Origin: Bacteriovoracaceae bacterium
Lineage (GTDB): Bacteria > Bdellovibrionota > Bacteriovoracia > Bacteriovoracales > Bacteriovoracaceae
DNA length: 58,353 bases
NCBI GenBank assembly: GCA_018649885.1
Contig: JABIHA010000084.1
Span: 124,001-182,353 of the forward strand
Direction of reading: 5' to 3'
The notes below the pieces were generated by a model. It was not told the origin of the DNA, made no database searches, and worked only from the letters and a program-made list of their open reading frames with translations. This document shows, piece by piece, positions 1 to 58,353 of the stretch. A program made the position numbers and the translations under genes. Every line of letters begins with the position of its first letter. The first letter of the stretch is position 1.

Positions 1-231
1 TTTCGCTCTCTTGCCATGTGGCAGCCCAAACACGACCTAAAGACAAAAGATTTTGACGCAGAAGACTCTGATTCCAAAGTCACTGCTGATTTTGTGATAA
101 AGGTTATTAAAAACCTATCCTTTGCCTACACCACTGAATTTCTCTACAACGTGGCCAGGGAAAAACTTCATCAGCGCTCTAGCACTGATCTACACCAGGC
201 TTTTTCGCTCGGTTATACTATTGATCTTTAA
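1..231 (+). CDS. C-terminal part of a probable outer-membrane beta-barrel protein (5' end outside the window)
   Basis: Frame is open from base 1 (FRSLAMWQPK...). Alternating beta-strand pattern ends in ...FSLGYTIDL. Confidence 0.45.
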   Translation, partial: FRSLAMWQPKHDLKTKDFDAEDSDSKVTADFVIKVIKNLSFAYTTEFLYNVAREKLHQRSSTDLHQAFSLGYTIDL

Positions 232-282
232 CAAATTTCCATTATTATTTTCTTATAAGGTTATACCAAAGGAATTTGAAAG

Positions 283-843
283 ATGAAAAATCTCATCGCA
301 GTCTTTTTGACACTCTTTTTCATTAGCACGGCTTCAGCATGTCTTAAAAATTCCAATGGATCTGATATTTGTAGAGATGACTTCGTTTGGGATTTAAGCA
401 AAAAAGGCTACGGTGTTGGTGAAGTGCTTAACGTGTTTGAAGATGTGGTCCTTGTTGACTTTGAAATAGCAAAGCAAGCTGTGGATCCAAAGCTACTCGC
501 TGCAGAAGTTAGCTGCTTTAAAAAGATATGCCGAGGAGATTTGGTACTAGATGATTCAAAACTCAAAATGGGTATGGGCGAAGTAGGCTTTGTTTTTGAG
601 CAAGGCTCTATGAAAGTCCAATTTGGGAAGAGTTATCTCACCAGAAATTATAAAAATCTAATCCCGCCACTGAGAATTTCATGCATGGGAGAAGTTTGTT
701 TAGGAGACAGAGTTCTCGATAAATCAAAAATAAGAAGAGGCGTAGGTAAGGTATTTGCAATTTTTGAGGGAAATCTCTTTGCTGTGAAATATGGTAAAAG
801 AGTCAGTATTCAAAAAAGGGTACAGTTTTCTAGAGAAAAATAA
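283..843 (+). CDS. Secreted hypothetical protein with three internal Cys-containing repeats
   Basis: Signal peptide MKNLIAVFLTLFFISTASA; three repeats of the form C.(G)D.V.D.SK...G.G.V..VFE. Confidence 0.75.
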   Translation: MKNLIAVFLTLFFISTASACLKNSNGSDICRDDFVWDLSKKGYGVGEVLNVFEDVVLVDFEIAKQAVDPKLLAAEVSCFKKICRGDLVLDDSKLKMGMGEVGFVFEQGSMKVQFGKSYLTRNYKNLIPPLRISCMGEVCLGDRVLDKSKIRRGVGKVFAIFEGNLFAVKYGKRVSIQKRVQFSREK

Positions 844-1749
844 TCACGACTTCTTAATTACGGTTCTAATCTTAGCGGCAATTCTCTCAATCTCCCTATG
901 GTAATCATTTTCCCTGAGGCGAAATTTTCTATTTTGGCCCTCTTTCAGATCATCAATATATTTTTCAAGAGCGTAAATAGGCCCGCTAATTCGATGGGCC
1001 AAAAATAACCCAAAGATAAAACAAAGAGAGCCAAGGGTCAGGACAATGGGAACCATTCCATATGCCAAAATACTGAGAACTTTTGTCTTAAAGACAGATC
1101 GTGGAATAACATCTGACATTAAACTATAAAAGAATAAGGTATTAAAAATAGTGGCAAGACTTACTACCATGACAAAAATAAAACCCAGACCATACTGAAA
1201 TCTGGGGTTGATAATTCTTAGAACTTTTCTTTGATTATTATAGAGCCACAAAACTTTTCTGTTACCGATAAAATAGCGAAGGGCCAAAAAGAGACCCACA
1301 AATATATAGACTCCACTAAAGTTAAAAGCGATTGTTTTCGAAGGTATGATCATTAGTTGAAAGTATTTAATAAAAAATCCATAAGAGAAGTAATCCCAAG
1401 TATTACTAGTGACACCCACAGCTGCTAAAGTGAGAAAGAATCGAAGCCAAAAATTTCCAGATCGCCTTAGGAAGAAAAAGCAAAATGAAGTATAGAGAAT
1501 AGAAAATATTCCAAATGAAAAACTGTGAAGAAATACTCTGGTAATTTGGTAATCTACTGAGACTAAATTGACGCCATAATCAGGTATCAGTTGCATTGCT
1601 AACACTCTATGGCCAAATATGGACAGAGGATATCCTGGGCGAACTTGGTAAATCCACATTTTAAATGAATGATCGAGAAACAAGAGCACTATAAAGAATA
1701 AAATAAGAATGAGATCTTCTCTTTGAATGGAAAATTTGAATTTTTCCAT
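844..1749 (-). CDS. Signal peptidase II (LspA)-like membrane domain fused to a 2-TM/HAMP-like C-terminal domain; probably catalytically inactive
   Basis: LDHSFK, SNTWD and AFNFSG align with LspA motifs but the catalytic Asp positions are missing. C-terminal HRISGPIYALEKYIDDL is HAMP-like. Confidence 0.6.
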   Translation of the reverse strand: MEKFKFSIQREDLILILFFIVLLFLDHSFKMWIYQVRPGYPLSIFGHRVLAMQLIPDYGVNLVSVDYQITRVFLHSFSFGIFSILYTSFCFFFLRRSGNFWLRFFLTLAAVGVTSNTWDYFSYGFFIKYFQLMIIPSKTIAFNFSGVYIFVGLFLALRYFIGNRKVLWLYNNQRKVLRIINPRFQYGLGFIFVMVVSLATIFNTLFFYSLMSDVIPRSVFKTKVLSILAYGMVPIVLTLGSLCFIFGLFLAHRISGPIYALEKYIDDLKEGQNRKFRLRENDYHREIERIAAKIRTVIKKS

Positions 1750-1770
1750 AAATTAATTGTAGCACAAAAC

Positions 1771-2880
1771 TTAGGACTTTTTGATAGGACGGCCTTGCAT
1801 TAAAATATCGTCTCTAAAGGTCATCAGTTTTACCTTGTCGAGAAAGTAATATTCTTTAAGGGAAGAGAATGCCAAGCCGTGAATGGCCTCGATCCCTTCA
1901 CCGAAAAACTTGGGGGCTATAAAGGTACTGACTTTATCAGCTAGGCCTTCTCGAAAAAAAGAGCTAAGCACTTTTGCTCCTCCTTCAACAAAGATAGACG
2001 AAATTTTTCTTTCACCAAGAAAATCTAGGAGTTCTTCAAGATCAAGGTAGCCGTTAGAGTTATCAGAAATTTTAATGACCTCAATTCCTAGATTCGTTAA
2101 AAGTCCTTCAATTTCAGCATTTGTCTCAGAGGTAACCACAATTGTTTTTTGCAGGTCCTGATTTTTAAAAATATTTAACTCAGTCGTTAATTTAGAAAGT
2201 CCACCGATCACAATCCTCAGAGGCTGAGGGAATTTTTTATCTAGACCGTATCTAATATTCAAGCTGGGATTATCTATAACTGCAGTAGTTGAGCCCACTA
2301 AAATTGATTGATTCATTCCCCTTAGGTAGTGAACATATTCTCTAGATTTATCACAAGTGATCCACTTGGAATCTCCTGTCACCCTTGCAATCTTTCCGTC
2401 AATTGTTTGGGCCCATTTCAAATGAACAAAGGGTCTTTTTGTAGAAATATACTTGTAGTAAATTTCATTCATTTCTCTTTCTAGCTCAGCTAGAGATGAA
2501 TCAACGGATACTTTAATCCCCGCAGCTTCTAGCATTTTTAGCCCACCACCGGCCACTTCCTTATTGGGATCGAGGCTTATCACCACAACGTGAGCTATTT
2601 TTTCACTAATTATTCTATCTACACATGGAGGAGTTTGTTTATTGCTGTGGCAGCAGGGCTCAAGCGTGCAATAAAGTGTTGCTCCCTCAACCGACTCAGT
2701 TGCTGAATCGATGGCATTAATCTCTGCGTGGGCCTGACCATATTTTTTGTGAAAGCCGGTGCCTATAACTCTTTCATTTTTTACTAAGACAGCTCCCACC
2801 ATTGGATTGGGAGAAACGTGTCCCATACCAATTTGTGCTAGCTCTAGTGCTTGTTTAAGATATTCCACATTACTTACCAA
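1771..2880 (-). CDS. ribD: Bifunctional riboflavin deaminase/reductase
   Basis: PNPMVGAV, HAEINA, TLEPCCH...PPC, WIT and VEGG motifs. Confidence 0.97.
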   Translation of the reverse strand: MVSNVEYLKQALELAQIGMGHVSPNPMVGAVLVKNERVIGTGFHKKYGQAHAEINAIDSATESVEGATLYCTLEPCCHSNKQTPPCVDRIISEKIAHVVVISLDPNKEVAGGGLKMLEAAGIKVSVDSSLAELEREMNEIYYKYISTKRPFVHLKWAQTIDGKIARVTGDSKWITCDKSREYVHYLRGMNQSILVGSTTAVIDNPSLNIRYGLDKKFPQPLRIVIGGLSKLTTELNIFKNQDLQKTIVVTSETNAEIEGLLTNLGIEVIKISDNSNGYLDLEELLDFLGERKISSIFVEGGAKVLSSFFREGLADKVSTFIAPKFFGEGIEAIHGLAFSSLKEYYFLDKVKLMTFRDDILMQGRPIKKS

Positions 2881-2889
2881 TAAGATATT

Positions 2890-4077
2890 TTAAGAGTTAA
2901 TGCTCTTTTTACTCTCGAGTAGTCTTGTATAGGCTTTGGAGAGAGCTTCATAGGCCCTAGAGTAACACTCTCTTGCACCCTCTGAACAAAAACTAATTCT
3001 TACAACTGCGCCGCCAATTTCATCAGGGATACCCATAGCTGATAAAACCCTCGAACTATTGGGGTTTTTATCTGAGCAAGCTGAAGAAGTTGTGACAAAG
3101 ACGCCTTGTGCTTCAAGTTCTGCTTGGACTTCAAGCCCCACTAGACCTGGAAAGGAAATAAGAGATGTGGTGGATAATCTTGGAGAGTTATCTCCAATGA
3201 TAATTACCTGTGGAAAATTTTCTTTGATTTTTTTCTCAAACTCATCACGGCACTGTTTAACCTTTGGAAGGCTTGATACCCTCCCCGAGAAAGATTCCAA
3301 GGCCACGGCCAAGGTTTCATTTCCAATATAGTTTTGGGTTCCCCCGCGAAGATCATTTTCTTGCCCGCCTCCGCAAATCATTGCTTGAAGAGTATTTGGC
3401 CGTTTTGCTAGTAATATTCCACAACCAGTGAGGGCCCCAATTTTATGGCCTGAAAGTACGCAGTAATCAATTCCGCTTTCTTTAAAATTAAATTCAGATT
3501 TCCCAATAAACTGTGTGGTATCACACAAGTAGGGGATCTTGTGCTCACCACATATGGCGCTTATCTCGGCGTAAGGCTGAACAATGCCAGTCTCATTATT
3601 GGCGGCCATAACTGCTACTAGGGCAATTGTGTCACTATTTTGTTCAACAATTTGCTTGAGTGAGTCCATATTGATGACGCCTGATTCATCAACACTGACT
3701 TCAATGACTCGAAATCCTTTCTTCTGATAGTAAAGCGCGCTTTGGTAGACGGCTGAATGTTCAATGGTGGAGATAACAATGGTATCTCTGCGGTTTGCTT
3801 CTCTAACACCACCTAGAGACAACTTCGATCCTAGGATTGAGTAGAAAATATGAGAGATTCCCTCAGTTGAGCCGGAGTTAAATATCACTTGTCCGGGATC
3901 GGCACCAAGTACGTCAGCGCAGATTTTCCGGCAATTCTCCATTCCACCTCTGACTTTTACACCCAAGCGGTGACCTGCATTGGGATTGGCGAAAGGGCCT
4001 CCTTCGAGTCTTTCCCCTAGGTACTTTCTTACGTCTAAATGAACGGGCGCAGACCCATTGAAATCAGCGTATAGCAT
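2890..4077 (-). CDS. Cysteine desulfurase (IscS/NifS family, PLP-dependent)
   Basis: FNSGSTE, IEHSAV, ANNETG, SGHKIG (PLP lysine), RGGTQN and SACS (catalytic Cys). Confidence 0.93.
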   Translation of the reverse strand: MLYADFNGSAPVHLDVRKYLGERLEGGPFANPNAGHRLGVKVRGGMENCRKICADVLGADPGQVIFNSGSTEGISHIFYSILGSKLSLGGVREANRRDTIVISTIEHSAVYQSALYYQKKGFRVIEVSVDESGVINMDSLKQIVEQNSDTIALVAVMAANNETGIVQPYAEISAICGEHKIPYLCDTTQFIGKSEFNFKESGIDYCVLSGHKIGALTGCGILLAKRPNTLQAMICGGGQENDLRGGTQNYIGNETLAVALESFSGRVSSLPKVKQCRDEFEKKIKENFPQVIIIGDNSPRLSTTSLISFPGLVGLEVQAELEAQGVFVTTSSACSDKNPNSSRVLSAMGIPDEIGGAVVRISFCSEGARECYSRAYEALSKAYTRLLESKKSINS

Positions 4078-4229
4078 CGGCTCTCTCTTTATATTAAATT
4101 TATCTTAAAACACCGCCAGATTCTCTTCGACCTGAGCAGTTGTGGCAAGGATATTGGTCATGCATTCGCCCATATAGGAGTGGCAGGAGCGAATTTTTGC
4201 TCCTGGGTCATTGGTGATTTGAGTGGGGA

Positions 4230-4547
4230 TTATTTAGTAGGAAGCCCTTGTTCAATCCACCCCAGAATTCCACCTTCTAGGTTTGTGAGATTGGAGAAGC
4301 CTTGCTCTTCAAGGTAAGTGGCAGCCTGTAAACTTCTTTTCCCGCTGCGGCATTGAAGAATGATTTCTGCATTTTTGTCGGTTAGTTTTTCAGCTTCTGA
4401 TTCGAAGTTACTGAGCGGCATAAGTGAGGCTTGTTCAATGTGCCCATCATCCCATTCGTCTTGCTCTCGGCAGTCTACAAGAATTATATTTTCACCTTTA
4501 TCTAGCTTTTCTTTTAGTCCTTTGGAGTCCAAAGTCTTGATGCTCAT
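4230..4547 (-). CDS. Single-domain rhodanese / sulfurtransferase
   Basis: DCRE..EW..GHI, CRSGKRS and LEGGILGW motifs; start moved to MSIKTL, which follows a GAGGA RBS. Confidence 0.92.
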   Translation of the reverse strand: MSIKTLDSKGLKEKLDKGENIILVDCREQDEWDDGHIEQASLMPLSNFESEAEKLTDKNAEIILQCRSGKRSLQAATYLEEQGFSNLTNLEGGILGWIEQGLPTK

Positions 4548-4654
4548 GCTGTGTTCCTCTCCCATGATTTGCAAAATGGTACATTTCTAATACAAACATT
4601 TTTTGAATATCCAGTCAATTTCTAGCCTCCCGCGTAGTAGGGCAATTGAATTCT

Positions 4655-4683
4655 TTGACACTGTGTGAAGGGATGCCTACAAT
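4655..4683 (+). promoter_or_regulatory. Sigma70-type promoter for parA
   Basis: TTGACA-N17-TACAAT. Confidence 0.7.
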
Positions 4684-4752
4684 TTTAGATGTATGGGTGC
4701 CCCTATGGGGACCAATGAAATTTGTATCTACCCATTTATTCGGAGGATGAAC

Positions 4753-5529
4753 ATGGAAGTCATCACAATAGCTAATAATAAGGGCGGTGTTGGAAAGACT
4801 ATGCAGTGTTTTCAATTGGCGTCTCACTTGGCCAATCTAGGACATAAGGTCCTGGCCATTGATCTGGATTCTCAAGCAAATTTAACCTCAACTTTTAATG
4901 CCACCTGCCAAAGGACATTGATTCCTGAATGGTTGATTGGAGAAGTTGAACTTGAAGAAGTCGTAATTCAAGCGCAGGGCAAGTATGAGCATTTGGAAAA
5001 CCTCTTTGTCATTCCCTCTTCAAGACATTTGGCCAATTTAGCAAAGCTATTAATTCTCTCTGAAAATGAAGTAAGAAAAGATGCAGGTAGAAAAGAGCGG
5101 CTTTTAAAACTTAGACTAAAAGAAGCTGAAGGTATGTTTGATTACGTTGTGATCGATACTCCTCCTGTTCTAGGTGATGAGCTGATCATGGCCTTAGTGG
5201 CTTCAAATAGAATTTTGATTCCAACCCAAGCTCAGGATTATTCAATTGATGGTCTTGAAGAGCTAATGGATACATTTGAGATTATAAAAGAAACTGAAAA
5301 TCCAAACCTTGAGTTTGCAATCATTCCTTCAATGGTAGATACCAGAAGAAAAATTGAGATGCAAAGACTTGAAGAGCTTGGAGATTCTTTTAATGTAACT
5401 CCTAAAATAAGAAATTTGGTTGAGATGCAAGAGTCTATTGCATTAAGAAAACCAGTTTTTATGATGGGAAAAAGATCTAAGGGTGCTCAAGATTATCGAG
5501 ACCTTTGGGAATCTCTAGATATTGTATAA
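4753..5529 (+). CDS. parA: ParA/Soj family ATPase (orphan paralogue)
   Basis: Deviant Walker A NKGGVGKT, DLDSQANLT, IDTPP; GGAGG RBS at 4742. Confidence 0.9.
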   Translation: MEVITIANNKGGVGKTMQCFQLASHLANLGHKVLAIDLDSQANLTSTFNATCQRTLIPEWLIGEVELEEVVIQAQGKYEHLENLFVIPSSRHLANLAKLLILSENEVRKDAGRKERLLKLRLKEAEGMFDYVVIDTPPVLGDELIMALVASNRILIPTQAQDYSIDGLEELMDTFEIIKETENPNLEFAIIPSMVDTRRKIEMQRLEELGDSFNVTPKIRNLVEMQESIALRKPVFMMGKRSKGAQDYRDLWESLDIV

Positions 5530-5586
5530 AGCTAGCATTATTTTATAAATGGATTTTAAAAATAACTCACGGATGGAGTAATCACT

Positions 5587-6489
5587 ATGGCAAAGTCATT
5601 TGCTCGAAGAACAAAGAAAAAAGAAAGAGATGTAATTGAACTACCCCTTTCTACCAAGAGAGATCTGCAAGATATATTTAAGCTTAGCGATGACAGACTT
5701 ATTAGGGGAGCTAAACTTCAAGACATTAAGCTTTCACAAATAACTGTTAGAGACCAAGTTAGAACAAAATTCTATGATGCTTCATTAAATGAACTCTCAG
5801 AAAATATTAAGGCCAATGGTCTTATTCAACCGCTAGTTCTACACAGAGAGGGCAGTAAGTATGTCCTTATTTGTGGGGAGAGACGTTTTAGGGCGATGTC
5901 TTTAATCAAGATGAAAGAAGCGCCGTGTTTTATCTTGGAAGATAAAACTATAGAAGAGCTGATGGCGATTCAATTCTCAGAAAACTCATCGAGAGAAAAT
6001 CTTCACTATATAGATAAAGCTGATGGGATTTATAACTACCGTAAGGCTACAGGTGCTAGCGAGAGAAAAATAACCTCTGATCTTGGAATCTCAAAATCTG
6101 AGGTTCACAGAAGTCTGATACTTGCCAAGCTTCCCGCCAAAATGAAAGAAGCCGCCAAATTACACAATATTGAAAAGTACGTGCTTCTTGAGTGGAACGA
6201 AATGAAAACTAGCCGGAAGAAAACTGCTCTAAAAAGAGAGATTCTGGCCGGCACATTACAAAAAAGGTCGGAATTCAAAAAACATACTGCTGAAACGAAG
6301 ATAATTTCAACTCACACACCTACACGCAAAACTACCAAAGTAACAAAGGCGAGGGGGAAAAAACTGGCGGCCAAGTCCAAGCTTTCTCAAACTGAGCTTT
6401 TGAAGGCCCTTTCAAAGGCCAGTACTGGCGGTAAGTTGGACCGTAAAACTCAAAACATATTGAAATCATTGATGGAAGCTGTCGAATAG
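5587..6489 (+). CDS. parB: ParB/Spo0J-like protein with HTH and Lys-rich C-terminus
   Basis: GLIQPL, GERRFRA and EN..RENL motifs; directly follows parA. Confidence 0.85.
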   Translation: MAKSFARRTKKKERDVIELPLSTKRDLQDIFKLSDDRLIRGAKLQDIKLSQITVRDQVRTKFYDASLNELSENIKANGLIQPLVLHREGSKYVLICGERRFRAMSLIKMKEAPCFILEDKTIEELMAIQFSENSSRENLHYIDKADGIYNYRKATGASERKITSDLGISKSEVHRSLILAKLPAKMKEAAKLHNIEKYVLLEWNEMKTSRKKTALKREILAGTLQKRSEFKKHTAETKIISTHTPTRKTTKVTKARGKKLAAKSKLSQTELLKALSKASTGGKLDRKTQNILKSLMEAVE

Positions 6490-6521
6490 AGCTACCGCTT
6501 CCAAATGGAATGAGTTGCCTA

Positions 6522-6537
6522 TGGCACATGCCTTGCA
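6522..6537 (+). promoter_or_regulatory. Sigma54 -24/-12 promoter
   Basis: TGGCAC-ATGCC-TTGCA, an exact consensus, about 40 bp before the 6575 ORF. Confidence 0.7.
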
Positions 6538-6574
6538 GCTTAAACTGGTAGAATGGAAGCCGAGGTAATAGCTA

Positions 6575-7600
6575 TTGCGGGTTGCTGTCCATCGATATTT
6601 CGAGGTGTTGGCTGTGGTTAGAAAACCAAAGAAGAGACATTATAAGGGCTTACTGTGGAGACAAAATCCACTGCTTGGCCTGTTTTTGTTGTCGAATCTT
6701 TTGACGGGTCTGACTATTTTAGGCACGGCAGGTTCAACTTCCCCAAATTATAGAATCCCATCGGGATTTCAAGATGTTGGACCTGATATTGAGGTCTTGA
6801 ATACAGAAACTGGTGAAGGGTTCGAGTCTATATCTATACCCATTTCTCAATTTAGCTTTAAAATGCTCAATGCTTTTAAGAATCAAAGACTCCCATCAAG
6901 TTATATTCCAAGCGATGAAGTGATCACTGCCCCTGTAGGTAAGGAAATCTGGATTAAAAGATTCCTAGTTGAAGATGACTCAGGTGTCCTTAAATCTATG
7001 AGATACCAATTTGATGATTGGGAGAGACGTGAAACTTACGCACAAGCATGGCATATGGAAGAGACTGGGCTGTACGAGCCAACTTCAGTAGGCGCCAAAA
7101 GAGATTACCTATTTAGATCAAGTCTTAAATATTTTGATAAAAGATTATCGGGTGAAATAAGAAGGGCTGAACCAGGCTCTGCCATGGAGTCTGTTGGCAA
7201 AGTAAGAAGTGCTCTTAGACCCAGCTCTACTGTTAATATTGCCGAAAAAGTTAAGGTCAAATTTAAGGCCAAGGTTTTAGAGGGAAATGCCTTTATTGAA
7301 GTACAAAATCCTTACATTGAGGCCCGTTCCACATTTTCACTTGAGCAGAACCTTTTTCTAGCGAAATTACCTAGACGTGTAACAGCAGCTGACGTCAATC
7401 TTGGGAAACAATTTAAAAAAATATCTCTAAGAACTGACGTAGATTATAAATTAATGGACGGTATTTGGGTTGCTTCTGTAACCAAAGGCCTCGATCACGG
7501 CTTCAGCACACGCTTTTCGTCAACTCAGCCAGAGCTTGCAGGTGTTACAGTTGATGGGGCAGATAATAAAGTAGAGCTACTTTATAGCTCAGGTTTCTAG
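6575..7600 (+). CDS. Hypothetical envelope protein (N-terminal TM; beta-rich C-terminus ending in Phe)
   Basis: 341-aa ORF with a hydrophobic segment and C-terminal ...LYSSGF; start uncertain. Confidence 0.7.
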   Translation: MRVAVHRYFEVLAVVRKPKKRHYKGLLWRQNPLLGLFLLSNLLTGLTILGTAGSTSPNYRIPSGFQDVGPDIEVLNTETGEGFESISIPISQFSFKMLNAFKNQRLPSSYIPSDEVITAPVGKEIWIKRFLVEDDSGVLKSMRYQFDDWERRETYAQAWHMEETGLYEPTSVGAKRDYLFRSSLKYFDKRLSGEIRRAEPGSAMESVGKVRSALRPSSTVNIAEKVKVKFKAKVLEGNAFIEVQNPYIEARSTFSLEQNLFLAKLPRRVTAADVNLGKQFKKISLRTDVDYKLMDGIWVASVTKGLDHGFSTRFSSTQPELAGVTVDGADNKVELLYSSGF

Positions 7601-7709
7601 AATCCTTCCGCAATGACCCAATAATAAAACCAGACACTCCAATCTTTTTAATTTATCTTCACCATCAAATTTGGCAGAATGGATAGTGATACGTTTTTGA
7701 TCCAGGAGA

Positions 7710-8975
7710 ATGCAAGTGAGCTTGTACGACAGTGCTCTATACAAAGATTCCATTTCACAATTAAATTTTGCTGGCGAGGCCTGCAGATGTGATCCCAATA
7801 TCCTTGAAAGATTGAGACACCCCAAAAGGGCATTAGAAGTTTCTGTTCCGGTAAGGCTTGATGATGGTTCAGTAAAAACCTTCAAAGGTTTTAGAGTTCA
7901 GCACAATATGACTTTAGGACCAGGTAAGGGCGGAGTTCGTTATCACCCGCACGTGGATCTTTCTGAAACAGCAGCGCTTGCAATGCTCATGACATTTAAA
8001 TGTGCTCTAGTTGGTCTACCTCTTGGAGGGGCCAAGGGTGGAGTTTGTGTCGATCCTAATGATCTTTCAAGAGAAGAGCTTCAGGGCCTAACAAGAAGAT
8101 ATGCAATTGAGATTGGGCCTTTTATTGGACCTGACTCTGACATCCCAGCTCCTGATATTGGAACCGACGCTCAGACTATGGCCTGGTTTATGGATACATA
8201 CTCACAGATTAAAGGCTTTGCCATTCCGGGTGTGGTAACAGGTAAGCCGATCTCCATTGGTGGGTCTCTTGGAAGAACCGCTTCTACTGGTAAAGGTGTT
8301 GCTTACTGTATTGGATTTGCCGCTGAAGAAATTGGTATGACCATTGATGAAAATACAAAAGTTGCTATTCATGGGTTTGGTAAGGTAGCGCTTCCTGCAG
8401 CCAGAGATATGGCCGCCAAAGGGGCCAAGATCGTAGCGGTTAGTGATGTTACCGGTGGTGTCTATAATGAAAATGGACTTGATATCGAAGAGGCCATTAG
8501 ACACGTACAGAAAACAAGATTTTTAAAAGGCTTAAAAAATGCAGAGGCCATTACTAATGATGAGCTAATTGCTCTCAAGGTTGATGTTCTAATTCCTGCG
8601 GCCATTGATGGTATAATAACAAAAGAGAATGCTCATACTGTTAAGGCAAAAATTATTGCTGAAGGTGCCAACGGCCCACTGACAAGAGAGGCCATTGATA
8701 TTGTCACTGATAAGGGGGTTTTTGTTATCCCTGATATTTTGTGTAATGCCGGTGGTGTGATTGTTTCCTATTTTGAATGGGTGCAAGGACTTGCTCACTT
8801 GTTCTGGGGGATTGAAGAAGTTAATCAAAAACTGCACGGAATACTAAAAGAATCTTTTTCAAGGGTTTCTTCATGCTCAAAAACTTACAAAATCGACATG
8901 AAAAAGGCTGCGCTGATCTCTTCAATACAAAGACTAGAAAAAGCGATGAGACTCAGAGGTTTATTTCCAGGCTAG
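7710..8975 (+). CDS. gdhA: Glutamate dehydrogenase (Glu/Leu/Phe/Val dehydrogenase family)
   Basis: GPGKGGVRYHP, GGAKGG, DIPAPD, VTGKP, EGANGP and NAGGVIVSYFEWVQ. Confidence 0.96.
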   Translation: MQVSLYDSALYKDSISQLNFAGEACRCDPNILERLRHPKRALEVSVPVRLDDGSVKTFKGFRVQHNMTLGPGKGGVRYHPHVDLSETAALAMLMTFKCALVGLPLGGAKGGVCVDPNDLSREELQGLTRRYAIEIGPFIGPDSDIPAPDIGTDAQTMAWFMDTYSQIKGFAIPGVVTGKPISIGGSLGRTASTGKGVAYCIGFAAEEIGMTIDENTKVAIHGFGKVALPAARDMAAKGAKIVAVSDVTGGVYNENGLDIEEAIRHVQKTRFLKGLKNAEAITNDELIALKVDVLIPAAIDGIITKENAHTVKAKIIAEGANGPLTREAIDIVTDKGVFVIPDILCNAGGVIVSYFEWVQGLAHLFWGIEEVNQKLHGILKESFSRVSSCSKTYKIDMKKAALISSIQRLEKAMRLRGLFPG

Positions 8976-9496
8976 TTGCAGTAACTCTTCTGTCTTTTAC
9001 AATTCTCACCAGTGGTTGGGGAAAGTTTGCCCAATTTGAAGTATTGAATCCTAAAAAACATCATTACAGCTATAAAGAGGTCTGCGATTCCATGGGGTTT
9101 CGGGAAAGGCCTCTAACTGAAATGGCCAGTGGTGGAAAACTCGACTGCATGGGGGACTTAGTCAGTATTGATCAATTTTGTTTGAAAAGTTACAAGGCCT
9201 CTCCGTCTTATATGAGAGGTTTCGAAAAAAATGGCAAGGTTATTTGCGAGCTTGGAGATAGGGTTATTGCTAAGTATACCTGTGACGGCTCAATGACTGC
9301 CAAAGACTTTTGTTATGATTCCGCTAGAGGATGCAAAAAAATTGGAAAATCACTAGTTCGAAACTTACAAATTTATCACCAAAGTATGACAAGAGATTTA
9401 GACGGCAAAGCACTGGCGCTAAATTGTATTTTTACCGTCAAAACTCTTTTGAAAAACAATTTCAAAAATGCACTAATTTTTGATGAAAAAAAATAA
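8873..9496 (+). CDS. Cys-rich secreted hypothetical protein (start uncertain)
   Basis: Hydrophobic signal-like segment near 8970, followed by a domain with 8 Cys. Confidence 0.65.
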   Translation: MLKNLQNRHEKGCADLFNTKTRKSDETQRFISRLVAVTLLSFTILTSGWGKFAQFEVLNPKKHHYSYKEVCDSMGFRERPLTEMASGGKLDCMGDLVSIDQFCLKSYKASPSYMRGFEKNGKVICELGDRVIAKYTCDGSMTAKDFCYDSARGCKKIGKSLVRNLQIYHQSMTRDLDGKALALNCIFTVKTLLKNNFKNALIFDEKK

Positions 9497-9587
9497 TTTC
9501 AAATTTTTCTCCCTCAATATTTCCAGTCTCTTAGAAATATAAAAGCTGTACCATCTTTTGCACTATTTCCTCTCGGAGGAAGCATTT

Positions 9588-10106
9588 ATGCAAACTGCTC
9601 TTGGCGCATGTTATTTTGATCGAAAACAATTAAAGGTAATTACCCTTTTTGGATATTGCTCCAAAGGAGTTCCTGGACTGCAATTAGTAGGAGTGGGAAA
9701 GAATTCGCAATACCTAAAAGAGAAAATGGTTTACTTATCTAGAATGCAAAAAATTAAGTTTCCCCTAAAGAGATTTGTCATATGCCTTGATAATTGTACC
9801 CAAGAGGCAACGCTAGAAAATATTCAGTGGCTAGAGTTTCCACTTCTTATAATGTATTGGTCACTCGCTGGAAAAATTCCGATACATTGCCTGAGTGATT
9901 GTTTAACCATTGGAAAAGTAGACTTAGAAGGCAGAGTTCATCAACCTTCTCTTTTAGATGAAGATTTCTTCGAAAAAATAAAATTCATTATGGGTGATAA
10001 AAAAAAACTGATTCACTACGGAGATAGAAATACTGGTGAGTTAAAGTACATTAATGCCAGGGGACTATTAGGGGAATATAGTCAGGTACTATTTCCAATA
10101 TCTTGA
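9588..10106 (+). CDS. Stand-alone ComM/YifB (Mg-chelatase-like) N-terminal domain protein
   Basis: GVPGLQLVG, FPLKRFVICL and IGKVDLEGRV resemble the ComM N-terminal S5-2/Lon-like domain; no AAA+ domain. Confidence 0.6.
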   Translation: MQTALGACYFDRKQLKVITLFGYCSKGVPGLQLVGVGKNSQYLKEKMVYLSRMQKIKFPLKRFVICLDNCTQEATLENIQWLEFPLLIMYWSLAGKIPIHCLSDCLTIGKVDLEGRVHQPSLLDEDFFEKIKFIMGDKKKLIHYGDRNTGELKYINARGLLGEYSQVLFPIS

Positions 10107-10248
10107 TTTGTGGTGGCCTGCTATTTGAATACTGTATCGCCGAGATATCTGATCGGCAAAAGATTCTGGATGAATGGACCAGCTGGAGCGGGATTAGAGG
10201 AAATGGTAGAATAAAATATAAGTCGAGAACTCTTTCATGGAAGGAAGT

Positions 10249-10785
10249 ATGGGACTGGAAAGGTCAAAAAAACAAGAAACTAAAAATTTATTTGAAATCG
10301 CTGATACTGTGGTTTTCGGAACTCGTGGAATTTATCGAGTCGATAATATCGAAACAATGGAAATCGGGAAAAATAGACAAAAATTTTACTCACTTGTACA
10401 AGTGTATTCAAAAACAATACATCGAAATTTGGTAAGTGAGAGCTCTAAAGATATGTTGGAAATTCGGCCAATTATCACTGCTGATGAATACTTCAAACTC
10501 GGAACTCAATTTGATCGAATTCATATTGATCCACTAGAGTTTGGTCTCAATTCCAATAAAAAGATTCAGGCCTATACAGCTTGGATCCACGAAGAGGGCT
10601 TCATGGGGCTTGTGAAAGTCTACTTAGCCACATGCATGGATATTTCAAAGAATCCCAAAATAGATAAAAGGCTCAAGCAATTTAACAAAAAGGTGAGAGG
10701 CTCTATCATTGAAGAAGTGGCCACTGCCTTGACGACTAGCCTTGTGGAAGCCGAAGAAACTCTCAAAAAAGTATTCTTAGACTAA
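10249..10785 (+). CDS. CarD/CdnL-family protein (divergent)
   Basis: FEIADTVVFGTRGIYRVDNIETMEIG...FYSL...IRPII matches the CarD RNA-polymerase-interacting domain pattern. Confidence 0.7.
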   Translation: MGLERSKKQETKNLFEIADTVVFGTRGIYRVDNIETMEIGKNRQKFYSLVQVYSKTIHRNLVSESSKDMLEIRPIITADEYFKLGTQFDRIHIDPLEFGLNSNKKIQAYTAWIHEEGFMGLVKVYLATCMDISKNPKIDKRLKQFNKKVRGSIIEEVATALTTSLVEAEETLKKVFLD

Positions 10786-10858
10786 GCTTCACTTAAGCTA
10801 TGCCAAACTTCACTAGTCATAAACTTCTTTAAGTTTTCCTTCTCTTTTATGTTGGGTG

Positions 10859-11032
10859 TTGGGTGTTGGCAGTTGCCCTTGCCCTCCCTAGAAGTAGCTG
10901 AATAGAGCAAAATTTTCAAAATCATAACAATAATTTGAGTTTACAAAAAATTAGCAACACTCTTAATTCATTGGTAACCAGTGTAAATTAGAAGTTTTCC
11001 TTGGGAGGGCAAGGGCAACTGCCAACACCCAA
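10859..11032. repeat. 30-bp perfect inverted repeat with 114-bp AT-rich spacer (MITE-like)
   Basis: 10859-10888 TTGGGTGTTGGCAGTTGCCCTTGCCCTCCC is the exact reverse complement of 11003-11032. Confidence 0.9.
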
Positions 11033-11049
11033 TAAAAAGGCAAAGGGCT

Positions 11050-12078
11050 TTAAATCGAAAGTGCACGAGCAAGACCGATATTAGAGAAATCTTCTTCGGT
11101 CTTTTTACTTAAACAGTCCTTCATGGGCACCAGCTCAATTCTTCCCTCGTTATAACTTGTTACAATAGGGTGTTGTCCATCAAGAAGTGCTCGGACGGCG
11201 ACATATCCCATTTTGGATGCCATAAAACGGTCCAAGTGAGTAGGTCTTCCGCCTCTTTGAATATGACCCAAAATACATACGTGTGAGTCAATTCCATAAT
11301 TTTCTTTTAAAACTTTTTGAACTCCGTAAGACATACCAGGCTCTTCGCCTTCAGCTGTAATAAGAATTGAAGAGTTCTTTCCTCTTTTAATTCCTCTTTC
11401 TATATCTTCAGCAATTTTTTTGTAATCGATTTTAGTCCAAGGGAAAATGACATTCTCAGCACCTGTACAAACTGCAACGGCCATCGCTATCGCCGGAGAT
11501 TTTCTTCCCATAACTTCAACAAGAAAAATTCGAGCGTGAGAGCTTGCTGTGTCACGAATTTTATCCACTGCTTCAACTGCAGTGTTAACAGCAGTATCAT
11601 ATCCGATTGAATACTTAGTCCCGGCAATATCATTGTCGATTGTTCCAGGAATGCCTACTACCGGAATGCCCGTTTCATCAAATAATTTGTATGCACCATT
11701 GAAGCTTCCATCTCCCCCAATAACAACTAGGGCATCAACACCTTTTCTGGTGAGTATGTGGAAAGCTTCCTTTCTGATATCTTTTTTAAAAAAATCAGGA
11801 CATCTGGAGGTTTGTAAGAAAGTTCCTCCTCTTTGAATAATATTTCCCACACTAGCGGGGGTCATTTCTTCAAGATCACCCTCTAGAAGTCCGGCGTATC
11901 CTCTTTTAATTCCCAGTACTCTTAAATCGGCACCCAGAGCAGTTCTCACTACGGCCCTAATGGCACAATTCATTCCCGGTGAATCTCCACCACTTGTTAG
12001 AACACCTATAGTTTCAATCTTAGAATTATTTTCTAATTTAGTTTTTACTTTATAGTCGGTTTTTTTTCCTTCATTCAT
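11050..12078 (-). CDS. pfkA: ATP-dependent 6-phosphofructokinase
   Basis: TSGGDSPGMN, IGGDGS, PGTIDND, EVMGR and LGHIQRGG. Confidence 0.97.
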   Translation of the reverse strand: MNEGKKTDYKVKTKLENNSKIETIGVLTSGGDSPGMNCAIRAVVRTALGADLRVLGIKRGYAGLLEGDLEEMTPASVGNIIQRGGTFLQTSRCPDFFKKDIRKEAFHILTRKGVDALVVIGGDGSFNGAYKLFDETGIPVVGIPGTIDNDIAGTKYSIGYDTAVNTAVEAVDKIRDTASSHARIFLVEVMGRKSPAIAMAVAVCTGAENVIFPWTKIDYKKIAEDIERGIKRGKNSSILITAEGEEPGMSYGVQKVLKENYGIDSHVCILGHIQRGGRPTHLDRFMASKMGYVAVRALLDGQHPIVTSYNEGRIELVPMKDCLSKKTEEDFSNIGLARALSI

Positions 12079-12086
12079 TTTTTTTC

Positions 12087-13634
12087 CTATTGAAAAATTG
12101 ATTCGCCACTAAAGCCTTCAGGACTTTTTAGCCCCATAGCATGTAAAAGTGTAGGGGCCACATCTTTTAGTGCAGGATTTTCTGCTAAAGTATTTAATTT
12201 ACAATTTTTTAATTTGGGGTGAATAACACAAAAGGGGACAGGTGCGCCCGAGTGGCTTGTATGAGGAGAGCCATCGGGGTAAACCATTTGGTCGGCATTA
12301 CCATGGTCAGCAGTGAGCATTACGGTGATGTCTTGTTTTTGGCAGATATCAATAAGCTTTTTGACACAGCCATCAAGTGTTTCAATGGCCTTAACGGCAG
12401 CATCATAATTTCCAGTATGCCCAACCATATCGGAGTTGGCATAGTTAACTAAGTAGAAATCCCATTTGTTTTCATTGAGGGCACTAGAAAGTTTTTCAGT
12501 GACAATGTGAGCACTCATTTCGGGCTTGAGATCATAAGTCGCCACTTCTTTGGGAGAGGGAACTAAGACTCTATGTTCACCTTCAAAGGCAGCTTTTTCA
12601 CCACCATTTAAAAAGAAGGTGATATGGGCAAATTTCTCAGTCTCAGCTATTTTAAATTGTTTGAGACCACTTTTAGATAGATATTCACTAAGTGTTCCCT
12701 CTATTTTTTCTTTATCAAATAAAATAGGAAGAACTACATCTTCTGGGCAGTAAGGCGTCATGCATAGGAAGTAGCTAGGTTTAACGGGCACAGCAAATTC
12801 ATTAAATTTAGGATCGTTAAATGCTAAGCTGATTTGGATCGCCCGATCTGGCCTAAAATTGATGAAAAATAAACTATCCTCTCTCTTTATGGCGTACTCG
12901 CTATTAAATAGAGCAGGCGTGATGAATTCATCACTATTATCACTGTCATATTCTCCCTGAATATAATCGACAGGATTTTTCTCAGTGTTAGCAGTTGCAC
13001 CTGTCATCATTTCATAAGCAGACTGAATTTTCTCCCATCTTCGATCTCGATCCATTCCAATAGATCGACCTTGAATAGAAGCAAAGTGAAATTTCAAGTC
13101 ACTGTTAATTAATTGTTTAATATATTTTATTCCACTTGTACGGTGAGTATCTCTTCCGTCCATGAATGCATGGAAAAAAACTTCTATACCTTCTTCAAGG
13201 TTTAATAGCCTAATAATTTCTTTTAAGTGTTCAATATGGGAGTGGACTCCACCGTCTGATAAAAGCCCCATCAGGTGAATTCTGCCTCCAGAGGATTTGG
13301 CGTGATTAACCAGTTTGCAGAACTCTTCTCTTTTTCCAAACTGATTTTTTTCAATGGCCTCATTAATCCTGACCAGGTCTTGGCGAACTGGTCTTCCAGC
13401 TCCAAGATTCATATGTCCTACTTCTGAGTTTCCGGCCACTCCCTTAGGAAGACCTACTGACGTTCCCCCTGGCTCAACAGTACAAAAGGGATAGGACTTA
13501 AAGAGTTGATCAATGTTGGGAGTATTAGCATCCAAAATGGCATTTTTGTCTACATTTGCGCTGTGACCGAATCCATCTAGGATGATCAGTAAGGCCTTTT
13601 TTGAAATAGCTTTTAACAAAGTTGTATCTGACAT
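12087..13634 (-). CDS. gpmI: 2,3-bisphosphoglycerate-independent phosphoglycerate mutase
   Basis: ILDGFG, GNSEVGH, DGGVHSH, DGRD, NFRPDR, ETEKFAH, DMVGHTG and ADHGNAD. Confidence 0.97.
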   Translation of the reverse strand: MSDTTLLKAISKKALLIILDGFGHSANVDKNAILDANTPNIDQLFKSYPFCTVEPGGTSVGLPKGVAGNSEVGHMNLGAGRPVRQDLVRINEAIEKNQFGKREEFCKLVNHAKSSGGRIHLMGLLSDGGVHSHIEHLKEIIRLLNLEEGIEVFFHAFMDGRDTHRTSGIKYIKQLINSDLKFHFASIQGRSIGMDRDRRWEKIQSAYEMMTGATANTEKNPVDYIQGEYDSDNSDEFITPALFNSEYAIKREDSLFFINFRPDRAIQISLAFNDPKFNEFAVPVKPSYFLCMTPYCPEDVVLPILFDKEKIEGTLSEYLSKSGLKQFKIAETEKFAHITFFLNGGEKAAFEGEHRVLVPSPKEVATYDLKPEMSAHIVTEKLSSALNENKWDFYLVNYANSDMVGHTGNYDAAVKAIETLDGCVKKLIDICQKQDITVMLTADHGNADQMVYPDGSPHTSHSGAPVPFCVIHPKLKNCKLNTLAENPALKDVAPTLLHAMGLKSPEGFSGESIFQ

Positions 13635-13820
13635 ACTACACCCACTTTTAAAGAAGTGAGTCTATCATGAAATGAATTTAGATTATAGTTAATGCGAGGC
13701 GTTTATTGAAACACTTTATTTTTTTTTATTGTTCCAATGAACACTGCGACACTATATTTTTGGCAGTCTTTTGTAGTATTAGAGGCTCAACTTAAATTAT
13801 TATTACCGGGGAAGCAAAAG

Positions 13821-14465
13821 ATGAAGATGTTGATCTTAAATTTTTTACTCATGATACCTTTTTTGGCAAGTGCCAATTTTGCAGATGAGCTTACTACAAA
13901 ACAAAAAAATAGATTACTAGCTGGTGGGATTGTCAGCTTTACTAAAGTTCAAGCAGGACAAACCTATTCTCATTATTTTGCATATTACAAAAACAGAACT
14001 CCCAAAGAACTTCTATCACTATTTTGGGATTATCAAGGCCAGGCCACTTATGCGCCCATGCTAAAAACACTCGTATTACTTCCAGGGTTTAGTGCAGATG
14101 ACAATCCTAAGAGGGCCATTGGAAATGCAGTTTTTATGGGCATTCCACTTAAAAAATTCGAAATGGAGTACTCAACAGGATGCCTAAAAGGCTCAATGTA
14201 CAGTGAGTGGAAACAGATGAAGGCCGATAAAAGAGTTAAGGGGACTGTTGGAGGAGCAAGGTTTGAAACTCTAGGCAGTGGTACTCTCATGGGTTACTAC
14301 AATAAAATGGAGCCAAATGGTGTCTTCAATAAGATTTTTCTTAAGCTAGGTTTGAGATCAGCTTTTTTAAGCCACAGAAGATATTATCTTTCAGGCGTAG
14401 CTCATACTGCCTTACAAGAGCAAAACTTGCGTACTGCCTTGGCATCAGTTAGCTGCACTTTATAG
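13821..14465 (+). CDS. Secreted hypothetical protein, possibly START/SRPBCC-like
   Basis: Signal peptide MKMLILNFLLMIPFLASA; FWDYQGQATYAP resembles SRPBCC domains. Confidence 0.6.
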   Translation: MKMLILNFLLMIPFLASANFADELTTKQKNRLLAGGIVSFTKVQAGQTYSHYFAYYKNRTPKELLSLFWDYQGQATYAPMLKTLVLLPGFSADDNPKRAIGNAVFMGIPLKKFEMEYSTGCLKGSMYSEWKQMKADKRVKGTVGGARFETLGSGTLMGYYNKMEPNGVFNKIFLKLGLRSAFLSHRRYYLSGVAHTALQEQNLRTALASVSCTL

Positions 14466-14466
14466 A

Positions 14467-14925
14467 CTATTCATTGTGATAAGGGTGCCCGGAGCTAATT
14501 GTCTGGGCACGATATAATTGTTCTACAATAATTAATCGCGCTAATTTGTGAGGGAAGGTCAAAGGGGAGAGTGACAATTTTCCGTCAGCTAACTCTAGAA
14601 GTTTTTCTCCATGGCCAGCAGCTCCACCAATACAGAAAAATATATCATTGGATTGGCCCATTAGTTCTTCCAGGTACTTTGAAAATTTTAGGCTAGAATA
14701 TTTCTCTCCATCTTCGGTGAGAAGAATGATTTTTGCTTTAGATTTTTTAGAAAGATCTGAGATCTTTTTCAAAACGACTTCCGACTCTTTATCAGGGTTT
14801 TCAGCACAGGACTTAACTTCTATGACCTGAAGACTCGGATTCATCCGTTTTGTAAAATCAGATTCAATTTCGCGGTAATTTTTATTTTTTAATTTTCCAA
14901 CACAAATGAGATAGAGCTGACCCAT
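14467..14925 (-). CDS. rlmH: 23S rRNA pseudouridine1915-N3 methyltransferase
   Basis: VGKLK, IGGAAGH, LSLSPLTFPHKLARL and EQLYRA...HPYH. Confidence 0.96.
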   Translation of the reverse strand: MGQLYLICVGKLKNKNYREIESDFTKRMNPSLQVIEVKSCAENPDKESEVVLKKISDLSKKSKAKIILLTEDGEKYSSLKFSKYLEELMGQSNDIFFCIGGAAGHGEKLLELADGKLSLSPLTFPHKLARLIIVEQLYRAQTISSGHPYHNE

Positions 14926-14943
14926 TTTATGTCCTGGCCTTTT

Positions 14944-15396
14944 TTAGAAATAATCGAGGTCTTCAGCAACTGGAATTTCTACAGATGAGAAGTAATACTC
15001 TTGAGGGATATCAATTGACTTAGCTTCATGCCAAAGTCCTTCAATGTCGTATAGCTCTCTCGACCCTTCTAAGAAAACATGGACAATAACTTCGCCCAAA
15101 TCTAGAAGAATCCAGCCCGAAGCTTCACTTGCTTCTTCAGAGATCAGTTTAATATCGTAATTTTTGAAGCATCTTTTTATTTCACTGGTAATACTAGTTG
15201 CTTGAATGATGTTTACGGCAGAGGTGATGACGAAATAGTCAGAAAGTGAGCTCTTCTCAGAGACATCGAGAACTTTGAGGTTAATACCCTTAAAATTTCC
15301 CATGATCCAAGAGGTCGCCATGGCAGCATTTAGTGGGTAAGGATACCCATCAGCTTCCATTATCTTTTTTACTTCTTTATCGATGTAATCGCTCAT
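14944..15396 (-). CDS. rsfS: Ribosome silencing factor (Iojap)
   Basis: DYFVI, WILLDLGEVIVHVF and RELYDIEGLW; next to rlmH. Confidence 0.93.
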   Translation of the reverse strand: MSDYIDKEVKKIMEADGYPYPLNAAMATSWIMGNFKGINLKVLDVSEKSSLSDYFVITSAVNIIQATSITSEIKRCFKNYDIKLISEEASEASGWILLDLGEVIVHVFLEGSRELYDIEGLWHEAKSIDIPQEYYFSSVEIPVAEDLDYF

Positions 15397-15438
15397 AAGC
15401 ACCTATTTTTTTGTTTTATGCTTTGTAGCAAATCAGCC

Positions 15439-16455
15439 TCAGCCTTGCAAGTTCTCAGTTGATTCAAGCATTTTGAACAATATGGCCTTTAATTTATCTA
15501 GCCCTTTGCCAGAAACAGAAGAAATGACGAGAACTTTTCGGTCGAGCTCTTTTTCAAAATAGCTCTTAAATTTTTCAATTTCTTCTTCACTCATCGCGTC
15601 AGTTTTTGTCAGGCATATTAGCTCAAGCCTTTGGGTTATTTTGTCATCGTACTGGGCGAGCTCTTCTCTAATAGTTGTGTACATCTCGAAGGCCTCAAAT
15701 TCTTCAAGGCACATTGATGGGTCCACTAAATGAATTAGGGCCTTTGTTCTCTCAATATGTTTAAGGAATTTAATTCCTAGGCCTTTGCCTTGATGAGCAT
15801 TTTCGATAAGTCCTGGGATATCGGCGACAACCAGACTATTTTCTCCCAGAGTAACCACACCGAGATTAGGTTCAAGTGTTGTGAAGGGATAGTCTGCAAC
15901 TTTTGGTGTTGCTGCTGAGATTGCACTAATTAAGGTAGACTTACCTGCATTAGGGAGTCCAATGAGCGCCACGTCGGCAATGAGCTTTAGCTCTAGTTTT
16001 AACTTTAATTCAAGTCCAGGAAGTCCATCTTGGGAATATGTAGGTGTTTGGTTGGTTGAGCTTTTGAAATGTGCATTTCCAAGTCCACCTTTACCACCTT
16101 GGGCCACGATAGTTGTCTTTCCGTGTTCATTTAAATCATAAAGGATATGGCCAGTTTCACTATCTATTAGCATTGTGCCAACTGGAACTTTTATAATGAG
16201 ATCTTCTCCGGCATGGCCATCCATCATGCTGCCACCACCAGACTTTCCATCCATGGCCTGATAGGTTTTTTTACCCCTAAAATTAACCAAAGTATTGAGG
16301 CCATTATCTGCTTCGAAGAGAATGTGACCTCCGCGACCGCCGTTGCCACCATCAACTCCGCCACGAGGTACGAATTTTTCTCTTCTGGTAGAAGAAGCTC
16401 CTGCTCCTCCATGACCTGAGATGATGATAATTTCGACTTCGTCTATAAATCTCAA
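15439..16455 (-). CDS. obgE: Obg family GTPase
   Basis: Gly-rich Obg fold, GLPNAGKST, YPFTTL and DIPGLIE; TTG start. Confidence 0.97.
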   Translation of the reverse strand: MRFIDEVEIIIISGHGGAGASSTRREKFVPRGGVDGGNGGRGGHILFEADNGLNTLVNFRGKKTYQAMDGKSGGGSMMDGHAGEDLIIKVPVGTMLIDSETGHILYDLNEHGKTTIVAQGGKGGLGNAHFKSSTNQTPTYSQDGLPGLELKLKLELKLIADVALIGLPNAGKSTLISAISAATPKVADYPFTTLEPNLGVVTLGENSLVVADIPGLIENAHQGKGLGIKFLKHIERTKALIHLVDPSMCLEEFEAFEMYTTIREELAQYDDKITQRLELICLTKTDAMSEEEIEKFKSYFEKELDRKVLVISSVSGKGLDKLKAILFKMLESTENLQG

Positions 16456-16464
16456 ACTTTCTCC

Positions 16465-16494
16465 AAAAAAATGGGGAAGCTATCTAGCTTCCCC
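16465..16494 (-). terminator. Intrinsic terminator after rpmA
   Basis: GGGGAAGCTA/TAGCTTCCCC stem followed by a T run on the minus strand. Confidence 0.75.
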
Positions 16495-16520
16495 GGTATG
16501 GTTTTTTTATTACTCAAAAA

Positions 16521-16775
16521 TTAGGCAGAAACTACGTTTACCGTTTTCTTTGATCTGGTGTAGTTTTGAAATTTAACTACGCCTTCAGTAAGGGCAAAAA
16601 GAGTAAAATCTTTTCCCATACCAACATTTTTACCAGGGTGAAATTTTGTTCCACACTGTCTTACAATAATATTTCCGGTAACAACACTTTCTCCGCCGAA
16701 AATTTTAACCCCTCTCATATTTGGGTTTGAATCACGACCGTTACTTGTAGAGCCGGCAGCCTTCTTGTGTGCCAT
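16521..16775 (-). CDS. rpmA: 50S ribosomal protein L27
   Basis: [16 protein letters not shown] and GNIIVRQ.GTKFHPG. Confidence 0.98.
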
Positions 16776-16790
16776 TTCTTATCTCCTCAT

Positions 16791-17153
16791 TTACAAATGT
16801 TTTTTAGCTTGTGGGTGTTCTTTATCAATAGTTACAGTAGCGCCTGCTCCGTCACTTATCTCAGTAACAAGTAGTCCTGTATAGTGTTGACGATGACCAC
16901 GTTTTTTTTGGTACTGGCCTGGTTTTCTTTTGAATACAATAACTTTTCTGTCTCTTGCTTGACGTACAACTTTCGCTTTTACAACAGCACCATTAATTGT
17001 TGGAGTTCCTACTTTCGCATTATCACCACCAACAAAGAGAACTTGATCTAGATCAAGTGAATCACCAACACTTGCATCAAGTCTTTCAACATCAATAACA
17101 TCACCAAGTTCTACCCGGTATTGATGTCCACTAACTTCTACTACACCATACAT
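16791..17153 (-). CDS. rplU: 50S ribosomal protein L21
   Basis: MYGVVEVSGHQYRV...GHRQHYT; true start at 17153 after an AGGAG RBS. Confidence 0.96.
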   Translation of the reverse strand: MYGVVEVSGHQYRVELGDVIDVERLDASVGDSLDLDQVLFVGGDNAKVGTPTINGAVVKAKVVRQARDRKVIVFKRKPGQYQKKRGHRQHYTGLLVTEISDGAGATVTIDKEHPQAKKHL

Positions 17154-17262
17154 CTTCAAACTCCTTAGATTATGGGACCAAACAAGGGGGCCATACTCAG
17201 TTAACAGCGCAAACATGCGCGCGGCACTTGTAACCCTTTTTGGCTCTAGCTTTAACCAACAA

Positions 17263-17291
17263 GGTTTAGGATTTTTTAGCCCCATTGTCAA
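17263..17291 (-). promoter_or_regulatory. Sigma70-type promoter of rplU-rpmA
   Basis: TTGACA-N17-TAAACC on the minus strand. Confidence 0.55.
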
Positions 17292-17454
17292 TGGACTTCT
17301 AGGAGCAAAGGGGCAGCATTATGCAGACTTGGAGTGATAACCCGGTAAGTCAATGAAGTCCATAGGCGTTAATAGCCGAGTTCTGTGTTCAAGTGTTCCA
17401 AGTTGCCAGTTCACCTGCTTTGTTCGGGCAAGCTCTCGTGATTACATCAGCAAC

Positions 17455-17481
17455 TAAAGTTGGGTCATAGAGGGTCGATAG
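17455..17481 (+). promoter_or_regulatory. Sigma28 (FliA)-type promoter
   Basis: TAAA-N15-GTCGATAG, versus consensus TAAA-N15-GCCGATAA. Confidence 0.55.
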
Positions 17482-17541
17482 GGTATTTAAGGACCATCTG
17501 GGCCCTCGAAAATTGAGGTTATTTAACCAGGAGAGTTTTTC

Positions 17542-18363
17542 GTGAGTGCAAAAGATAATTCAGCCATGACATATTTTCGATTCCAAAAGGAGTTGGGCTA
17601 TAACATATACCTAAAGCTCGACACTCGGAGCTATTCCGACGAATTTTTAGATTTCATCGCAAAACACCAATTTTCTATGGTTGATGAGAAAGATAATAAA
17701 AGTGTGGAAGCTGCTATTTTAGAAGATAGAAAGGCCCGCGTTCTTAAAATCACTCCGGCCAATTTCTCCGTTTTAAGGAAGTTGGGAAGCCACAAGCCAG
17801 AGGACCGCTTTGGCAGAGAGAGCACCACAAATGGTTCAGGCTACAGCGTTTATCGATATAAAGGAGTGGCCTTAGTTGTTTATTCAACTTTTGTTAAAGA
17901 GTGGGAGCTAGGTGTCGTGCATCAATTTGGGACGGGGGATTTGAAAGGCCCTTCCAGTGTAGTCATTAATCGCTTTTTGTCCTGGGCCTTAGGACTCCAC
18001 GGAGTTGTTGGCTTTTGGGGGGTTCCTGTTGATGAGGGTGTTGTTGTAATGAAAGAGAAGGCTAGCGGTGGTGAAGCCGTTTTTTTAGATTTCAATAAAA
18101 AGCAACTTCTCACAATAGATGGTGCCAAAGATTTCAACTTTGGCCTCAATATTTTAAAGTTGGCCCAACTAGGTAAAGAAGAGGGAATTCAAATGAAGCT
18201 TGAAGAGCTGATTCCTTTTCTTGTGTCTCATTGTACGTACTTTGATTACGATGGAATTCCATTAAAAATAAGGCAGATGATTATAGCTATCTCACGCACT
18301 GCTACTGGCTTTGTTTATCATCAAAGTTCATTCAAGCCCAGAAGTGAAGAAGTCGCATCTTAG
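17542..18363 (+). CDS. Hypothetical protein
   Basis: 273-aa ORF with a GGAGA RBS; no recognised motif. Confidence 0.75.
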   Translation: MSAKDNSAMTYFRFQKELGYNIYLKLDTRSYSDEFLDFIAKHQFSMVDEKDNKSVEAAILEDRKARVLKITPANFSVLRKLGSHKPEDRFGRESTTNGSGYSVYRYKGVALVVYSTFVKEWELGVVHQFGTGDLKGPSSVVINRFLSWALGLHGVVGFWGVPVDEGVVVMKEKASGGEAVFLDFNKKQLLTIDGAKDFNFGLNILKLAQLGKEEGIQMKLEELIPFLVSHCTYFDYDGIPLKIRQMIIAISRTATGFVYHQSSFKPRSEEVAS

Positions 18364-18407
18364 TTAAGTCTGTATACAATTAATTTTGTGATAGGTATCC
18401 TCTCTGG

Positions 18408-19199
18408 ATGGAACCTTTAAATATAGATCCCGTTATTTTTGAAATTGGAAGCCTTCAAGTCCGCTGGTATGGATTGATGTATGTTGTAGGATACGTCATA
18501 GGGGGATTCTTACTTGGTAAGCTCTCAGAAAAAGGCTATTTTAAAGTGGCCAAAGAAGAGATTGATAAGTTTGTAACTTACTTATTGGTGGGGATGTTCT
18601 TAGGCGCTAGATTTGCCTATGTTTTCATTTACAACTGGGACTACTACTCCAACAATCTGGCTGAAATGCTTTCAGTTTGGAAAGGTGGACTCAGCTTCCA
18701 TGGTGCAATATTTGGAATGGCAGCAGCAGCTTATATTTTTGGAAGAAAGAGAAAGATACACCTACTAGAAATTACAGACTGTTGCGTACTAGCTGGAACC
18801 CAAGGAATTTTTTGGGGAAGGATGGGAAACTTTATTAACTCTGAGCTTTATGGCCGAGTCACTGATGTTTCCTGGGGAATAGTTTTTAAAGGTGCAGGTC
18901 CATATCCTAGACATCCATCTCAACTTTATGAGGGAATTGGTGAAGGAATAATTTTAAGCATTATACTTTGGACGCTAAAACCCAAATTTAAATATAGAGG
19001 CTACTTAACGGGAATTTTTCTAATAGGTTACGCTTTTATCAGATTCAACATTGAGTTTTTTAGAGAAGCCGACTCACAGCTTGGTTACTACTTTAATAAC
19101 ACCATTACCATGGGACAAATCCTCTGCGCGGTTATGATTCTTGTTGGGATATCAATGTTCTTCTATGGGAAAAAAAGAAATCTTCTTATTACAAATTAA
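18408..19199 (+). CDS. lgt: Prolipoprotein diacylglyceryl transferase
   Basis: WYGLMY, GGLSFHG, GRMGNFINSELYGR, HPSQLYE and EFFREAD. Confidence 0.97.
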   Translation: MEPLNIDPVIFEIGSLQVRWYGLMYVVGYVIGGFLLGKLSEKGYFKVAKEEIDKFVTYLLVGMFLGARFAYVFIYNWDYYSNNLAEMLSVWKGGLSFHGAIFGMAAAAYIFGRKRKIHLLEITDCCVLAGTQGIFWGRMGNFINSELYGRVTDVSWGIVFKGAGPYPRHPSQLYEGIGEGIILSIILWTLKPKFKYRGYLTGIFLIGYAFIRFNIEFFREADSQLGYYFNNTITMGQILCAVMILVGISMFFYGKKRNLLITN

Positions 19200-19746
19200 A
19201 TAGTGATCCAGCGCTGGCCACATCTAAGATCGATTTGAAGGATTTTTGGTTCTTCAGTTCTTTCAATGATACAAAGCTGATAAAAAGTGGAAAGCACGTC
19301 ACAGTGCATGTTCCACTGTAAATAATTTTTGAGGTCAAGTTTTTGGGCTTATTCCATATGTAGACTGCATTTCCCTCATTCTTTTTATAGGTATTTTGTT
19401 TTCCAAAACGGTTAATTAAAGACTGATGAAAAACATCATGTAAAAAATAAGATGGGAGTAGGGCGTAGAAATCAACAATTTCATCTTCTTTATTAACTTG
19501 GATAAATAGCGTGAACTTATATCTGGTTCTGGTTATTTTATATTTGTATACTATGTATTTTCCATTTTGGGTGTAGAGCTCTCCCTTTCCCAGTTTAGTT
19601 TTGGATAAGTCGGCATATTTCTGGCCGGGATAGAAGGGTTTTAACCCATCTAGGCTGAAGTTGTAGTTGGGAGGGTCCACTTTTGAGTAAATGGGAGCTG
19701 AAAAAAAGTAAATTAGTACACTTATTGTACAGATAAATAGACGCAA
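19189..19746 (-). CDS. Exported hypothetical protein
   Basis: N-terminal signal peptide; 185 aa. Confidence 0.7.
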   Translation of the reverse strand: MRLFICTISVLIYFFSAPIYSKVDPPNYNFSLDGLKPFYPGQKYADLSKTKLGKGELYTQNGKYIVYKYKITRTRYKFTLFIQVNKEDEIVDFYALLPSYFLHDVFHQSLINRFGKQNTYKKNEGNAVYIWNKPKNLTSKIIYSGTCTVTCFPLFISFVSLKELKNQKSFKSILDVASAGSLFNL

Positions 19747-19859
19747 TTTTGAGATTCTTAGGTGGTGAAGCTTTATATGTCCTCCGGTTGCCCAATTAAT
19801 TGGACTCCCTTAATTATCTTCAATGCAAGTGCTAGAGGGCAAGCCAGCAAAAGATTCGC

Positions 19860-19886
19860 TAATAACTTGGGTGGAAATGTCGATAA
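19860..19886 (+). promoter_or_regulatory. Possible sigma28-type promoter for mltD
   Basis: TAAT-N15-GTCGATAA. Confidence 0.4.
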
Positions 19887-19996
19887 AAAAACACGGAGAT
19901 CATTTCCGTGTTGATAACAGGTGTTAGAGTCCATAGAATGTATGAGCCAACCACAGTAGTGATACTATACAGAATCACTCTGGAGAAAGGGTCGAT

Positions 19997-21502
19997 TTGG
20001 TAAATTTTAGATTTTTCAAAGTTTTAACATTCATGGTTTTTGCCTATTCTTGTTCCTCATTTGAGGGTGGAAGCGATCAAAAAGCAAAAGAGACCAAGAC
20101 TAAAGCTCCTGCTAGCATTGTTGAAAGTGCTAAGACTGATTTCGAAAAATCCATTCATCAAAGTGATGGAGATACTAGGATTGATGGTTCCTCCACTGAA
20201 ATTACAAGAAAAAATCAAAGCTCAAAAATATATTTCTTATACGGTGCTGAACATCTGGGCCTTAAAAACTACTATTTTGATATTCCCGTTGTTTACAATG
20301 CTGCGACTAAAAAATGGATTACCTATTTTTTAGGTAGAGGAAAAGAATTTTTCATTCGTTATAGCGAGCGGGCAGGAAGATATGCTCCGATGCTGGGGAA
20401 AATTCTTGAAGATCACGGGGTTCCCAGAGATATGATCTTTTTGGCCATGGCCGAGTCAGGCTTTGTGACACATGCAAAATCCCATGCCAGTGCAGTGGGT
20501 CCTTGGCAATTTATCGCCGGAACCGGAAAAAGATATGGCTTAAAAATTAATTGGTATGTTGATGAGAGAAGAGATCCTATAAAGTCCACCATTGCTGCCA
20601 GTAAGTATCTCAAGAAATTGTACAACGACTTTGGATCATGGGAACTTGCCCATGCAGGTTATAATGCAGGCGAAGGAAAAGTTTCTCGCGCCATCAAGCG
20701 ATATAAAACAGAAAATTTCTGGAAAATTAGAAGAGGTAGATATTTTAGAAGTGAGACTAAAAACTACGTTCCCAAAATAATGGCACTAGCTATTATCGGA
20801 AAAAATTTGGAATCTTTTGGCTTCAAAGGAATCGAATTTAAAGATCCTCTTGATTTTGATGAATACAATGTGGGCGCAAATACGGACCTTATGGCATTTG
20901 CAGAGGCCACTGGCATTGACTTTGAAAAAATCCAAGAACTTAATCCTGAAATTATGAGATGGCTTACGCCGGCGACCGTGGAGAGTTACCCACTAAGACT
21001 TCCTGTGGGCTCAGCAAGCAAAGTTAAGGGTTGTTGTGAGAAGATGACCTTCAAAGCTTCTGAGTATGCCTTGTATAAAATGAAGAGTAGAAGTAGCCTA
21101 AAGGCCGTTGCTAGAAAATTTAAATTACCCATAACCATATTGACTGAACTCAATCCCATAAGGGCCGACAGAAGACTTAAGCCGGGCACTATGGTGACTC
21201 TTCCTTTTAGAAAGGGTCAAAAATTTAGATCCAAGATGTACGCTGATCTTTATGAAAAAAGAAGGCGTCGTCGTAGAAGAAGACGAAGAGGCGTGGGCTA
21301 CTATGACCGAATTCGAATTGCTAAACACAAAGGAAAGTTGATCTCCAATCCATACCAGTATTATGTGGTTAGAAAGGGAGATACTTTGTGGGATGTTTCC
21401 AGAAAAACTGGAGTTGCACTCAACACTATCATTCGCTCCAACCTCCGCCTCCTAAACGGCGGCAGAATGATCCGAGCCGGCGACCGCCTAGCCATAAAGT
21501 AA
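19997..21502 (+). CDS. mltD: MltD-like lytic transglycosylase lipoprotein with LysM domains
   Basis: Lipobox AYSC; SLT motifs AMAESG, AVGPWQFI, GYNAGEG and ETKNYVPK; C-terminal LysM YVVRKGDTLWDVS. Confidence 0.9.
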   Translation: MVNFRFFKVLTFMVFAYSCSSFEGGSDQKAKETKTKAPASIVESAKTDFEKSIHQSDGDTRIDGSSTEITRKNQSSKIYFLYGAEHLGLKNYYFDIPVVYNAATKKWITYFLGRGKEFFIRYSERAGRYAPMLGKILEDHGVPRDMIFLAMAESGFVTHAKSHASAVGPWQFIAGTGKRYGLKINWYVDERRDPIKSTIAASKYLKKLYNDFGSWELAHAGYNAGEGKVSRAIKRYKTENFWKIRRGRYFRSETKNYVPKIMALAIIGKNLESFGFKGIEFKDPLDFDEYNVGANTDLMAFAEATGIDFEKIQELNPEIMRWLTPATVESYPLRLPVGSASKVKGCCEKMTFKASEYALYKMKSRSSLKAVARKFKLPITILTELNPIRADRRLKPGTMVTLPFRKGQKFRSKMYADLYEKRRRRRRRRRRGVGYYDRIRIAKHKGKLISNPYQYYVVRKGDTLWDVSRKTGVALNTIIRSNLRLLNGGRMIRAGDRLAIK

Positions 21503-21504
21503 TG

Positions 21505-21630
21505 CTATCTGCTCACATTTTAGCTCATCTTTGGGTTCAGACTTCGTCGGCGCTCAATCAACGCACTTAAGTGCGTTTCAATCGCTTCTCCTTGCTTCAC
21601 CCAAATCTGAACTAAACTGTGAACAGCTAG
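21505..21630. repeat. 126-bp ERIC-like palindromic element
   Basis: Arms 21505-21536 and 21599-21630 are complementary at 26/32 positions; perfect central 18-bp palindrome AACGCACTTAAGTGCGTT (21560-21577); ends CTA...TAG. Confidence 0.8.
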
Positions 21631-22023
21631 GATCACTTTAACTGGTGATGAAATTTTTGGGTTAGCGCACTTCGTGCGGCTGGGGGGTGTTACTGCTTGC
21701 TTGGTTCGGAGTGGGGGGACTTTGGTATGGATGAGGTTGTAGAGGGAGGCGGCGGTGTGGTCGGCTAGGTCTAGGAGTTTTGGGGAGGTGATTTTGGCGA
21801 GGGTTAGGATGGCGATTGTTTCTTTGGTGCTGCCGTAGGCGTTGTAGAAGAATCTTCGTTGGTCTTTGTGGGTTCGTTTTCCGGTGCCTTCTGCGATGTT
21901 GAGGGCGATGCTGCTGCTGGCGCGAGAGAGTTGGGATTTCAAGTGATAGGGGATTCGAAGTTTTTGGCATTCATCGTAAAGCTCGGTAGAAAGTTTAAAT
22001 ACTCTTAGATCTTGAAGCGACAT
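21520..22023 (-). CDS. Four-helix-bundle protein (23S rRNA IVP / TIGR02436 / Avd-like fold)
   Basis: DLRVF...LKSQLSRASSSIALNIAEG.G......RFF..AYGS.KE signature; the C-terminal ~60 aa run into the palindrome. Confidence 0.9.
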   Translation of the reverse strand: MSLQDLRVFKLSTELYDECQKLRIPYHLKSQLSRASSSIALNIAEGTGKRTHKDQRRFFYNAYGSTKETIAILTLAKITSPKLLDLADHTAASLYNLIHTKVPPLRTKQAVTPPSRTKCANPKISSPVKVILAVHSLVQIWVKQGEAIETHLSALIERRRSLNPKMS

Positions 22024-22055
22024 GGTTTTTTTCTCCTCTATATATAGACAGTAAA

Positions 22056-22154
22056 ATTAGATGAGCGAAGCTCATGTAATCCCACCTAGCGCGCAGAGAG
22101 ACACAGTCAAGGGTTTAAGCGAAGCGTCCCTTTACTTTGTCGAACGAAGTGCTA
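22056..22154 (+). repeat. Two adjacent hairpins containing GCGAAGC
   Basis: ATGAGC-GAA-GCTCAT (22061-22075); longer imperfect stem TAGCGC..GACA..CAAGGG / CCCTT..TGTC..GTGCTA (22087-22154). Confidence 0.65.
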
Positions 22155-22220
22155 TTTCCCTCACCCCAGGTACCACTCCCCTTCAAACCCTCACTGCACT
22201 TGATACTTTTTATCCGTCCG

Positions 22221-22316
22221 CCGGAGCTGACTCCCGGAACCGGAACCACCAGACTGAGCAAACTACGAAGCCCCATTTCCGGCTCCGGATACCGGTCCCG
22301 GCTCCGGCAACCGGAA
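22221..22316. repeat. CCGG-core 6-7-nt tandem repeats
   Basis: CCGG at 22221, 22234, 22240, 22279, 22285, 22292, 22298, 22304 and 22311. Confidence 0.8.
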
Positions 22317-22452
22317 CACACCGCAATGACTCACGCCACCACAGTCTAATATAATTAAATACTTATCTCTCCCCCATAATCTCTTTTGACCGAAAACAAG
22401 CAAAAGTTGTATCATTTCAATCTGACTTATATTTTTATCCCGGAGAACCCGC

Positions 22453-23625
22453 TTGTCCTTTTCGATCCTGAAATCTCTCAAAAAAAATGAAGAAATATCT
22501 TATAAAAATTCTTACTACCCTTACCTAATAGTAGGATCAGAATTTTCAAGTTTTAAAATGCTAGATTTCCTAAGAGAAAACTGCGGTGATGAGTCAGTAA
22601 GGCTTCTCACAAGCCACACAGTCAATTCTGATGACCTTTGCTTTGCTGGGATGAGACCTCTTAGGGGTAAAACTAATATAGAGCTTTTTCAAAAGATAGA
22701 ACCAGGTATTCATCTTGGTGAAAAACTTTGTCAGTCTGTTTTTTACAAAGATCAAAAATTTAGAACTTTTGGTGGAAGAGCAAAACCCGCGAGCATGTTA
22801 GATAACGAAGATTTTTTTACATCAGAATCGATGCCTGTAGACATGAATCAGTTAACACCAAAAAGTTTTACTAATCCTGGTGACACAATTCATGAATGTA
22901 TTGTTAGTAAAATTATTCATAAAAACGAAAGTAATAGCGGAAAATGGCAACTTTACACCAAAAACAACGAAATACTTGAGTGTGATTATCTGGTATTCGC
23001 CGAACCATTGGCAAAATTTCTTTCACTTTTTTCAAAAACTGATTCATTAGAAAAAAAACTTATTGATGCATGTGGGGCCGCAGGGCGTAGGCGTGGTTTT
23101 GCCATTCATTTTACGGCTCCTTGGAAGATAACAGACCGCCTTGAGACTCTTTTTATTCCCCAAAGTTTAACTTATGATTGGGGTCATTTTATCGGTGAAT
23201 TTTTAGAATTTGACCAAGAAAAAGGTGTTCAGGAGTTTTCTTTTTTCTCTTTAATTGATGATGAAAATTCCTCTCCAGCTGAGCTTTCAAAAAAAATCCG
23301 AAACCTCAAGAGGAGTATTCAGAGGGTCTTTGGCGAAATTAGGGGCGAGTTCAGCAAGGACTCAAAAACGAGTTTGATAAAAGAAAAAATTGTCTTTCTC
23401 GATCAAGTTCCGAGCTATTTCGAAAACGACTGTGACTTCGATAATTTAATGTGGAAAACTTCAGATTTATTTTTTATTGGTGCTGGATCACCCATTGAAA
23501 AAAAATATTTGGAAGAAAATAATTTAGACTACAATCGAGCTGAAATATCCCACTTAGTTCGCTCAATGCTCTCCGTTTCTCAGATCACATCCAAGTTTAA
23601 TGTAGAAAAAAAACATTTTTTTTAA
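22453..23625 (+). CDS. Hypothetical protein, possibly a degenerate FAD-dependent oxidoreductase fold
   Basis: YLIVGSEFSS at the Rossmann position, ECDYLVFA, LFFIGAG; the GxGxxG motif is not intact. Confidence 0.6.
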   Translation: MSFSILKSLKKNEEISYKNSYYPYLIVGSEFSSFKMLDFLRENCGDESVRLLTSHTVNSDDLCFAGMRPLRGKTNIELFQKIEPGIHLGEKLCQSVFYKDQKFRTFGGRAKPASMLDNEDFFTSESMPVDMNQLTPKSFTNPGDTIHECIVSKIIHKNESNSGKWQLYTKNNEILECDYLVFAEPLAKFLSLFSKTDSLEKKLIDACGAAGRRRGFAIHFTAPWKITDRLETLFIPQSLTYDWGHFIGEFLEFDQEKGVQEFSFFSLIDDENSSPAELSKKIRNLKRSIQRVFGEIRGEFSKDSKTSLIKEKIVFLDQVPSYFENDCDFDNLMWKTSDLFFIGAGSPIEKKYLEENNLDYNRAEISHLVRSMLSVSQITSKFNVEKKHFF

Positions 23626-23761
23626 TTTTTTTTCGCACTTGCGGCTAGTTGAAGTTGACAAATTTTTACACTCGGCTAAAAATCATAGGTAAGTACTTTT
23701 TAAAAAAATGCAAATTTGGTGTTCCGATTAAAATAAGGCACCTCTTGAAGGAGTAGAATCT

Positions 23762-25024
23762 ATGAAAAAGCAATTAGCAATTGGTGTGGGTCTTGCGATA
23801 TTATCCACGTCAGCGTTTGCCTCAAAAGCAAGACTTGATGCTTTAGGGGAAGACTCTAGGGACGGATCTTTTTATATTCAAGATACAAGATCAGTTTTTG
23901 GAAACCCAGCTTACGTTACTAACTTTAAAGACTATGTATTAGTTGAATTAGGATCTGATGTAGCAACTGATGCTATTACTGCTCCAAATGCTGAAGGTGG
24001 ATTTTTCCGCTCTTGGGGCAACTTCTCGTACGGACTTTATCTTGGTGATGATTTTGATGCGTTTGAAAGACAAAGTGCTGGATTTGATATCACTGCCGCT
24101 GGTCAAAACGTAGCTGCAGCATCATCACCACTTGCTCCAGACAACAGATGGGAGCTTTTCTTCGGTGGAGACTCTGGGGTTCAGTGGGGAGCTAGCTTCT
24201 ACTACAACCACAGTAGTGCTGATAATGGCCCAGGTACAAGTGATACTGATGGCAACATCGTTTTAAGAAAAAACACTGCTTACGGTTTAAGTTTAGGTGC
24301 AATCGTTGGAAACATCGAAGGTTATGCTAACTTTGACATTCATGACGAATCAGAAGGTGCTACGCACAAGAATGATAAGTTTGATGCAGACCTTGGTTAT
24401 AAAGTTGGCGCGTCTTACGCAACTCATGGTTGGACATTTGCTGGTGAATATAACAAAAGAGGCTACGAGTACACTCCTGCCGATCCAAGTGGTAACGGTA
24501 CAACTGGTGGATCAGACAATTTCTCTAACAGAGACCACAGTAGAAAAGAATGGTGGTTAGCTGCTGGTAGAACAACAGAAATTAATGATAAAGCTCGTTG
24601 GTTTACTGACATCACTTTTGACAGAACTAAAGTTGAAGAAAAGTATGCAAGAGTTAACACTACTGTTGCTACAAATGACAGAATTCCTACAACTACAAAC
24701 AGACCAACTAAAACAACTACTTACTCACTTCCACTTTCGATTGCTCTTGAAGCAGATGCAACTTCTTGGTTAACTCTAAGAGGTTCTGTTGCTCAGAACA
24801 TTTATCAAACAAGTGTAAGTGCAGGATCTGTTAGAACTTCAGGAACTGGAGCGACAACAGTAGTTGCTGGTGCAACACTAAACTTCGGTCAACTTAAAGT
24901 TGATGGTATGATTGGTAACGATGCAGCTGGTGCTGGTACTGGTGCAGGTGGTGCAACCTCTACAGGTGGTACTTTAAGACTCGACTCACTTTTATCAAGA
25001 GTTGCAGTACACTACTGGTTCTAA
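23762..25024 (+). CDS. Major outer-membrane porin-like protein (Bdellovibrionota PopA-like)
   Basis: Signal peptide followed by ASKARLDALG, NPAY and WLTLRGSV; C-terminal YWF; AAGGAG RBS, codon bias of a highly expressed gene, and its own terminator. Confidence 0.8.
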   Translation: MKKQLAIGVGLAILSTSAFASKARLDALGEDSRDGSFYIQDTRSVFGNPAYVTNFKDYVLVELGSDVATDAITAPNAEGGFFRSWGNFSYGLYLGDDFDAFERQSAGFDITAAGQNVAAASSPLAPDNRWELFFGGDSGVQWGASFYYNHSSADNGPGTSDTDGNIVLRKNTAYGLSLGAIVGNIEGYANFDIHDESEGATHKNDKFDADLGYKVGASYATHGWTFAGEYNKRGYEYTPADPSGNGTTGGSDNFSNRDHSRKEWWLAAGRTTEINDKARWFTDITFDRTKVEEKYARVNTTVATNDRIPTTTNRPTKTTTYSLPLSIALEADATSWLTLRGSVAQNIYQTSVSAGSVRTSGTGATTVVAGATLNFGQLKVDGMIGNDAAGAGTGAGGATSTGGTLRLDSLLSRVAVHYWF

Positions 25025-25053
25025 TCAATTTTCAGAATTTTTTAGAAATAAAG

Positions 25054-25084
25054 AAGGCCCCCAATATTTTGGGGGCTTTTTTTT
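25054..25084 (+). terminator. Intrinsic terminator
   Basis: AAGGCCCCCAA-TATT-TTGGGGGCTTT followed by a T run. Confidence 0.85.
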
Positions 25085-25089
25085 ATATT

Positions 25090-26109
25090 TTATAGAGAAC
25101 TTAGGGACATATTTTTGATACTTAGCACATCAAAGTTGGTAGCACCTGATCCTAAATTAAAAGTTCCAGGTGAAGCAAGTGAGATCCCTGAGCTTACGCA
25201 AGAGGATACCGAAGTATTTGAGCTTAATTCCAGGCAATCTGATAAAGAAGCTAGGGTGATATCGGTTGTATCACTATGGGTTGAATCATCAATCATCTTT
25301 AATCTAGCAAGTGTACTTGCTGTATCTCCAGAAACCCCCATGGATGTTGAGTTTCCTGTATTGCCATACCTAACCAAGTAAAGTGAATAGCTTTGGCCAT
25401 TAAGGGTGTAAAAACGATTGGCAACCTTAGTGCTATCAGCGCTGCTGACCATGAAAAAATCTATGTAGACTAGATTTCCTGACATTTGAAAATATGTTTC
25501 GAAATCAAGACTGTTTGTGGAGTCAGTAAAGCGGATGTAGCCAGTTTGAATGCTGGAAGTGCACTTAAACTCAGCTGTCATGAAGTGGGTTCCATTTAGT
25601 CTCACTGTTAAATGATTATCAAAGCTCTCTGATGGATTATATGGAAAATGAGAGGGAACTGACTTCCCAACTGGAGGCGAAAATTCCATAAGGTATACAC
25701 TTCCATCTTCCTCTGTAAGTGTAGCGTTACCTGTATCAGGAATTTGAGAGCAGCTTTCAATCCCATTGCTTGTTAACCCTTCACCAAGTGCATTGGGGCC
25801 AGTTATATCGTTGATGACTCCAACGTAACCTCCTGAGGGTCCTGAAATGCTGTATCCAGTTCCAGCACCGTTGACTAGATAGTAGAGAAATCTAGAAAAA
25901 TTGGCCCTTCCGGCTTCTGTGCCAAGTTGGGAATAGAGAGTTGCTGGATCTAGTAAGGTAGTGGCGAAAGCTGGTGTTATTGGTGAAAAAGCACCTTTAG
26001 TGAAGCCTTGTTTTAATTTGACCTTGAAAGGTAAATTGGTTCTCCAACTTACAATTTTTCCAACTGTAATTATTAGACTGATAATTAAAATTCGAGAGAG
26101 TATTTTCAT
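25090..26109 (-). CDS. Exported Ser/Thr/Gly-rich hypothetical protein
   Basis: N-terminal hydrophobic segment, AGGAG RBS, 339 aa. Confidence 0.75.
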   Translation of the reverse strand: MKILSRILIISLIITVGKIVSWRTNLPFKVKLKQGFTKGAFSPITPAFATTLLDPATLYSQLGTEAGRANFSRFLYYLVNGAGTGYSISGPSGGYVGVINDITGPNALGEGLTSNGIESCSQIPDTGNATLTEEDGSVYLMEFSPPVGKSVPSHFPYNPSESFDNHLTVRLNGTHFMTAEFKCTSSIQTGYIRFTDSTNSLDFETYFQMSGNLVYIDFFMVSSADSTKVANRFYTLNGQSYSLYLVRYGNTGNSTSMGVSGDTASTLARLKMIDDSTHSDTTDITLASLSDCLELSSNTSVSSCVSSGISLASPGTFNLGSGATNFDVLSIKNMSLSSL

Positions 26110-26131
26110 TATTAATTCTCCTTATATAAAT

Positions 26132-26281
26132 TTATATGCAAGAACTTGAGCCACAACTAGCACTCAAGCTGGGAATTGGTGTAATTACCCTCGTCGCATT
26201 AGTTGAGTTGCCTCCGCAAGAGTAAACTCCAAGCACGCCCAAGAACATTAAAAGCAAAAAAACCTTGTTCAATAATTTCAT
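26132..26281 (-). CDS. Small 49-aa lipoprotein (not in the ORF track)
   Basis: MKLLNKVFLLLMFLGVLGVYSCGGNSTNATRVITPIPSLSASCGSSSCI*, with a GGAGA RBS and lipobox-like VYS-C. Confidence 0.75.
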   Translation of the reverse strand: MKLLNKVFLLLMFLGVLGVYSCGGNSTNATRVITPIPSLSASCGSSSCI

Positions 26282-26379
26282 AGAATCTCCTATTTTCTTA
26301 TTTACATAAAATTATAGGACGAATAGGCGGCTGTATGTAATATGGGAAAAAAACTCCAGAAGAGCTCTAGATATGGCTT

Positions 26380-26853
26380 TCAAACAAAATCTATTTGTCT
26401 GACACTCTCATAGGCAACAGCTGTGGCTGCATTTGATAAATTTAAGGATCTAATTTTACTTGAAAACATTGGTAGAGAGAAAAAATTTGAGGGGTAATCT
26501 GTGCTGATGTGATCAGGTAATCCACTAGTTTCAGAACCAAAAACCAAATAACAACTATTCGTGAATTTTGCATTAAAATAGGGAGTTTCTGAAAATCTTG
26601 AAAAGAAAAATAGATTTTCGGGATGCTCATTTAGAGATTCACCCGAAATGAATTGGTCAAATGAATCGTACTCAGTTAATTGAACGTGCTTCCAGTAATC
26701 AAGGCCTGCTCGTCTCACTGATTTTTGATCGAGGCTAAACCCGTAGGGTTTTATGAGGATCAATCTAATATCTAGGGCCACACAAGTGCGCCCAATAGAT
26801 CCTGTATTTCCAGGAATATCGGGCGCCACTAGTACGATGCTAAATTTTGCCAT
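26380..26853 (-). CDS. trmL: tRNA (cytidine/uridine34-2'-O)-methyltransferase
   Basis: PDIPGNTGSIGRTC, RRAGLDYW, FGSETSGLP and RSLNLSN. Confidence 0.96.
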   Translation of the reverse strand: MAKFSIVLVAPDIPGNTGSIGRTCVALDIRLILIKPYGFSLDQKSVRRAGLDYWKHVQLTEYDSFDQFISGESLNEHPENLFFFSRFSETPYFNAKFTNSCYLVFGSETSGLPDHISTDYPSNFFSLPMFSSKIRSLNLSNAATAVAYESVRQIDFV

Positions 26854-28360
26854 TTGTCAGGTAGTGACCTAGAGATCTTACAATAAGTCCGGAAGCACCA
26901 TTATTTGGGCAATAAGGGAGATATCCTTGAGAGTCAGCAACTCCTGCGATATCTAAGTGCATCCAAGAGACACCCTCTTTAACGAACTCACCTAAAAAGG
27001 CTCCAGCTTTTTGGCAGCCAGCATTTCTTGAGCCCCCAATATTTTTTAAATCGGCAATTTCTGATTTCATATCCTTTATATAGATATCAAACAGTGGGAG
27101 ACCCACAACTAACTCTGATTTTTCCTTAGTACTTTTTAGGAAGTTATTCAGAAGTTTGTCATCATTGCCCATAGCTGCGCATACTTTACCACCGACAGCA
27201 ATAAGACATGCACCAGTAAGTGTGGCCGCATCGATAAGCTCATCGGGGTTGAAAGAACAGGCGTAATCAATAGTGTCAGCAAGAACGAGTCTGCCTTCAG
27301 CATCAGTATTTCCAATTTCCACTGTCTTTCCACTTCTCGATTTAATAACTGAGTCGGGTACAGTTGCATTGGCCGAAAGGGCATTATCTGTAATTCCTAG
27401 AAAGCAGGAAATTTTATAAGGGGACTCATGTTGAACAGCAGCTCTAAACGCAGCATACACAGTTGCACTTCCACCCATATCAGTTTTCATCCCTACCATG
27501 GCACCAGAAGGTTTAAGTGAAACACCACCTGTATCAAAGGTAACTCCCTTTCCTACAAGGGCAATGTGCTTAGTATTCTTTGTGGTCTTTTTAGGAGTGT
27601 AGCTTAGGTGGACTATTCTTGGCTCATAAGCAGAAGCTGCGTTTACAGAAAGTAAAAGCCCCATCTTTTCTTTTTTAATATCGGCCTTATTCAGTATTTT
27701 AATTTTTATCCCGTGGCCTTTAAGATTTGTCTTTACATCTTTTTCAACAAATTTAGCGTAACTTTCTGAATTTAAAATATTTGGTGGATCATTTATCAAA
27801 TTACGGCAAATATTCATAGCACTTGTTGTCATCTTTGATGACTCAACAGAGGCTTTGACTTTGGCACTTGTGGCCTTATTGTCACGGCCAAAAATAATTA
27901 CGTGCTTCAATTTTGGTTCGTGATCAAGTTTCTTGAATTTAGTATAAGTATAGTCAGTTAGGTAAAAAGCTTCTGACATAATCGCTGCAGTATCGGGAAG
28001 AGATCTTAGTGAGTTAAACGTATCAAGATCAAAAGCAACAGTGTGGTATACATCCTTTGCTTTCAATTTTGTATAAAGCTTTGAGCACTCCTGCCTTAGA
28101 TTCTCTTTTTTAAGTTTAGTTTTCTCGCCAAAGCCAATGGCCAGAACACCTTCACCAAGAAACTCAAAAAAACTAGTTTGCCCGGCCTTTCCCTCAAAAA
28201 ATTTTGAGTCAACTGTGCTAAGAAAACAATCCTTAATTTCTTTGGGCCAAGTGCTCAGCACTGGCTGTGTTTTACCGTTAGATTCCTTTGAAAAAGCTGC
28301 TAGGACCATTAGTTGGCTTTTTTCATATGTACTCTTTAGTGATTCCACTGTTATTTTCAT
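26840..28360 (-). CDS. pepA: M17 leucyl aminopeptidase
   Basis: VGKGVTFDTGG, MKTDMGG, NTDAEGRLVLAD, ATLTGA and HLDIAG. Confidence 0.95.
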   Translation of the reverse strand: MKITVESLKSTYEKSQLMVLAAFSKESNGKTQPVLSTWPKEIKDCFLSTVDSKFFEGKAGQTSFFEFLGEGVLAIGFGEKTKLKKENLRQECSKLYTKLKAKDVYHTVAFDLDTFNSLRSLPDTAAIMSEAFYLTDYTYTKFKKLDHEPKLKHVIIFGRDNKATSAKVKASVESSKMTTSAMNICRNLINDPPNILNSESYAKFVEKDVKTNLKGHGIKIKILNKADIKKEKMGLLLSVNAASAYEPRIVHLSYTPKKTTKNTKHIALVGKGVTFDTGGVSLKPSGAMVGMKTDMGGSATVYAAFRAAVQHESPYKISCFLGITDNALSANATVPDSVIKSRSGKTVEIGNTDAEGRLVLADTIDYACSFNPDELIDAATLTGACLIAVGGKVCAAMGNDDKLLNNFLKSTKEKSELVVGLPLFDIYIKDMKSEIADLKNIGGSRNAGCQKAGAFLGEFVKEGVSWMHLDIAGVADSQGYLPYCPNNGASGLIVRSLGHYLTNGKI

Positions 28361-28473
28361 GAGAATGTTCTCCTTTTGGGCTATGCGGAAAGAATAGATT
28401 TGTTGTGCGCAAAATTACCAAAGAAAAAGACGTTTGTCTAAAAACTTCCAGCGCAATATGTTTTAATAGGAAC

Positions 28474-29613
28474 ATGCGTTTATTAGTTCAGAGATATATC
28501 TCGGCAAATTTCATCATTCCCTTTTTAGTCAGCACTATTTTCTTTGTGAGCTTTCTTCTAACCTTTCAGCTATTTCGTGTGACACGTTTAGTTATTAACA
28601 AGGGTGTTTCATGGACTATGGTGATGGAGCTCATGGGCCACATTTCGATCTCTTTTCTTCCCATGGGAATACCGCTATCGGTCTTATTTGCTGCTATTTT
28701 TACATATAATAAAATGAGCTCTGATTCTGAAATTATGGCCATGCGCTCAGTTGGTCTTCCCAAATTCAAAATATATATGCCAGTTCTTATACCAGGGGTT
28801 TTTATTGCCATAGCGACATTTGCAATTAATCAAAGCATCATCCCATACTCGAAAGGGGAGTTTAAAAAAGCAGTTACAATATTAACTTCAAAAGGATTAT
28901 TGGCAGATATAAAGAAGGGCAATTTTTTCACAGATATTCCAGATGTGATCTTATTTGCTGAAGGAGTTACAGATAAAGGAAAATCCCTGGAAAATGTTTT
29001 TATTCATATTAAGGGAAAAAATGATTCTGAAAAAATTATTCAGGCCAAAAAGGGCCTAATACATAAAAAAAATGATACCAAGTGGGGGGGGAGCTCCTTA
29101 AAAATAACTCTTAAAGAGGGCAATATTATTCAGTATTATACTGAAGGCGCTAAGGTCGAAAAAATCCTCTTTAAAACCTACGATTTTCCACTTGTTCAAG
29201 AAGATCTTGTGGCCAATGTTGCCACAAGAGATAGTATGAGAACCTCCTCTCAACTTTATAAAATTATTAAGGGCGGGAGAAGGACATCTCCTCTTCCTAA
29301 TTGGGACACAGACTATCGAAAAGAATTTATAAAAACCAAATTAGAATTTTTTGGTCGTATAAATACACCTTTTCTCGTTTTAGTTTTTACTCTTATTGGA
29401 TTTGGACTTGGTGTACAAAGAAGTCGGGGACAAAAGCAAAATACAGGCTTTTACTGCTTGGTTATATTGGGCTCTTACTACTCGCTATTTTTTGTAGGTT
29501 TGACTATGGCCAGAAAAGAGCAACTGATGCCCTCTGTAGCGGTCTTCACTCCTACAATGATCGCATTGGTGGTGGGAATCTATTTTTACAAAAGATTAGA
29601 TTGGATAGGTTGA
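28474..29613 (+). CDS. lptF: LPS export permease (LptF/LptG family)
   Basis: 3 TM + periplasmic domain + 3 TM; MSSDSEIMAMRSVG motif; divergent from pepA. Confidence 0.85.
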   Translation: MRLLVQRYISANFIIPFLVSTIFFVSFLLTFQLFRVTRLVINKGVSWTMVMELMGHISISFLPMGIPLSVLFAAIFTYNKMSSDSEIMAMRSVGLPKFKIYMPVLIPGVFIAIATFAINQSIIPYSKGEFKKAVTILTSKGLLADIKKGNFFTDIPDVILFAEGVTDKGKSLENVFIHIKGKNDSEKIIQAKKGLIHKKNDTKWGGSSLKITLKEGNIIQYYTEGAKVEKILFKTYDFPLVQEDLVANVATRDSMRTSSQLYKIIKGGRRTSPLPNWDTDYRKEFIKTKLEFFGRINTPFLVLVFTLIGFGLGVQRSRGQKQNTGFYCLVILGSYYSLFFVGLTMARKEQLMPSVAVFTPTMIALVVGIYFYKRLDWIG

Positions 29614-29614
29614 G

Positions 29615-30778
29615 TTAATTATACTCATTTTGAAGAAGTTGGTATTCCCTGACGGTATAAATAGTTCCATCATCTTCTCTGATAAATAAGGGGATATGAT
29701 AATTATCTATTTCCTTGGGTGGAAAAACAAAGCTTTTCACGCTTCGGGGTGCTTCATATTGCACCTTGGTATTTTTATAAAATACTTTTGCAATATTACT
29801 ATTTCCCAAAAAGAGCAGAATCTTACTTTTTGCAGTGATTGATATCTTTCTTCCTTTTCGAAGATTAAAGGATTTTATGGGGAGGTCATCACTTTTGTAA
29901 GTTACCCACGTATCTCCCTTAAGAGCAGTGACAAAAACTGCTTCAGAGTTAGACTTAACAGCTTTTTGGTACTGGCTTGTGAGTAGTTTTTTGTCCTCTC
30001 CAGTTAGCTCCTTATCGTTAATGGTATAGAGCGGGCTTTTAAATTTTCTGATAAAGGTAGCTTTAGTAAAGCGGGCCTTATCTTTTTTGGTGGGAACAAT
30101 TTTTTTCACTGTCTCCACTTTCTTCACCGGAGCTTCTATCTTTTTCTTCGGAGCGGGCTTAATTTTGAGCCCCGGGACTACAGGGTCAGCTTTCGGGGCG
30201 ACGACCACTGGATCAGCTACTTTTTCTATTGCCCCCTTCGCCTGAATTTCAGCCTTAGTTTGTGCGGGCATCTCTTTTGAGATCTTTTCAAGACTTTTTT
30301 GAGTTTCTTTAAATTGGTTTCTAAGGAATATAAATCCTGAAATTAGAATGGCAAGTGTACTTGCTCCGATGACTATAGATCTGATAGGAAGTTGAACTTT
30401 CTCATGAACAACATTTTCAAGCTTATCAGGGTCTTTGCTGTTTTTAGTTTCGCTCATGACCGCATTGTCTATATATGGATCTTCCCCAGCAACAGGGTCA
30501 ACAAAACTCTCTGATACGTCTTTTCCTTCAAATTGATCGTATGTGTATTCTAAGAGCTTCATAGTGTAGTTAGAATCAAGACCCACTTCTTTTGCATAAG
30601 ATTTTATAAAACCTCTTATATAGGTTTTATTGGGCAACTTAGAGATATTACCAGTTTCTAAATCCCTCAATACATTAATATTGATGCAAGTTCGTTGAGC
30701 AATATCTTTGAGGGAAAAGCCATGGGCCTTTCTTGCTTGTTTTAAATATTCACCAATCGCTGGGTGGTCATTTGTCAT
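29615..30778 (-). CDS. rodZ: RodZ-like HTH membrane protein
   Basis: IGEYLKQAR...YIRGFIKSYAKEVGLD HTH, one TM, and a C-terminal DUF4115-like region (LFLGNS). Confidence 0.8.
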   Translation of the reverse strand: MTNDHPAIGEYLKQARKAHGFSLKDIAQRTCININVLRDLETGNISKLPNKTYIRGFIKSYAKEVGLDSNYTMKLLEYTYDQFEGKDVSESFVDPVAGEDPYIDNAVMSETKNSKDPDKLENVVHEKVQLPIRSIVIGASTLAILISGFIFLRNQFKETQKSLEKISKEMPAQTKAEIQAKGAIEKVADPVVVAPKADPVVPGLKIKPAPKKKIEAPVKKVETVKKIVPTKKDKARFTKATFIRKFKSPLYTINDKELTGEDKKLLTSQYQKAVKSNSEAVFVTALKGDTWVTYKSDDLPIKSFNLRKGRKISITAKSKILLFLGNSNIAKVFYKNTKVQYEAPRSVKSFVFPPKEIDNYHIPLFIREDDGTIYTVREYQLLQNEYN

Positions 30779-30789
30779 AGAACTCTTCT

Positions 30790-31632
30790 TTAAAACATGG
30801 GAGTACTAAGAGTTTTATCTTTGTTATTAAATTTTTTGTAACTAGATATCTCTTCTTTTTCTTCTTTTTCTTTTTTCTCAAGTAACATATTTATCTGGTG
30901 ACTAGCGAGTGAAAAGTAGTTACTACCAGGAAATTGATCTTGAATTGTTTTGAAAACTTTCATGGCCTCATCGTATTTTCCGACTTTAGTCAGTGTCAGA
31001 GCACGGTAGTAATATGGGGCAGGTTCTTTATAGCAGGTTCCAAGGTGTGCGGCTTTGAAATTCTCCAGTGCTTTCATAAATTTTTTATTAGAGTAGTGGA
31101 TTTTCCCAAGCTGAAAAAGTGAGGGGCAGTAATCCTTTTTTTCTTCTGCAGATTTAGCAAAATATTCCCCCGCCGCTAGGCGATCACCTTTTTTCAATGA
31201 GATAATCCCTAAATTGTAGTAAGTCCTAAATTGTTTTTCATAGACTAAATTTTTCAAAACTTGTTTATAAAGTGCTTCTGCTTTACCCAGTTCACCATTT
31301 TCCAGGTAGAGAGAGGCAAGGTTGACCTTGGGATCAGAGCTATTTGGACTTAACTCACTCGCCTTTTCAAAGTATCTAATGGCAATCCCTTTCTTCCCCC
31401 TGAAGTAATAGGCCATTCCCAGATTTGTTAGAATATTGCTATTTTCAGGGTCTAATTTATTGGCCTCTAAAAGAGAGCTGAGGGCTAATTTGTAATCTTT
31501 TTCGATTAGCGCCACAGTTCCTTTGGAAAAGAAGATCTGGGCCTTTTTTTGCTGAGTGGTAAGCTGTTTTTTACTACTTGAGCAACCGTAGAACATAAAA
31601 AGTGTCATGGTAGCGAGAATGAAGGTCTTCAT
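30790..31632 (-). CDS. TPR lipoprotein, PilF/Tgl-like pilotin
   Basis: Lipobox FYGC, multiple TPRs, upstream of rodZ. Confidence 0.75.
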   Translation of the reverse strand: MKTFILATMTLFMFYGCSSSKKQLTTQQKKAQIFFSKGTVALIEKDYKLALSSLLEANKLDPENSNILTNLGMAYYFRGKKGIAIRYFEKASELSPNSSDPKVNLASLYLENGELGKAEALYKQVLKNLVYEKQFRTYYNLGIISLKKGDRLAAGEYFAKSAEEKKDYCPSLFQLGKIHYSNKKFMKALENFKAAHLGTCYKEPAPYYYRALTLTKVGKYDEAMKVFKTIQDQFPGSNYFSLASHQINMLLEKKEKEEKEEISSYKKFNNKDKTLSTPMF

Positions 31633-31718
31633 AGGTCCTCCCATTTAAAATATTGTTCAAGACAAACTTTACAATCTTTGGAGTCAACTAATAAAGGAAA
31701 AAGTGCATTAATGGGAGA

Positions 31719-32855
31719 TTAATACTGCTCATAAGCTTTTAAAATCACAAATGTTTCAAAGTGATGAGTTGCGGGGAAAAAATCGAAGAGGGAAATCGAC
31801 TCAATTTGGTAGAAATCCATCAAATTTTCTAAATCTCGGGCGAGTGTCGAGGGATTACAGCTAATATAATAAATCATCTGTGGGGCGATTGATTCCACTA
31901 AAAGAGAAAATTCTTTAAAACCACTTCGCGGTGGGTCTACGATCATGAGTTCGGGTTTGTTTTCTATTTTTTGGGCAAGTGTGCCTAGCATTCCCTTTTT
32001 AAATAGATTCATGACAATTGGAATCTGGTGCGTGCTCAAACTTTCTTTTTTTATAAAGCTATCGACCACATAGCATTTTGAGTTAGCTAGATTTTTGGTT
32101 AGATTCCCACTTCCTCCGAACAGATCAATAATTTGGACTGGATCATTTTCTTTGAAGTGAGTGCGAAAACTAAGACCAAGAAAATCTAAAAGAACACGAT
32201 TTGCTCTTTGATTAACTTGAGTAAAGCCACCGCTTGAATATTGCTTATCAAAATGAATGGTAACTTTGTTATCTGGAGTAAGTAAGATTTCAACATGACC
32301 CTCTTTCTTCCTGGCCTTTTTTAAAAACTCACCAACACCTGCTGTGTTGTAGATTTGTTCCACACGATTTTGGATTAGCTTGTCAGCTAATTTGCATTCA
32401 GGAGTGGGAATGTTTTTTTTCAGGCTTGTTGAGTACTGTCCAAGAAGAGATTCATTTTTTTGATAATGCAGTTGAATTCTATTGCGGTAGTTAAATCTTT
32501 CCACGTCAGGAAAAACTTGAATGATCTTATCAAATTCATCATCACTGACAAGCTTTCGCATGTGGTTTTTAAGGGCCTTTTTTTTGAAACTGATTTCATC
32601 TTCATAACTATAGTGAAGATAGTGACATCCAGTGCATTGGTCATAATGTGGGCAGGCTGATTCAACTCTATCTGGCGATTTGACATCTATTTCCACTGCC
32701 TGAGCAATTAGATACGATTTTTTCTCTTTAATGACTCTGGCACTTCCTTGCTCTCCAATTAAAGTCTTAGGTATAAAGGCGGTTTTTCCACCAATTTTTG
32801 AGATACCTTGACCAAATACATCAATATCTTGAATTTCAAATCTAATCAGTTCCAA
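31719..32855 (-). CDS. RlmD/TrmA-family RNA uracil-C5 methyltransferase
   Basis: TRAM domain, CPHYDQCTGC, FTQVN, DPPRSG, YISCNPSTLARD and DFFPATHHFE; start uncertain. Confidence 0.9.
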   Translation of the reverse strand: MELIRFEIQDIDVFGQGISKIGGKTAFIPKTLIGEQGSARVIKEKKSYLIAQAVEIDVKSPDRVESACPHYDQCTGCHYLHYSYEDEISFKKKALKNHMRKLVSDDEFDKIIQVFPDVERFNYRNRIQLHYQKNESLLGQYSTSLKKNIPTPECKLADKLIQNRVEQIYNTAGVGEFLKKARKKEGHVEILLTPDNKVTIHFDKQYSSGGFTQVNQRANRVLLDFLGLSFRTHFKENDPVQIIDLFGGSGNLTKNLANSKCYVVDSFIKKESLSTHQIPIVMNLFKKGMLGTLAQKIENKPELMIVDPPRSGFKEFSLLVESIAPQMIYYISCNPSTLARDLENLMDFYQIESISLFDFFPATHHFETFVILKAYEQY

Positions 32856-32893
32856 AAAACATTCCTTTTCCGAGCATTTATATATGGAAAATA

Positions 32894-34684
32894 GTGTCAA
32901 GTGTAAACAAAGATCTCTTTCAAGGTCATAATATTACAATGGGCCATTTGTTGCAGAGGATTCCCTTTTTACTAGAGTTATTTTTTAATGGCGGGTTCAT
33001 ATTATTTTACTCCCTCCATGACGCTGGGAAACTTCCAATCAGCTGGTCCTTCAATGTGACAAGTGCAGTACTCAATTATCTGGCTTGGTCCATACCTCCA
33101 GTCATATTAATAGTTTTGGTAACGAACTACTTAGTAGCAAAAAGCTTTGAAGACTATATAAGAAAACACATTTTTTCCATTGTCATAATAGTACCGCTTG
33201 TCATTGTCTGGGGAGATTTGGAGTTCACATTTTGGCTAGCTAGTGTTCATTTACTATCGAGTGTCTTGGCCCTTTACGATCCCTCAGTTGATTCGGTGGC
33301 CCATCAGAGTGATGAGGTGGATCCTACATCATTCTCACTTACAAAAACAAAGCTAAAACCAGCCCAGTTAGTACTTTTGACATTTTTCGCGCTTATTTTT
33401 TCAGGGTCATTTCTTTTGATGTTACCTATTTCTTCTACAACAGGAACGGTGCTTTCTTTTGTTGATGCAATTTTTATGGCGACCTCAGCAACTTGTGTAA
33501 CAGGTTTATCAACAGTATCTATCAATCAGCAATTTAGTCTATTTGGGCAGCTGGTAATTCTGATATTAATTCAGATTGGTGGGCTTGGAATTATGACACT
33601 TTCATCTTCGATGACAATCCTCCTTGGAAAATCTATGGCGATGAAAGAAAGAGTCGTTATGCAAGACCTTCTTGATGTTTCTAGTCTAGAGGACTTGATA
33701 GATATGATTATTGATATTATCAAATACACACTCTTTTTTGAGCTTTGGGGTGGAATTGTCTTAACAATTGCCTTCACCTTTGAAGGGTTTGAGTTTGGTA
33801 AAGCTGTTTACTTTGGATTTTTTCATTCGATTTCAGCATTTTGTAATGCAGGTTTTGCATTATTTGATAACTCTCTAGAAAGCTTTTCTTCAAACCCATT
33901 AATTCACGGAACTATAGGCATATTGCTGACAGTTGGTGGGCTTGGTTTTATTGTACTAAAAGAGCTTCGAACATTTCTAGGGAAACCTCAATTCTGGTCA
34001 CGCTTAGGACTCCACTCAAAAATTGTATTGGTTTCAACAGGCCTCTTAACTGCCTCAGGTGCTATTATAATTTTCTTTGGAGAGTATCTACATGCGCTAG
34101 AAGGGATGGGACTTTGGCATCAAATTCAAATCTCTGTCTTTCAATCAATGACACTTAGAACTGCTGGTTTTAATACAATAGCCTTAACTGACCTCCACAC
34201 CCATACGCTGTATCTTATGACACTTTATATGTTTGTGGGTGCAAGTCCTGGTTCAACTGGTGGCGGAATTAAAACTACAACTTTAGCTATTTTGATTCAA
34301 TCGATAAAATCTACGCTCCTAGGTAGAGAGAGGGTTGAGTTCTTTGATCGTAGAATATCAAATGTTATGGTTGTGAGGGCAACAGCACTTACGATTATTT
34401 CCATTATCATGGCCAGCTTTTTCATTTTTATTTTGATGAAAACTGAAACCAACAATAATTCTCAATCATTTCTAACCATATTCTTTGAAGTTATTTCAGC
34501 TTCAGGGACCGTTGGATTATCGCTTGGGCTAACACCCTACCTTTCTGTTTTAGGTAAATTCGCCATTGCTCTTTTGATGTTCATAGGCCGTGTTGGTCCT
34601 CTGACATTAGTTCTCGCCATTGGACAGCAACAAAACGAACGTGGGAACCTGTCTTATCCTGAAGGAAGGATAATGATTGGGTAG
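32894..34684 (+). CDS. trkH: TrkH/KtrB potassium uptake membrane subunit with extra N-terminal TM region
   Basis: SATCVTGL, SAFCNAGF, RTAGFN, GSTGGGIKTTT, GTVGLS and GRVGPLT. Confidence 0.93.
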   Translation: MSSVNKDLFQGHNITMGHLLQRIPFLLELFFNGGFILFYSLHDAGKLPISWSFNVTSAVLNYLAWSIPPVILIVLVTNYLVAKSFEDYIRKHIFSIVIIVPLVIVWGDLEFTFWLASVHLLSSVLALYDPSVDSVAHQSDEVDPTSFSLTKTKLKPAQLVLLTFFALIFSGSFLLMLPISSTTGTVLSFVDAIFMATSATCVTGLSTVSINQQFSLFGQLVILILIQIGGLGIMTLSSSMTILLGKSMAMKERVVMQDLLDVSSLEDLIDMIIDIIKYTLFFELWGGIVLTIAFTFEGFEFGKAVYFGFFHSISAFCNAGFALFDNSLESFSSNPLIHGTIGILLTVGGLGFIVLKELRTFLGKPQFWSRLGLHSKIVLVSTGLLTASGAIIIFFGEYLHALEGMGLWHQIQISVFQSMTLRTAGFNTIALTDLHTHTLYLMTLYMFVGASPGSTGGGIKTTTLAILIQSIKSTLLGRERVEFFDRRISNVMVVRATALTIISIIMASFFIFILMKTETNNNSQSFLTIFFEVISASGTVGLSLGLTPYLSVLGKFAIALLMFIGRVGPLTLVLAIGQQQNERGNLSYPEGRIMIG

Positions 34685-34823
34685 TCAAAATCCAAGATGT
34701 ACCAGATTAAATTAATCAACCACCCCCATGGAATGGCCCCCCTGGAGAGGGCATATTATTTCAGGTATTTTAGGTACTTAATGCGATGTAAAATATAGTA
34801 TACCGTTTAAGGAGTCATATTAT

Positions 34824-35519
34824 ATGATTGTTGCCGTCATAGGGCTTGGTACATTTGGAGCTAAAACAGCTATCAGGTTGCACGAGAAAGGTGCAGAAGT
34901 TATTGCTATTGATAACAACCCAGACCTTGTTGAAAAACTTAAAGACAGAGTGACACATGCAGTATGCCTTGATGTTACAGATGAAAGGTCCCTTCGTTCC
35001 ATAAATATTTCTGATGTTGATACCGCCATGGTTGCCATGGGAGATAATATTCAAATGAGTATTATGGCAGTGGCGATGCTTCGAAAGCTGGGAGTTGGGA
35101 GAGTTATTGCAAGGGCAACAAGTCTTCTACACGAGCACGTGCTCGGTGAAATCGGAGCCAGTGAAATTATAAAAGTTGAAGAAGAGATGGGTGAGATAAT
35201 AGCTTCAAAAATTATTGCTCCTCACGTTTTACAACGGTATAACTTTGCAGCTGGCTATTCAATCGTTGAATTGAAGCTCGGTAAGAAATTCGAAGGTAAA
35301 ACATTAGTCGAAAGCCAAATTAGACAAAATTATAATTTAAATATTGTGGCACTCCAAAAAAGAGTTCCCTATATTTCTGAAGATGGTAAGTCTTCTTACC
35401 GGATTGAAATAAATGACAGCCCACTACCAATGGATGTGATTGAGTCAGATGATATCGTGGTTCTAGTGGGCAGTGAGAAAAATTTTAATAGGCTATTTTC
35501 TGAATTGGCCGAAGTTTAA
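34824..35519 (+). CDS. trkA: TrkA/KtrA RCK regulatory subunit
   Basis: VIGLGTFG Rossmann motif plus a TrkA-C domain. Confidence 0.93.
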   Translation: MIVAVIGLGTFGAKTAIRLHEKGAEVIAIDNNPDLVEKLKDRVTHAVCLDVTDERSLRSINISDVDTAMVAMGDNIQMSIMAVAMLRKLGVGRVIARATSLLHEHVLGEIGASEIIKVEEEMGEIIASKIIAPHVLQRYNFAAGYSIVELKLGKKFEGKTLVESQIRQNYNLNIVALQKRVPYISEDGKSSYRIEINDSPLPMDVIESDDIVVLVGSEKNFNRLFSELAEV

Positions 35520-35533
35520 AAGGAAATAATTAG

Positions 35534-36709
35534 TTGAATCTATCCCTCCGAAACAGAGTTGCATCAAGCTTTATTATCGCAAATCTTGTGGTTCTGGTTC
35601 TCGGTTTTACTGTATTTTACTTTCTCGATTCATTTAAAATGCAAATTAATGATATCACTCAAAAATCCAATAAAGTAAGTGTTCTAACCGATGAAATATC
35701 TATTTCAACTCAGCATATTTTTAAACTAGAAAGAAGTATTTTAAAAAAGAGTATTCTAACAGGATCTCCTGATGCTGAAATTGTTGAAAAGTTAATAAGT
35801 AGGTGTGAGAATTTAACCTCACAACTTCAACAACTTGAATCATATTATCAAGATGTTGAAGTTAAAAAAATTATTGCCAAAATGCTGGGCTATATTGAAT
35901 CGTTGCAGTTAATTTTGAGCAAAGCTTCACTCTTTGATAGGGATTCATCAAGCCTTTCAAGTATCGTTGACTTAATTGATAAAATTCAAGGCTCCTTCAT
36001 GGAGTTTCAAGATATCTACCATCTTCAAAATGAAGAACGCGAAGACCAGTTTAAACAAATATACAAGCAAACAAAAAAGAATATGATGTACACCTTGATC
36101 ATCACATTCATTGGCACAATCCTACTGGGTCTTGTGGTGCCAGGAAAGATTGCTCTTCCTTTTAAGAAGATCAAAGATGCAATTAGGGAGCTGCAAGATT
36201 GTAATTTTGATGTCTCTATATTTTACAATCAAGATGACGAAATCGGCGAAATCGCAAGCGAGATGAATAAAATGATTTTGAGCTTCAAAAAGTTCGAGGA
36301 ACTTCGTACAGATAGGATTTCCCTTGAAAAACGAAAATTTGATGCACTTGCTAATATGTCCAGAATGAAAATTTTGGTCGCCAATGCCAATGGTGAGCTG
36401 ATCTATATGAATAATCACCTGTACTCACTTTTAAAATTGCAAAGTGATGATGTCATTTTAAAGAATATCTCTGACACACTCGTACCTGATTCCATCAAAG
36501 AGGCCTATGAAGTGGCGATTAAGAGAAGATCAAAAATTGAAAATGCCGAAATTAAGGTCCCTCATAAAAAGGTAGATGGCGAAGAGGAAGAAGGCGGAGA
36601 GGCCATAGAAAATGATTTTGAAGGTTACGCAAATGTCATTCCTGTCAGAGGAAAAGACAGCTCACTTGACTACTATTTGATGGTCATTTCAGATACAGTT
36701 TTTGCATAG
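35534..36709 (+). CDS. Membrane sensor-like protein (TM, four-helix sensor, TM, HAMP, PAS-like) with no output domain
   Basis: Two TMs, HAMP (PFKKIKDAIREL...DEIGEIASEMNKM) and a PAS-like tail; no His-kinase boxes. Confidence 0.75.
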   Translation: MNLSLRNRVASSFIIANLVVLVLGFTVFYFLDSFKMQINDITQKSNKVSVLTDEISISTQHIFKLERSILKKSILTGSPDAEIVEKLISRCENLTSQLQQLESYYQDVEVKKIIAKMLGYIESLQLILSKASLFDRDSSSLSSIVDLIDKIQGSFMEFQDIYHLQNEEREDQFKQIYKQTKKNMMYTLIITFIGTILLGLVVPGKIALPFKKIKDAIRELQDCNFDVSIFYNQDDEIGEIASEMNKMILSFKKFEELRTDRISLEKRKFDALANMSRMKILVANANGELIYMNNHLYSLLKLQSDDVILKNISDTLVPDSIKEAYEVAIKRRSKIENAEIKVPHKKVDGEEEEGGEAIENDFEGYANVIPVRGKDSSLDYYLMVISDTVFA

Positions 36710-36862
36710 GGACAATACCAACTACAAAAATTAATTACAGGATCTTGGATGCCAGTTTCACCAATCTCCAGTAATTAATTATTGCAATTGGTATAAGATT
36801 CGCTGCTAAGCTTCCGAAGTACTTGTTTTCGGACAGCTTGTGCTATGTTATTTTTCAAAGCT

Positions 36863-38662
36863 ATGGATAGAAAATACATACGAAATTTTTCAATAATTGC
36901 CCATATTGATCATGGGAAATCAACCCTTGCAGATAGGCTGATAGAGATAACGCAGACACTTTCTAAAAGAGAGATGAAGGCCCAGTTCCTAGACAATATG
37001 GATATTGAAAAAGAGCGCGGTATAACTATTAAGGCCCAAACTGTCAGGCTTAAATATGAAGCTATTGATGGGAATACTTACTATCTAAATCTAATCGATA
37101 CTCCCGGGCATGTTGACTTCTCTTACGAGGTCTCTAGATCTCTGGCTTCATGTGATGGAGCATTACTTGTAGTGGACGCCTCTCAGGGTGTTGAAGCTCA
37201 GACACTGGCCAATGTATATATGGCCATCGAAAATGATCTTGAAATTATTCCAGTTCTCAATAAGATCGACCTTCCCCATGCTGACGTAGAACGAGTGGCA
37301 ACAGAAATTGAAGACATTGTTGGCATTGATGCAAGTGAAGCCCCGCAAGTTTCGGCTAAATCAGGTCTGGGTTGCGATGAGCTACTAGAACAAATTGTTA
37401 AATTGATTCCACCACCAGCTGGAAAGGTGGAAAATCCCTTACAGGCACTAATTTTTGATTCTTGGTTTGATATCTATCAAGGGGTCGTTATTTTAGTCAG
37501 AGTTTTTGAGGGGAAAATCAAATTAAAAGATAAGATTTTATTTAAACATACTGATAGTGAATACGAGGTTTTAAAGCTTGGAGTAAACACGCCATTTTAT
37601 TCTGATGTTAAAGAAATTGGAGCTGGTGAAGTTGGTCTTATCATTTGCGGTGTCAAAACTGTTAGAGATGTCAGTATTGGAGATACAGTTATCGAGGCGG
37701 GGAAAAGAGATACTCCATCTCTTGAAGGATTTAAGGAAGTAAAACCAATGGTCTTTTGTGGAATCTTTCCAGTTGATTCTGCTGATTACGAAAATTTAAA
37801 AGAGGCCTTAGAGAAACTCTCTCTCAATGACTCTTCAGTACACTATGAACCTGAAACTTCTCAAGCTCTTGGCTTTGGCTATAGATGCGGTTTTTTAGGT
37901 TTACTCCATATGAATATTATTCAAGAAAGACTTGAAAGAGAGTTTGAGCTAAATCTAATCTCAACAGCTCCAAGTGTGAGATACGAAGTAACAACTAATG
38001 GTGATAGCTTACTTTTGGTCGAGAACCCCTCTGAAATGCCAGAGATAGGAGACATTCAAGAAATTCGTGAGCCCATTGTTCAGATTTCGATTCATTTACC
38101 TAACGAGTATCTTGGAAAGATCATTAAGCTTTGTGAAGATAGAAGAGGTCAGCAAGTAGAAATAAAATATATTACGACCGATAGAGTTCAGCTTATTTAT
38201 GATTTGCCACTGTCTGAGATGGTTTTTGATTTTTATGATCAATTAAAGAGTCAATCAAAAGGCTATGCCAGCATGGATTATGAATTCATTGGCTATAAAC
38301 CATCTGATCTAGTCAAGTTAGATATTCTGTTAAATGGTGACAACGTAGATGCCCTCTCAATTATATGCCACCGCACCAATTCGTACTATAAAGGGAGGGA
38401 TTTAGTACAAAAACTAAGAAAAATTATTTCTCGTCAACAATTCGATATTGCAGTTCAGGCAGCTGTTGGCCAAAAAGTTATTGCTAGAGAGACTATTAAA
38501 GCTTTGAGAAAGAATGTCCTAGCAAAATGTTACGGCGGTGACATATCTCGTAAGAGAAAATTATTAGAAAAGCAAAAAGCTGGGAAAAAGAGAATGAAAA
38601 TGGTTGGGAATGTAGAAGTTCCACAAGAAGCATTTTTAGCTGTTCTTAAGGTTGATGAATAG
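36863..38662 (+). CDS. lepA: Elongation factor 4
   Basis: [36 protein letters not shown] and [18 protein letters not shown]. Confidence 0.98.
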
Positions 38663-38721
38663 CTCCTATTTAGTGATAATAGTCTGTACTAATAATTCAC
38701 CTCATTGCAATTTTTAGGATC

Positions 38722-39351
38722 ATGGAAGAAACAGTAAAAGAGCAAATTAACAAAATCATTGGCGAGTATTCGAGCACTGATTACACAATGTCTTTAATAA
38801 AAGCTAAGGACCAGTATTTTGAAATTACTGGATCTATTAATGACGACGACGATGACTTTGAATCTAGAATGAATTTGTTTAATGAGTGGTACATCTTTAA
38901 CTATTGTCCAGAAGAAGAAACGTCCCCTTTTATCGAGAGATATCTACAAAAAAATCCGATAGATGAAATAGTGGCCACTGGTTTAAAAATGGTTAACTAT
39001 TCGCTATTTGAATATGTGAAAAATAGCTTTCGTGGGAAAATCGTATTACAAGATATTCTTCATGGAAAAAAAGTTGTTCTTGAAAATAAAATAGGTGATG
39101 TAGGACTTATGCCAAAGGATATTTTTATTGGCAGAGTTTTAAATATAAAAAACCAAAACTTCCTGTTGAATGGATTATGTACCCTTCCAGGGGAAGTTAA
39201 ATCTACTCTTAGTAAGGAGTCAAAAAAAGTGCGAAAGAAAGCTGATCTTTCTGAGGAAATTAGTTTTTTATTAATATTAGAGTCATTAAAAACAAAGTGG
39301 AAGAGATACGGCCACGTAGAAACTAATAAGATATTTGTGTTTAAAAAATGA
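38722..39351 (+). CDS. Hypothetical protein
   Basis: 209-aa ORF in an operon with lepA. Confidence 0.75.
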   Translation: MEETVKEQINKIIGEYSSTDYTMSLIKAKDQYFEITGSINDDDDDFESRMNLFNEWYIFNYCPEEETSPFIERYLQKNPIDEIVATGLKMVNYSLFEYVKNSFRGKIVLQDILHGKKVVLENKIGDVGLMPKDIFIGRVLNIKNQNFLLNGLCTLPGEVKSTLSKESKKVRKKADLSEEISFLLILESLKTKWKRYGHVETNKIFVFKK

Positions 39352-39800
39352 GCAAAAAAGACGACGACCACAAAATTTTAATCATCGATGAAAATAAGAA
39401 AGAAAGAGAAGTTCTAGCTGGCACACTCCTGCGCTCGGGCTACACCTGCGGTCAGGCTACAGGAGGCTTACAGGGCATTAGCATGATGGAGCAAGAGCGA
39501 TTCTCTTTGATCTTAATAGCTGCAGAAATGGATCAAATGGGTGGAGTGGAAACTCTTTGCCACATAAGAAGTTTATACCCTTCAGGAGTTCTTCCAATCA
39601 TCATTATGGCAAAAGATCACGATCCCGAGCTAGAAAAAGAGTGTAAAGGTTTTGGGTCCACTGATTTTACTGTTGTAGAGCAAAATAGAAATATTATCAT
39701 TAGATTGATTGTACGCCATATAGAAGCATTTCTGAAAAAAAATAAGGGCAAGAAAATTAAACCCAAAGATAATATCCTAGGTGTTAAACCAGCCAAATAA
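39348..39800 (+). CDS. Receiver-domain protein (atypical, lacks the phospho-acceptor Asp)
   Basis: KILIIDE...LILIAAEMDQMGG...LPIIIM; Ala at the canonical Asp position. Confidence 0.75.
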   Translation: MSKKDDDHKILIIDENKKEREVLAGTLLRSGYTCGQATGGLQGISMMEQERFSLILIAAEMDQMGGVETLCHIRSLYPSGVLPIIIMAKDHDPELEKECKGFGSTDFTVVEQNRNIIIRLIVRHIEAFLKKNKGKKIKPKDNILGVKPAK

Positions 39801-39804
39801 AAAA

Positions 39805-40791
39805 TTATTTACTAGAGACGAAGCCTTTGGCATCTTTACTGCTGTGTCTTTTACCACTAGTGAGGTAGGGAATAATACCGAATAGATTCATAAAAGTAAC
39901 AGCTACAAAGTAGAAGTTAAATAGAGAAGCTCCACCATTAACACCATAAAGAGAAAATAATTTGTCAAAAATAGCGTGACCAATCCCCAGCCCTGATGGA
40001 GTGATCGGAATGGCAATGGTGACAATGCCTACTGGAATAAATGTAAAGGCACTGGCAAGTGATAGTGGGTTGTCATAAAAGGGTTTAGTAACAGTGTAAA
40101 AGGCCAGTACCTGGGAGCATTGAACAACAACGCTGAGAGTGAGGCATTTGAATACCACGGCCCGGTTTGCTCCAATATGCCAAAATTGTGCCAGAGTTTT
40201 TTGCAACAGGGTTTCTAGAAGTTTTATTTTTTTAGACTTCTCTAAAATAAAATCCTGCCAGCTTTTAGGAAAGAACAAGGTTCCAAGAAAAAATAAAACT
40301 CCAATAAATAATACAAAATTAAAATGAATTAAAGTTTTTAATTCACTAGATTTAGCGACGAGCTCTGTATATTTAAAGGCAGTAGAGATTCCCAGAAGTA
40401 TCAGTATTCCACATAAACCAAAAATTCGATCGATTAAAACCGTCGTAACTAAATAGGACTTAGGAATGGATTCATCAATATCCTTTGCGTATACCAGTTT
40501 AATGATGTCACCAGATACAACCCCTGGTAAAACGCTATTGAAAAGTAAGCCTATCCAAGTCAGTTTGATAATTTGTAAAAAAGTAAATTTCACCTCAGAT
40601 TTGAGGTGTAAAAGCCATCTCCACCTGAATGTGGTAAGGACAATATTGGTGCTGAGTAAAAGCAGGCATATTAGCCAATCAGATAAGTTATCAGTGGATT
40701 TGAGAAGTAGTGAAAAATCTATTTTACCCGAGCTTGTAAGCCAGGCTATGAGGGCAACGGCAATTGCTATTTTTATGGCGAGTTTAACCAC
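39805..40791 (-). CDS. Lysylphosphatidylglycerol synthase TM / flippase-like membrane protein (UPF0104)
   Basis: RWRWLL, FNSVLPG..SGD, DRIFGL and PITPSGLG. Confidence 0.85.
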   Translation of the reverse strand: MVKLAIKIAIAVALIAWLTSSGKIDFSLLLKSTDNLSDWLICLLLLSTNIVLTTFRWRWLLHLKSEVKFTFLQIIKLTWIGLLFNSVLPGVVSGDIIKLVYAKDIDESIPKSYLVTTVLIDRIFGLCGILILLGISTAFKYTELVAKSSELKTLIHFNFVLFIGVLFFLGTLFFPKSWQDFILEKSKKIKLLETLLQKTLAQFWHIGANRAVVFKCLTLSVVVQCSQVLAFYTVTKPFYDNPLSLASAFTFIPVGIVTIAIPITPSGLGIGHAIFDKLFSLYGVNGGASLFNFYFVAVTFMNLFGIIPYLTSGKRHSSKDAKGFVSSK

Positions 40792-41551
40792 CGTTTTTTT
40801 CCTTTTTGGCCAAATAGGCCATGGCGTACTTCATAAACATTGCATGTGCTGAGTTTATTCCAATAAATAATCCATGTATACCGTCAAGAAAACCTTTTTT
40901 AAAAATGTAGGACTCTAAAAATTTACCCATGGGTTTTAGCATCACACTAACCAGATGGACGCGATCAGGGCTTGTTTCAATTAAATCAAGTGAGGCCTTT
41001 GTTGAAAAATTGAGATTGGTCTTTATTTGAGACTTAAAATCAGGGAATGAGTAATGGAGAAGATGACCTGTTAGGTCGTGGATTTCAGTATTTTTATCAT
41101 TTGGGATGAGTCTCTCATGGACATTGGGAGTACTCCAGGTGACAGATCCCTTTTTAAAAAGTCTTTCTTGTCTATCTGGGTACCAGCCACAGTGGTATAT
41201 CCATTTACCGCAGTAACGAGTCAGTCTCTTGCATTGAAATAAGGGGGTATCGGGTTTTTTTGAAAGAACCTTTTGAATGGATTCTTTTAGTTCTTCACTT
41301 ATTTCCTCGTCAGCATCGAGTGAGAAAATCCAAGTTTCTTTTGCAAGCGAAGCAGCATAGTTTTTTTGCTGACCATAACCCATAAAGGCTTTTTGATAAA
41401 CTTTTGCACCAAGTCCTTCGGCAATTTCGACTGTGCGGTCCGTACTATTTGAATCGACCACAATAACTTCATCAGCAAAAAGTGCTGATTTTACACTTCT
41501 TTCGATATGCAGTTCTTCATTGAAAGTGATGATTGTGACCGTCAGGTTCAT
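40784..41551 (-). CDS. GT2 glycosyltransferase (KdtX/WaaE-like)
   Basis: IITFNEE, VDSNSTDRT, QQKN, LDADE, VHE and GFLDG. Confidence 0.92.
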   Translation of the reverse strand: MNLTVTIITFNEELHIERSVKSALFADEVIVVDSNSTDRTVEIAEGLGAKVYQKAFMGYGQQKNYAASLAKETWIFSLDADEEISEELKESIQKVLSKKPDTPLFQCKRLTRYCGKWIYHCGWYPDRQERLFKKGSVTWSTPNVHERLIPNDKNTEIHDLTGHLLHYSFPDFKSQIKTNLNFSTKASLDLIETSPDRVHLVSVMLKPMGKFLESYIFKKGFLDGIHGLFIGINSAHAMFMKYAMAYLAKKEKNGG

Positions 41552-41653
41552 TTCGCTGCGCTCTATTGGTACCACCATGGTTACATACCTTGCCTAAAAG
41601 GTTATAATAACCTCTTTAATATTGAATGGTAACCATTTATAGGAGTGTGCCAT

Positions 41654-42964
41654 ATGAAAGTGGCCGTTGCAGGAACAGGCTATGTAGGTCTAGTTTCGGG
41701 TGTATGTTTTGCAGAGCTTGGACATCATGTAAATTGCATTGATATCGATCCCTCAAAAGTAGAGATGCTTAAGGGCGGGAAATCCCCCATATATGAATCG
41801 GGACTTGATTCTCTTCTCGAAAGAAATATTGATTCAAAACGTCTGGACTTTACGGATGATTACAGTGTTGTGAAAGATGCTGACGTTACTTTTTTAGCAG
41901 TTGGCACTCCCTCATTAGCTAACGGAGAAGCCAACTTAGAGTATTTAAAAAAGGCGGCGGTTTCAACGGCCCAAAATTTAAAAGATGGTTCAGTGGTTGT
42001 GATTAAATCAACTGTACCTGTAGGCACATGCACCCAAATCGAAAAAATTATTTCGGAAAATACTTCTAAGAAATTTTATCTGGTTAACAATCCTGAGTTT
42101 CTTAAAGAAGGAAGTGCAGTAGCTGATTTTATGAAACCAGATCGGGTTGTTATAGGACACAGAGAAGAAGAAGCCTATAGTATAATGGAAGAGCTATATC
42201 TTCCTCTTGTTATACAGGGAAACCCAATTTATAAGATGTCGAATTTGTCTGCTGAAATGACCAAGTATGCTTCCAATTGTATTCTTGCAACGAAAATTTC
42301 TTTTATTAATGAGATTGCTAGGCTTTGTGATGCAGTTGGGGCTGATATTGATGAAGTGAGAAAAGGAATTGTTTCCGATAGAAGAATTGGTCACCATTTT
42401 CTTTATCCTGGTCTTGGCTATGGTGGTTCATGTTTCCCCAAGGATGTGAAGGCCCTTATTTCTACTGCCCGTAAGCACGGCATTGATCTTGCTGTAACAA
42501 ATGCTGCTCAGGTGATTAATGAAACCCAAAAGTTAATCATGTTTGAGAAAATGATGAAGCGCTTTGATGGAAAGATAGATGGCAGAACTTTTTCCTTTTG
42601 GGGAGTGGCCTTCAAGCCTAATACTGATGATATCAGGGAAGCCCCCTCAATATTTATGGCCACTGAAATTTTTAAGGCAGGGGGGAAAATTAGAATTTAC
42701 GACCCTGTTGCGAGTGAAAATTTTGTCAATTACTTTAAAGATCAAAGCCATCAAATAGAGGTGGTCAAAAATAAATACGATTGTCTCGACCAATGTGACG
42801 CGCTCTTTGTTGTAACTGAATGGGCCGAATTTAGAACAGCCGATTTTAATGAGATAAAATCTCGTCTCAAAGAGGCCCTAGTATTTGATGGAAGAAATAT
42901 TTTTCAGACAGAGAAAGTTAAAGCTGTTGGCCTTGAGTATTTTGCTGTTGGAAAAAGAGTATAA
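41654..42964 (+). CDS. ugd: UDP-glucose 6-dehydrogenase
   Basis: GTGYVGL, KSTVPVG, NPEFLKEG, GYGGSCFPKD and AFKPNTDDIREAP. Confidence 0.96.
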   Translation: MKVAVAGTGYVGLVSGVCFAELGHHVNCIDIDPSKVEMLKGGKSPIYESGLDSLLERNIDSKRLDFTDDYSVVKDADVTFLAVGTPSLANGEANLEYLKKAAVSTAQNLKDGSVVVIKSTVPVGTCTQIEKIISENTSKKFYLVNNPEFLKEGSAVADFMKPDRVVIGHREEEAYSIMEELYLPLVIQGNPIYKMSNLSAEMTKYASNCILATKISFINEIARLCDAVGADIDEVRKGIVSDRRIGHHFLYPGLGYGGSCFPKDVKALISTARKHGIDLAVTNAAQVINETQKLIMFEKMMKRFDGKIDGRTFSFWGVAFKPNTDDIREAPSIFMATEIFKAGGKIRIYDPVASENFVNYFKDQSHQIEVVKNKYDCLDQCDALFVVTEWAEFRTADFNEIKSRLKEALVFDGRNIFQTEKVKAVGLEYFAVGKRV

Positions 42965-43770
42965 TGAAAATTGGTATTATCCAATTATGTTCAAAATTAG
43001 ATCCATCTGAAAATTTAGCTAAAATTGAGAAGTTTCTTAAAGTTGCCGTTGATCACGGTGCAAAAGCTGTTTTTTTACCAGAATGTTTTTATTCCCTATC
43101 AAATGGAAAGTCTCCCACACCCTATCTCGTAGAGGAAGGTAACGATCACTTTATTCGCATTCAAAAGCTGGCGATAGATCATGGTATTTCACTTTTAGGT
43201 GGCTCGGCAGCTACTAAGACAGATCATGGTATCACCAATAAGGTTTACAATTTTCGAGGTGATGGAACAAGCCTAGCTAGCTATGAGAAAATGCACCTAT
43301 TTGCCATTGATCTTAAGGCTGAATCAGAAAAAAAAGTTATCAATGAATCAGATATATATACACCAGGTAAGAGTACTTCAATTTTTGAATTTGAAGGTTT
43401 CACCATAGGGCAAGGAATCTGTTTTGATATAAGATTTAGTGAAATGTATCGCTATTATTTTCAACAAGGCTGTAACCTTCTTACTGCAAGTGCTGCCTTT
43501 ACTATTCCAACAGGAAAGGCCCATTGGCATACTCTTCTTCGTGCACGGGCCATAGAAAACCAAAGTTATGTGGTGGCTTCGGCCCAGTGGGGCGACAATA
43601 ACGAAAATATTTCTACTTATGGACATTCGCTTGTGATTGACCCATGGGGGAGAGTGCTTCTCGATTTAGAGCAGGGTGAAAAAATTGAATTTGTAGATCT
43701 CAGCCTTGATCTAGTAAAAGAGGTGAGGTCCACGATGGTAGTCACTCCCGATTTAAAATTTCTCAAATAA
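42964..43770 (+). CDS. Carbon-nitrogen hydrolase (Nit1/YbeM-like amidase)
   Basis: Triad motifs LPE, YEKMHLF and ICFDIRF; TGKAHWHTLLRARAIENQ. Confidence 0.93.
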   Translation: MKIGIIQLCSKLDPSENLAKIEKFLKVAVDHGAKAVFLPECFYSLSNGKSPTPYLVEEGNDHFIRIQKLAIDHGISLLGGSAATKTDHGITNKVYNFRGDGTSLASYEKMHLFAIDLKAESEKKVINESDIYTPGKSTSIFEFEGFTIGQGICFDIRFSEMYRYYFQQGCNLLTASAAFTIPTGKAHWHTLLRARAIENQSYVVASAQWGDNNENISTYGHSLVIDPWGRVLLDLEQGEKIEFVDLSLDLVKEVRSTMVVTPDLKFLK

Positions 43771-43873
43771 ATTCAAACTGATTGCTTTACACCTCTCGAT
43801 GAATTAACCAACTGATATTACTGAATAAAAAGAAAAATAAGTTTTGATGGTTCATTTGTCGGAGGGTATTGTT

Positions 43874-43940
43874 CACGGCGCTAATGGGTATAGTGATCCT
43901 TTAGAGTTTCTAAAGGATCACTATACCCATTAGCGCCGTG
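43874..43940. repeat. Perfect 32-bp-stem hairpin with 3-nt loop
   Basis: 43874-43905 is the exact reverse complement of 43909-43940; imperfect extension to about 43858-43959. Confidence 0.92.
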
Positions 43941-44069
43941 TACAACATACTCTAAAGACTGTCTCCACTATAACTTTTCACAAGATAAAAAATGATTTTT
44001 TTTCTCAATAATTGTTTTAATGAGTTTTAAGGAATATCCCACTTGAAATTCAAACTGAGATTAGTAGAA

Positions 44070-44327
44070 CTACATATAGGGGGAATCGCCGCTGGTGTGA
44101 TCAGTCATATCGACCACTTCTTCAATAAAATCTGGAAATGTTGTCTTTAACAGAGTTTCAATTCCATCTTTAAGAGTTGCTGTAGAGCTTGAGCATCCTT
44201 GGCAGCCACCCGACAATTTTACAAATAATTTTTTATTATCGAAGTCAATGATTTCGACCCCCCCACCATGAGCAGCTAGTGCGGGTCTCACTTGTTCATC
44301 AAATAATTTTTCTATTTTATGGAGCAT
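44070..44327 (-). CDS. NifU/NfuA-type Fe-S carrier domain protein
   Basis: VRPALAAHGGGVE...GGCQGCSSSTATLKDGIE. Confidence 0.92.
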   Translation of the reverse strand: MLHKIEKLFDEQVRPALAAHGGGVEIIDFDNKKLFVKLSGGCQGCSSSTATLKDGIETLLKTTFPDFIEEVVDMTDHTSGDSPYM

Positions 44328-44432
44328 CTTCTGGCCTTTGTCATTTTGGGACAATATATCATAGCCTAATGGTATGCACAATTGACTTAGAGGCGCCAAG
44401 GGCCATAATTTTAGTATTATTAGGAACTTGAA

Positions 44433-45449
44433 ATGTTGAATAATTCTACTATTTCTAAAATTTTAGTTGTTAAGAACAAGGCCATGGGGGACGCAGTCTT
44501 GGGCCTTTCCACTATTGAGTATCTTAAAACTGAGTTTTCTAACGCATATATTGATTATGCTATTCCGGCGTGGATACATCCCCTTTTCGAGAAGACCAAG
44601 AATCCCTTTAATCAGCTAATTTCATGTGATTTAAATAATATTTCAGATGGTCTTGCATTATATTCGAGATTAAAAAAAGAGAAGTATGATTTGATTATCG
44701 AACTCAATCAAGCAGGGAGAACCTCTAAGTTTTTTAATTTATACCAAATCCTAACGGGCACAACTTATGGCTATCATAACCATCATAGAAAAGATCAGAC
44801 TATAATCTTGGATCAGGGTGTGCGTAAACCTAATATCCAAAGAGATTTAGATGGATGCTATAGCGTTTTAAAAAACCACCAACTTATTGATGGAAAAAAA
44901 AATCCATCTTTTTTAGACTATACACCTGTATTGGGGGAAAAGTCTGAAAAGTGCGGGAGTAAGATTGTGTTTGGAGTGGTCTCACAGCGTGAGACTAAAA
45001 TGTGGCCTCTGACCCACTTCGGAGAATTGAGTCAACTGATTGAAAAAAAATATCCTGAGAAGGAAATCATCATTCCACTTTCAAACTTAGAAAAAGACTG
45101 TGTGTTAAAAACTCAAATAGATCAGCTTGGTTTTTCCAAAAACTGCAAGGTTGTTCAACTGCCCTTGAGTGATATGCCATCTCTTTTTTCTGATGCTCAG
45201 ATCTATATTGGAAATGATACTGGAATAAAGCATATTGCCATTTCTATGGGAGTGAAATCCCATACTTTTTTTGGTCCTGAAGAGCCTCTCGAATGGCACC
45301 CCTATGATACTGGGGTCCACACCTATTCTTTTATGAGTGATTTAGAATGCAGAACAAGAACCTCTCACTTTTGTGGACTTTCTACTTGTGAGTCTATGAT
45401 TTGCCTCAATCAATTCAAAGCCGAAGAAATATTTAATCTTTTATTCTAA
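44433..45449 (+). CDS. GT9 glycosyltransferase (heptosyltransferase-like)
   Basis: AMGDAVL, TKMWP, IGNDTGIKHIA and FFGP. Confidence 0.9.
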   Translation: MLNNSTISKILVVKNKAMGDAVLGLSTIEYLKTEFSNAYIDYAIPAWIHPLFEKTKNPFNQLISCDLNNISDGLALYSRLKKEKYDLIIELNQAGRTSKFFNLYQILTGTTYGYHNHHRKDQTIILDQGVRKPNIQRDLDGCYSVLKNHQLIDGKKNPSFLDYTPVLGEKSEKCGSKIVFGVVSQRETKMWPLTHFGELSQLIEKKYPEKEIIIPLSNLEKDCVLKTQIDQLGFSKNCKVVQLPLSDMPSLFSDAQIYIGNDTGIKHIAISMGVKSHTFFGPEEPLEWHPYDTGVHTYSFMSDLECRTRTSHFCGLSTCESMICLNQFKAEEIFNLLF

Positions 45450-45476
45450 TGGTTTCGTCTGCACGACTTTGGTAAT

Positions 45477-46199
45477 ATGGTAAGTGTGATGAATTCTCAT
45501 ATATCACTCTTTTCTTGTTTTCTTCAAAACCACCTCTATCAGTTAACTCCTACTATAGGTAAGACTCTCACTATTACCGATTCCCCTAACCGTTTAAAAG
45601 AGAATTCAGGAGTAGATCAAATTTTATATATTAAAACGGTTGTTGTTTCTAAGCTTGAGGCCCTAATTTCTCAGGGAGAGTTTGAACTGGTTATTGTTGA
45701 AAATATTCATGCACAGCTTTTAAGTTTGAAAGGAAGGGAGATCATATTTTTGTTATCATCACTGAAAATTTCAACTTGGGCGACCATATATCCTTGTGAA
45801 AATTTAATTAAAAAGACTACTCATTTTTTGAATCATGGTTTTCAAAAAGTTATCTACTATAAATCTTCATCAAAGCAAATGAGAGGACATTGGTTTTCTA
45901 TGACAAGGCAGCTTGATAAATGGTTTTTTGAGTTGATTTTAAAAAAAGAAAACCAAGGGGTGTTTATATGTGATCCTAGCGGATCAGCAGTGGAAGCTGA
46001 TTGTAGGAAAAGCAGGGGGGCACCAGCAAATATCTACAAAAGTAGTGCTCCTTTGATGGAAACCCAGAGTGCTTCTGGGTATAGGACAGTGGTAACAATA
46101 ACATGTTGCGAAGATTGTTATGGGGTAAATACTCGGAAATACAAAAGAGAATTCATGGATTTAATATACTTTCTAAAACTTCTTTTCTGGAACCTGTAA
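45477..46199 (+). CDS. Hypothetical protein
   Basis: 240-aa ORF between GT9 and recO; no recognised motif. Confidence 0.55.
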   Translation: MVSVMNSHISLFSCFLQNHLYQLTPTIGKTLTITDSPNRLKENSGVDQILYIKTVVVSKLEALISQGEFELVIVENIHAQLLSLKGREIIFLLSSLKISTWATIYPCENLIKKTTHFLNHGFQKVIYYKSSSKQMRGHWFSMTRQLDKWFFELILKKENQGVFICDPSGSAVEADCRKSRGAPANIYKSSAPLMETQSASGYRTVVTITCCEDCYGVNTRKYKREFMDLIYFLKLLFWNL

Positions 46200-46218
46200 T
46201 AGTTATATCAATACTACT

Positions 46219-47007
46219 ATGCACTATAAGGTTGAAGGGATACTGATCCGAAAAATCCCCCACAAAGAAAGAGATCTCATTGGCTCACTACTACTTAGAA
46301 ATGGAAAAACCATTAGTGGGGTTTTCTATGGTGGTATGGGGGGAGGCAAAAAGAATAAGCCCAGCATTTTAGAAAGTGGAAGACTATTTGAAGTGGGGTT
46401 TGTTCACAAGAAAAAAGAATTGGGCGACGGTCAGCTGGTTTCTTTTCGGGACTACAGCTTAAAGTGGACTCCCAAAAATATTAGAACCAATTACCAAGCC
46501 TTTTATCTTCTCAACTTTTTTTTGGAATTCATTTCTAAAGTAACTTTTCAAGCAAGTCTAGAGTCTTTAGATGACGGCGAAAATGAAGAAATTTTTCGTT
46601 TATTAAGTAATGCTATTTTCTACCTAGAGAAATCGGTGACGGATGATTTGTTTGAACTTGAAACTCAAATGTTGCTCTTTTTAACAAAGGCTTGCTTGGA
46701 GTTAGGAATTGCCCCATCTTTTAGAAATTGTGGGTTTTGCGAGAAGCAGCTGGCGATTTCAAATCTTGCTAGTTTTGACTTTGAAAATGGAGGCTTTGTT
46801 TGCTCCGAATGTGCTGAAAAGGGAAGAGACTTTCAAAATACAAAAGAAATGTGGGTCTATTTTTCTCAAGTATGGTTCAAAAAGTATTCTGAATACCATA
46901 GCCTACCAAAACCAACTCTAAAAACCTCAGAGGAGCTCTTTACTGGGACTCTTCGTCAATTTAATTTATCGAGATCTGATTTCAAATCTACAAATCTTAT
47001 TTGGTAA
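46219..47007 (+). CDS. recO: DNA repair protein RecO
   Basis: EGILIR...ERDLI OB-fold start; LGIAP...CGFC...GGFVCSEC zinc finger. Confidence 0.85.
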   Translation: MHYKVEGILIRKIPHKERDLIGSLLLRNGKTISGVFYGGMGGGKKNKPSILESGRLFEVGFVHKKKELGDGQLVSFRDYSLKWTPKNIRTNYQAFYLLNFFLEFISKVTFQASLESLDDGENEEIFRLLSNAIFYLEKSVTDDLFELETQMLLFLTKACLELGIAPSFRNCGFCEKQLAISNLASFDFENGGFVCSECAEKGRDFQNTKEMWVYFSQVWFKKYSEYHSLPKPTLKTSEELFTGTLRQFNLSRSDFKSTNLIW

Positions 47008-47059
47008 TTTTCTTAAGGTAAATTACCGATAGAGATCTAACGGGAGAATTTGAAAAGTC

Positions 47060-47929
47060 ATGAAAAAATACGTACTTATCGTTGATGATGAAGATGATGT
47101 TCGTGAACTCTTAAAAGATATGATTGAGTCTACTGTCGAGGAAGAAGTCACAATTCTTGAGGCCTCCAATGGCATTGAAGGATTTAGGCTTATTAGAAAT
47201 CAGCAATTTCATCTTCTCATATCAGATCTCAAGATGCCTAAAATGGATGGCAAGGGACTCATTGAATCCATGAGAACCATGGAGAAAAAACTGCTTCCTA
47301 AAAGTATCCTAATCCTTTCAGGTTTTTTGGATGGAAATAAAGCAGGTAGAAAAGTAGGATCTGTCACTTATATGTCAAAGCCTTGGAATCAACCTGAGCT
47401 TGAAACATATTTTAGAGAAGTTATTGATGGAGTTATGCCAAAAAATGCTGAGGGGGCCAAAGCTGTTCAATTTGTCACCTGTTTTATCGAGGGAACACTT
47501 GCAGCGGTAAGAGAAACTGCAGGTATTGAAGCCGTTAAAAAGAATGTTGAGAAAAAAAACGAAGAGGATCTCTCACACGGTGACATTTCAGCTGTTATAT
47601 CTTTTACAAGTAGTAAGTTCAAGGGATGTCTGATTGTTAGCTTTGAAAAGGATTGCTTTTTATCCATTGCCAATAAAATGTCTGATGAAGAATTTTCTGA
47701 TTTGAGCCCTTCAGCTTCAAATGCTGCTGGCATTTTAAGTGAACAAATTCTGGAAAGGGCCAAACCTGACCTATCGGCACTAGGGTTTCAACTAGAGAAT
47801 TCTGTGACATCAATTTTTATAGGAGAAGGTCATCAAGTCAAACACTTGCTAAAAGGCTCCCGCATGGCCATTGAGTTTACAACCGATGCGGGGACATTTT
47901 GTATAGAAACTATTTTATCGCCTAAGTAG
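47060..47929 (+). CDS. Response regulator fused to a CheX-like domain
   Basis: Receiver motifs VDDE, SDLKMPKMDG and KP; C-terminal GDISAVISF...FTTDAGTFCIE is CheX-like. Confidence 0.85.
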   Translation: MKKYVLIVDDEDDVRELLKDMIESTVEEEVTILEASNGIEGFRLIRNQQFHLLISDLKMPKMDGKGLIESMRTMEKKLLPKSILILSGFLDGNKAGRKVGSVTYMSKPWNQPELETYFREVIDGVMPKNAEGAKAVQFVTCFIEGTLAAVRETAGIEAVKKNVEKKNEEDLSHGDISAVISFTSSKFKGCLIVSFEKDCFLSIANKMSDEEFSDLSPSASNAAGILSEQILERAKPDLSALGFQLENSVTSIFIGEGHQVKHLLKGSRMAIEFTTDAGTFCIETILSPK

Positions 47930-47933
47930 CTTT

Positions 47934-49310
47934 TTACTGAAGAAACTCTAGGGCCTCTTCATCAATAAAATCATTTTCAGGAATATTCTTAATGGATATA
48001 CTTGTTAAGAATCCGTTTCCAGCTCTTAATTCCCATGCCAGACCTTCCATTGTATTACTTGCGGCTAAAACTCTTGCCTTTATGGGAAGTAGACCAATAT
48101 TTCTTAAACCCTTCACTTTAATTCCTGTTGAAACCCGAACTTTGATTCCCTTCATTTCCATTAGAATTGGAGGATCTTCATCAAAAGCTCTAGTCGCTGC
48201 AAGCGCGGCTTCTACTTCAGCTGCTCTTTCTGGATCAACTCTACCGGCCTTATCAATAAAATCAGTGGCAAAATCGATCATTGGTTGCTTTTCTTCTTCG
48301 AATATTTCCATGCGATCTATTCTTTCTTGCATTCTTTTTCTTTTTTTAACTGATTTCTCATCATCGCCTGTGATGGTCAGTATTTTTTCTTCAAGTCTTT
48401 CAATCTTTTTTCTTCTAATTCTTCCATCAACTGGAATTAGACCAATTTTTCCTTTTTTAATTCTAAGGCCCAGAACTCTTTGTTTGTGCTCTTCTTTTAG
48501 AATTTGTTTTTTCTTTCTTTTAAAGGCTTGGTCATCCATTTCATAAAATGAAATTGTAGATTTATGAGCAATGGACAGTTTTACATTACCGGCACCACTG
48601 AGGGCTCCATCTGATACGGCTTCTCCGCTCTCTAGAATATCAAAAGGCTTTTTGTCTTTGAAATGAAATTTAACCTCTGTTCTATGTCTCTTATTTTTTT
48701 GAATCCTTGAAATTTGGATTTTATCAAGTGAATCTAGGAAAGGATCAATTTCATCTGGATACCTTACGTCGTAATCTAAATCAGCTAAGGCAGTAGTTAA
48801 CTCTTTAAGTTTACTTCTAATTGAATCAATATCTTCACTGGTGATAGTACTTTTTCTTCGGACAAGATCATCAACGAAAATTTTAGTTATAAGAGTGATT
48901 TTTGATAGATCAAGTTGTTCTTCACCACTTTCAAGAAGTTTCATCACTCTCAGGGCACCTGTGCCACTGATAGGAATTTCTAATTTTTTAAGAAGTCTGC
49001 CGAGCACGACCTCCATTCCAATTTCTTCAATTTGGCCAGCTTCCATAAGTGAGCCAATAACTTCAAATGGATTGTCACCTAAGTCGTCTAGGCAATCGCA
49101 ACCGGCGATATTTTTACCAATTATTCCAATTTCAGCAAGTACATGGGGATCAGAAAGGACTTCATCAAGAGAAAGGCCTAGTCTATCTAAAACAACCTGA
49201 ACAGCTTCCATATCTAGATGCTCAGTTATGCTTTCAGGCATTTCTGGTTCAGCAAAGGCAATGCTGGATAGAAATGAAAATACTAATACTAATAAACCCC
49301 TAGTAATCAT
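47934..49310 (-). CDS. Secreted hypothetical protein, highly charged
   Basis: Signal peptide ending SIAFA, GGAGA RBS, 458 aa. Confidence 0.75.
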   Translation of the reverse strand: MITRGLLVLVFSFLSSIAFAEPEMPESITEHLDMEAVQVVLDRLGLSLDEVLSDPHVLAEIGIIGKNIAGCDCLDDLGDNPFEVIGSLMEAGQIEEIGMEVVLGRLLKKLEIPISGTGALRVMKLLESGEEQLDLSKITLITKIFVDDLVRRKSTITSEDIDSIRSKLKELTTALADLDYDVRYPDEIDPFLDSLDKIQISRIQKNKRHRTEVKFHFKDKKPFDILESGEAVSDGALSGAGNVKLSIAHKSTISFYEMDDQAFKRKKKQILKEEHKQRVLGLRIKKGKIGLIPVDGRIRRKKIERLEEKILTITGDDEKSVKKRKRMQERIDRMEIFEEEKQPMIDFATDFIDKAGRVDPERAAEVEAALAATRAFDEDPPILMEMKGIKVRVSTGIKVKGLRNIGLLPIKARVLAASNTMEGLAWELRAGNGFLTSISIKNIPENDFIDEEALEFLQ

Positions 49311-49345
49311 GCGTGTCTCCCTGTCTGTAAATCAGTGATTAAAAG

Positions 49346-49361
49346 AGCAATTTAGGGGCCA
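49346..49361 (-). promoter_or_regulatory. Sigma54-type promoter
   Basis: TGGCCC-CTAAA-TTGCT on the minus strand with correct GG-N10-GC spacing, 35 bp before the 49310 start. Confidence 0.6.
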
Positions 49362-49539
49362 AACTAAGTAAAACTTATTGACTTAACCCAACGGAATTAT
49401 TAGGTTGTTTGTGAAGTTTTTTCTTAAAAGTGTCTAAAACGATGAAGTCTGTCAGTTTTATTGACAGTCTTGTGGGCACCAAGGCTGGCCAGATTTTCCA
49501 GGTGGAATTTTTAGTGGCAGTGATAAAATAGATTTGAAT

Positions 49540-49914
49540 ATGAAAAAAATAACCTTTGTTGATGATAGCCAAACTGTCCAAAAAAAACTTGAGCTTGTAC
49601 TTACTCGAGCGGGTTTTGATTTTAAAGGCTTTACCAATCCTGAGATGGCGCTTCAGTACCATACAGAAGAAAAACCCGATTTACTGATTCTCGATTACTA
49701 TATGCTAGGGTTAGATGCCGATAAGTTTATGGTTCAGGTTTCAGAGAAACTTCTTTTTGGTGACTTTGAAATTGTTCTATTTACTGCAAGTGATTTGAGT
49801 GAAGAAAAAAAACTCATGCTCCAAACATTAGGGATCACCAATTTTCTTTCTAAGAATATTTCAGATGAAAAATTAGTAGAATTTGTAAACTCTCTTATTG
49901 GCCAAACCTCTTAG
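49540..49914 (+). CDS. Single-domain response regulator
   Basis: FVDDS, ILDYYM, FTA and LSK. Confidence 0.88.
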   Translation: MKKITFVDDSQTVQKKLELVLTRAGFDFKGFTNPEMALQYHTEEKPDLLILDYYMLGLDADKFMVQVSEKLLFGDFEIVLFTASDLSEEKKLMLQTLGITNFLSKNISDEKLVEFVNSLIGQTS

Positions 49915-50987
49915 CTCTTCGTCAGTGATTCAAAAACTCTTTTCAATTCAGTCTTAGTCATGGGGTTTGCTGAACTTGACACGCCGATGCCCTCTAGAAG
50001 GACAAAATGCACAATGCCATCTTTGTTCTTTTTATCTTTTAATAGAATTTTGTAAAGACTTTGAAAATTCCAATCCACAGGGAGTGGTTTTAACTTAAAT
50101 GAGTTAATAAAAGTAGATATCTCTAAGTATTCTTTCTTTTGAATACGCCCTCTTTGATAGGAAAGTTTAGCAGCGAAAATCATTCCCCACATAACCGCTT
50201 CACCATGTGAGAACTTTTTGTACTTAGTATGAGTTTCAATTCCATGTGCAAAGGTGTGTCCAAAGTTGAGAAGTTCTCTAAGTCCACTTCGATCTTTTTC
50301 ATCCTTTGAAACAATATCTGCTTTTATCTTTACACAGGTATGAATAGTTTTTTCCCAATCGAGCTTTTTTTGTGATTTTAGTTTCTTAAAAAAAGACTTA
50401 TTTACAATGAGCCCATACTTTATCACTTCACCCATACCTGATTTTATCTCTTTTTTTGGTAGAGTGTTTAGAAAAATTGTATCTGTCACAACGAGAGCTG
50501 GTGGATGAAAGCTCCCAATTAAATTTTTTCCTTGTTGGTGATTGATTCCGGTCTTTCCTCCAATAGAACTATCAACTTGAGATAGAACAGTTGTAGGAAC
50601 ACCAACCCATTTAATCCCTCTCATAAATGTAGAGGCCAAAAATCCAATACTGTCTCCAATAACTCCGCCACCAATGGCAATTAGGATTGTAGATCTATCG
50701 GCTCCAAACTTTAGGAGTTTTCCGTATAGGGGATAAATACTATCAAAGGATTTAAATTTTTCACTTGCAGTGATACTTATTTGCTCACAGTAATAGCCAT
50801 GGTCTATCAAAGAATTGTGGATGGCATTTGCTTTTTTACCAAGCTTTCTATCTGTGAAAACCACGATTAAGGGTTTACTACCACGGCCGTGGATTTTTCC
50901 AAGTAATTTGGGTATCTTTTGACAAATACCTCTTCCAACAACAACTGAATATGGGGACTGTGGGTGATCTACTTTAATTGTTTTCAC
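49911..50987 (-). CDS. aroB: 3-dehydroquinate synthase
   Basis: GGGVIGD, PTTVLSQVDSSIGGKTGIN, KNLIGSF, EVIKYG and LNFGHTFAHGIE. Confidence 0.97.
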   Translation of the reverse strand: MKTIKVDHPQSPYSVVVGRGICQKIPKLLGKIHGRGSKPLIVVFTDRKLGKKANAIHNSLIDHGYYCEQISITASEKFKSFDSIYPLYGKLLKFGADRSTILIAIGGGVIGDSIGFLASTFMRGIKWVGVPTTVLSQVDSSIGGKTGINHQQGKNLIGSFHPPALVVTDTIFLNTLPKKEIKSGMGEVIKYGLIVNKSFFKKLKSQKKLDWEKTIHTCVKIKADIVSKDEKDRSGLRELLNFGHTFAHGIETHTKYKKFSHGEAVMWGMIFAAKLSYQRGRIQKKEYLEISTFINSFKLKPLPVDWNFQSLYKILLKDKKNKDGIVHFVLLEGIGVSSSANPMTKTELKRVFESLTKS

Positions 50988-50994
50988 AATACTC

Positions 50995-52152
50995 CTAAAG
51001 GCTTCGTTCTTTCCAGGAATCTATTCTCGATTTAATCTCTTCCATGGAGTCTCCTCCAAATTTTTCTAGTATGGATTCAGCTAGAATAAAACAAAGCAGC
51101 GATTCGCCTATGACGGCTGCTGCAGGAACAGCGCAATAGTCTGATCTTTCCACATGCGCTTTTGCATTACTTCTATTTGATAGATCTACTGATCCGAGAG
51201 GTGTCATTAGTGTTGCAATTGGCTTCATGAAGGCCCTAATGACAATTGGGTCTCCGCTAGTCATTCCGCCAATGATGCCACCAGTTTTATTAGTGCAAAA
51301 TTCAACTTCACCGCTATCAGATAATTTCATTTCATCGTGAACTTGGCTTCCAGGGAGAATTGCCGATTTAGAGCCAAGCCCTATCTCAACTCCCTTAATG
51401 GCATTTAGTGAGAGAAAATGGCTTCCAACTTTAGCCTCTATTCTTCTATCCCAGTGAACATAACTTCCAAGAGAGTGGGGTACACCACTGGCATAAACTT
51501 CAAATGTCCCACCAACACTATCACCGTTGTCTCTGGCACTATCTATCTCTGCGATCATTTCCTTTTCACTATTTTTATCAAGACATCTCACAGGAGAGGC
51601 ATCTGTAGTTTTATTGAGATCAGTTAGATCACTAGGCATTGGAGCTGCATCAACAGCGCTTCCAATGCCTACCACTCTACTGGAAACTTCAATTCCAAAA
51701 CTATCTAAAAAGATGCGAGCAATTGTTCCGAGACCGACTCTCATGGCCGTTTCTCTGGCAGAAGCCCGCTCTAGTACATTTCTCATATCTGAGAAGTGAT
51801 ACTTTACTCCACCAATGAGATCTGCATGCCCTGGTCTGGGTATATCTACTTTTCTGGCATCTGGGTTACTTGGGTCTGGCTCAGATTGCATGATCTCACC
51901 CCAGTTTTTGAAGTCTTGGTTTTTGATCATCAAAGTTATGGGGGATCCCAGTGATTTACCGTGACGAATTCCTGTTAAAATTTCTAGCTGATCACTTTCA
52001 ATTTTTTGTCTAGAACCTCGACCGTAGCCCATTTTTCTTCTTTTAAGCTCAGCGTGAATTTGCTCACTGGTAATTTCAAGGCCTGAGGGCAGCCCTTCGA
52101 TTATTCCAACCAAAGCCTTGCCGTGTGATTCTCCTGCTGTAAGAAAGCGCAT
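50995..52152 (-). CDS. aroC: Chorismate synthase
   Basis: MRFLTAGESHG, PRPGHAD, ERASARETA, GGMTSG and MKPIATL. Confidence 0.97.
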   Translation of the reverse strand: MRFLTAGESHGKALVGIIEGLPSGLEITSEQIHAELKRRKMGYGRGSRQKIESDQLEILTGIRHGKSLGSPITLMIKNQDFKNWGEIMQSEPDPSNPDARKVDIPRPGHADLIGGVKYHFSDMRNVLERASARETAMRVGLGTIARIFLDSFGIEVSSRVVGIGSAVDAAPMPSDLTDLNKTTDASPVRCLDKNSEKEMIAEIDSARDNGDSVGGTFEVYASGVPHSLGSYVHWDRRIEAKVGSHFLSLNAIKGVEIGLGSKSAILPGSQVHDEMKLSDSGEVEFCTNKTGGIIGGMTSGDPIVIRAFMKPIATLMTPLGSVDLSNRSNAKAHVERSDYCAVPAAAVIGESLLCFILAESILEKFGGDSMEEIKSRIDSWKERSL

Positions 52153-52170
52153 ACCATTCTCCACTAATTT

Positions 52171-53460
52171 CTATTTTTTTACTAAACTCTTAAGCGTGCT
52201 ATAAAATGTTGGGTAAGATATATTAACCACCTCTCCATCTTCTATTGTACATTCAGATGAACAGCCAAGGGCCGCAATGGAAAAGGCCATGGCAATTCGG
52301 TGGTCATTAAAACATTCTATGCTCGCACCACCGAGACTTTGCGGACCTTTAATTTTCATTCCGTCCTTAAAGCTTTCAACATTTGCTCCCATTTTTCTAA
52401 GATTTGAGGCGACTGCTTCGATTCTGTCACATTCTTTGTAGCGAAGCTCTTGGGCATCTTTGATGATGGTTTCACCCTCAGCAAAAGTTGCCAGTACACA
52501 CAGGACTGGTATTTCATCGATCAAGCTGGGGATATCTTCACCACCTATTTCAATCCCTTTAAGAGGGGCTGATTTAACAATAATTTTTCCAATGGGCTCA
52601 GGCCTTTCAACCTCTACGATAACTTCCAGATCTGCTCCCATTTTTTCCAAAATTTTAAGGATTCCAGTCCTGGTGGGGTTCAAACCTACATTGTGAATTT
52701 CAATACGTGAGTTGGGTATTATGGAGCCAGCTACTAGCCAAAAAGCAGCTGAGGAAATATCACCGGGTACGGTAATTTTTTGAGCTTGCAAGTCTTGCTT
52801 ACCCTGAATTGTGATCGATGTATCCGTCACATCAACTTTGGCCCCAAAGTGAGTTAGCATTCTCTCTGTGTGATCACGACTTTGGATTTTTCCCGTAATT
52901 GTGGTCGTACCTTCGGCCTGAAGGGCGGCCAGCATGATGGCAGACTTGACCTGGGCCGATGCCACTGGAAGTTCATAGTCTATGCCCATGAGCCCTCCAC
53001 CTTTGATGGAAATAGGTGGATAATTACCCTCAGTTAGCTCAATTTTGCCTCCCATCTGCTCCAGTGGGTCTGAAACCCTCTTCATGGGCCTTTTACACAG
53101 GGATTCGTCCCCTTCCAGTACTGAATCGAAGGGAAGAGCGGCCAAAACGCCCATTAATAGTCTGATAGAGGTACCAGAATTCCCACAAGGAAGAGTCATT
53201 TCAGGGGCCTTGAGGTTCTCCCAGCCAACTCCTTCAACAAGCATTTTATCAAAATTGCCCGTAAACTTGGCCCCGAGCATTTCCATGCACAATTTAGTAG
53301 ATAAAACATCCTCGGAATTTAGAAGAGCGTTGATTTCAGTAACGCCCCGTGCTAGAGATCCTAGTAGAAGCGATCTATGGGAAATGGACTTATCGCCAGG
53401 AACACAAATTGTGCCCGAAAGGCCGTTTGCTGCTGAAATTTTTACACCCTGACTACTCAA
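52171..53460 (-). CDS. aroA: EPSP synthase
   Basis: PGDKSISHR, GNSGTSIRL, SAQVKSA, RDHTERML, KECDRI and DHRIAM. Confidence 0.97.
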   Translation of the reverse strand: MSSQGVKISAANGLSGTICVPGDKSISHRSLLLGSLARGVTEINALLNSEDVLSTKLCMEMLGAKFTGNFDKMLVEGVGWENLKAPEMTLPCGNSGTSIRLLMGVLAALPFDSVLEGDESLCKRPMKRVSDPLEQMGGKIELTEGNYPPISIKGGGLMGIDYELPVASAQVKSAIMLAALQAEGTTTITGKIQSRDHTERMLTHFGAKVDVTDTSITIQGKQDLQAQKITVPGDISSAAFWLVAGSIIPNSRIEIHNVGLNPTRTGILKILEKMGADLEVIVEVERPEPIGKIIVKSAPLKGIEIGGEDIPSLIDEIPVLCVLATFAEGETIIKDAQELRYKECDRIEAVASNLRKMGANVESFKDGMKIKGPQSLGGASIECFNDHRIAMAFSIAALGCSSECTIEDGEVVNISYPTFYSTLKSLVKK

Positions 53461-53588
53461 GATTCTTCCTATGGTTTTGGTCTTTAAATGTAATTACCAA
53501 TTATTTTACCACTACCTTCGCTTTGAAAAAACTGCTCTATGGTATGGGGCAGGAAAAGATTTTAGAATAGTATTTGTAGGAGATTAAC

Positions 53589-54698
53589 ATGATTACAATG
53601 CCTTTGAATAAGTGGATCCCAAATTTTAGAAGTCCACTAGTTATTGCTGGACCCTGTAGTGCTGAATCTGAAGAGCAAGTGCTTGCTACTGCACACGATA
53701 TAGCTAAGCTCGAAGGTGTTAAGGTTTTTAGGGCCGGTGTTTGGAAGCCGAGAACCAGGCCTGGAACATTTGAAGGTGTCGGCGAGAAGGCATTGCCATG
53801 GCTTGCTAAAGTAAAAGAGCAATATGGTATGTTAACAAGTGTTGAGGTTGCTACTCCTAAGCATGTGGAAGATTCACTAAAACATGGAATTGATATCATG
53901 TGGATAGGAGCCAGAACGACGGTTAATCCATTTGCTGTATCAGAGCTTGCTGAAGCTTTAAGAGGAACTGGCGTTCCTGTTATGGTTAAAAATCCGATCA
54001 ATGCAGATCTTGGTCTTTGGATCGGGGCCCTTGAGAGAATGTCCAGAATGGGCATAAGTAAGCTTGCGGCCATCCACCGTGGATTTTCAATTCATGAAAA
54101 GTCTCAATATAGAAACGCCCCTATTTGGAAAATACCAATTGAATTAAAGTCACGCTATCCTGAGCTTCCTGTTATTTGTGATGCTAGCCATATTTCAGGT
54201 AGAAGAGATCTAATAGAGAAAGTAAGTCAAAAGGCAATGGACCTAGATATGGAAGGTCTTATGATTGAAACTCACATAGACCCTTCTGTGGCGCTAAGTG
54301 ATGCTGCTCAACAAGTGACTCCAAAAGTTTTGGGCGAGATTCTAGCAAATCTAGATTATAAAGTACCTTACTCAACAGATAGTGGTTTTGAAAATGAGCT
54401 TGAATCATTAAGAGCAAGAATTGATCGCACCGATCATGAGCTTCTCGAACTCCTGCACGGTAGAATGAAAATTGTAGAGAAAATTGCAGATGCTAAAATA
54501 AAGAGCAACATTACAGCTTTTCAAGTGACAAGAATGAAAGAGATGATGGACGAAAGAGTCAATGTTGGTGAAAAGTTTGGATTAAGTAAAGAGTATGTAA
54601 TGGAGCTTCTAAGAGTTATCCATGAATACTCAGTTAAAAGACAAACGGATCTGATGGATCGGGCTCATGTCGAAAAATCAGAGGGGAAGGAAAAATAA
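53589..54698 (+). CDS. Bifunctional DAHP synthase / chorismate mutase (C-terminal CM)
   Basis: IAGPCSAES, WKPRTRP, IGARTT, HRGF and DASH, followed by an AroQ-type LESLRARIDRTD domain. Confidence 0.93.
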   Translation: MITMPLNKWIPNFRSPLVIAGPCSAESEEQVLATAHDIAKLEGVKVFRAGVWKPRTRPGTFEGVGEKALPWLAKVKEQYGMLTSVEVATPKHVEDSLKHGIDIMWIGARTTVNPFAVSELAEALRGTGVPVMVKNPINADLGLWIGALERMSRMGISKLAAIHRGFSIHEKSQYRNAPIWKIPIELKSRYPELPVICDASHISGRRDLIEKVSQKAMDLDMEGLMIETHIDPSVALSDAAQQVTPKVLGEILANLDYKVPYSTDSGFENELESLRARIDRTDHELLELLHGRMKIVEKIADAKIKSNITAFQVTRMKEMMDERVNVGEKFGLSKEYVMELLRVIHEYSVKRQTDLMDRAHVEKSEGKEK

Positions 54699-55861
54699 GC
54701 AAATCAAGTTTTGCTCGAAGGGTTGAGCAGATAGCTATTTCAAAAAGTATAGAGCTTTCCAAAGTCGTTTGGGAGATGGAATCCAGGGGAGAGAAAATAA
54801 TCTCTCTCAATGTAGGTGAGCCAGATCTCCCTCCACCCAGTGAAATTACCCAGGCAGTTAAAAGCGCACTAGATGACGGCATGTATCGCTATTCTCTTGT
54901 TCCTGGTATTGATATCTTGAGAGAGAAATTGAAGGATTTCTATCAAGATAGCTTCCCGGTAGAATTAAACTCTTCAAACTTTGTTGTTTCTAATGGTGCT
55001 AAGCAATCAATTTATAATATTTTTCAGTCCCTTATTAATAGCGGTGATGAAATCATTATCCCAGCTCCCTATTGGGTGACCTTTCCAGAGAGTGTAAGGC
55101 TTGCTGGTGGAAATCCTATCATTGTGCCAACAGTAGATAATCAAATTGATATAGAGTTAATAAAAAAGGCCATTACAAAAAATACCAAGGCAATACTCAT
55201 CAATGCACCTAATAATCCAAGTGGCGCTGTATTTCCAAAGACTGCATTGGTAGAGCTCGCCAGTATTGCCCTGGAAAATGAGTTGTATATTATTTCTGAC
55301 GAGGCCTACGATGGAATTTACTTTGATGGTAAGGCGCCAGTAAGCATAGGAACACTGTCACCAGAGATTTTCAAAAAGACCATTACCATTAAAAGCTTTT
55401 CAAAAACTTACTCAATGACTGGATTTAGAGTGGGCTATACAATTTGCGACAGTGCCTTTAGTCAGCTGATGGTAAAACTACAAGGCCATCTTACAGGCAA
55501 TAACTGTACCTTTGCTCAGTTCGGAGCCCTGAAGGCCTTAGAGCTAGATCAGAGCTTTTATCAGGAAAGAAGGGCCATATATCAAAAAAGAAGAGACCTG
55601 GCTTTTTCTCTATCTCAGAAAATTTTTCCAAATTGTGTAAAACCGGATGGGGCCTTCTTTTTATTTCCTAATATTAAAGAGCTCTTAAATAACAGTGATT
55701 GTAAAAGTGATATTGATTTGTCAATTAAGATTCTTGAAAAGGCGGGCGTTGCAATTCTTCCGGGAAGCGCATTTGGTCAACCAGATCATTTAAGGATTTC
55801 TTTTGCGGCTTCTGAAAAAGAAATCGAGGATGGATTTCGCGCCATTGAGAGGGTTCTATGA
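54695..55861 (+). CDS. Class I/II PLP aminotransferase (AspC / aromatic-prephenate type); probable ATA start
   Basis: GEPD, NGAKQ, PYWV, PNNPSG, SDEAY and SFSKTYSMTGFRVG; the family-like N-terminus extends upstream of the first ATG (54776). Confidence 0.9.
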   Translation: MSKSSFARRVEQIAISKSIELSKVVWEMESRGEKIISLNVGEPDLPPPSEITQAVKSALDDGMYRYSLVPGIDILREKLKDFYQDSFPVELNSSNFVVSNGAKQSIYNIFQSLINSGDEIIIPAPYWVTFPESVRLAGGNPIIVPTVDNQIDIELIKKAITKNTKAILINAPNNPSGAVFPKTALVELASIALENELYIISDEAYDGIYFDGKAPVSIGTLSPEIFKKTITIKSFSKTYSMTGFRVGYTICDSAFSQLMVKLQGHLTGNNCTFAQFGALKALELDQSFYQERRAIYQKRRDLAFSLSQKIFPNCVKPDGAFFLFPNIKELLNNSDCKSDIDLSIKILEKAGVAILPGSAFGQPDHLRISFAASEKEIEDGFRAIERVL

Positions 55862-56589
55862 AACTTGGAATCATTGGATTTGGTAGACTTGGAAAACTGA
55901 TCACGCGCTATTTGGCCCAAGATTTCACTGTCTACGTTTACGATAAAATCAATTGTGATAGAGAAATTACTCAACTAGGCGCCATTCCAGCTAGTTTTAA
56001 AGATATTTGTGAACTTCCGGCAATCATACCTGTTGTCCCTATCTCAAAATTTGAAAATGTTGTAAAAAAAATATCAAAATACGTGAAGCCTGGAACCCTC
56101 GTTATTGATGTATGTTCAGTTAAAGAATTTCCAGTGAAGGCAATGAAAAAACTACTGCCAAAAAAAGTATCAATTCTGGGAACACATCCTATGTTTGGTC
56201 CCGATAGTGCAGCTGATACGCTTTATGGAACAAAAATTGTTCTATGTGATGTCAGGATGGAAGATACGCAATTTGAAAAAATAAAGCTCTACTTACAAAG
56301 ACACGGAATTAAAACAATAGAATGCTCGCCCAAAGAACACGATAAAGATATCAGTCACTCACTTCTGCTTACTCATTTCATAGGCCGATCGCTCATGGGG
56401 GTTGGTGCCCATGAACTTAAAATAGATACCAAAGGTTATAGAAGACTGATGAAGATTCTTCAAACAGTTGAAAATGACTCTTGGGAGTTATTCGAAGATA
56501 TGAATAAATATAATAAGTATGCCAAAAAAACCCGTCAGGAATTTATCAAGTCCATTGATCGCATTGATAAAAAAGTCAAAAAACTTTAA
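55858..56589 (+). CDS. tyrA: Prephenate/arogenate dehydrogenase
   Basis: GIIGFGRLG, DVCSVK, THPMFGP and EHD. Confidence 0.92.
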   Translation: MKLGIIGFGRLGKLITRYLAQDFTVYVYDKINCDREITQLGAIPASFKDICELPAIIPVVPISKFENVVKKISKYVKPGTLVIDVCSVKEFPVKAMKKLLPKKVSILGTHPMFGPDSAADTLYGTKIVLCDVRMEDTQFEKIKLYLQRHGIKTIECSPKEHDKDISHSLLLTHFIGRSLMGVGAHELKIDTKGYRRLMKILQTVENDSWELFEDMNKYNKYAKKTRQEFIKSIDRIDKKVKKL

Positions 56590-56599
56590 GCTAGATTTT

Positions 56600-57997
56600 T
56601 TACTCAGCTCCCTCAAATGAACAAGTTTGGTAAGATCTTGAGCTTTGGCTTGGCTCACATCCCATAAATTCTCTGAAGTATAGACTGCTTCCCAGTATAC
56701 CGTTAACTCGTTCTCTAATTTCAGGGTGTACACCTCTATGAGGATTAGTATCAGAAAATGAATATTCTTCATCATTGATATTTTCGTCTTCATATTTGCA
56801 TAAAATATATGTGCTTTCCATTGCGACTTCAACCTGTGATTTACCATCAAACTCTTCCGGATACTTTTCGTATAGTCGTGGAATAATAGCGGTGGTTAGA
56901 AAGTCACTAAAGCTTTCACCATTCTGTGCTGGAAGCATGCTAATGGAATTAGTTGAAGATAGGCATTGTAAAAGCTCTGAATATGCTGGTCTGAAATCGT
57001 GTGAATTCACTTCACCAATATTAGGGTCAATTTTGTGACCCAGTTCATGGATAAATGATCTTAAAAATGAAGGTAGGTCATTGTACATAGCAAATGCCAC
57101 TTGCCCTAGAAATCTAGAGTGTTCAGGTACTTTAACATCCCCGTATTGCATAGCTGATGAATAATATGCATTGAACCCTAAGATTGATGAAAGTGAGCTA
57201 TTCGTGAAGGGCAGATATGGATGGGTATCGAGCAATGTGTATTGCTTTGCGGTTATATTCTCTTTAATAGTTAGAAAAGGAAAATTAGGACGTTGCTCCC
57301 AGTGAGCGAAGTTGGGGTCGATTTCAGGAAGTGATATGTCTAGGTTCTGGTACTGAGTGATAGCTTTGTCGACCAAGTTTGGGGTCGCTAATCTTGGTGC
57401 AATAGTGTCGCTGAGAAATTCAACAACTTCTGAGATCACTTTATCCTTCACTGATTTAAACTTGCTCTTGAGAGAGGCAGGATAAAACTGGGTGATGGCA
57501 GCTTCTATAAAAGGTTTTGAAGTATGCAATGGGAGTAGTATTTTTTTTATAAAACTTCTATATATTCTTTTTAAATGGTAATCAGAAATAGTTTGGCATG
57601 AACTATAGGAATTAATTGGACTAATATAGCTGACTCCATATGTCCTATCATCATTAACTGTCTTAATTTTTAAGGGGTCGTAAATAAATCCAAAACCAAG
57701 TTGGTTAGCTCCTCCGATTTTAGTAAAAATCCCCCATATTTCATGCAAATCATTGGGATCTAAAAATTGATCATTTTTCATAATTCGTATAAGCCTATCT
57801 TTAAGCCGGCTTCGGAAGGAATAATTACAGTATTTCTTTTTATCTTCAGATACACCTTCTTCATAGGTCAATCTTTCAGACTCATGTTGAAAATATCTGA
57901 AATCCAAATCGGATGGAGTATCTTCCTTGCAAACTGTGTCAAGCTTTTCCAAAACAAATTTAGGTTTTCTTATATATATCCTACCCCAATTATTCAA
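56600..57997 (-). CDS. Hypothetical zinc-metallopeptidase-like protein (HExxH); true start unresolved
   Basis: FNAYY, HELGHKID, ESFSD and HP..R.R motifs; frame stays open upstream to 58219. Confidence 0.65.
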   Translation of the reverse strand: MNNWGRIYIRKPKFVLEKLDTVCKEDTPSDLDFRYFQHESERLTYEEGVSEDKKKYCNYSFRSRLKDRLIRIMKNDQFLDPNDLHEIWGIFTKIGGANQLGFGFIYDPLKIKTVNDDRTYGVSYISPINSYSSCQTISDYHLKRIYRSFIKKILLPLHTSKPFIEAAITQFYPASLKSKFKSVKDKVISEVVEFLSDTIAPRLATPNLVDKAITQYQNLDISLPEIDPNFAHWEQRPNFPFLTIKENITAKQYTLLDTHPYLPFTNSSLSSILGFNAYYSSAMQYGDVKVPEHSRFLGQVAFAMYNDLPSFLRSFIHELGHKIDPNIGEVNSHDFRPAYSELLQCLSSTNSISMLPAQNGESFSDFLTTAIIPRLYEKYPEEFDGKSQVEVAMESTYILCKYEDENINDEEYSFSDTNPHRGVHPEIRERVNGILGSSLYFREFMGCEPSQSSRSYQTCSFEGAE

Positions 57998-58272
57998 ATG
58001 GTGATCTTGTAGTTCATCTACTTTCTCAAATATAGCTTCCCTTTTTTCTTTAGTGAGTTTTTCATCAAATGTTAAAGCATTGAATCGTCCAATTTCTTCA
58101 TTTATAGCGCTTACTTCTTGGTCGCATGTAGCATGAAATGTAACAAGCTCATGGGGTTTCTCTATTAAAGTATCTAGGAAGTGAACTTCTTCATCTTTAT
58201 TAAGGTTAATATCAATGGACTAAAAGCCGTTCCGGCTTGGAGAATACCCCATAGTCCCAGTCAGTCAAGATG

Positions 58273-58353
58273 TTAATAAGTTCCCGTTATCACTCCTTTT
58301 TCACCATTCACCATTTCTCCCTGAAAATTTAGTCTTAACCAATTTTGTTCAAG
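58273..58353 (-). CDS. Possible C-terminus of a gene entering from the right edge
   Basis: Open frame LEQNWLRLNFQGEMVNGEKGVITGTY* starting at the window end. Confidence 0.35.
   Translation of the reverse strand, partial: LEQNWLRLNFQGEMVNGEKGVITGTY

Follow-up and report, generated by a model that had tools for sequence, protein, structure and literature searches.

Short strand-asymmetric tracts in a marine Bacteriovoracaceae genome, one of which crosses from an inserted cassette into the end of a mltD-like gene

Introduction

How did the last codons of a conserved cell-wall gene, and most of the small gene facing it, come to be nearly free of T and G at their silent sites? This question is raised by one locus in the 58,353-nucleotide stretch (the window) that we analysed. 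The first-pass annotation of the locus had proposed that a palindromic DNA element at 21505-21680 was the source of a local, directional A>G and C>T process that recoded both neighbouring genes in mirror image, and it had dismissed simple horizontal transfer. The features concerned are as follows.

19997-21502, plus strand: mltD-like lytic transglycosylase, 501 aa, with an SLT domain and two LysM domains (Pfam SLT E 5e-25; LysM E 1e-16)
21434-21499, plus strand: block A, the recoded mltD tail; plus strand A/C-rich
21503-22452: inserted island (intervening-sequence-type cassette and structured repeat) between mltD and the 390-aa gene
21505-21640, minus strand: dispersed structured repeat (the palindromic element of the first-pass annotation); hairpin best read as minus-strand RNA
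21520-22023, minus strand: four-helix-bundle gene of the 23S rRNA intervening-sequence (IVS) protein family; open frame of 167 aa
21650-21960: block B, A/C-ending four-helix codons and the DNA just past the family-like end; plus strand G/T-rich
21961-22099: block C, the first ~21 four-helix codons and the region upstream of them; unskewed
22100-22400: block D, non-coding leader side of the cassette; plus strand A/C-rich
22453-23625, plus strand: conserved neighbour gene p390, 390 aa; not skewed (mean |GC skew| 0.08)

Results

Codon endings in the mltD tail and the four-helix gene

The codon-ending counts given in the first-pass annotation were exact on recount. The last 22 sense codons of mltD (21434-21499, plus strand) end in C 15 times, in A 5 times, in G twice and never in T. 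The 22 codons directly upstream end in T 9, A 6, C 4 and G 3 times, and the third bases of mltD apart from its tail are T 0.36, A 0.29, C 0.19 and G 0.16. On the minus strand, codons 42-101 of the four-helix gene (21900-21721) comprise 40 ending in C, 19 in A, one in T and none in G, and the A/C endings remain almost pure through codons 42-116. The skew fades in codons 22-41, which are intermediate (C 13, T 3, A 3, G 1), and codons 1-21 end in A 8, T 7, G 3 and C 3 times. When the A/C-ending frequency of the mltD body (0.48) was used as the chance model, the probability of at least 20 such endings in 22 was 3e-5 for the mltD tail, and that of at least 59 in 60 was 6e-18 for the four-helix gene.

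To place these values in the genome, (A+C)-(G+T) was scanned per 200-nt window (sd 0.095). The tract in the window peaked at -0.55. Of the 83 segments with an absolute value of 0.38 or more, only some on contig C137 (+0.55 and +0.58) matched or surpassed it. Tails with at least 20 of 22 A/C endings were found in 6 of 4302 long ORFs, mltD among them, and tails with at most 2 of 22 in another 6 of 4302. The corresponding levels for interior 22-codon windows were 0.025% and 0.042%, a 3- to 6-fold enrichment of the tracts in the last 22 codons of ORFs. Tails so skewed are thus rare in this genome, but not unique. Furthermore, contigs from four sequencing runs of other samples (2012-2019) span the tract with no differing letter. 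Since the identical sequence is present in four independent marine metagenomes, the tract is not an assembly artefact.

Both proteins keep their family motifs, as had been stated earlier. The best LysM stretch of mltD (Pfam) is residues 456-500, and the four-helix gene matches PF05635 over residues 5-78 (E = 1e-16) and TIGR02436 (E 2e-17). The family-like portion of the latter stops near 21680, and the open frame continues across the repeat, on a strand that is very poor in T.

The skew blocks lie in and beside an inserted cassette

Along the plus strand, the A/C-rich mltD tail is followed by the repeat, the G/T-rich body of the four-helix gene, the unskewed start of that gene and the A/C-rich leader. 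The plus-strand composition is G.41, T.32, A.14 and C.13 in block B; A.30, C.19, G.19 and T.32 in block C; and A.26, C.35, G.17 and T.22 in block D. Block D also contains CCGG-containing direct repeats (D1 and D2, 22221-22317) and a 59-nt stretch (22100-22158) in common with the four-helix cassettes on contigs C5 and C8 (blastn, ~80% identity). p390 gave no Pfam or NCBIfam match.

Of 23 mltD loci in relatives, the tails of 13 were analysed; nine were left out for their orientation and one for having no tail match. The orthologues are 49-59% identical, and the gene order up185-mltD-p390 is kept. None of the 13 tails shows the A/C-ending pattern: A/C endings number at most 14 of 22, and T endings number 6-13 in 12 tails, the exception being that of a GC-rich genome (T 1, but G 7). 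The gap between the matches to mltD and p390 is mostly 25 to ~160 bp in the relatives (maximum ~420 bp) and 950 bp here. Given the conserved gene order, this longer gap identifies the ~950 bp between mltD and p390 as an insertion, whose GC content is 0.45-0.60 compared to 0.38 for the genome. The skew blocks lie in and beside an inserted IVS-type cassette. The earlier dismissal of transfer needs to be divided accordingly: the recoded mltD tail stayed under selection as the end of LysM, and the DNA next to it is inserted. Among the genomes searched, there was no same-genus genome by which the substitutions could be polarised. A scan of metagenomes for relatives returned one identical contig, all others being at most 57% identical.

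This genome has five other four-helix loci, and three of them (on contigs C8, C5 and C83) are skewed over ~800-900 bp, the skew extending into neighbouring gene ends (the head of a TetR gene and the tail of an 842-aa protein). The 34 four-helix ORFs of relatives all fall within 0.33-0.60. The C8 paralogue, which ends after 104 aa, is 68% identical to the window gene at the amino-acid level, and the two genes carry opposite skews. Among their 62 shared synonymous codons, 37 differ by transition, 15 by transversion and 10 are identical. Opposite skews together with mostly transitional differences indicate that the skew postdates the divergence of the two paralogues. The four-helix cassettes, like an HNH endonuclease element, occur in several copies and appear to be mobile. 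The only inverted repeat found to flank the window cassette is 12 nt long (92% complementary; 21667-21678 and 22141-22152); at locus L065 of a relative, clear complementary arms bracket the four-helix gene.

The structured repeat is probably not the source of the skew

The mirror-image skew around the element is real, with the G/T-rich strands of the two nearest blocks pointing away from it. The element itself appears to be something other than the DNA palindrome that was first described. When five copies were aligned, the minus-strand fold reached -61.0 kcal/mol in RNAalifold (covariation term -8.3), with compensatory changes at 23 of the 44 pairs of the hairpin, whereas the plus-strand fold of the same alignment reached -31.5 kcal/mol and had many C.A breaks. 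Because the plus-strand C.A mismatches become G.U on the minus strand, an RNA on one strand is favoured, and this dispersed repeat is probably better read as a minus-strand RNA hairpin than as a DNA palindrome. Rfam models gave nothing in 20500-23500 at E <= 1. A long stem joining the mltD tail to block B was considered and rejected, its fold of -139 kcal/mol being close to that of shuffled sequences (-130 +/- 5 kcal/mol, z = -1.8).

A second copy of the repeat lies on contig C130 of this genome (82% identity over 126 nt, blastn), and a single Bacteriovoracaceae MAG holds 14 copies. Neither the C130 copy nor the 16 copies in three other Bacteriovoracaceae genomes are flanked by comparable skew (0 of 17). 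For the 16 copies, the largest 100-nt flank value was 0.36 and the means were near 0, compared with -0.42 to -0.52 at the right flank of the window copy. Pure tracts also occur elsewhere where the element is missing. The hairpin between mltD and the four-helix gene probably does not cause the skew.

Other tracts in the genome

The window tract is one of a set of short (~70-900 bp) strand-asymmetric tracts scattered over this genome. Such tracts extend across gene boundaries, and either strand can be the G/T-rich one. The 5.45 Mb of this genome carry tracts in 21 ORFs, of which 10 fall in the extreme class (40-codon windows with at least 38 or at most 2 A/C endings). In two 400-kb stretches of relatives, 2 and 3 ORFs carry milder tracts (35-36 or 4 of 40), a similar density. 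Tracts as pure as that in the window, with no structured repeat, lie among the 12 extreme long-ORF tails and in the interior of fpg, the TetR head, three other four-helix cassettes and the HNH element. A four-helix cassette is present at just two of the 10 extreme ORFs, namely the window gene and the TetR head beside the C5 cassette. In fpg, codons 40-165 have a G/T-ending fraction of 0.90 compared to 0.37-0.73 in 13 orthologues, and the amino-acid identity to those orthologues (0.45) is like that among them (0.43), the closest being 0.54 and none unusually near.

Polarity does not track gene orientation. Against the local background GC skew, about 8 tracts agree and 4-6 disagree, so that there is no match to the direction of replication. 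On contig C143 the order is reversed, the plus strand being G/T-rich and then A/C-rich. G runs are not clustered at the 5' ends of G/T-rich strands: 24 lie in the first third, 27 in the middle third and 19 in the last. Lineage-specific changes among the three copies of the HNH element comprise 85 G>A versus 60 A>G and 37 T>C versus 16 C>T. These changes oppose the skew, indicating that the process is not active there now. No displaced original gene end, as integrating elements leave, was found in the genome for 10 recoded segments, and Rfam searches of nine other skewed loci at E <= 0.1 gave a tRNA only. Loss of a repair gene was rejected as a cause: in a phylum sample of 31 genomes, endonuclease V was found in none and UDG in 28, including this one, and neither pattern is specific to this genome.

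The tracts resemble near-complete transitions on one strand

At four-fold sites, the A/C tracts hold C 97, A 51, T 6 and G 0, and the G/T tracts hold T 175, G 153, A 25 and C 14, compared with a genome background of T.37, A.31, C.20 and G.11. These values are close to what a complete conversion of T to C plus G to A (or C to T plus A to G) would give. Codon positions 1 and 2 are slightly shifted in the same direction. In each tract, one strand has become nearly all G/T wherever the protein permits, its A having changed to G and its C to T. The composition thus fits saturating one-strand transitions with the protein kept by purifying selection. The four-fold sites, positions 1 and 2 and fpg support the view that the pattern acts as a strand-specific transition bias, unlike a codon preference. 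This much of the directional process first proposed stands, with the element no longer supported as its source. The skew would have accumulated in place, slowly and under purifying selection, rather than in a single event or in a distant donor.

Discussion

The closest published likeness is that of GRINS (Nivina et al., PNAS 2021). As set out in that paper (PMC8256042), GRINS are repeats of more than 500 bp with more than 80% DNA identity to another region, and their mean absolute GC and TA skews both exceed 0.15 in 150-nt windows with a 30-nt step. The two skews correlate with r = 0.70 in GRINS and 0.09 elsewhere (PMC8256042). In the island with the mltD tail (21434-22400), mean |GC skew| is 0.32 and |TA skew| 0.20, above both thresholds, compared with 0.12 and 0.11 in the mltD body, and the skews correlate with r = 0.84 over 28 windows. 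The window tract further shares with GRINS, as there described, the concentration of linked skews at third positions of working genes (here with family matches kept), abrupt sign changes within 1 kb and an amino-acid composition nudged in the same way. GRINS frequently overlap transposases, endonucleases and other mobile genes (PMC8256042), and overlap with mobile genes is frequent in our tracts too. However, the window tract is single-copy: blastn of 21300-22500 against the whole genome gave only the 126-nt repeat (82%) and a 55-59-nt stretch (80%). The island plus mltD tail measures 967 bp, and its single-polarity blocks are 66, ~310 and ~300 bp. It also occupies a housekeeping gene's 3' end next to an inserted cassette, in the AT-rich genome of a predator, whereas GRINS were described from gene-converting polyketide synthase modules. 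Single-copy regions of intense skew are mentioned in the GRINS paper as well (PMC8256042). Its authors hypothesise that error-prone synthesis leaves the daughter strand with C>T and A>G changes, the mechanism of GRINS being as yet unexplained (PMC8256042).

Our best guess, held tentatively and with more doubt than confidence, is that error-prone DNA resynthesis, recurring in one direction at the junctions of recombination or insertion events, generates the tracts. Such resynthesis might take place in break or gap repair or in the copying of a cassette, and the nascent strand would acquire G and T through uncorrected G.T mispairs. With a junction near 21500-21650 and synthesis running outward, the minus strand would become G/T-rich to the left and the plus strand to the right, and the structured repeat would be a passenger at the junction. 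The rarity of such tracts, the insertion, the transition-type four-fold sites, fpg, the opposite skew of the C8 paralogue, the other skewed four-helix loci compared with those of relatives, the fixed sequence and the GRINS hypothesis point to this proposal. It is weakened by most of the other extreme tracts, which lack a recognisable cassette, by the reverse order on contig C143, by a polarity that tracks neither gene orientation nor replication, by the HNH changes, by the positions of the G runs and by the milder tracts in relatives. It is also possible, though we give this slightly less weight, that single-copy tracts such as ours record the GRINS-making process before duplication, as the work of a transition mutator that is strand-asymmetric, tied to its locus and active where recombination or insertion forms a junction in a bacterial chromosome. 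If so, a mutator can recode the silent sites of a housekeeping gene end to more than 90% purity with the protein unharmed. The order of A/C then G/T around the junction would also mean that the new strand, and not an exposed template, gains G and T.

An unlikely alternative is deamination during transcription or in R-loops, in which strong transcription, mostly without translation, would keep the G/T-rich (non-template) strand single-stranded and let it collect C>U and A>hypoxanthine. The transcript could be the cassette leader, read-through beyond the convergent stop codons of mltD and the four-helix gene, or the repeat RNA. All window blocks fit if untranslated read-through of each convergent gene marks the end of the other, and three tails of the A/C type face convergent or untranslated neighbours. 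In mammals, transcribed DNA has an excess of G+T on the coding strand, and endonuclease V, whose presence would count against such deamination, was found in none of the sampled genomes. However, UDG is present in this genome. Around the 5' edges of 34 G/T-rich segments, promoters of the sigma-70 type are no more frequent than at random positions (mean of 7.09 vs 7.47 matches), 35 tRNA genes and the tmRNA gene have no average skew downstream, and neither has the C130 repeat copy. Moreover, the sense strand is G/T-rich in translated genes with sharp internal edges (fpg and the tail of a formate/nitrite-transporter (FNT) gene).

Import of the skew appears improbable. Here a foreign cassette would have entered, and homologous repair would have co-converted the mltD end ('intronless homing'), leaving the donor's version as the tail. 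The island is indeed an insertion and GC-richer than the genome, the boundary of the mltD tail is sharp, and the four-helix cassettes and HNH element are multi-copy and apparently mobile. Nevertheless, we know of no donor genome whose codons end exclusively in A/C or exclusively in G/T, which would leave the skew to be explained in the donor. In fpg, an interior stretch is skewed although its relatedness is unchanged and there is no insertion close by, no displaced original of the recoded gene ends was found in the genome, and the metagenome scan gave no relative closer than 57%.

We consider still less probable the model first put forward, in which nicking of the element, or priming of DNA synthesis from it, sends strand displacement or error-prone resynthesis outward. 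By the refuting condition set out with it, skew-free flanks at other copies, it is already largely refuted. The two nearest blocks, with G/T-rich strands pointing 5' to 3' away from the element, are what it predicts, yet the other copies lack flanking skew, many tracts lack the element, covariation favours a one-strand RNA hairpin, and an extended fold including the skewed flanks barely beats shuffled sequence. Selection acting directly on RNA or DNA, for instance for C-rich, G-poor, unstructured Rho loading sites at gene ends, is very improbable: it would suit the enrichment at gene ends and the C-rich, G-poor A/C tails, but four-fold A holds at 33% and T is avoided as strongly as G, which speaks for transitions and not for a drive to maximise C, and the sense-strand G/T tracts and non-coding tracts would be left unexplained.

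Intense local skews of the GRINS type, which recode working genes, are in print as yet with no mechanism, and have been studied chiefly as polyketide synthase repeats. The present locus is a simpler case: its tracts are single-copy, and one of them spans the border between inserted DNA and the 22 final codons of a conserved cell-wall gene. Together with an opposite-skew paralogue and an unskewed orthologue baseline, it offers defined edges and polarities to models of break repair, transcription and transfer. Two warnings follow for annotation: to composition-based island finders the tracts look like foreign DNA, and long spurious open frames arise on their T-poor strand.

Other known systems share single features with the locus. 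In vertebrate mitochondrial DNA, the same pair of transitions affects one strand and sense strands are A/C-rich at silent sites, an asymmetry that is attributed to time spent single-stranded and is graded with distance from the origin. That skew covers a whole replicon and is far less pure, whereas the tracts described here are sub-kilobase, chromosomal and of both polarities. The window cassette resembles IVS elements with an S23p/PF05635 gene, such as the Coxiella IVS (PMC4990558), in being a small four-helix gene (PF05635/TIGR02436) in an apparently selfish cassette, inserted where relatives have none. Unlike that IVS, it lies in a spacer between protein genes and not in 23S rRNA, and only the 12-nt flanking inverted repeat was found. 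Literature searches gave no description of a skewed IVS, and nothing relevant on hypermutation of one strand or on repeats in Halobacteriovorax. An Avd-family gene beside an altered 3' gene end, with a hairpin between them, also recalls a diversity-generating retroelement. However, such elements produce adenine-specific amino-acid variation, whereas the changes here are silent transitions of two types. A blastn search of the genome gave neither a template repeat nor another copy of the mltD tail, and the locus has no reverse transcriptase. The single PF00078 match of the genome lies on contig C141; its best PADLOC models are generic RT, then UG17 and UG26, a defence-type resemblance.

The skewed tract lies within and next to an insertion

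The window derives from contig C20 of a 5.45-Mb genome (151 contigs, 38% GC). The features around the tract are as follows.

19997-21502, plus strand: mltD-like lytic transglycosylase (SLT domain, two LysM domains)
21434-21502: block A (mltD tail), plus strand A/C-rich
21505-21640, minus strand: dispersed structured repeat, lying between blocks A and B
21520-22023, minus strand: four-helix-bundle gene of the 23S rRNA intervening-sequence protein family (PF05635 / TIGR02436)
21650-21960: block B, plus strand G/T-rich (G.41, T.32, A.14, C.13)
21961-22099: block C, unskewed
22100-22400: block D, plus strand A/C-rich again
22453-23625, plus strand: 390-aa gene (p390), no family match

The third-base counts made by hand in the first-pass annotation proved exact on recount. 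The last 22 codons of mltD ended in C 15, A 5, G 2 and T 0 times, compared to T 9, A 6, C 4 and G 3 in the preceding 22. Codons 42-101 of the four-helix gene gave C 40, A 19, T 1 and G 0; its codons 1-21 were ordinary, and codons 22-41 formed a transition zone. The skew of block B (-0.55; the standard deviation for 200-nt stretches of the whole genome was 0.095) was among the most extreme in the genome and was matched or surpassed only by segments of contig C137. Contigs of four runs from other samples (2012, 2016, 2019 and 2019), which cannot reveal rare variants, had 0 differing letters over the tract. Therefore, the tract is real and fixed.

From 23 loci, 13 orthologous mltD tails were analysed (of the other ten loci, nine were set aside because of their orientation and one gave no match to the tail). 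In these tails, no more than 14 of 22 codons ended in A/C and usually 6-13 ended in T, with the peptide conserved. The C/A-ending tail was not shared by these orthologues, and the recoding is confined to this lineage. Some 25 relatives and metagenome contigs have the order up185-mltD-p390, up185 being the conserved gene on the other side of mltD. The mltD-p390 gap was mostly 25 to ~160 bp, and at most ~420 bp, in relatives, compared to 950 bp here. The conserved order and the long gap show that 21503-22452 is an insertion, directly adjoined by the recoded mltD tail.

Further upstream, the mltD linker ahead of the last LysM domain holds 11 consecutive arginine codons (21250-21290). The four-helix ORF has no stop at the end point of its paralogue on contig C8 (104 aa) and continues for ~50 extra codons through the structured repeat (21520-21680, minus strand). 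Since the T-poor strand has few stop codons, an alternative-frame ORF of 102 aa (21662-21970) is also present on it; this ORF and one of 97 aa on the plus strand of block D (22061-22354) are probably both spurious.

The skew reflects directional transitions at silent sites

Four-fold degenerate sites had C 97, A 51, T 6 and G 0 in the A/C tracts and T 175, G 153, A 25 and C 14 in the G/T tracts, against a genome background of T.37, A.31, C.20 and G.11. Complete T>C and G>A change would predict C.57 and A.43, and complete C>T and A>G change T.57 and G.43; these transition-only predictions were near the observed composition in both tract types, which supports the directional transition bias claimed earlier. 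A simple drive toward maximal C was rejected, because A would have been lost too. Codon positions 1 and 2 followed position 3 with shifts of a few percent.

The window four-helix gene and its C8 paralogue share 68% protein identity and carry opposite skews, so that the skew postdates their divergence and is not a property of the gene family. Their 62 shared synonymous codons comprised 37 transitions (25 with C here and T there, 11 with A here and G there), 15 transversions and 10 identical codons. In 34 four-helix ORFs of relatives, the A/C fraction was always 0.33-0.60.

The structured repeat is not the cause of the skew

A second copy of the repeat lies in this genome at C130:29511-29636 (82% identity, blastn), and family-wide and collection-wide searches gave further copies (loci L131, L132, L134 and L143-L158), including 14 in one MAG; the relatives bearing it are Bacteriovoracaceae. 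Five aligned copies folded as minus-strand RNA at -61.0 kcal/mol (covariation term -8.3), with compensatory changes at 23 of 44 pairs and hardly any broken pairs. The plus-strand fold reached -31.5 kcal/mol, with recurrent C.A mismatches. With its far better minus-strand fold, the element is a dispersed structured repeat that is MITE-like or else a multi-copy small RNA; Rfam gave no match for it. Covariation is seen in the inner hairpin, and among the motifs conserved in single-stranded parts is a minus-strand word like AAGGAG. Three copies, at L146, L148 and L153, have other sequence in place of the left arm.

The element had been proposed as the source of the skew. However, flanking skew like that of the window was absent at all 17 other copies examined, an outcome that the first-pass annotation had listed as one that would refute its proposal. 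The 16 copies in other genomes had flank means near 0, with a maximum of 0.36 in any 100-nt window, compared to -0.42 to -0.52 on the right flank of the window element. Hence the palindrome is not the cause, and from the earlier interpretation the transition bias stands without the hairpin as its origin.

Similar tracts occur elsewhere in the genome

Third-position scans of long ORFs found tracts of 60-125 codons, of comparable purity and with no element present, at the following sites.

fpg: interior
formate/nitrite transporter (FNT), amidase, ada/ogt-like and RimK-like genes: tails
genes of an 867-aa and an 842-aa protein: tails
TetR gene: head

Among 4302 ORF tails, 12 had at least 20 or at most 2 of 22 A/C endings, 3-6 times the rate of interior windows; such skew at gene ends is thus rare but not unique to mltD. 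In three of the five other four-helix cassettes (C8, C5 and C83), the sense strand was G/T-rich over ~800-900 bp and the skew extended into the ends of adjacent genes. One strand was likewise strongly G/T-rich in a 251-aa HNH endonuclease element and in several non-coding repeat families. Both polarities occurred, relative to gene orientation and to local replication skew.

C8:44636-45981, C109:2524-3871 and C137:15104-16469 (L137-L139): ~1.36-kb HNH element, three copies at about 80-82% identity, sense strand 10-12% C
C76:15166-15423, C102:323-467 and 86726-86943, C140:504-648, C106:30174-30256, C17:8638-8859, C39:168-273: G/T-rich multi-copy non-coding sequences, two or more families

The HNH element may be a free-standing homing-type endonuclease. 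Near their start, the non-coding families have a short word of the GGCCC...TCACGG type in common; Rfam gave no match for them. Just 3' of the recoded ada/ogt tail, two similar short stretches (C57:119150-119260) resemble tRNA 3' ends; ARAGORN called no tRNA gene there, and they may be attachment-site remnants. In relatives (loci L043-L049, L057 and L065, among further matches), four-helix genes often form pairs, divergent or convergent, with 100-400 bp between the genes, and often lie at contig ends. At L065, such a gene is bracketed by a G/T-rich tandem array and the reverse complement of that array, a stem-gene-stem build like that of intervening-sequence cassettes.

The tracts were probably built up gradually

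Codons 40-165 of fpg had a G/T-ending fraction of 0.90, compared to 0.37-0.73 across 13 orthologues. In this segment, amino-acid identity was 0.45 to the orthologues and 0.43 among them, and no orthologue was unusually close; this normal relatedness gives no sign of a foreign segment and indicates that protein selection is intact. Since a single hyper-mutation event cannot spare codon positions 1 and 2, the tracts must have accumulated little by little while selection acted. One orthologue (L079, in the relative G013) has a weaker G/T excess (0.73) over codons 40-165 as well, which hints that the tendency could be tied to the fpg locus. In the HNH element, lineage-specific changes ran counter to the skew (G>A 85 and T>C 37, compared to A>G 60 and C>T 16), so that there, at least, the process is historical or belonged to an earlier stage of the element.

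Relation to GRINS

GRINS (Nivina et al., PNAS 2021, PMC8256042) are coding regions of bacteria in which GC and TA skews are both intense and correlated, strongest at third positions and with abrupt sign changes. They are frequent in transposases, endonucleases and other mobile genes; as a possible mechanism, the authors suggested error-prone replication that would bring C>T and A>G changes into the daughter strand. Single-copy regions of intense skew receive only a passing mention in that paper. The island with the mltD tail (21434-22400, 967 bp) shows the skews by which GRINS are defined (mean absolute GC skew 0.32, mean absolute TA skew 0.20, r = 0.84 between the two), but the island lacks the repeat that defines GRINS. 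It is therefore a variant of a published, unexplained kind and no new category: a single-copy case of GRINS-like skew, clear and well bounded, beside an intervening-sequence-type cassette, useful for mechanism tests although not unprecedented. The three-copy HNH element is near to the GRINS definition.

Possible mechanisms

In the blocks around 21500-21650, each G/T-rich strand points 5' to 3' outward. This is the order to be expected if, starting at a break or gap, the DNA underwent repeated outward resynthesis in which the newly made strand gained G and T via G.T mispairs, and we tentatively favour that reading. This reading is somewhat doubtful, because the block order at C143 is opposite to that of the window and nothing decisive bears on the mechanism. 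An origin in transcription or R-loops can be fitted to all four window blocks; nevertheless, promoter scans, tRNA flanks and G-run positions lend it no support, and we consider it unlikely. If resected 3' tails were deaminated, the block order would be the reverse of that observed.

Loss of deamination repair was rejected as not specific to this genome; endonuclease V (PF04493) was found in 0 of 31 phylum-sample genomes, 26 of them at least 90% complete, and in 7 of 14 well-known genomes in a control search. A diversity-generating retroelement was excluded. The only reverse transcriptase match in this genome is a stand-alone 438-aa protein (C141:14327-14899, L037), whose best PADLOC matches were a generic RT model, followed by the defence-type UG17 and UG26.
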